A DNA stretch of 32,000 nucleotides from NCBI GenBank assembly GCA_000331975.1, contig CP003263.1, positions 150,001 through 182,000 of the forward strand. Direction: 5' to 3'. Positions 1-32,000 of the stretch are shown here, piece by piece. How positions within the stretch are numbered: the first letter of the stretch is position 1; each line of letters starts with the position of its first letter. The translations under genes and the position numbers were made by a program. Below the pieces are notes generated by a model. The model made no database searches. It was given only the letters and a program-made list of their open reading frames with translations, and was not told the DNA's origin. This DNA comes from Candidatus Uzinura diaspidicola str. ASNER (lineage in GTDB: Bacteria > Bacteroidota > Bacteroidia > Flavobacteriales > Blattabacteriaceae).

Positions 1-383
1 AGGGTAATGCTATGAGAGGTAATATGCTTTCTTTTGGCACTTTTGGATTAAAAAGCTTAGAGTCCAATTTTATTACCTCTCGTCAAATTGAAGCAGCACG
101 TGTAGCAGCTACACGCTATATTAAACGAGAAGGCCAATTGTGGATTAATATTTTCCCAGATAAACCACTTACAAAAAAACCACAAGAAGTAAGGATGGGA
201 AAAGGAAAAGGTATAGTAGAATTATGGGTAGCTACTGTAAAACCTGGTCGTATTTTATTTGAGTTGAGTAGCAATATTACATTAGACAACGCAAAAGAAG
301 CTTTACGTCTAGCTGCTCAAAAACTACCTATAAAAACTAAATTTATCATTTCTAATGATTATACGTTTTCAAACTTAATTTGA
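1..383 (+). CDS. rplP: 50S ribosomal protein L16, 5' end outside the window
   Basis: The reading frame (codons from nt 3) is open to the window edge. The translation ...[16 protein letters not shown]...[44 protein letters not shown] is a typical L16. It sits at the operon position before S17. Confidence 0.95.
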
Positions 384-406
384 AGAATTCTTATATTCAG
401 CTTAAT

Positions 407-661
407 ATGAAAAGAAATTTAAGAAAAGAAAAAATTGGGCTAGTAACCAGCAATAAAATGAATAAAACTATTATTGTATCTGAAACTAAACGTGTAAAAC
501 ATTCTACTTATCTGAAACCTATATCTATAACTAAAAAATATATAGCTCACGATGAAAATAATAGTTGTAATATAGGAGATTTAGTTCAATTAATGGAGAC
601 ACGACCACTAAGCAAAAGTAAACGTTGGAGATTATTTGGGATAATAGAAAAAGTTAAATAA
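407..661 (+). CDS. rpsQ: 30S ribosomal protein S17
   Basis: The ATG at 407 gives [32 protein letters not shown]..., a typical S17 N-terminus. The TTG start at 380 in the ORF track overlaps rplP and is unlikely. Confidence 0.92.
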
Positions 662-662
662 A

Positions 663-1031
663 ATGTTACAACAAGAATCTATACTTAGAGTAGCTGATAA
701 TACAGGTGCAAGAAAAGTATTACTTATTCGTGTTTTAGGGGGGGGGAGGAAACGGTTTGCCTGCATAGGAGACCGTATAGTAGTTTCAGTAAAAGAAGCT
801 ATCCCATCAGGTAATATTAAAAAAGGAGAAATTTCTAAGGCAGTTGTTGTTCGTACAAAGAATAAGATTCATCGTAAAGATGGATCTTATTTATCTTTTG
901 ATGATAATGCTTGTGTTCTTATTAACACTTCAGGAGAAGTTAAGGGGACTCGTATTTTTGGACCAGTGCCTAGAGAATTAAGAGAGAGACAATATATGAA
1001 AATTATTTCATTAGCATCTGAAGTACTTTAA
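663..1031 (+). CDS. rplN: 50S ribosomal protein L14
   Basis: [27 protein letters not shown]...KAVVVRT... is a canonical L14. Operon order supports the call. Confidence 0.97.
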
Positions 1032-1322
1032 ATGTTAAAAATTAAAGTAGGAGACAAAGTTATTGTTTTAAGTGGACAATATAAAGGAGTTAAAGGGAAG
1101 GTAATTAGGATTCTGCCTAAAGATAATAAAGCAATAGTAAAAGGTATTAATTGTAAAAGTATGGGTGGAGTTGGACAAGAATCTCCTATTTATCTAAATA
1201 AAATAGCACTTATCGATCCTATAAATGGAAAACCAACAAGAATAGGATTTGAATTTAAAAATGGAATAAAACATAGGATAGCAAAACGCTCAGGTACAGA
1301 ACTAAAAAAGAATTTAAAATGA
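1032..1322 (+). CDS. rplX: 50S ribosomal protein L24
   Basis: KOW-type N-terminus [24 protein letters not shown]. It lies between rplN and rplE and its stop overlaps the rplE start (ATGA). Confidence 0.93.
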
Positions 1323-1867
1323 CTTATATTCCAAGAATAAAAATATTGTATAAAGAAAAAACTAAAGTCTTTATAGACGAGAATAAATATTCTTCGTCTA
1401 TGCAAATACCAAAACTACAAAAAATTGTTTTAAACAAAGGTATTGGAGGTTTTTTTGAGGATAAAAAAATGATAGAACATGCTATTGAGGAAGTCAGTGC
1501 AATAGCTGGACAGAGAGCTGTTATTTGTCTTTCTAAGAAAGATGAGGCTGGCTTTAAATTGCGTAAAGGAATTCCAATAGGAATTAAAGTTACTCTAAGA
1601 AGAGATAAAATGTTTGAATTTTTAGATCGTCTTATTACTATAGCAATACCAAGATTACGGGATTTTAATGGAATTAGTAATAAAGGTTTTGATGGATATG
1701 GAAATTATACGATGGGAATATCGGAACAAATAATTTTTCCAGAGATATCTATTGAAAAAGTTAAACAAATTTCTGGTTTGGATATTACTTTTGTAACATC
1801 AGTTAAAAATAATAAAGAGGCATTCTCTTTATTGAAACATCTTGGATTACCTTTTAAAAATGGCTAA
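1319..1867 (+). CDS. rplE: 50S ribosomal protein L5
   Basis: 182 aa containing ...[13 protein letters not shown]...[42 protein letters not shown]... Confidence 0.96.
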
Positions 1868-2129
1868 AGAATCTATAAAAGCACGAGAAATTAAACGTAA
1901 AAAATTGTGTTCTAAATACGAGAAAAAGCGTAACGAACTAAAAAAATCCAGAGATTATGATGCCTTACAAAAACTACCTAAAAATTCATGTACTGTTCGG
2001 TTGCGAAATAGATGTAAACTAACAGGACGTTCTAGAGGTTATATGCGTAAGTTTGGTGTTTCTCGTATTTCTTTTAGGAATCTTGTAAACTTTGGTTTAA
2101 TTCCTGGTGTCAAAAAATCAAGTTGGTAA
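1860..2129 (+). CDS. rpsN: 30S ribosomal protein S14 (long, non-zinc form)
   Basis: The ATG at 1860 gives [16 protein letters not shown]...[27 protein letters not shown]...W. The ORF-track start at 1842 is an N-terminal over-extension into rplE. Confidence 0.93.
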
Positions 2130-2135
2130 AAATAT

Positions 2136-2531
2136 ATGTATACTGATACTATCGCTGACTTTTTAACACGAATAAGAAATGCATTAAGTGCAGGACATCG
2201 TGTGGTGAAAATTCCTTCTTCAAAATTTAAAAAAGAGATTACTAAGATATTGTTTAATCAAGGATATATTTCAAATTATAGATTTGAAAATAGTGATTAT
2301 CCACAAATAAAAATTGCTTTAAAATATGATAGTCTTACACATTCACCAGTAATAAGGTCTATTAAACGTATTAGTAGACCTGGTCTAAGAAAATATAGTT
2401 CTTGTAATAAGTTACCGCGTATATTGAATGGACTAGGTATCGCAATTATATCTACTTCAAGTGGAATAATGACAGAAAAAACCGCAAGAAAAAAAACCCT
2501 TGGAGGAGAAATAATTTGTCATGTATATTAA
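2136..2531 (+). CDS. rpsH: 30S ribosomal protein S8
   Basis: MYTDTIADFLTRIRNALSAGHRVVKIPSSK...GGEIICHVY is a typical S8. Confidence 0.96.
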   Translation: MYTDTIADFLTRIRNALSAGHRVVKIPSSKFKKEITKILFNQGYISNYRFENSDYPQIKIALKYDSLTHSPVIRSIKRISRPGLRKYSSCNKLPRILNGLGIAIISTSSGIMTEKTARKKTLGGEIICHVY

Positions 2532-2532
2532 A

Positions 2533-3084
2533 ATGAGTAGAATTGGAAAAAAACCAATATCGATTCCTCTTGGAATAACTTTAGAAATTAAAAATCATAC
2601 CATCATAGTACATGGCCCTTTAGGAGTTTTGAGTCAAAGAATTTCTTCACGTCTTCAATTAGAATTTAAGAAGAATAACCAAGAAATAAAATTAAAAATC
2701 TTTACTTTTAGTAAAGAAGATCGTTCTTTACATGGGCTTTATCGATCATTGATTCAAAATATGTTTGTTGGAGTAACACAAGGATTTACTAAGGAGCTTG
2801 AATTAGTAGGAGTAGGATATAGGGTATCTATTCAAGGACAACGATTAGAGATTACTTTAGGATTGTCACATAATATAATAATGGAAACGCCTACGGAAAT
2901 AAAAATGGAAACTAAGTCAGAAAAAGGTAAAAATTCTATAATAATACTTAAATCGCATAACAAACAGTTACTTGGAAGTGTAGCAGCTAAAATTCGTTCC
3001 TTTAAAAAACCTGACCCTTATCAAGGAAAAGGTATTCGTTATATAGGAGAGGAAGTAAGAAAAAAAGTTGGTAAATCTGCTTAA
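2533..3084 (+). CDS. rplF: 50S ribosomal protein L6
   Basis: The ATG at 2533 gives MSRIGKKPISIP...PDPYQGKGIRYIGEEVRKKVGKS. The ORF-track start at 2521 overlaps rpsH. Confidence 0.95.
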   Translation: MSRIGKKPISIPLGITLEIKNHTIIVHGPLGVLSQRISSRLQLEFKKNNQEIKLKIFTFSKEDRSLHGLYRSLIQNMFVGVTQGFTKELELVGVGYRVSIQGQRLEITLGLSHNIIMETPTEIKMETKSEKGKNSIIILKSHNKQLLGSVAAKIRSFKKPDPYQGKGIRYIGEEVRKKVGKSA

Positions 3085-3089
3085 TTAAG

Positions 3090-3434
3090 ATGAATGAAAA
3101 GAAAAAAAGAAGACAAAGAATGAAGTATATTTTTCGTAAAAGAATTTACGGAACTAACTATAGACCTCGTTTATCTGTCTTTAGAAGTAATAGAGAAATA
3201 AGTGTACAAGTGATTAACGATATGAAGGGAGAGACACTGGCTACAGTAACAACAATGGGAAAAAAAATACAAGGTACTAAATCTGAAAAAGCTAGGATTG
3301 TAGGAAAACAAATAGGTAAACATATCTTAGATCTTGGTATTAAAGAAGTTGTTTTTGATAGGAATGGCTATCTGTATCATGGACGTATAAAAGCTCTAGC
3401 TGAGGCAGCTAGAGAAATTGGATTAAAATTTTGA
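3090..3434 (+). CDS. rplR: 50S ribosomal protein L18
   Basis: ...RPRLSVFRSNREISVQVINDMKGETLA...VVFDRNGYLYHGRIKALAEAAREIGLKF. Confidence 0.95.
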   Translation: MNEKKKRRQRMKYIFRKRIYGTNYRPRLSVFRSNREISVQVINDMKGETLATVTTMGKKIQGTKSEKARIVGKQIGKHILDLGIKEVVFDRNGYLYHGRIKALAEAAREIGLKF

Positions 3435-3435
3435 T

Positions 3436-3960
3436 ATGTTTAAAAATAAAGTTAAACTTACAGAAAACGATAAGAAGATTTCTCGAATTATAACTATAGA
3501 TCGTGTAGTAAAAGTTACTAAGGGAGGAAGAGATTTTAGTTATCGTGCATTAGTAGTAGTAGGAAATCAAGATGGAATTATTGGGTATGGAGTAGGAAAA
3601 TCAAAAGATTTTTCTGAAGCTGTATCGAAGGCAGAAGAAAATGCTCTTAAAAATCTTTTGAAACTGTCTTTTTTTAGTAATTGCCCTAAAAAAAGTATAC
3701 CACATGAAGAAGAAGCATGTTATTCAGGGGCTCGTGTCTTTCTTAGGCCAGCTTCAGAAGGAACTGGCATAATTGCAGGTGGCTCTGTTCGATCTGTGCT
3801 AGAAGTAGCAGGATTAAGAAATATTCTTTCTAAAAGTAAAGGATCTTCTAATACACATAATGTAATAAAAGCTACATTTAATGCACTCGCAAAAATGCGA
3901 GATATAAAAACTATATCAAAAGAAAGAGGTCTTTCTATACAAAAACTCTTTAAAAGTTAG
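3436..3960 (+). CDS. rpsE: 30S ribosomal protein S5
   Basis: ...IDRVVKVTKGGRDFSYRALVVVGNQDGIIGYGVGKSKDFSEAVSKA... Confidence 0.96.
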   Translation: MFKNKVKLTENDKKISRIITIDRVVKVTKGGRDFSYRALVVVGNQDGIIGYGVGKSKDFSEAVSKAEENALKNLLKLSFFSNCPKKSIPHEEEACYSGARVFLRPASEGTGIIAGGSVRSVLEVAGLRNILSKSKGSSNTHNVIKATFNALAKMRDIKTISKERGLSIQKLFKS

Positions 3961-3963
3961 AAG

Positions 3964-4143
3964 ATGATAAAATTTAAAATAAAGATTACACAAATTAAAA
4001 GTACTATAAAATGCCCACTGCAACAAAAATTAACGTTTATAGCTTTAGGTTTAAAAAGGCTTAATCATCAAGTTGAACATATATCAACACCTCAGATAAT
4101 TGGAATGATAAAAAAAGTAGAACATTTAATAAAAATAGAATAA
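3964..4143 (+). CDS. rpmD: 50S ribosomal protein L30
   Basis: Not in the ORF track (59 codons). My own translation is MIKFKIKITQIKSTIKCPLQQKLTFIALGLKRLNHQVEHISTPQIIGMIKKVEHLIKIE*, which matches the L30 pattern (..Q.kS.Ig.p..qk.tl.aLGL.k.n..ve...tP...GM..kV.hLv). It sits at the position between rpsE and rplO. Confidence 0.9.
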   Translation: MIKFKIKITQIKSTIKCPLQQKLTFIALGLKRLNHQVEHISTPQIIGMIKKVEHLIKIE

Positions 4144-4145
4144 AA

Positions 4146-4574
4146 ATGCCTCTTGGTTCTATGAAAAAAAGAAAAAGAATTGGTCGTGGTCAAGGTTCAG
4201 GGAAAGGAGGGACCTCAACAAGAGGTCATAAAGGTGCTAAGTCTAGATCAGGGTTTTCCGATAAATTAGGTTTTGAAGGAGGACAATTACCTATTCAACG
4301 ACGAATTCCTAAATTTGGGTTTAAAAAAAACAAAAAATCATATTTTTGCATAAAAATAGATTTACTGCAATCTTATGTAAAGAATAGAATCTTATTCAGA
4401 GAAGTAACACCAGAAATTCTTAAAAAAGCAATCTATATATCAAAGCATGATTTTATTAAAATAATTGGATATTGCCTTCTTACAGAATCTTTAAAGGTTT
4501 CTGCTCATAAATTTAGTAAATCTTCTATTGAATCTATTAAAAGTGCAGGAGGCGAGGTAATTCACATTTTATGA
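4146..4574 (+). CDS. rplO: 50S ribosomal protein L15
   Basis: ...KKRKRIGRGQGSGKGGTSTRGHKGAKSRSG...GFEGGQLPIQRRIPKFGF... Confidence 0.95.
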   Translation: MPLGSMKKRKRIGRGQGSGKGGTSTRGHKGAKSRSGFSDKLGFEGGQLPIQRRIPKFGFKKNKKSYFCIKIDLLQSYVKNRILFREVTPEILKKAIYISKHDFIKIIGYCLLTESLKVSAHKFSKSSIESIKSAGGEVIHIL

Positions 4575-5503
4575 GAAGACGGATAGAGGAAAATCTATTG
4601 AAGAAAAACTAATTATGTTTTATTTTTTATTGTTAATAGTTTGGCAACTTACATTCCCTCTGCTGGAGTATCTTTTAAGTAGATAATAAATCAAAGTACT
4701 AATTTTTAGTAATGCCTCTATTACTTTAGTAATTATGCCTTATATTTCTTCATCTATTTTTATACAGTTTATAAGTTTTGCGTTTACATTTTTATCTATA
4801 GTGAATAGAGAAATAAAGTATTTTAATCGTTGCCAAACTATAGTAAAATGCTTACTTCAATCTCCTGTTTACCTTATTGCATTGACTTCTAAATTTTTAC
4901 CTCTATATGCCTAAAGCGTATATTTTAGATTTAAGTGATTCTAAAACAAAAGCTTTTTTTTTTAATTTGTATGCCTTATAGGCACTATAGGCACTTTATG
5001 CACTTTATGCACTTTATTTTGTTTGTGGATTGGAGAAAAAATAACAGATAAAGGGATATATAATGGTATTTATTATTATGACAGCTATTATAGCACGTTT
5101 TCCTGAAAAAATTGTAATGGAAGTTAGTAATAGTTTAGAAGTAGGTGATAGGTTTATTCTTTTGTAGAAATTCTTTCTTTTACACTGTATATCATACAAA
5201 TAAAGTTCGTTTACAATATATAAGCTATATTAAGACTAATGATGATATCAATAAGGTCAGTGAATATTAAAAATTACAGCACTCAGGAGAGTGAGGTAAT
5301 TAGATTTTCAGAAGCAATTATGTTACTTAATAATATCAGTAATGATAAATTTCTAAATGGAAAAGATAGTGAAATTGTTTCTAAAAGAACTTTTCCAGGG
5401 GCTATTTTATTAGCCAATATGCTATCCATTTTTTGATGGAGGATCTTCGCTTTTAATTATTGTTGGGGTAATTTTAGATACATTACAACATAATCATACA
5501 TAA
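4571..5503 (+). pseudogene. secY: secY (preprotein translocase subunit SecY) pseudogene: fragmented, multi-frame, about 400 bp shorter than an intact gene
   Basis: It occupies the canonical slot between rplO and infA, and its ATG at 4571 overlaps the rplO stop. Recognisable SecY pieces appear in different frames. 4690-4911 reads ..ITLVIMPYISSSIFIQFIS (GIMPYIsASI.QL motif). 4966-5103 reads ..LWIGEKITDKGIYNGI (WLGE.IT.KGIGNG). 5066-5164 reads VFIIMTAIIARFPEKI. 5239-5433 reads ..RTFPGAILLANMLSIF. 5435-5500 reads DGGSSLLIIVGVILDTLQ (GGTSLLI.VGV.LDT..Q). The pieces are interrupted by TAA, TAG and TGA stops. Confidence 0.88.
4977..5012 (+). repeat. 9-bp tandem repeat, 4 units (TATAGGCAC x2, TTTATGCAC x2), inside the secY remnant
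   Basis: Read directly: tataggcac tataggcac tttatgcac tttatgcac. The repeat is in phase with the local SecY-like frame and encodes (IGT)2(LCT)2 just upstream of LWIGEKITDKG. Confidence 0.85.
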
Positions 5504-5505
5504 TT

Positions 5506-5721
5506 ATGATGAAAAAAAAATTCATAGAAAAAGATGCTGAAATAATTGAGGCATTACCTAATGCCATGTTTCGTGCTAAGTTAGATAGCGGTCATGTTAT
5601 TAAGGTTCATATTTCAGGAAAAATTCGTAAGAATTACATTAAAATCCTTCCAGGAGACAAAGTTAGGACGGAAATTTCCCCATACGATCTTTCTCAAGGT
5701 AGAATAGTTTATAGATATTAA
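5506..5721 (+). CDS. infA: translation initiation factor IF-1
   Basis: ...[65 protein letters not shown]. The start may be 5506 or 5509. Confidence 0.96.
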
Positions 5722-5728
5722 CATTAAA

Positions 5729-5845
5729 ATGAAAGTAAGAACATCATTAAAAAAAAGAGGGTTATATTCTAAAATTGTTAAAAGAAAAGGTCGTTTATTT
5801 GTTATAAATAAGAAAAATCCTAGATTAAAACAAAGACAAGCATAA
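5729..5845 (+). CDS. rpmJ: 50S ribosomal protein L36
   Basis: Not in the ORF track (38 codons). My own translation is [38 protein letters not shown], a typical Bacteroidetes-style L36 between infA and rpsM. Confidence 0.9.
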
Positions 5846-5848
5846 AAT

Positions 5849-6226
5849 ATGACAAGAATATCAGGTATTGACTTACCTAACAACAAAAGAGGGATGATAG
5901 GTTTATCCTATATTTTTGGTATTGGAAAAAGTACAGCAAAAAAAATCCTAGCTGATGCAAGAGTAAATGAAAATAAAAAAGTAAATGAATGGAACGATCA
6001 GGAAATTAATCGCATTCGTAAATCAGTGATAGATAGTGTAAAAACTGAAGGAGAGTTACGATCAGAATATCAGCTAAATATCAAGCGTCTGATGGATATA
6101 GGATGTTATAGAGGAATTCGTCATAGAATTGGATTACCAGTAAGAGGTCAGAAAACTAAAAATAATTCTAGGACAAGAAAAGGAAAAAGAAAAACAGTTC
6201 CTAATAAGAAAAAAGCTACAAAATAG
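5849..6226 (+). CDS. rpsM: 30S ribosomal protein S13
   Basis: [34 protein letters not shown]...[26 protein letters not shown]. Confidence 0.96.
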
Positions 6227-6257
6227 GTAAGAGGCTGTAAATAAAATATCTAAAACC

Positions 6258-6638
6258 ATGGCAAAAACAACTGTAAAAAAACCAAAAGTAGAAGTTGAGA
6301 CTATAGGTAATGCTTATGTAGGATCTACTTTTAATAATATTATTATTACGTTAACTAACAAAAAAGGTGATGTAATATCTTCTTGTTCTTCTGGGCAAAT
6401 GGGGTTTAAAGGCTCAAAAAAAAATACACCGTTTGCAGCACAACGTGTTGCAGAAACAGTTGCAGAAAAAGGTTTTAATTCTGGTATTAGAAAAGTATAT
6501 GTTATTGTTAATGGTCCAGGTCTTGGAAGAGAATCAGCTATTCGTTCTCTAAATAAATTTATTTCTGTTATTAGTATTACCGATTGTACACCTTTTCCTC
6601 ATAATGGTTGTCGTACTCCTAAAAAGCGAAGATCCTAA
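6258..6638 (+). CDS. rpsK: 30S ribosomal protein S11
   Basis: ...[46 protein letters not shown]...[19 protein letters not shown]. Confidence 0.96.
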
Positions 6639-6654
6639 TCTTATAAGATAACAT

Positions 6655-7254
6655 ATGGCAAGATATATAGGGCCAAAGACAAAAATTGCACGAAGGTATA
6701 ATGAGCCTATTTTTGGAGAAAATAAATTCACTCATAAAAAGCAATATAAAAGGGTTTATAGGGGAAAAAGATTTAAAAAAAATGACTATATTAGCCAGCT
6801 CTTTGAAAAACAGAAGTTAAAATATATTTATGGAATTTTAGAACGTCAGTGCAGAAAAATATTTAAAAGAGCTTCTAGTATTAAAGGTAATACGGGAGAT
6901 ATTTTTCTACAGTTATTAGAAAGACGTCTTGATAATGTAATATATCGACTAGGGATTTCTACTTCTCGTTCTGGAGCTAGACAATTGGTATGTCATGGAC
7001 ATATAAAAGTAAATGCTCATATAGTAAATATTCCTTCTTACTATCTAAAACCTGGAGATATCATAGAAATTGCTGAAAAATCTAAGAGTCATAATGCTAT
7101 CAAGCAGGCTTTAAGTTCTATTAAAGTTCCAATTGTAAGTTGGTTATCGTGGAATAAAGAGAAAATGCTTGGAACTTTTCAACATCTCCCTAATAGAAAT
7201 AATATTCCTGAAAATATTAATGATCAGTTGATAGTTGAATGGTATTCAAAGTAA
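6655..7254 (+). CDS. rpsD: 30S ribosomal protein S4
   Basis: MARYIGPKTKIARRYNEPIFG...LERRLDNVIYRLGISTSRSGARQLVCHGHIKVN. Confidence 0.96.
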   Translation: MARYIGPKTKIARRYNEPIFGENKFTHKKQYKRVYRGKRFKKNDYISQLFEKQKLKYIYGILERQCRKIFKRASSIKGNTGDIFLQLLERRLDNVIYRLGISTSRSGARQLVCHGHIKVNAHIVNIPSYYLKPGDIIEIAEKSKSHNAIKQALSSIKVPIVSWLSWNKEKMLGTFQHLPNRNNIPENINDQLIVEWYSK

Positions 7255-7260
7255 AATAAT

Positions 7261-8226
7261 ATGTCAATTTTTAATGTGATACAACCAGACCAAGTAATAA
7301 TAAAAAGTGTTACAGATTATGACGGTATTTTCGAATTCAGTCCATTAGAACCTGGATTTGGAATTACTCTAGGGAATTCTTTAAGACGTGTGCTTCTTTC
7401 TTCTCTAGAAGGCTTTGCAATCACTTCTATTAAAATAGAAGGAGTAGAGCATGAATTTACTACAATAAAAGGAGTGGTAGAGGATGTTACAGACATAGTT
7501 CTTAACTGTAAAAAAATACGATTTAAAAAAAAAGTGGAAGGTATTCAAAATGAAGTAGTACATGTTTCTATAAAAGAAAAAGAGAAGATTATTGCAGGAG
7601 ACTTTGGTAGGTTTCTTTCTGGATTTCAAATCTTGAATAAGGAATTAGTTATTTGTAATAAAGAGAAATCAACTCCTTTTAATATTACTTTTGTAATTGA
7701 ACGTGGTAAAGGATATAAGCCTGCTGAAGAAAACAAAGATATCGTCCAGATAGGAGCGATAGCTATAGATGCAATATACACTCCTATAAAAAATGTACAG
7801 TACAAAGTAGAAAATTATCGTGTAGAACAGATAACTTTTTATGATAAATTAATATTAGAAATTAAAACTGATGGCTCTATACATCCTAGAGATGCGCTTA
7901 CAAATGCTGCAATTATTTTAATTAAGCATTTGAAAATATTTAAAAATGAGCGATTTATGTCTTTCGATGTAGATGAAAAAAATAATAATGAATATTATTA
8001 TGAAAATAATTTCCCTATATTAGGTTCTTATCTCTCTGATTTATACTTATCAATAATGGCAAAAAATTGTTTGAAATCATATAAAATGATTACTTTAGGT
8101 AAATTGGTTAGTAAACAAGAAAATGATCTTAAAAAAGTAAAGCACTTCTGTATAAAAACTATGGTAGCTATGAATGCTTTTTTAACTGCCCAAAAAATCT
8201 ATTTTGGTTTAGACATTTCCAAATAG
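7261..8226 (+). CDS. rpoA: DNA-directed RNA polymerase subunit alpha
   Basis: 321 aa. The N-terminal domain reads ...FEFSPLEPGFGITLGNSLRRVLLSSLEGFAITSIKIEGVEHEF. The C-terminal domain is recognisable (..AKNCLKS..) but divergent. It sits between rpsD and rplQ. Confidence 0.95.
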   Translation: MSIFNVIQPDQVIIKSVTDYDGIFEFSPLEPGFGITLGNSLRRVLLSSLEGFAITSIKIEGVEHEFTTIKGVVEDVTDIVLNCKKIRFKKKVEGIQNEVVHVSIKEKEKIIAGDFGRFLSGFQILNKELVICNKEKSTPFNITFVIERGKGYKPAEENKDIVQIGAIAIDAIYTPIKNVQYKVENYRVEQITFYDKLILEIKTDGSIHPRDALTNAAIILIKHLKIFKNERFMSFDVDEKNNNEYYYENNFPILGSYLSDLYLSIMAKNCLKSYKMITLGKLVSKQENDLKKVKHFCIKTMVAMNAFLTAQKIYFGLDISK

Positions 8227-8250
8227 ACATTAGAAAAAAATTACTACTTA

Positions 8251-8610
8251 ATGAGACATAAAAAAAAAATAAATCATCTTGGAAGAAAGGTAGGACATAG
8301 AAAGAATCTGATTGCTAATATGGCTTGTTCTCTTATTACTAATAAGTCTAATAGTATTAATACGACTCTGTCGAAAGCAAAGGAGCTTCGTAAGTTCATA
8401 GAACCACTCTTTACAATAAGTAAAAATAATAATACACATTCTCATAGAATACTATTTTCCTATCTTAAAAGTAAGTTTGCTATTTATCACTTATTTAAGA
8501 ATATTACCCCTAAAATTATAGAAAGGTATGGGGGATATACAAGAATAATAAAAATAGGGTCTAGGTTAGGTGATGGCGCAAAAACCGCTATAATAGAACT
8601 TGTAGTATAA
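8251..8610 (+). CDS. rplQ: 50S ribosomal protein L17
   Basis: [29 protein letters not shown]...[25 protein letters not shown]. Confidence 0.95.
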
Positions 8611-8614
8611 AATA

Positions 8615-9913
8615 ATGAGTTTCATAAAAAAAATTTATGCAAGACAAATTTTTGATTCTAGAGGAAATCCTACGATCGAGGTTGATGTAGTTACTACAGA
8701 AGGAGTGATAGGAAGTTCTTCTGTACCCTCTGGAGCCTCTAGAGGAAAATATGAAGCTGTTGAACTTCGTGATAACGGTATGGATTATTTTGGTAAAGGT
8801 GTAATAAAAGCTATAGGTTATATTAATGGCATATTGTGCAATGAACTTGTTGGAACTTCTGTTTTTAAACAGAATTTTATAGATCAATATCTTATTCAGA
8901 AAGATGATACTCCTAATAAAAACAAATTAGGATCCAACGCATTATTAGGAGTTTCTTTAGCGATCGCTAAAGCTGCTTCTAATACTATGGGAGTACCACT
9001 CTATAAATATTTAGGAGGAATAAATGCTTCTATTTTACCTGTCCCAATGATTAATATTATTAATGGAGGTATGCATTCTTATTCTCCCATCTCTTTTCAA
9101 GAATTTATGATCGTTCCTATAAAATTTAATAGTTTTTCTATGGCGCTTAAAGCTGGCATTGAGATTTTTCAGCAACTTAAAAATATTTTACAAAAAAGAA
9201 AATTAAGTACATCTGTAGGCGATGAAGGCGGATTTGCACCTAACTTTAAAAGCATTGAAGATGTTCTGGATACAATCGTTCAAGCCATTGAAGAAACTGG
9301 CTATAAGTTAAAAGAACAAATAATGTTAGCATTAGATTGCGCTGCGTCTGAATTTTATAAAGAAGGATTATATGACTATACTATTTTTGAAGGAATTCGT
9401 GGTTCTAAATTAACTACGGAACAACAAGTAGAATATCTAGCAAACTTATGCTATAGATATCCTATTCAATCTATCGAAGATGGGATGGATCAAAATGATT
9501 GGGTCGGCTGGAAAAAGCTCACAAATAAAATAGGATCAAAAGTGCAATTGGTAGGTGACGATCTTTTTGTCACAAATACAAAATTCCTTGAAAAAGGAAT
9601 TTCAGAAGGTATAGCTAATTCTATTTTAGTAAAAGTAAATCAAATTGGTACACTTACAGAAACCATGAAAACTATTAATAAAGCACAGGACGCTGGTTAT
9701 ACCACTGTAATATCACATCGATCAGGGGAAACAGAAGATCATATTATTTCAGATTTATCAGTAGCATTTAATACAGGACAAATAAAAACTGGCTCAGTTT
9801 CTCGCTCAGATAGAATGGCAAAATATAATCAACTACTACGTATAGAAGAAAAACTTGGAAAGTTTTCATCTTTTCCTCAATGGAAAACTTTCAGAGGGAG
9901 AGTAAACAAGTAG
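8615..9913 (+). CDS. eno: enolase (phosphopyruvate hydratase)
   Basis: 432 aa: ...[19 protein letters not shown]...[16 protein letters not shown]...[18 protein letters not shown]...[25 protein letters not shown]. Confidence 0.97.
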
Positions 9914-9939
9914 TAAAAGTAGTAAGTAGCTAAAACAAA

Positions 9940-12593
9940 ATGGCACAATATTCTCTATATAATCACCAATTTGTAGAAGAAAAAATATATAACTATTGGA
10001 TAAAAAAAGGATATTTCTATTCAGTTCCCAATGAAAAACCATCATATACTATAGTTATTCCCCCTCCCAATGTTACAGGGGGTCTCCATATTGGACATTT
10101 ACTTAATAATACAATTCAAGACGTATTGGTACGATGGTCTCGTATGAAAGGGTATAATGTTTGTTGGATGCCAGGGACGGATCATGCGTCTATTGCTACA
10201 GAAACCAAGGTTATTTCCCAGCTCTATAAAGAAAATAAAACTAAATATAAACTAGGTAGAGATTATTTTTTAGAGCGTTCTTGGGAATGGGCTTATAAAC
10301 AGGAGTATATTATATTGAATCAACTTCAAAAACTAGGATGCTCCTGTGATTGGAAAAGGACTTCTTTTACTTTAGATCAAGAACGGGAGCGTTCTGTCAC
10401 CCATTGTTTTGTTGAATTGTATAGACGTGGTCTCATTTATAGAGATTATCGAATGGTAAATTGGGATGCCAATGCAAAAACTACCATTTCAAATGAAGAG
10501 GTAATTTACCAAGAACAAAAAGGATCCCTTTATTATATTCAATATACTATTCTTGGAATAGTAGAAGGTTCTATTGTAGTTACTACAACTCGTCCTGAAA
10601 CTATTTTAGGAGATACAGGAATTTGCATTCATCCAACAGACAATAGATATACTCTATTAATAGGGAAACAAGTTATTATTCCTATTGCAGATAGAATAGT
10701 ACCAATTATTGATGATGAATATGTAGACAAGAGTTTTGGTGCTGGGGCACTTAAAATTACCCCGTCACATGACGAGAATGATGCTATTTTGGCTAGCATT
10801 CATTCACTGGATTTTATAGATATATTTAATGAGGATGGTACTATTAATAAAAATGGAGTACATTACATAAGAAAAGATCGTTTTAAGGTTAGAAAAGAAA
10901 TTGTGGAAGAGCTTCATAAAAAAGGTCTCTTGGTAAAGATAGAGACGTATTCTCATAGAGTAGCAATATCTGAAAGAACGCATTCTATTATAGAAACTCG
11001 TCGTTCAGTACAATGGTTTTTAAAAATAAAAGATTTAGCTAAACCCGCAATATCGGCTGTAATGATAGGAGATATACGTTTTCACCCAAAACCCTTCAAG
11101 AATCTCTATCTTCATTGGATGAAAAATATACAGGATTGGAATATTTCTAGGCAACTATGGTGGGGACATAGAATTCCTGTATATTTTTATGGAACTCACC
11201 TAAAAGAATATGTTGTTGCTGAAACAAAAAAAGAGGCAATTGAATTAGTAAGAAATAAAACAGTAAGTGTAGAAAATCTTATACAAGATGAAGATGTTCT
11301 TGATACTTGGTTTTCTTCATGGATTTGGCCTATTTCTGTATTTAACGGGATTCGTATTCCAAAGAATCCTAATATTCAATATTATTACCCTACAAAAGAC
11401 CTGATCACCGGTCCGGATATCTTGTTTTTTTGGGTAGCTCGTATGATTATGGCTGGTTATGCTTTCTTAAAAAAAAAACCTTTTGATAATGTTTATTTTA
11501 CTGGAATTGTTAGAGATTCTAAAGGAAGAAAAATGTCAAAATCTCTAGGTAATTCTCCAGACCCTATAAAACTAATAAAAAAGTATGGTAGTGATGGAGT
11601 TAGAATGGGATTGTTGTTAAGTCCTCAATCAGGAAATGATTTATCTTTCAATGAAGAGTTATGTCTACACGGAAGAAATTTCACTAACAAACTATGGAAT
11701 GCTTTTCGTTTTATACATCTATTAAAAATAGATAATACTATTGAAACACCTTATTATTCACATTTAGCTATAGATTGGTTTGAACACCTTCTTTCAAAAA
11801 AGAGAAACTATATTGAGCAGAACTTAAAAAGTTACAGTATATTTAGAGCATTAAATAATATTTATAATCTTATTTGGCATGATTTTTGTTCATGGTTTCT
11901 AGAAATTATTAAACCTATTACAGATACAGTAATATCACAATTTGTTTTGTCTAAAACCTTACTCTTTTTTGAAGATATTCTTAAATTATTACATCCTTAT
12001 TCGCCATATATAACAGAAAAGATTTGGCATATAATTAGAAATCGTTCTGATACTGAATCTCTAATTATATGCCATTGGCCTCTTCTGAGAGATATTTGTT
12101 ATAAACAAATTATTGAAGATTTCAAATCTGCAGAAAAACTTCTAATTTCAATTAGAAATGTAAGAAAAAATCATGGATTTTCATTAAAATCCTATTCTTA
12201 TTTATTCTTTGATAAGCAAAAAAAAAGGTTTTATGCAGTAGCATTGAAACTAGCAAATATTTCACATATTCACTTTTTAAGTGAAAAGCCAATATTTTCA
12301 CAATTAAGCTTCTTAATAGAATCCCAAGAATATTTTATTTTTTTTCTTCTTCAGAAGAAAAAAAAGATACTGAAGAAAGAAAAAAGCAACAAAAATATAT
12401 TGAATACCATTATGTATTTTTATCAATAGTTAGAACCAAACTTGATAATAAGAATTATATTATAAGTGCTCCACAGAGAGTAGTAAATATTGAGCGTAAA
12501 AAATATACGGATACTTTAAATAAAATAAAGTTATTGAAAGACAGTCTTGATAGAGATATTATTCTTGATAGTTATCATACTAATATGAAATGA
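9940..12593 (+). CDS. valS: valine--tRNA ligase, interrupted by a 1-nt frameshift in homopolymer runs at about 12338-12390. The intact ORF is 9940-12429 and the C-terminal coiled-coil continues in another frame to 12593.
   Basis: Class I motifs are present: PPPNVTGGLHIGH and KMSKS. The ORF-track frame ends at 12429. The other frame (open from 12285) encodes SSSEEKKDTEERKKQQKYIEYHYVFLSIVRTKLDNKNYIISAPQRVVNIERKKYTDTLNKIKLLKDSL...*, which is the typical ValS C-terminus. That frame ends in an ATGA overlap with argS. Confidence 0.9.
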
Positions 12594-14335
12594 AAACGAC
12601 GTTAGCCATCTTTAGACTTATTGTAATGAGGGCGATTGCTTCTATATATATAGAAGGTATAACTTCAAATATTGAACTTAAAACCACTAAAAAAGAATTT
12701 CGTGGTCATATTACATTAGTGCTTTTTCCATTAGTAAAAATTATTAAAAAACCTCTTAAACAAATAGGGAAGGAAATAGGAGAGTATGTGAAAAAACACC
12801 TTATTATCGTTCATTCCTTTCATTTACTAAATGGGTTTTTGAATTTCGAGTGTTCTGAGGAATATTATTTTAAACTTTTAAAGAAGATATCTAAAGAAAT
12901 TTTGTTCTTAAAATCTTCAGAAGAAGATTCTTTAATGATAGAATATTCCTCTCCTAATACTAACAAACCTTTACATTTAGGACATATTCGTAATCATCTA
13001 TTAGGGAATTCTATATCTGAAATCTTTAAGGCTTTTGGTCATAATGTAATAAAAATACAAATTATTAATGATAGAGGAATTCATATTTGTAAATCTATGT
13101 TGGCATGGAAAAAGTTCTCTTCTGGAGAAACTCCAGAAATTACTTTTAAAGGTGACCATTTAATAGGTAAGTATTATGTAGCATTTGAAAAGGCTTATAA
13201 AAAGGAGGTAGAAGATTTATGTGCGAAAGGCTATGAAAAGGAATTAGCAGAAAAACAAGCGCCTATTATGCAAGAAGTTAGAAAACTATTGCTTCTTTGG
13301 GAAAAAAGAAATGTAAAAACATGGTATCATTGGAGAAATATGAATTCATGGGCTTATGAAGGTATTGAACAAACTTATTGTAGTTTGGGAATTTATTTTG
13401 ATGATACTCAGTATGAAAGTAAAACCTATTTACTAGGTAAAAGTATCATTGAAGATGGTCTTAAAAAGGGCGTTTTCTATAAAAAAGAGGACGGATCAGT
13501 TTGGGTTGATTTTACTAATGTAGGTTTAGACGAAAAGTTATTATTGCGCTCTGATGGAACATCTGTATATATTACTCAAGATTTAGGTACTGCAGTTGAG
13601 CGTTTCGAACTATATTCAATAAAATCGTTGATTTATATTGTTGGAGAGGAACAAGAGTATCATTTTAAGGTTCTTTTTCTCATTCTTAAATATATGAGAT
13701 ATGCTTGGGCTGATAGACTTTTTCATCTTTCTTATGGATTGGTTCAATTATTATCCGGTAAAATGAAATCTAGAGAAGGAATTATTATAGATGCAGATAA
13801 TTTAATAGATGAAATGCATAAGCTAGCACAATTTTTAACGTATCAAAAGGAAAATACTCTAGGTATTGGAGCTTTGAAATACTTTTTACTTAAAATAGAT
13901 ACTAAAAAACGTATTTTATATCATACTAAATCTTCTATAGATTTTAATGGTAACACTGGTCCATATATTCAATATACTAATGCGAGAATTAGCTCATTAT
14001 ACAGAAAAGCATTTACTAAAATGTACTGGAGAAATAGTATGATAAGGTATTACAGATATTCTATTATAGGAAGATATGAAAAGTATCTGCTAAAATACAT
14101 GGAGCAATATACAGAAGCTCTACTTTTAGCTAAGAAATGCCTTATTCCATCTATAATTGCGAATTACGCTTATAATTTGTCTAAAACTTTTAATGATTTT
14201 TATCAAAATGTTTGTATTATAAATATTAAAAATAAGTATGATTTTGTTTTTCGTCTTTTTCTTTCTAAGAAATGTGGAAATTGTTTAAAAAAAACTATGA
14301 ATCTTTTAGGCATAGAAATGCCAGAATATGTATAA
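12590..14335 (+). CDS. argS: arginine--tRNA ligase
   Basis: 581 aa. SSPNTNKPLHLGHIRNHLLG is the HIGH region and GKMKSREG is the class I loop. The C-terminal anticodon-binding region reads ...PYIQYTNARISS... Confidence 0.94.
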   Translation: MKTTLAIFRLIVMRAIASIYIEGITSNIELKTTKKEFRGHITLVLFPLVKIIKKPLKQIGKEIGEYVKKHLIIVHSFHLLNGFLNFECSEEYYFKLLKKISKEILFLKSSEEDSLMIEYSSPNTNKPLHLGHIRNHLLGNSISEIFKAFGHNVIKIQIINDRGIHICKSMLAWKKFSSGETPEITFKGDHLIGKYYVAFEKAYKKEVEDLCAKGYEKELAEKQAPIMQEVRKLLLLWEKRNVKTWYHWRNMNSWAYEGIEQTYCSLGIYFDDTQYESKTYLLGKSIIEDGLKKGVFYKKEDGSVWVDFTNVGLDEKLLLRSDGTSVYITQDLGTAVERFELYSIKSLIYIVGEEQEYHFKVLFLILKYMRYAWADRLFHLSYGLVQLLSGKMKSREGIIIDADNLIDEMHKLAQFLTYQKENTLGIGALKYFLLKIDTKKRILYHTKSSIDFNGNTGPYIQYTNARISSLYRKAFTKMYWRNSMIRYYRYSIIGRYEKYLLKYMEQYTEALLLAKKCLIPSIIANYAYNLSKTFNDFYQNVCIINIKNKYDFVFRLFLSKKCGNCLKKTMNLLGIEMPEYV

Positions 14336-14337
14336 TT

Positions 14338-16251
14338 ATGATTTGTATTAAATTTTATGATGGTTTCCTGAAGGATTATCCTTCAGGTATTACTCCTATA
14401 GAGATAGCACTAGATATGAACGAGAAGAAAGCTAGAGAGGTGTTATCTGCATCAATAAACGGTCATCAAGTAGAACTTTCAACTCCTATTACAAAAATAA
14501 ATATACAAATAGTTTTTTATTCTTGGGAAAATACACTTGGTAAAAAAGCTTTTTGGCATTCTTCTATCCATTTATTAGGACAAACTCTTCTGCAAATTCA
14601 TCCACAAGCTAAACTAACAATAGGAAATCCTATTGAAAATGGGTTTTATTATGATGTAGATTTAGTAGATGGTCCACAACAAAACTTTTCTTCGAATCTA
14701 GAAGAGCGTATGCTTGAAAATGCTAGAAAAAATTCTATTTTTGAACTATACTCTATTTATAAAGCTAAATCACTTGATTATTATAAGGAAAATCTTTATA
14801 AGATAGATATAATTAAAAATTTACAAGAAGGGGACACTACTTTTTGTAGTAATGATGATTTTGTTGACCTATGTAGAGGTACGCATATTTTTAGTTCTGG
14901 TAAAATTAAATACGTTAAAATCTTAAACTCCTCTGGTGTTTACTGGCATAGCGATGAGAAAAACCAACAGCTTACTAGAGTATATGGTATCTCTTTCCCT
15001 AATGAAAAACATATGAACGAATATTTACTTAAATTTGAAGAAGCAAAAAAACGTGATCATCGTAAATTAGGTAAAGAGCTAGATTTGTTCAATTTTTCGG
15101 ATAATGTAGGTGCAGGATTACCTCTTTGGAAGACCAAAGGTACTGTTTTGAGGCGGTCTTTAGAAGATTTTTTAATGCGAGCCCAGAAAAAATATGGTTA
15201 TGAAATGGTAGTCACACCCCATATCGGCAACAAAAAACTTTATAAGATTTCAGGGCATATTGATAAATATGAAAATGATAGTTTTCTAACGAGATTCAGC
15301 CATCATTTTGGGGAGGAGATTTTGTTAAAGTCAATGAACTGCCCTCATCATTGCGAACTTTTTAAGTCACAATCATGGTCTTATAGAGATTTACCTAAAC
15401 GGTTTGCAGAGTTTGGCAATGTATATCGTTACGAACAAAGTGGTGAATTACATGGTCTAACCAGAACAAGAGGTTTCACTCAAGATGACGCTCATATTTT
15501 TTGTACTACTGATCAATTGGTAGATGAGTTTCATCGAGTGATTGATTTGGTATTGTATATTTTAAAATCTCTTGGATTTGAACAGTATACTATACAAATC
15601 TCTCTTAGAGATTTGAAGATTATGAATAAATATATTGGAAAAGAGCAAAACTGGAAAAAAGCAGAGGAAGATATTATAGAAGCAGTCTGCAATAAAAACT
15701 TACCAACAAAAATAATTCATGGTGAGGCAGCTTTTTATGGTCCTAAATTAGATTTCTTGATTCAAGACTCATTGAAAAGAAACTGGCAGTTAGGTACGAT
15801 TCAAATAGACTATAGTTTGCCAGAAAGATTTGATTTACAGTATCAAGGTCCTGATAATCTCTTATATAGACCAGTAATAATTCATAGAGCTCCTTTTGGG
15901 TCTCTAGAACGTTTTATTGCTCTCTTAATAGAGCACACTGGTGGTAATTTTCCTTTTTGGCTCTCTCCTATTCAGGTAATACTTATTCCAATAAGTGAAA
16001 AATATATTTTTTATGCAGAAAAAATTTTACACTTACTTTATAAGTATGGAATTCGCTCAAATATTGATTTACGTAGTGAAAAAACTGGTAAAAAAATAAG
16101 AGATGCGGAAATTAATAAGATTCCTTTTATGGCTATTGTAGGAGAAAAAGAAATGTATGATGGTACAATCTCAATCAGAGCACATACTATAGGAAATATG
16201 GGAAAATTTACTTTTGAAGCTTTCTTGGAATTATTATTTAATGAAGCATAA
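14338..16251 (+). CDS. thrS: threonine--tRNA ligase
   Basis: The ATG at 14338 gives MICIKFYDGFLKDYPSGITPIEIA.. (TGS domain). Further on: ...KKAFWHSSIHLLGQ...NGFYYDVD..., and the class II core ...RDHRKLGKELDLF...GFTQDDAHIFC... The ORF-track start at 14272 lies inside argS. Confidence 0.95.
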   Translation: MICIKFYDGFLKDYPSGITPIEIALDMNEKKAREVLSASINGHQVELSTPITKINIQIVFYSWENTLGKKAFWHSSIHLLGQTLLQIHPQAKLTIGNPIENGFYYDVDLVDGPQQNFSSNLEERMLENARKNSIFELYSIYKAKSLDYYKENLYKIDIIKNLQEGDTTFCSNDDFVDLCRGTHIFSSGKIKYVKILNSSGVYWHSDEKNQQLTRVYGISFPNEKHMNEYLLKFEEAKKRDHRKLGKELDLFNFSDNVGAGLPLWKTKGTVLRRSLEDFLMRAQKKYGYEMVVTPHIGNKKLYKISGHIDKYENDSFLTRFSHHFGEEILLKSMNCPHHCELFKSQSWSYRDLPKRFAEFGNVYRYEQSGELHGLTRTRGFTQDDAHIFCTTDQLVDEFHRVIDLVLYILKSLGFEQYTIQISLRDLKIMNKYIGKEQNWKKAEEDIIEAVCNKNLPTKIIHGEAAFYGPKLDFLIQDSLKRNWQLGTIQIDYSLPERFDLQYQGPDNLLYRPVIIHRAPFGSLERFIALLIEHTGGNFPFWLSPIQVILIPISEKYIFYAEKILHLLYKYGIRSNIDLRSEKTGKKIRDAEINKIPFMAIVGEKEMYDGTISIRAHTIGNMGKFTFEAFLELLFNEA

Positions 16252-16762
16252 TATAGACTCTATTCCTCTTGTTAACGAACAAATCACTAATCTTGAAATT
16301 AGAATAGTAGGGGATGATATAGAAAATAGGATTTATTCTTTACGAGAAGCCCTAGATATAGCTCATGATTTGGGTTTAGATTTAGTAGAGATTACCGCTA
16401 AAGTATATCCTCCTGTTTGTAAATTTTTCAATTATAAAAAATTTCTCTATATAAAGAAGAGAAGACAAAAGAAATTTAACAAAGCTAGGCAAGCTAGACT
16501 TATAGTAAAAGAAATGAGATTTAGTCCTCATACTAGTAATCATGACTATGAGTTTAAAAGAAAGAGTGTCCGTAATTTTTTGGAAGAAGGATTCAAAGTT
16601 AAATCTTTAGTCTTTTTTAAAGGACGATCTATTATTTATAGAAATCAAGGTAGAATATTACTATTGCGTCTTGCAAATGATCTTGAAGATTGTTCTAATA
16701 TAGAAAAAATGCCTTCAATGGAAGGAAAAAGAATGTTTTTAATTTTAGTGCCCAAGAAATGA
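16241..16762 (+). CDS. infC: translation initiation factor IF-3 (exact start uncertain)
   Basis: ...[41 protein letters not shown]...[17 protein letters not shown]... IF-3 genes often use non-ATG starts. The ATG at 16241 is the first plausible one, and the ATG at 16214 would overlap thrS by 38 nt. Confidence 0.9.
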
Positions 16763-16956
16763 TGTTCAAACTAAAAAAAAAATCAAGTGCAAAAAAAAGA
16801 TTTAAGTTAAATTCTAATGGCTTAATAAAAAGAAAGCATGCCTTTAAAAATCATCTTTTAACAAAGAAATCTACTAAACGAAAGCGGAACTTGGTTCATT
16901 TCACTACTCTTGATAAAGCTAATAAAAAAAATATAAAAAGACAGTTATTAATTTGA
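16759..16956 (+). CDS. rpmI: 50S ribosomal protein L35
   Basis: [43 protein letters not shown]... It has an ATGA overlap with infC. Confidence 0.94.
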
Positions 16957-16981
16957 ACCTTTCATTATATATAAGTATCTT

Positions 16982-17326
16982 ATGCCAAGATCTATAAATA
17001 CAGTAGCATCTAAATATAGAAGGAAAAAAATACTAAATGCATCGAAAGGATATTCTGGTGCAAGAAGTAAATTGTTTAGTGTAGCAAAAAACGCAGTAGA
17101 AAAATCTTTACAGTATGCTTATGTAGGACGTAAGAGAAAGAAAAGATATTTTCGAAGTCTTTGGATCCAAAGAGTAAATGCTGGAGTAAGAAGATATTAC
17201 TTGCCCTATTCAAAATTTATATGTAAACTTTACGATAAAAATATTCACCTTAATCGTAAGGTACTAGCTGATTTAGCACTACATCATCCAGAAGCTTTTA
17301 AGGTAATTATCGAGGAAATAAAATAA
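16982..17326 (+). CDS. rplT: 50S ribosomal protein L20
   Basis: MPRSINTVASKYRRKKILNASKGYSGARSKLFSVAKNAVEKSLQYAYVGRKRKKRYFRSLWIQRVNA. Confidence 0.96.
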   Translation: MPRSINTVASKYRRKKILNASKGYSGARSKLFSVAKNAVEKSLQYAYVGRKRKKRYFRSLWIQRVNAGVRRYYLPYSKFICKLYDKNIHLNRKVLADLALHHPEAFKVIIEEIK

Positions 17327-17331
17327 TGGTT

Positions 17332-17838
17332 TTATAGAGTTCCGGACTTTTTATTAAGTTTTTCCCTCTTAAAAAGAGAAAGATAATCTATAAACAACTT
17401 TCCTTCAATGTGATCGTATTCATGTTGTATCACTCTTGCAGCTAATCCTTGAAATGTTTCTTCACATTTTTCCAGAGATTCATTATAATATCTTATTAGT
17501 AACGATTCATATCGTTCAATTTTTGCTATAATATCTGGAAAACTTAAACACCCTTCTTTAATGATCCAAGTTTTTCCATAGATTTTTACTATTTCAGGAT
17601 TAATAAATACCCTTTTTGACTTGTTTTCTTCTTTATCAATGATAAATGTATCAGTGTCAATTATAAAAAATCTTAAAGGTTTGCCAACTTGGGGAGCTGC
17701 TAAACCTACAGCATAAGATTGATACATTGTATCAAACATATCATTTATAAAATGGTAAATTGTAGAATCAGACACGTCAGTGTCTTTACAATCCTTTCTA
17801 AGGATGGGGTCTCCATATATTCTAATAGGTAAAATCAT
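17332..17838 (-). CDS. def: peptide deformylase
   Basis: All three signature motifs are present: GLAAPQVG, EGCLSFP and HEYDHIEG. Confidence 0.95.
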   Translation of the reverse strand: MILPIRIYGDPILRKDCKDTDVSDSTIYHFINDMFDTMYQSYAVGLAAPQVGKPLRFFIIDTDTFIIDKEENKSKRVFINPEIVKIYGKTWIIKEGCLSFPDIIAKIERYESLLIRYYNESLEKCEETFQGLAARVIQHEYDHIEGKLFIDYLSLFKREKLNKKSGTL

Positions 17839-18251
17839 ACTTTTCTACTTCTACCAAGGTAGGACTGCAAAATAAGGGTTGCACTTATTTTGTCTAATAT
17901 CAATTTATTTGTTCTATACCTTTTTTTTAGACCAAATAGCGTTTTTTTTGCTAATTTAGATGTAAATCTCTCATCTATTCTATCTAGATAAATTTCTGGG
18001 AAAAAAATACAAAACTTACTTATAAAATATTGTATTTCTTTTTCTATTAGAGAAGGCTGATTCTTACAGTTTTTTGGTTCTCCAAGGATAACTTTTTGTA
18101 TATTTTCTTCATATATATAATAACTTAAAAAACGCATCAAATTATTTGTTTTAATTGTTGGAAGACCGTATGCAATCATTTGAAGTTGATCTGTAACTGC
18201 TAAGCCAGTCCTTTTACTTCCATAATCTATAGAAAGAATTCTATAATTCAT
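17835..18251 (-). CDS. ruvX: YqgF/RuvX-family putative pre-16S rRNA nuclease (Holliday junction resolvase-like)
   Basis: 138 aa: ILSIDYGSKRTGLAVTD...ILGEPKN...IDERFTSKLAKK.. is the YqgF pattern. There is a 4-nt overlap with def. Confidence 0.85.
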   Translation of the reverse strand: MNYRILSIDYGSKRTGLAVTDQLQMIAYGLPTIKTNNLMRFLSYYIYEENIQKVILGEPKNCKNQPSLIEKEIQYFISKFCIFFPEIYLDRIDERFTSKLAKKTLFGLKKRYRTNKLILDKISATLILQSYLGRSRKV

Positions 18252-18301
18252 TAATTTATAATAGTAAATATATTTTTATAAAATATAAAATTAAAAAATA
18301 T

Positions 18302-19099
18302 ATGCACAATTTCAAGGAATTTATAGAACCCAATACAGAAAGTATTGAGTTAAAAGAAATTGTTTTTGAGGTTATTTCACTATTGGATAGTGGAATTTTA
18401 AAAGTAGCTGAACAAACAGCAGATGGGTGGAAGATAAATGAATGGGTGAAAAAATATATAATGATGTATTTTTCTTTAATGAAGATGCAAACCTACGAAT
18501 TAGATCCTTTGGAGTTTCATGACAAAATACCTTTAAAGTCAAAATATAAAGAAAAGGAAGTTAGGGTTGTTCCACATGCTATCATTCGATATGGGTCCTA
18601 TATTTCTAAAGGAGTTATTTTAATGCCTTCCTATGTAAATATAGGCGCTTATATTGGAGAAAATACTATGGTAGATACTTGGGCTACTGTAGGAAGCTGT
18701 GCTCAAATTGGAAATTGTGTTCATTTAAGCGGAGGTGTAGGCATTGGAGGAGTGCTTGAACCTTTGCAAGCAGATCCTTGCATTATAGAAAACGATGTTT
18801 TTATAGGATCAAGGTGTATTATCGTAGAAGGAGTACGCATTGAAAAACAAGCAGTTTTAGGAGCAGGTGTAGTAATAACTGGTACTACAAAAATTATCGA
18901 TGTTACCGGGTCGGCTCCTATAGAAAGCAAAAGACTTATTCCTGCATTCTCTGTTGTAATTCCTGGCACCTATGCTAAAAAGTTTTCTTCTGGAACTTAT
19001 CAAGTTTCGTGCGTTTTTATCATTGGGAAACGCAAAGAAAGCACAAATAAAAAAACTTCTCTCAACGAAACTTTACGGAAATTTTCCATAGCTATTTAA
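18302..19099 (+). CDS. dapD: 2,3,4,5-tetrahydropyridine-2,6-dicarboxylate N-succinyltransferase (lysine/DAP pathway)
   Basis: 265 aa with a left-handed beta-helix hexapeptide-repeat region (..GAYIGENTMVDTWATVGSCAQIGNCVHLSGGVGIGGVLEPLQADPCIIENDVFIGSRCIIVEGV..), as in flavobacterial DapD. Confidence 0.88.
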   Translation: MHNFKEFIEPNTESIELKEIVFEVISLLDSGILKVAEQTADGWKINEWVKKYIMMYFSLMKMQTYELDPLEFHDKIPLKSKYKEKEVRVVPHAIIRYGSYISKGVILMPSYVNIGAYIGENTMVDTWATVGSCAQIGNCVHLSGGVGIGGVLEPLQADPCIIENDVFIGSRCIIVEGVRIEKQAVLGAGVVITGTTKIIDVTGSAPIESKRLIPAFSVVIPGTYAKKFSSGTYQVSCVFIIGKRKESTNKKTSLNETLRKFSIAI

Positions 19100-19139
19100 A
19101 TTTATTTTAAGACTGTAATTTGCTACTGTGATCATATAA

Positions 19140-20381
19140 ATGAATAGTTTTTTCCATCATATAAGTGTATCAGCAAAAGAAATAAGTCAAGATACTTGTG
19201 TAATAGGAAAGTATGTTATCTCTTCTCTTTTAAATAGAAATATTTATCAATACGTAGATATTCTTACAGAAGGCAGCGGAATTCTATTAGCACAAAAGGT
19301 TTTTAAGAAATTTTACCAATATCCAACAAGAATATTTACTTGCTTTAAAAGGTTTGGTACGGCTAGATTTAAGAACAATGGCAAACAAATTGAATTTATA
19401 GGTGATAGCGATACTATTGTTGAATATGTCTATTCTATAGCTATAAGTTTGAATGTAAATAATTATGGATTACTAATAGATCATTTAAATATATCTTCTG
19501 AAGATACATTTAGTATGATACGTTCTATCCGTTTTGCTAGTGAAGTATACTTCACTAGCAAAATATCTTTTTATTCCATCTTTGAGCAAAGAAAAAGTAT
19601 AATAATTCCTCCTATAGAAGGAATTATTAATGATCTTAACAAGATTATACTTTCTCCAAACCCATCTTTTGGTTTATCTATATTGTATGAGACTGGCTTT
19701 CTATCTATACTTTTGCCAGAAGTAACACTTCTTAAAGAATTTGAAGAAAAAGAAGGATCTAATCATAAAGATAATTTTTCTCATACCTTGGAGGTCGTAG
19801 ATAATGTGAGTGAGGAATCTAATTCCTTGTGGTTACGTTGGGTTGCTTTATTGCACGATATAGGAAAGTCTATTACTAAAAAATATATTCATGGTACTGG
19901 TTGGACCTTTTATGCCCATGAAGGGCTTGGCGCTAGGATTATACCTTATTTATTTCATAGATTAAAATTTCCTCTGTATAATACTCTAACATATGTTCAG
20001 AAAATTGTTAAATTTTCTTCACGCCCTATTGCCTTGGTAAGTTATGAGGCAACTGATTCAGCTATTAGGCGTTTACTATTTTATGTTGGAGCAGATATTG
20101 AAGATCTTCTTATTTTTTGTAAAGCAGATATAACAACAAAAAATATTGAAAGGAAACTCCGTTATATGAATCATTTTTTATTGGTTGAAAGAAAGCTTCT
20201 TAAGCTTGATGAAAAAGATAGTTACCGAAATTGGCCCACACCAATTTCGGGTAATGAAATTATGCAAATTTTCCAATTACAACCTTCCCATCAAATTGGG
20301 ATAATAAAAAAAGCGATTAAAGAAGCTATTTTAGATGGCAAATTGGCTAATGATTTTACTTATGTATACTATTCAAATTAG
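19140..20381 (+). CDS. tRNA nucleotidyltransferase (CCA-adding)/poly(A) polymerase-family protein with an HD domain. The N-terminal catalytic head motifs are degenerate.
   Basis: The C-terminal two-thirds is well conserved: ..HKDNFSHTLEVVDNV...LWLRWVALLHDIGK...GWTFYAHE...RPIAL...TDSAIRRLLF..ADITTKN.. The N-terminus reads VIGKYVISSLLNRNIYQYVDIL where class II enzymes carry GG.VRD..L(n)D.D. The RRDFTINA-type block appears to be deleted. Confidence 0.75.
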   Translation: MNSFFHHISVSAKEISQDTCVIGKYVISSLLNRNIYQYVDILTEGSGILLAQKVFKKFYQYPTRIFTCFKRFGTARFKNNGKQIEFIGDSDTIVEYVYSIAISLNVNNYGLLIDHLNISSEDTFSMIRSIRFASEVYFTSKISFYSIFEQRKSIIIPPIEGIINDLNKIILSPNPSFGLSILYETGFLSILLPEVTLLKEFEEKEGSNHKDNFSHTLEVVDNVSEESNSLWLRWVALLHDIGKSITKKYIHGTGWTFYAHEGLGARIIPYLFHRLKFPLYNTLTYVQKIVKFSSRPIALVSYEATDSAIRRLLFYVGADIEDLLIFCKADITTKNIERKLRYMNHFLLVERKLLKLDEKDSYRNWPTPISGNEIMQIFQLQPSHQIGIIKKAIKEAILDGKLANDFTYVYYSN

Positions 20382-20396
20382 GAATTAGGGGTTGCA

Positions 20397-21290
20397 TTAA
20401 AGAATATGTCTATCTGCGTGATAAGAAGATCTAACAAAGGGGGCACTTTCTACATGCTGGAACCCCATTTTCATTCCAATAGATTTATATTTTTGGAATT
20501 GCGATGGTTTAATAAAAGTTATAACTGGAGTATGTTTTGGTGATGGTTGTAAATATTGCCCCAAAGTAATGATATCTACGTTGATCTTTTTAAGATCTTC
20601 CATTGTTTCAATAACTTCTTCTTCATTTTCTCCTATACCTAACATAATGCTGCTTTTTGTGCGTTTTTGTCCATTTTTTTTCAGATAATGCAATACTTCT
20701 AAACTACGCTCATATTTAGCTTGTACTCTAATTTCATTAGTAAGCCTTCGGACTGTTTCTATATTGTGGGAAATTATGTTAGGATGAGTTTGCAAAATTA
20801 GATCAAGTAAGGAGGGGGTTCCCTGAAAATCAGGTATTAGGGCTTCCATTGTTGTGCTAGGACAAATTCTTCTTATTGATTGAATTGTCTCTACCCATAA
20901 AAAAGATCCCAAATCTTTTAAATCATCACGATCTACTGAAGTTAGGATCGCATGTTTTATTTTCATAAGTTTAATTGATCTAGCCACTTTTTCAGATTCT
21001 TCCCAATTTAGCTCCTTTGGTTTTCCAGTTTTTACTCCACAAAATTTACAAGAACGCGTGCATATATTTCCTAAAATTAAAAAAGTAGCTACTCCATTCC
21101 CCCAACATTCTCCTAAATTAGGACAGCTTCCGCTTTTACATATTGTATTTAATTTATGTTGATCAACAAGAAATTTAAGCTTTAGATAGTTTTTACCTTT
21201 AGGGAATTTAACTCTAATCCAATGCGGTTTTTTGGTTAAAGGTTCTTCAAAAGTCTTTTTACTAGAAGTTGATAGTAGGTATGTTTTCAT
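20397..21290 (-). CDS. lipA: lipoyl synthase
   Basis: ..CKSGSCPNLGECWGNG.ATFLILGNICTRSCKFCGV.. provides both the radical-SAM and the auxiliary cluster cysteine motifs. Confidence 0.95.
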   Translation of the reverse strand: MKTYLLSTSSKKTFEEPLTKKPHWIRVKFPKGKNYLKLKFLVDQHKLNTICKSGSCPNLGECWGNGVATFLILGNICTRSCKFCGVKTGKPKELNWEESEKVARSIKLMKIKHAILTSVDRDDLKDLGSFLWVETIQSIRRICPSTTMEALIPDFQGTPSLLDLILQTHPNIISHNIETVRRLTNEIRVQAKYERSLEVLHYLKKNGQKRTKSSIMLGIGENEEEVIETMEDLKKINVDIITLGQYLQPSPKHTPVITFIKPSQFQKYKSIGMKMGFQHVESAPFVRSSYHADRHIL

Positions 21291-21481
21291 ATATATTACC
21301 CATATTTGGAAAAGATAATTAATATTAGTAATATAATCATATATTCCCTTAGAATATTGTAGACGCCTTGTTACTTTGGCTGTATATAAATCCTCTATAC
21401 TGCCTATAGCCTAATTATGAATATATGAATATGAACAGTTTACTAAAATTTATCTAAATTTAGCATAAAATACTGTTAAAT

Positions 21482-22249
21482 ATGTTCCATCAACAAGATA
21501 TTAGCGTAGAAGAAAAACTTAGAACATTGTATGATTTACAACTTATAGATTCTCTTGTAGACGAGATAAGATCTATTATAGATAGTATACCACTACAAGT
21601 AAAGGCCATTGAAAATGAAGTAGAAAATATACAAAAAAAATATAAAGAAATTAGAGAAGAAATAAAGGAATATGATAAAGCTATACAACAGGAGAAAGAT
21701 CTGATTAAAGAGTATGAAATATTTATAAAGAAATATGCTTCTAAGCAATATAAGGTTCGTAACAATATTGAATCACTAGATAAAGAAATTGAATTTAAAG
21801 AACTAGAAATAGAACTTTGCCATAAAAAATGGAAAAAAATTAAATCTAAGAAAGATAAAAAAAAGAATTTTTACGCAAATTTTGCCGCTCTTTATGAGAA
21901 GAAGAAAGAATATTTATCAAATAAGAAAAAAGAATTTGAGAAAATATTAGAAAAACAGGAGAAAAAGAAGAATTTTTTGCTAAAAAAAGCTTACATCTTC
22001 TCTAAGAGAATTGAACCACGTTTATTACAAATATATAGTCGCATAAGATCGAGAACAAAATTAGCTGTTGTTCCAATAAAAAAAGGAGCTCCTATCGGCT
22101 CTTTTTTTACCATCCCTATTCAAGTATGCCTAGATATTGCTCAACGTAATATGATAGTAATGGATGAGCATAGCGGAAGAATTTTAATAGATCCAGTATT
22201 AGCGGAAGAAGAATCTATTAAAATTTATACTAATTATAAAACAAAATGA
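21482..22249 (+). CDS. COG1579-type coiled-coil protein (annotated in other bacteria as 'zinc ribbon domain' protein); no Cys at the ribbon positions
   Basis: N-terminus ..EEKLRTLYDLQLIDSLVDEIR.., followed by a long K/E-rich coiled coil. C-terminus ..KKGAPIGSFFTIPIQ...MDEHSGRILID.. This matches my recollection of the family architecture. Confidence 0.7.
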   Translation: MFHQQDISVEEKLRTLYDLQLIDSLVDEIRSIIDSIPLQVKAIENEVENIQKKYKEIREEIKEYDKAIQQEKDLIKEYEIFIKKYASKQYKVRNNIESLDKEIEFKELEIELCHKKWKKIKSKKDKKKNFYANFAALYEKKKEYLSNKKKEFEKILEKQEKKKNFLLKKAYIFSKRIEPRLLQIYSRIRSRTKLAVVPIKKGAPIGSFFTIPIQVCLDIAQRNMIVMDEHSGRILIDPVLAEEESIKIYTNYKTK

Positions 22250-22250
22250 A

Positions 22251-23681
22251 TTAAAATGGTAGATCATCTTCTTCAAGATCTAAGTTTCCTGTATTTTCTT
22301 CCAAATCAATAAATTGAGCTCTTTCATTTATGAATCGCAAACGTATATTATCAATAATACCATTTCTGTTTTTAGCAAAAATTATTTCTGCTTCTCCTCT
22401 ACAAGAACTTCTTTCCTCTGTATCCCAGATGCTAAATCCATAATATTCAGGACGATAGATAAAAGATACAATATCAGCATCCTGCTCAATAGCCCCTGAC
22501 TCTCTAAGATCAGAAAGTAAAGGCCTTTTAGCTCCACCTCTACTTTCTACTGCACGAGATAATTGAGATAGTCCAATTACTGGAACATCTAGTTCTTTAG
22601 CTAGAGATTTTAAGCTTCTAGAAATAATGGATATCTCCTGTTCACGATTGAAGCTTTTATTTCCACTACCTACAGTCATAAGTTGTAGATAATCTATAAA
22701 TATCAATCCTACTCTTCTCTTAGAAACTAGCCTTCGACATTTAGCACGAAGATCAAAGATTGATAGATCTGGCGTATCATCAATAAAAAATTGGGCCTCC
22801 TCTAAAGATTTAACTTTCTTATATAGAAGTTCCCATTCATAATTAGAAAGTTGTCCTCTACGTAGTTTTTGCGAAGAAATACCTGTTTCAGAAGAAATTA
22901 AACGAGTGATAAGCTGTATAGATGACATTTCCAAAGAGAAAATAACTACAGGAACAGTATTATCAACTATAATATTACGAGCCATTGTAAGCATAAAGGC
23001 TGTTTTTCCCATTCCTGGCCTCCCTGCAATAACGATAAAATCTGATTTTTGCCATCCAGAAGTAATAGCATCGATCTGTTTAAACCCAGAACTAATACCA
23101 CTTAGTCCTTTGGACAACTCAACATTTTTAATACGTTCAATTGCTTGATATATCAATGATTTAGAACTTTCATAAGTTTTTTTTATATGATTTTGAGTTA
23201 ACTCAAAAATATTTGATTCAGCTAGAGATAAAAGTTCAAAAACATCTATAGATTCGTTATATGATTTTTCTATAATACTAGAAGAAATATCTATTAAACT
23301 ACGTAAAATAAATTTCTGTTGAAGAATACGCACATATATTTCAATATGTGCTGAAGAGACTACTTTCTTACTAAGAAAGACGAGATAAGAATCTCCACCA
23401 ATTTTTTCTATTTTACCATCTTTTCTAAGTTGAGCTGATATGGTATACAAATCTATAGGTTGTGCATCGTGAAAGAGTTTTTTTATCACTCTAAAAATTT
23501 CTTTATGCTCAGGTCTATAAAATATTTCAGTAATAAGAATATCTATAACCTCATCAATACCCTTCTTATCAATCATCATAGCTCCAAGAACAGCTTCTTC
23601 TATATCAAGAGCTTGTGTTATTACTTTTCCATTCTTTGCATACACAGGACTCTGGATGCGATTAGGTTGCGTATCATTCAT
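22251..23681 (-). CDS. dnaB: replicative DNA helicase DnaB
   Basis: 476 aa: ..DIEEAVLGAMMID.., Walker A GRPGMGKTAF, then ..IDYLQLM...LAKELDVPVIGLSQLSRAVE.R....P.LSDLRESGAIEQDADIV.. Confidence 0.96.
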   Translation of the reverse strand: MNDTQPNRIQSPVYAKNGKVITQALDIEEAVLGAMMIDKKGIDEVIDILITEIFYRPEHKEIFRVIKKLFHDAQPIDLYTISAQLRKDGKIEKIGGDSYLVFLSKKVVSSAHIEIYVRILQQKFILRSLIDISSSIIEKSYNESIDVFELLSLAESNIFELTQNHIKKTYESSKSLIYQAIERIKNVELSKGLSGISSGFKQIDAITSGWQKSDFIVIAGRPGMGKTAFMLTMARNIIVDNTVPVVIFSLEMSSIQLITRLISSETGISSQKLRRGQLSNYEWELLYKKVKSLEEAQFFIDDTPDLSIFDLRAKCRRLVSKRRVGLIFIDYLQLMTVGSGNKSFNREQEISIISRSLKSLAKELDVPVIGLSQLSRAVESRGGAKRPLLSDLRESGAIEQDADIVSFIYRPEYYGFSIWDTEERSSCRGEAEIIFAKNRNGIIDNIRLRFINERAQFIDLEENTGNLDLEEDDLPF

Positions 23682-23779
23682 AATATATAGATAAAAAATT
23701 TAAAGGCTATCAAATAACATTTGTATCTTAAATTTAGTCTATTTTTTTTTATAAAACCTTATAGCATTGCATATCAATT

Positions 23780-24130
23780 ATGCAAACACTTATAAAATAC
23801 GTAGAAAAAAAATTTATCTATAAGAAAATATGGCCAACTTTCTCATCTGGAGATACCATCAAAATATTCTCTGAAATAAGAGAAGGAACAAAAACTAGAG
23901 TACAATATTTTAAAGGAGTTGTGATTCAATGTAGAGGAAAAGGAACTTCGGAAACTTTTACAGTAAGAAAAATAAGTGATGGAGTTGGGATTGAACGTAT
24001 CTTTTTTGTAAGCCAGCCGAATATTAAGCAAATAGAGATTTATAAACAAGGAAAAGTGAGACAAGCTCGCATTTATTATTTTTCTAGTCTTAAAGGGAAG
24101 AAGGCTCGTATTAAAGATAATATAAGATAA
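23780..24130 (+). CDS. rplS: 50S ribosomal protein L19
   Basis: ..FSSGDTIKIFSEIREGTKTRVQYFKGVVIQCRGKGTSETFTVRKISDGVGIERIF... Confidence 0.95.
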   Translation: MQTLIKYVEKKFIYKKIWPTFSSGDTIKIFSEIREGTKTRVQYFKGVVIQCRGKGTSETFTVRKISDGVGIERIFFVSQPNIKQIEIYKQGKVRQARIYYFSSLKGKKARIKDNIR

Positions 24131-24157
24131 TAATTTCCCTTTATCCTCTTCAGATAG

Positions 24158-24847
24158 ATGAAGAAATTAGTTTTAACGCAAAAACTTGGCATTATAGATT
24201 ATTTAGTGGCTTGGAGATATCAAAAAAAACTATTAGAATCACTTTTGTATAAACAAAAAAATACTAATAATAAATACGTTGGGTACATTTTATTTGCAGA
24301 ACATATTCATGTCTATACTTTAGGTAAAGGTGGAAATATTGATCATATTAAATTGTCTTCTGAAGAATTAGACTATCTTGGTATATATTTTTATAATTCT
24401 GATCGAGGAGGAGATATAACTTATCACGGATTTGGTCAATTAATTGTCTACCCTATTCTAGATCTAGAATATTTTTTCACTGATATTCACAAATATTTAC
24501 GCATGCTTGAAGAGGTTGTTATAAATCTCTTAGAGATTTATAGATTACCAGGTAGAAGATCGATAGGTGAAACAGGTGTCTGGCTAGATGTTGGGAGATT
24601 TTATCAAAGAAAAATATGTTCTTTAGGGGTTCGTGCTAGTCGTTGGATAATGATGCATGGCTTAGCTCTTAATGTTAATACTGATTTACGATCCTTTAAG
24701 AATATTATTCCTTGTGGGATTTTAGGAAAGGGTGTAAGTTCAATGCAACAAGAGTTAGGTTATAAAATATCTATGAACGATATTATAAAAATATTCACAT
24801 TTATTTTTTCAGATAAATTTCAAGTACATGTTCATTCTTTTACATAA
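24158..24847 (+). CDS. lipB: lipoyl(octanoyl) transferase
   Basis: ..HVYTLGKGG...SDRGGDITYHGFGQLIVYPIL...KICSLGVRASRWIMMHGLALNVNTDL..F..I.PCG is the LipB pattern. Confidence 0.92.
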   Translation: MKKLVLTQKLGIIDYLVAWRYQKKLLESLLYKQKNTNNKYVGYILFAEHIHVYTLGKGGNIDHIKLSSEELDYLGIYFYNSDRGGDITYHGFGQLIVYPILDLEYFFTDIHKYLRMLEEVVINLLEIYRLPGRRSIGETGVWLDVGRFYQRKICSLGVRASRWIMMHGLALNVNTDLRSFKNIIPCGILGKGVSSMQQELGYKISMNDIIKIFTFIFSDKFQVHVHSFT

Positions 24848-25013
24848 TATTATGTACAACAAATAGGCATCGTATTTACCTACAAACTCCTAAAACCCGC
24901 GTAATTTAACTTACCCAATTTTATACTAATAGTTCTCATGTGGTTGAATTTAATAAAGGAGCAATATCTATAAGACATCACATTGACCTATAATATCTAC
25001 CAGCTTATAAAAG

Positions 25014-25088
25014 TAGACATTACCGGGCTCGAACCAGTGACCTCTATCCTGTCAAGATAGTGCTCTAAACCAACTTAGCTAAATGTCT
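25014..25088 (-). tRNA. tRNA-Val (anticodon GAC), no encoded 3' CCA
   Basis: The reverse complement folds by hand into a cloverleaf. Acceptor AGACATT/AATGTCT is perfect. The anticodon stem is CTATC/GATAG with loop TTGACAG. The T arm is ACTGG-TTCGAGC-CCGGT. Confidence 0.88.
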
Positions 25089-25097
25089 TTTATCTAG

Positions 25098-25171
25098 TGA
25101 TCACGGCTGGAGTCGAACCAGCACCCTTCTGATTAGAAGTCAAATGCTCTATCCAACTAAGCTACGCGACC
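25098..25171 (-). tRNA. tRNA-Arg (anticodon UCU), no encoded 3' CCA
   Basis: Reverse complement: GGTCGCG TA GCTTAGTTGGATAGAGC A TTTGA CTTCTAA TCAGA AGGGT GCTGG TTCGACT CCAGC CGTGATC A. The anticodon loop is CTTCTAA. Confidence 0.9.
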
Positions 25172-25181
25172 TTTTTTTTTG

Positions 25182-25256
25182 TCGGGGTGGCAGGATTTGA
25201 ACCTACGATTTCCTGGCCCCAAACCAGGCGCGTTTACCAAACTACGCTACACCCCG
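25182..25256 (-). tRNA. tRNA-Pro (anticodon UGG), no encoded 3' CCA
   Basis: Reverse complement: CGGGGTG TA GCGTAGTTTGGTAAACGC G CCTGG TTTGGGG CCAGG AAATC GTAGG TTCAAAT CCTGC CACCCCG A. The anticodon loop is TTTGGGG. Confidence 0.9.
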
Positions 25257-25568
25257 TATCTAACCTTCTTCTATTTTTCTGTTATTATTAGTATAATTTA
25301 AAATACATTTTGTCTATAAAAAAAAGAATATTATAGAGGCAGGGAATGTAGTATGAGATTGTTTTGGTAGATAGAAAATTTGTCATCGGTATTTATATTT
25401 CAGGCATGATTGGACTCAATGGTTGATGGGCAGACAGGAGAATATGATTTAAAAGAAAGTTATCTAGTTGATTAAAAATGGTGTAGAATAGAGCTATATT
25501 TAAATGAAGAGGAAAAATACTTATTAAAATGAACATGATAGATAATTATTTTTCTATACCTTTTCGTT

Positions 25569-26927
25569 ATGTTGGATAAAGATACTATTGTAGCTTTAGC
25601 TACTTCTGATGGGCACGGAGCTATTGCTGTGATAAGGATTTCAGGGTCTGAAGCTTTTTCAACTCTATCTAATATTTTTAGGCCACTTAAAAAAGTAAAT
25701 ACTAAAGAGAGAATAACTTTAGGTTTTATTTTAGATAAAGAAGAGAGAGTAGATCAAGTCATTGTAACGTCTTTTAAGGCTCCAAAATCGTATACAGGAG
25801 AAAATCTAATAGAGGTATCTTGCCATGGTTCTCCATATATCTATAGAAGAATTTTGCATCTTCTTATAAAGACAGGAATACGAATGGCAAATCCTGGAGA
25901 ATTTACCATGCGTGCTTTCTTAAATAGAAAAATGGATCTTGCTCAAGCAGAAGCTGTGTCAGATTTAATTGCTTCTGAATCACAGGTCGATTACAAATTG
26001 GCTCTTACTCAATTTGAGGGAGAAACTTACAAAAATATTAAAGTTTTACGTAGAAAGTTTATTGATTTTGCTTCTATAATAGAAATTAGCATAGATTTTT
26101 CTGAGGAAAATGTGGAAAGACCCAATTATTCAAAGTTATCAACTTTTCTTTTACAAGCAAAAGAACATATTCAACATTTACTAAATTCATTTCATTTAGG
26201 AAATGCCATTAAAGAAGGTATACAAGTTGTAATTATAGGAGGACCAAATGTAGGAAAATCAACCTTGTTAAATTCATTAGTCAAATATGATAGAGCAATT
26301 GTTTCAGATATTCCTGGGACAACACGTGATTTCATTGAAGAAACCATCTTCTTTAATGGTATTAGATTAAGATTGATAGACACAGCAGGAATTCGTCATA
26401 CAAAGGAAAATATAGAAACTATTGGTATTCAACTGACTTATGATAAAGTCAGTAATGCACAGGTGATTTTATATCTTTTTGATGCCATGCATTATAATAC
26501 AACAAAAATATTAAAAGAATTCTCTAATATAGATAGAAAATTTTCAATAAATATTATTATTATTGCTAATAAATATGATGTTTCTAGTAAAAAACTTTTT
26601 TTAAATGAGTTAGCAGGTAAATATTACAATATTTCTGCTAAAAATAAAGAAGGGATTGATGAACTACTTGAAAATATTTATAATCTCTTAGATAAGAGAT
26701 ACTTCAAAAGTAATACGGTCATTTTAAATGTCAGACATTTAGAACTTCTTAAGAAAACTTTATCTACTGTGAATAATATTTATTATGGTATTGAGCAAGG
26801 ATCTACAGATGATTTGATCGCATCTGATATTCGTAAAGCATTATATTTTCTTGGAAAGATAAGTGGAGAAATCACTACTAATGATTTACTAGTAAATATT
26901 TTTTCAAAATTTTGTATAGGAAAATAA
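25569..26927 (+). CDS. mnmE: tRNA modification GTPase MnmE (TrmE)
   Basis: MLDKDTIVALATSDGHGAIAVIRISG.., G-domain GGPNVGKSTLLN...DIPGTTRD...DTAGIR, and the characteristic C-terminal CIGK. Confidence 0.95.
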   Translation: MLDKDTIVALATSDGHGAIAVIRISGSEAFSTLSNIFRPLKKVNTKERITLGFILDKEERVDQVIVTSFKAPKSYTGENLIEVSCHGSPYIYRRILHLLIKTGIRMANPGEFTMRAFLNRKMDLAQAEAVSDLIASESQVDYKLALTQFEGETYKNIKVLRRKFIDFASIIEISIDFSEENVERPNYSKLSTFLLQAKEHIQHLLNSFHLGNAIKEGIQVVIIGGPNVGKSTLLNSLVKYDRAIVSDIPGTTRDFIEETIFFNGIRLRLIDTAGIRHTKENIETIGIQLTYDKVSNAQVILYLFDAMHYNTTKILKEFSNIDRKFSINIIIIANKYDVSSKKLFLNELAGKYYNISAKNKEGIDELLENIYNLLDKRYFKSNTVILNVRHLELLKKTLSTVNNIYYGIEQGSTDDLIASDIRKALYFLGKISGEITTNDLLVNIFSKFCIGK

Positions 26928-26938
26928 ATACAATTTTA

Positions 26939-28255
26939 TTAGCGTATGTTGGTATCTAAAAGAAATTCCCTAAATTCTTCATATTTAGTAGATAATCTAT
27001 AGAAGTTTTTATCTTTATTAAAAGAAATATTGCAGTTATTGGGGGAACTAATATTTCTTCTTAGGGGTTCTTTTATCTTATCTGAAAATTTTATAGGATG
27101 TGCTGTTTCAAAAACAAATCCTATTGTATCTAAATTTTTTTCTTTTTCCTTTAGATATTTCATTATCCCCAATAATGAAATTGCCCCATGCGGATCAAGC
27201 ATATATTTTCTTTTTTCCCAAATATTTTGCATTGTTATAATAGTCTGTTTGTCGGTAAATCGATAAGCAATCATATTGTTTCTAAGCAATTCTTTATTAG
27301 AATGAAGTGCTAGTATTCGTATAAAATTACTAGGATCAGCAACATCCATTGCATTTGATAGGGTATATTTGGCTTTTTTTGGTTCATAGATAGGAGAATC
27401 TATAAAACGAGGAATTGTATCATTTTCATTAGTAGATGCAATGAATAGTGAAATAGGAAGTCCCATTCTTTCAGCCATCAAACCAGCGCATATATTTCCA
27501 AAATTTCCGCTTGGAACAGAAAAAATAACTTTTTTATGATCTTTCTTTTCTAAAAATCTGTAAGCAATACAATAATAAAAAATTTGAGGCAACCATCTCG
27601 CTATATTGATAGAATTTGCAGAAGTAAGTTTTCTATTTCTTTGGAGAAATGAATCTAAAAATGCTTTTTTAACCAATTTTTGACAATCATCAAAATCACC
27701 ATCTATTTCCAGAGATATTATATTATCTCCTAAAGTAGTCAACTGTTTCTCCTGTAGTTCGCTTACTCTTTTTGATGGATATAGAATTACTACTTTTATC
27801 CCGTCCACCTTAAAAAACCCATGAGCTACAGCTCCGCCTGTATCGCCAGATGTAGCTACTAATACTGTAATATAACTATCCTTTTTCCCCATAAAATAAC
27901 CTAAACAACCTGCCATAAATTTGGCCCCTATATCTTTGAATGCCATAGTAGGCCCTTGATATAGCTCTAATACAGAGATATTTTTATCTATACTTTTCAC
28001 AGGAAAAGTAAATTTTAGGGTTTCAGTAATTATGGAATAAACTATATTCTCTGAGATGCTATCTCCAATAAAAGGATGTATTAATTGAAATGCTATGTCA
28101 TATATATTATTTTTAGACAAATTATGTAGAAATTTTTTTGATAGTACAGGAATCCTTTCCGGAAAATATAATCCTTTATCTGGTGCTAAACCATGAGTAA
28201 TAGCTTCTTCAAAAGAAGCCTTGTGTTTATAATTTTTTAAGCTGTAAAACCGCAT
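26939..28255 (-). CDS. thrC: threonine synthase
   Basis: 438 aa: ..GLAPDKGLYFPE...GPTMAFKDIGAKFMA...ATSGDTGGA.. includes the PLP lysine motif. It is the last gene of the thrABC operon. Confidence 0.93.
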   Translation of the reverse strand: MRFYSLKNYKHKASFEEAITHGLAPDKGLYFPERIPVLSKKFLHNLSKNNIYDIAFQLIHPFIGDSISENIVYSIITETLKFTFPVKSIDKNISVLELYQGPTMAFKDIGAKFMAGCLGYFMGKKDSYITVLVATSGDTGGAVAHGFFKVDGIKVVILYPSKRVSELQEKQLTTLGDNIISLEIDGDFDDCQKLVKKAFLDSFLQRNRKLTSANSINIARWLPQIFYYCIAYRFLEKKDHKKVIFSVPSGNFGNICAGLMAERMGLPISLFIASTNENDTIPRFIDSPIYEPKKAKYTLSNAMDVADPSNFIRILALHSNKELLRNNMIAYRFTDKQTIITMQNIWEKRKYMLDPHGAISLLGIMKYLKEKEKNLDTIGFVFETAHPIKFSDKIKEPLRRNISSPNNCNISFNKDKNFYRLSTKYEEFREFLLDTNIR

Positions 28256-28258
28256 AAT

Positions 28259-29188
28259 TTACTTAAAATTATATTTAACTCCAGTGTTATTTATAGTAGA
28301 TATATAAATTCTATACTTTATAGGCAAAAAAGTATATATTTCAGTCATACGTTTAGCTATCTTTTCTGCTATATCTTTGTTTTTACTTAACATAAATACG
28401 GAAGGCCCTGATCCAGAAATACCACCTCCTATAGCTCCTACTTTTTTGCATTCAATTTTCAACGCATAAAATGCAGGAATAAAAATAGAACGAAGTGGTT
28501 CTGCGATAAAATCTTCTAGAGATCTGTTAAGGAGATAAACGTCATCTCTATATAAAGCTGAAACTAAAGCACCGACATTCCCCCACTGTTTAACAGCATC
28601 TTTCATAGATACTTTTTTATTTAATATTTGTCTTGCATCAAGGGTTTTTATTTCAATATCGGGATGTATTATAGTGGCCCAAAGTTTTTTAGGAGAAGGA
28701 AGTGAAATAATTTCCAAGGGACAATAGCTTTTCACAAGTGAAATTCCACCTAAAATAGCAGGTGCTACATTATCTGCATGGCCAGTGCCACTGGCCAGTC
28801 TTTCTCCTTCTAGAGCAAATTTAATAAGATCAATGGGTTTTAAGTTGGTTCCTAAAAGAATATTTGCGCCAACAGCAGCACCTGCAGCACTCGCTGCACT
28901 GGACCCTATTCCACTTCCAGGTTTTATATTTTTATATATTTCTACTTCTATTCCTAATTTCTTATTAGAAAGATGGTGTAATATCTTTTCTAAAACTACC
29001 CCAACTACGTTTTTATCAGGTTGTTTGGATAGCTGAGCTCCTAATATCTTGGTAATATGGACTCCAGGAGAAGGTGATTTTCTAAAAATCATCTCATCTG
29101 CAGGTTCATTTAATGCCATACCTAGCACATCAAATCCACAACATAGATTAGCTATAGTAGCTGGAGAATATACTTGAACTTCTTTCAT
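28259..29188 (-). CDS. thrB: homoserine kinase
   Basis: ..VYSPATIANLCCGFDVLG...KNIKPGSGIGSSAASAAGA.. is the GHMP kinase motif. There is a 4-nt overlap with thrA. Confidence 0.93.
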   Translation of the reverse strand: MKEVQVYSPATIANLCCGFDVLGMALNEPADEMIFRKSPSPGVHITKILGAQLSKQPDKNVVGVVLEKILHHLSNKKLGIEVEIYKNIKPGSGIGSSAASAAGAAVGANILLGTNLKPIDLIKFALEGERLASGTGHADNVAPAILGGISLVKSYCPLEIISLPSPKKLWATIIHPDIEIKTLDARQILNKKVSMKDAVKQWGNVGALVSALYRDDVYLLNRSLEDFIAEPLRSIFIPAFYALKIECKKVGAIGGGISGSGPSVFMLSKNKDIAEKIAKRMTEIYTFLPIKYRIYISTINNTGVKYNFK

Positions 29189-31533
29189 ATAGAAGCTTTA
29201 ATTATATCTGTAAAAATGCCAGAAGCTGTTACTTCTGCACCTGCACCTGCCCCTTTTACAAGCAGAGGTAGATCAGAATAACGGTCAGTAGTATAAAGAA
29301 TCATGTTATCTTTACTCTCTAGGTGATAAAATTGATGTTGAAATTCTATATATTTTAACCCAACATAAGATTCACCATACTTATATTTTGCTATAAAACG
29401 GAGACGTTTTCTCTGTTCTTTAGCTACTAAACTACGTTTAGTAAAAAATTCTTCATTATAAATAAGTTCTTGGTAAAAATTATCTACTGTAAAAGCTTTT
29501 ATACTACTTTTAGTTAATAAGGATATTTGTTTAATATCTTCTAATTCAATAGAATCACCACATTCGCGACCAAGTATAAGTATTTTTCTTATTACATCTA
29601 TGCCACTTAAGTCAATACGAGTATCAGGTTCGGTTAACCCTTTCTTTTGAGTTTCCCTTACAATATCTATAAAAGACCCAAATTGTGTTAAAATGAAGTT
29701 AAAACTTCCAGATAATACAGATTCTATAAGATGAATTTTATCTCCACTTTCTATTAAAGAATTTAGAGTGTTTATAACAGGTAACCCTGCGCCTACATTA
29801 GGTTCAAAAAAAAATGGGGCTTTGAAGTATCTGGATAGATTTTTAATATTTTTGTATTCGTGATAAGAAGATGCACAAGCGATTTTATTACATGTTACCA
29901 CGCCAATTCCTTTTCCTAATATATCATCGTATAGATGAGAAATTTCTTTGCTAGCAGTATTATCTATAAATATACTATTTCTTAAGTTTAAGTTGTATAA
30001 ATTTCCAAGAAATTCTTCTATGATCATGGGAGTTCCTAATTTTAGATTCTTTTGCCAGTTGTTAAGATTTATTCCTAATATGTCAAAAAACATTTTCTTG
30101 CTATTACATATGCCAATGACTCTTATTTGTATATGTAATTCTTCTACTAGATATTCTTTTTGTTTGTTTAGCTGCTCAATAAGTTTACTTCCTACTTGGC
30201 CTAATCCGGCCATAAAAATATGTACCTTTTTATAATGGTTATCAAAATAAATATCATGTAAAAATTTTATTGATAATTTAAAATATTTTTTTGCAATTAC
30301 TGCATAAATATTTTTTTCTGTAGACCCAATAACATTGGGCTTAATACTTTCTTTACCAAGAGCGCTAAACATATAACCTGAAGTCACTGATATATTTTTT
30401 ATATTACTAACTATGATTGAAATAATACATAATTCTTTATCTACAGAAAAAGGGTGATTCATATCATTGGTAAATTCACTTAGTATTTTGTTTTCTATAC
30501 ATAACTCTGAGGAACTTTGATTTATAAGCACATGAAAAATATCATTACTAGATAATGCTGCAAACTGATTAAAATAACCAGGCATACCTAATTTTCTTTT
30601 TAAAGACAAAAATGTTATATTTTTCATACCTGTTATTACTGTAATTAGGCTTTTAGTTTTAAAAGTAGAAAATATAAGAGTCCCCATTTCTAATGGGGAA
30701 AAAGTATTTAGAATTATGATAGGAATATTTTTTTTCATGGAAGTAAGAAGCGTAGGGGGATAAAGAATCTCAGCGCCCAAATAGGAAATTTCTATCGCTT
30801 CTCTATAAGAAATATTTTTCACAGGAAAAGCTTTAGAAACTATTTTAGGGCTTACTGTCATTATTCCACTTACATCAGAATATATCTCCATATATTCTGA
30901 TTGAATAGAAGCAGAAAAAATAGATGCAGTAAAATCTGACCCGCCTCTACCAAGAGTAGCAATTTCTTTTTCATTTTTAGCAGCAATGAATCCTGGGAGA
31001 ATAATATAAGGCGTATTATCGTTAATAAAAAGAGATTTAACATCATCTAGATTTACTTGTATACTTTTCTTCATAATAAAATTTCTGCTATCTTTCCATT
31101 TAGAAGGAAATCCGCTTGCTTTTAGCTTTTCGCTTATTATGAAAGAAGATATCAATTCTCCAAAATTCATTATTTTATCTAGTGAAACTTTTGAGAAGTA
31201 CGTTATTTTACAAATACTATTATAAATTTTTTCTAAATTTTTTAGATATTTTATGATGCGGCTTATTAATTTCTTTTTATGAAGAATAGTGAATAATTCT
31301 CGTATTATCTCTAAATGATAACTTTCTATTTCATCAAGTATTAGATAATATTTTATATTTTTTTTTTCAGCATATTGAGCACATATAACTAATTGGTCAG
31401 TAATGCCTCCTATAGCAGAAACTATAATCGCATAACGATCCTCTTGTTCTTTCTTATCTATAAGAATGTAGCAAATTTGTTCTATAGCATGAACCTCACC
31501 AACAGACGTTCCTCCAAATTTGATAACTTTCAT
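29185..31533 (-). CDS. thrA: bifunctional aspartokinase / homoserine dehydrogenase
   Basis: 782 aa. The N-terminal aspartokinase reads MKVIKFGGTSVG...LGRGGSDFTAS. The C-terminal homoserine dehydrogenase reads ..IFMAGLGQVGSKL...EPNVGAGLPVI...KGAGAG.EVTASGIF.D. Confidence 0.94.
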   Translation of the reverse strand: MKVIKFGGTSVGEVHAIEQICYILIDKKEQEDRYAIIVSAIGGITDQLVICAQYAEKKNIKYYLILDEIESYHLEIIRELFTILHKKKLISRIIKYLKNLEKIYNSICKITYFSKVSLDKIMNFGELISSFIISEKLKASGFPSKWKDSRNFIMKKSIQVNLDDVKSLFINDNTPYIILPGFIAAKNEKEIATLGRGGSDFTASIFSASIQSEYMEIYSDVSGIMTVSPKIVSKAFPVKNISYREAIEISYLGAEILYPPTLLTSMKKNIPIIILNTFSPLEMGTLIFSTFKTKSLITVITGMKNITFLSLKRKLGMPGYFNQFAALSSNDIFHVLINQSSSELCIENKILSEFTNDMNHPFSVDKELCIISIIVSNIKNISVTSGYMFSALGKESIKPNVIGSTEKNIYAVIAKKYFKLSIKFLHDIYFDNHYKKVHIFMAGLGQVGSKLIEQLNKQKEYLVEELHIQIRVIGICNSKKMFFDILGINLNNWQKNLKLGTPMIIEEFLGNLYNLNLRNSIFIDNTASKEISHLYDDILGKGIGVVTCNKIACASSYHEYKNIKNLSRYFKAPFFFEPNVGAGLPVINTLNSLIESGDKIHLIESVLSGSFNFILTQFGSFIDIVRETQKKGLTEPDTRIDLSGIDVIRKILILGRECGDSIELEDIKQISLLTKSSIKAFTVDNFYQELIYNEEFFTKRSLVAKEQRKRLRFIAKYKYGESYVGLKYIEFQHQFYHLESKDNMILYTTDRYSDLPLLVKGAGAGAEVTASGIFTDIIKASI

Positions 31534-31960
31534 CTATTTTATAAGAAGATTTAAGAGTCTTTATGTAATGTATATAATTATATATGCATTGTACTAAAAA
31601 CCTATACCCTGTTCTTGTCTTTAGCTTTGGTGCTTACATCATCATTTCAGGTCTTACAGAGAAATAAGAAAGACTATCATAGTCCTTGATAAGGACTTCA
31701 AGATAAAAAGTAGGCGTATATGAAGAATTTAACACTTTTAGTACCCATAATCTTTCTATTACTTTTCCATATATATATTGATAAATAGGATTTATACACT
31801 TCTTTTTCATAGTTTCAGAAGTTAAAATATGTTTCTTTGTTTTTTTATTTTATATTCATTATTTTATTATTGTTACATACAATGGCTGTATCTTGCAGAA
31901 TCTTCTCTCACATCAATCTGCAGAAAGGTCTAATATAAAACTGTATACTAAACTAAAATC

Positions 31961-32000
31961 ATGCCGCATCCTAAAAGAAGAAAATCAAAGGCTAAAAGAG
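31961..32000 (+). CDS. rpmF: 50S ribosomal protein L32, 5' end only (runs out of the window)
   Basis: The ATG at 31961 gives MPHPKRRKSKAKR..., the characteristic L32 N-terminus (M.HPKRk.Sk.rr). Confidence 0.75.
   Translation, partial: MPHPKRRKSKAKR

Follow-up and report, generated by a model that had tools for sequence, protein, structure and literature searches.

In Candidatus Uzinura diaspidicola ASNER, the 931 bases that separate rplO from infA (4575..5505, plus strand) are, with little room for doubt, the relic of a secY gene that no longer functions. Our analyses showed that the ancestor of this stretch was a SecY gene in its usual place between rplO and infA, and that nonsense mutations have broken it, along with no fewer than 14 frameshifting indels, several deletions of larger size and a minor repeat expansion. 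Positions are those of the window, the 32,000-nucleotide stretch of DNA that was analysed; beside the L-numbered loci of relatives, the ASNER remnant is labelled WIN. What is new is the state of secY across 13 Uzinura-clade loci, which display every stage from an intact gene to a vanished one, and we lean towards the reading that secY was lost more than once, in separate events, within the Uzinura radiation.

The boundaries of the remnant are sharp. Upstream lies the intact ORF of rplO (ribosomal protein uL15; 4146..4574, plus strand), identical to the ASNER protein AGC66930.1, and downstream the intact ORF of infA (IF-1; 5506..5721, plus strand), which shares 86–93% identity with infA of the Uzinura-clade relatives. 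The slot between these two genes holds secY in 77 free-living Flavobacteriia loci as well as in L085, L087, L088 and L092, and the ASNER remnant occupies the same conserved position after rplO, where the spc ribosomal-protein operon ends. Instead of one uninterrupted SecY ORF of about 400–460 codons, encoding ten transmembrane helices, no ORF in the interval exceeds 65 codons: the longest encodes 65 aa on the plus strand (5239-5436) and 61 aa on the minus strand. The three frames of the remnant, each of about 310 codons, contain 31, 15 and 29 stops, with TAA, TAG and TGA all present, and no frame stays open for more than 74 codons. Three proteins of the window match ASNER proteins exactly, and the ASNER protein accessions from rplO to rpoA are consecutive and leave no gap for a secY CDS. 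An earlier note, which had read this interval as a fragmented secY pseudogene in its canonical slot, is borne out by the ORF map, the SecY profile and the nucleotide alignment to intact relatives. The coordinates it gave are all correct on re-examination, the peptides MFYFLLLIVWQLTFPLLEY, ITLVIMPYISSSIFIQFIS, LWIGEKITDKGIYNGI, VFIIMTAIIARFPEKI, RTFPGAILLANMLSIF and DGGSSLLIIVGVILDTLQ are all found in the frames to which it assigned them, and the neighbouring ribosomal-protein genes that it called intact have clean ORFs.

Since Pfam searches with single fragments gave only two sub-threshold matches to PF00344 (SecY; 20.9 and 21.5 bits, E about 2e-4, against a gathering score of 32.2 bits), we built a SecY profile of 447 positions from 77 flavobacterial SecYs. 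The remnant matches 207 of the 447 positions, in two reading frames, and the matched pieces follow each other in the correct order (residues 69-186, 182-219, 368-390 and 401-431), so that one strong block is accompanied by three weaker collinear pieces. A tblastn search with the Marixanthomonas SecY, a check of the kind proposed in the earlier note, produced the same map. A six-frame profile scan of the 32-kb window detected no other significant SecY-like stretch.

The ancestral start of the gene is still recognizable (4571..4612, plus strand). Its ATG overlaps the rplO stop codon as ATGA and opens 13 codons, translated as MRRRIEENLLKKN, before a TAA, just as had been described; the intact secY genes of L087 and L092, 427 aa long, begin with this ATGA overlap as well, and the closing TAA is common to the ASNER and L084 remnants. 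The remnant of the transmembrane helix 1 region follows at 4615..4686 (plus strand), out of the start-codon frame and ending before TAATAA. Its earlier description as a TM1-like piece is supported by the nucleotide alignment to intact relatives, but not by the SecY profile, which has no significant match there. The best-preserved block (4705..5073, plus strand) corresponds to SecY residues of about 69-186 and carries the IMPYISSSI and WIGEKITDKG motifs along with in-frame stops; its hmmsearch E-value is 7e-19 for the region alone and 5e-17 window-wide, and its tblastn E-value is 6e-17. A tandem-repeat expansion at 4970..5017 (plus strand; 9-base unit TATGCACTT, 5.3 copies, Tandem Repeats Finder score 59) corresponds to a 19-base insertion relative to intact relatives, at reference position 467. 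After GEKITDKG a frameshift leads into the other frame, where residues of about 182-219 are encoded at 5054..5161 (plus strand; hmmsearch iE = 0.0012, also a tblastn HSP). In the strongly degraded middle (5162..5370, plus strand), about 210 bases without a profile match replace residues of about 220-367, and deletions of 120, 48 and 44 bases fall within this segment or just downstream. Residues of about 368-390, with TFPGAILLA, reappear at 5371..5433 (plus strand), ending in TGA (hmmsearch iE = 0.0013, also found by tblastn), and a remnant of the C-terminal helix (GGSSLLIIVGVILDTLQ) occupies 5423..5505 (plus strand) in a shifted frame up to the infA start (iE = 5.8e-07).

Lesions were counted against four intact or near-intact Uzinura-clade relatives. 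The ASNER remnant has undergone 20 indel events, of which 14 are frameshifting, with a net change of -335 bases; the larger deletions span 38, 44, 48 and 120 bases, and nonsense codons occur at reference codons 9, 39 and 415. Profile positions of about 1-68 and 220-367 have no match. The loss of roughly 400 bp estimated from the sequence alone is of the right size, as about 335 bases are missing relative to the intact genes of the clade (1.23-1.28 kb) and about 390 relative to a SecY of 440 codons. The argument that codon reassignment could not rescue the gene also stands, and extends to rescue by frameshifting, because 14 frameshifting indels have accumulated and positions of about 220-367 are lost. 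Two marks of a unitary pseudogene are present: the remnant carries disabling lesions, and relatives have an intact orthologue in this locus.

Among the 13 Uzinura-clade loci, secY is intact in three, carries a single break in two and is degraded or deleted in eight. The intact genes are those of L087, L088 and L092, to which the ASNER remnant aligns collinearly at the nucleotide level. In L083, from JGI 3300034069, and L089, from SRR14141929, the frame is broken within a run of T, possibly through an assembly or sequencing error. In the same slot of L084, L091, L002, L081, L082, L090 and L086, all independent assemblies, secY is degraded or deleted, with 0 to 389 of the 447 profile positions left. 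Some lesions are common to several remnants: L090 and L082 have three 1-base frameshifts and two nonsense codons in common, and WIN and L084 the TAA at reference codon 9. WIN and L082 also agree in a few small features, namely the deletion of 3 bases, a Gly-to-Val change within the GIMPY motif and a TAA that may be misaligned. The presence of eno is similarly patchy across Uzinura-clade lineages.

The degraded relatives also bear on whether the published genome is simply wrong here, an intact gene being disguised by homopolymer or consensus errors. Some of the breaks do occur at A/T runs, as does the single break in L083 and L089. However, such errors would have to account for all 20 indel events, the four larger deletions, the point nonsense codons and the loss of about 150 middle codons, next to adjoining genes that are clean, and the same or worse decay at the same place in seven independently assembled relatives argues against an assembly artefact. 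We therefore regard an error of this kind as exceedingly improbable, in agreement with the earlier view that the breaks do not reflect poor sequence quality. Homopolymer slippage can rescue single frameshifts in endosymbionts, and the ancestral start codon survives along with some motifs, so that a working protein might be imagined to arise by programmed frameshifting, transcriptional slippage, stop-codon read-through or assembly from split subunits. The lesions are nevertheless too many for this, are spread over all frames with all three stop codons, and leave no open run beyond the 74 codons given above; large parts of the profile are unmatched and dN/dS relative to L084 is about 1, so the chance that a functional SecY is still made from this locus appears vanishingly small. 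It is also very improbable that the remnant is redundant, with another, intact secY serving the cell from elsewhere in the genome. When a database of 5.8 billion proteins, including the ASNER NCBI proteome, was searched with the intact SecY of L087, no ASNER protein was recovered; the search found only five other Uzinura-clade clusters, and the nearest matches from outside the clade were at most 50% identical and came from other symbionts. The window contains no other copy in six frames, and the Sec system has been scored absent from the species (PMC3971599).

A further proposal, compatible with a dead gene, is that the remnant or its 3' end is kept for a non-coding role, such as a leader or spacing element for infA. 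The C-terminal block is the sole part kept in nearly all relatives, even in the remnants of about 300 bases in L002 and L091, and this conservation centres on the last 60-80 bases (the GGSSLLIIVG region); moreover, the rplO-infA spacer has never been wholly removed in any lineage, its minimum being 312 bases. Against such a role, L086 has lost most similarity in the C-terminal block, and scans of the plus strand of the remnant, including one for the Bacteroidetes-type promoter pattern, gave no promoter or terminator signal above chance. Rfam and tRNA scans of the window yielded only three tRNAs, far from the secY locus. Retention of some sequence here is expected in any case, because deletions reaching into infA would be lethal. 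A retained non-coding function is thus unlikely, and we favor the reading of a non-functional secY relic that is being eroded. As to how this state arose, the likely cause is that the symbiont had already lost the proteins that need the SecY channel; published work lists no respiratory chain, ATP synthase or envelope synthesis for it. Drift could then have fixed a null mutation in secY, and a slow deletional bias may have been erasing the gene ever since. Transcription of the remnant probably continues, as an untranslated spacer within the ribosomal-protein operon.

The wider gene content is consistent with a cell that has no Sec channel. Rosas-Perez et al. (2014, PMC3971599 Table 3) scored Sec and Tat as absent from U. 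diaspidicola, together with ATP synthase, NADH dehydrogenase, cytochrome oxidase and envelope synthesis. The same work reports that secA, secE, yidC, ffh and ftsY are missing from ASNER, and counts seven pseudogenes in its genome. In the 32 kb analysed here, out of a genome of 263 kb, none of secA, secE, secG, yidC, ffh, ftsY, lepB and lspA was found, and a hydrophobic segment resembling a membrane helix is absent from all 38 proteins that the window encodes. The weight that the earlier note gave to the loss of the Sec channel core has to be reduced accordingly, as Sec and Tat loss in ASNER was already published (PMC3971599) and follows a known pattern among symbionts with genomes below about 400 kb (PMC11020763). 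Neither PMC3971599 nor the other literature covered describes the remnant, maps its lesions or dates it.

Selection was estimated by the Nei-Gojobori method with bootstraps. Codon-position p-distances were dropped because AT bias compresses the third positions and makes these distances uninformative on their own. Between the WIN and L084 remnants, dN/dS is 1.01 (95% bootstrap 0.70-1.64), with no trace of purifying selection on a SecY protein, and between L090 and L082 it is 0.97. The corresponding values are 0.15-0.20 for flanking genes and 0.39-0.54 for intact secY pairs. Between the two degraded groups, dN/dS is below 1, with upper confidence limits near 1. The ASNER remnant now evolves without protein-level constraint. 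Selection on SecY may already have been weak across the whole Uzinura clade, because even the intact copies have dN/dS values of 0.4-0.5 and retain only 107-123 (about 60%) of the 189 positions at which free-living Flavobacteriia are at least 95% invariant; the SecY of the L085 symbiont keeps 170 of them.

These estimates also modify the idea that the inactivation is evolutionarily recent. It is recent only insofar as an intact gene survives in other Uzinura lineages. However, evolution has been neutral along the whole WIN-L084 path and the early TAA is common to both remnants, so the inactivation most likely predates the WIN/L084 split, judging from these sequence comparisons. That split lies about three quarters as deep as the sampled Uzinura radiation, with a flanking-gene dS of 0.35 on the WIN-L084 path as compared with 0.23-0.54 across the clade. 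The survival of SecY motifs is explained by the small neutral divergence of the clade (about 0.2-0.25 differences per site) rather than by a fresh lesion.

We propose at least two losses, one in clade A, which includes ASNER, and one in the group of L081, L082 and L090. The inactivation in the ASNER lineage most likely occurred in the common ancestor of WIN, L084, L091 and L002, and was probably separate from the L081/L082/L090 loss. L086 may represent a third loss, and L083 and L089 may be lineages in which loss is just starting, while the copies still intact elsewhere evolve fast. As part of the same favored reading of repeated loss, the order in which secY and genes such as eno disappeared would differ between lineages. 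Separate losses depend on a poorly resolved backbone: trees from amino acids and from codon positions 1+2 unite clade A with the intact clade B at 75-80% neighbor-joining bootstrap, but the all-site nucleotide tree does not. When L085 is used as root, the outgroup branch is very long and the backbone unstable, which the addition of L092, with its intact secY, did not remedy, and for this reason we claim no firm number of losses. The small features common to WIN and L082, and the upper confidence limits near 1 for dN/dS between the two degraded groups, also weigh against separate losses.

At 263 kb, ASNER fits the pattern of Sec loss in 'tipping-point' endosymbionts, in which tiny genomes below about 400 kb have lost Sec, BAM and ATP synthase together with envelope synthesis (McCutcheon et al. 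2024, PMC11020763). While that survey scores presence or absence in distantly related taxa, Uzinura displays the loss in progress within one shallow clade. Walczuchella, the related symbiont of giant scale insects, is likewise a tiny flavobacterial scale-insect symbiont in continuing decay, with the rplO-secY-infA neighbourhood (PMC12188211; PMC3971599); in contrast to ASNER, whose secY is dead, it keeps secY, secA, secE and yidC. By analogy, Uzinura may be compared with mitochondria and other bacteria-derived compartments, which have lost their own SecY (PMC8662606).

For ASNER alone, our results add little beyond confirmation, given that the absence of Sec and Tat had been described and that relics of pseudogenes are commonplace in symbiont genomes undergoing reduction. 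Their broader interest lies in the clade. Public assemblies of at least 12 Uzinura-clade lineages, about 0.2-0.5 synonymous substitutions per site apart, provide a tractable comparative system. Recent reviews have asked how membranes are kept working without membrane-protein insertion, and what must go first. If the repeated loss is true, the symbionts of armoured scale insects would form a natural time series for giving up membrane-protein insertion, and would allow a direct comparison between sister lineages that have the channel and those that lack it, covering the membrane proteome, transporters supplied by the host and the partner genes secA, secE, yidC and SRP.

In the window, the 931 bases between rplO and infA (4575–5505, + strand) constitute the largest non-coding stretch and hold what is left of secY. 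The coordinates and peptides that the earlier note had read as a fragmented secY were all found in the sequence, and no ORF longer than 65 codons exists in this interval, whose three forward frames contain 31, 15 and 29 stops, with TAA, TAG and TGA all in use. After 80 rplO loci had been taken from genome collections, a 447-position profile was built from 77 flavobacterial SecY proteins. This profile matches the remnant in four collinear pieces in two frames: SecY residues 69–186 at 4705–5073 (first frame, E 7e-19), 182–219 at 5054–5161 (second frame, E 0.0012), 368–390 at 5371–5433 (first frame, E 0.0013) and 401–431 at 5423–5515 (second frame, E 5.8e-07). Profile positions ~1–68 and 220–367 are unmatched in the remnant, and the TM1-like ORF at 4615–4686 is recognisable solely through nucleotide alignment to close relatives. 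A tblastn search with a Marixanthomonas SecY gave an identical map, the Pfam SecY model recovers two fragments (E ~2e-4) under its gathering score, and scanning the entire 32 kb in six frames detected no other significant SecY-like stretch.

The uL15, RpoA and ValS proteins of the window are identical to those of ASNER, a flavobacterial symbiont living in Aspidiotus nerii, an armoured scale insect, and the ASNER protein accessions run consecutively from rplO (AGC66930) to rpoA (AGC66936), leaving no slot for a secY CDS. A search with the SecY of the related locus L087 against a protein database including ASNER's NCBI proteins returned no ASNER SecY. It found five other Uzinura-clade clusters (P0124–P0127 and the L083 fragment P0178), followed by matches of at most 50% identity from other symbionts.

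A uL15 protein search yielded ~25 clusters at 67–85% identity, nearly all of them unnamed proteins from public read-set assemblies and metagenomes. Eleven rplO neighbourhoods came from these clusters, L002 from the genome collection and L092 via its SecY. In trees of 22 flanking genes (~3,850 codons), with the more distant symbiont L085, whose SecY is normal, as outgroup, the other 12 of the 13 loci and the window form a clade with 100% support on a long stem. Across this clade, the states of secY form a graded series. The gene is intact in L087, L092 (427 aa each) and L088 (408 aa, TTG start). It is open but for one break, at or beside a poly-T run, in L083 (6439–7702, T11) and L089 (6454–7736, T9); each break may be a lesion of very recent date, an error of assembly or a frameshift that transcriptional slippage rescues. 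Full-length copies with many lesions are found in L090, L082 and L084 (389, 301 and 307 of the 447 profile positions, respectively). The window copy is shortened (934 nt, 207/447 positions), and L081 (6595–7520; 935 nt, 320/447) reached a similar length by another route. Nearly erased copies remain in L091 (360 nt), L086 (383 nt) and L002 (312 nt), and they keep sequence crumbs, such as caatctcctgtttacct and ggaggaacttcgcttttaattatt in L002. The ATGA overlap with the rplO stop persists in the window, and is in use in L087 and L092. Since the independent assemblies of relatives are also degraded, a sequencing artefact is ruled out as the cause of the window state. The upstream uL15 is itself shrinking in the clade, from ~150 aa in free-living relatives to 142 aa in the window (4146–4574) and 127 aa in L084 (6001–6384), and the L002 rplO (8001–8366) has an internal deletion.

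Aligned to four intact or near-intact relative copies, the window remnant displays 20 indel events, 14 of them frameshifting, with deletions of 16, 38, 25, 15, 120, 48, 44 and 24 bases and a net loss of 335 bases. Point nonsense changes fall at reference codons 9, 39 and 415 in the reference frame. A 19-base insertion is the expansion of a 9-base tandem repeat (4970–5017, 5.3 copies), and the remnants of L084, L090 and L082 have expansions of their own (44, 70 and 187 bases). Such separate short expansions in dead copies suggest that replication slippage is free to act on unconstrained DNA in these genomes.

Selection was estimated by Nei–Gojobori dN/dS with codon bootstraps. Between lineages, the 22 flanking genes give dN/dS of 0.15–0.20 (dS 0.23–0.54). 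Intact secY pairs give 0.39–0.54, with upper limits of at most 0.75, indicating that the intact gene is constrained, albeit about three times more loosely than its neighbours. Intact SecYs in this clade are also unusually diverged: of 189 positions with at least 95% invariance in 77 free-living Flavobacteriia, those of L087, L088 and L092 retain 107–123 (57–65%), whereas the L085 SecY retains 170. Judged from these looser ratios and the few invariant positions kept, selection on SecY appears to be already weak throughout the clade. For the window versus the L084 remnant, dN/dS is 1.01 (95% bootstrap 0.70–1.64), and for L090 versus L082 it is 0.97. The secY of the window is dead and decaying neutrally, and its evolution has been neutral along the entire path to L084 at the least.

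For the number and timing of losses, the trees give three robust groups: A (window, L091, L084 and L002; 100% support), in which all copies are degraded; B (L083, L088 and L089; 99–100%), with intact or single-lesion copies; and C' (L081, L082 and L090; 86–98%), again all degraded. The erased L086 and the intact L087 and L092 belong to none of these groups. An early TAA common to the window and L084, together with their neutral evolution, points to inactivation before these two split. The flanking-gene dS along the window–L084 path is 0.35, compared with 0.42–0.49 to lineages outside A, so that the loss, called evolutionarily recent in the earlier note, is recent in a relative sense only.

L090 and L082 have in common three 1-base frameshifts and two nonsense codons, and no convincing frameshift is common to A and C'. 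The A versus C' remnants give dN/dS of 0.63–0.81, with several upper limits below 1, and the amino-acid and codon-position-1+2 trees place A beside the intact group B with 75–80% support. Together with the lesions, these observations tilt the balance modestly towards separate losses in A and C'. A single earlier loss would fit the 3-base deletion and the Gly-to-Val change that the window and L082 have in common; moreover, A+B is absent from the all-site nucleotide tree, and the rooting of the clade is uncertain. Within C', L081 has 14 indels, 10 of which are in-frame deletions of 6–69 bases, and when it is compared with intact copies its dN/dS (0.52) does not exceed the values among those copies, which suggests a late and separate inactivation. 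Parallel loss has a clear precedent within these loci in eno, which is intact in the window (8615–9913), L083, L088, L089 and L092, reduced to crumbs in L087 (10958–11152) and L091 (9966–10013), and without trace in the L002, L081, L082, L084, L086 and L090 loci; two close relatives of the window, L084 and L002, thus both lack it. The window kept eno and lost secY whereas L087 did the reverse, showing that different lineages have lost genes in different orders.

Previous work scored the Sec and Tat systems as absent in U. diaspidicola (Rosas-Perez et al. 2014, PMC3971599), along with ATP synthase, NADH dehydrogenase, cytochrome c oxidase, and fatty-acid, phospholipid and peptidoglycan synthesis (PMC3971599). 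The 32-kb window encodes 38 proteins, and none of them has a membrane-helix-like hydrophobic stretch. Membrane and secreted substrates may have been lost first, making SecY dispensable; a null mutation would then have drifted to fixation, and the deletion bias usual in bacteria would have been slowly removing the gene since. What is left of the gene probably stays in the operon transcript as an untranslated spacer, and on the + strand of the remnant no signal resembling a terminator or promoter exceeds chance. Across relatives, the best-kept block is the 3' end adjoining infA. Its retention is most simply explained by the danger that deletions there pose to infA, although a small regulatory role of this block is conceivable.

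The rest of the window carries the greater part of the S10/spc/alpha ribosomal-protein cluster, from rplP to rplQ, and after it eno, valS, argS, thrS, infC, rpmI, rplT, def, ruvX and dapD, followed by a CCA/HD enzyme, lipA, an unannotated 255-aa ORF, dnaB, rplS and lipB, with three tRNAs, mnmE and thrCBA also present and a GC content of ~27–30% throughout. The 255-aa ORF between lipA and dnaB (21482–22249, +) is rich in Lys and Glu, matches no Pfam family and lacks any hydrophobic segment. With the listed starts, thrS runs 64 bases into the end of argS (14272–14335), and infC, which begins at a TTG, shares 38 bases with thrS (16214–16251); the real starts of both are probably further downstream. 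The top-scoring tandem repeat of the window, a 25-base unit in 2.2 copies (25497–25550), sits in the spacer that separates mnmE from the tRNA cluster (25013–25256, minus strand).

Endosymbionts below ~400 kb are described as generally losing the Sec translocon together with envelope genes and ATP synthase (PMC11020763). The related Walczuchella has kept secY, secA, secE and yidC, with pseudogenization elsewhere (PMC12188211; PMC3971599). The interpretation of secY decay in the earlier note was correct in substance and overstated in novelty as well as recency, as Sec loss in ASNER itself is already published (PMC3971599). The literature searched held no paper comparing several Uzinura genomes, and the graded series may therefore be unpublished; it extends a phenomenon that is already known. 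Our analysis describes an ordinary, previously reported gene loss, now at the sequence level, and its value lies mainly in the comparative series across the Uzinura clade.
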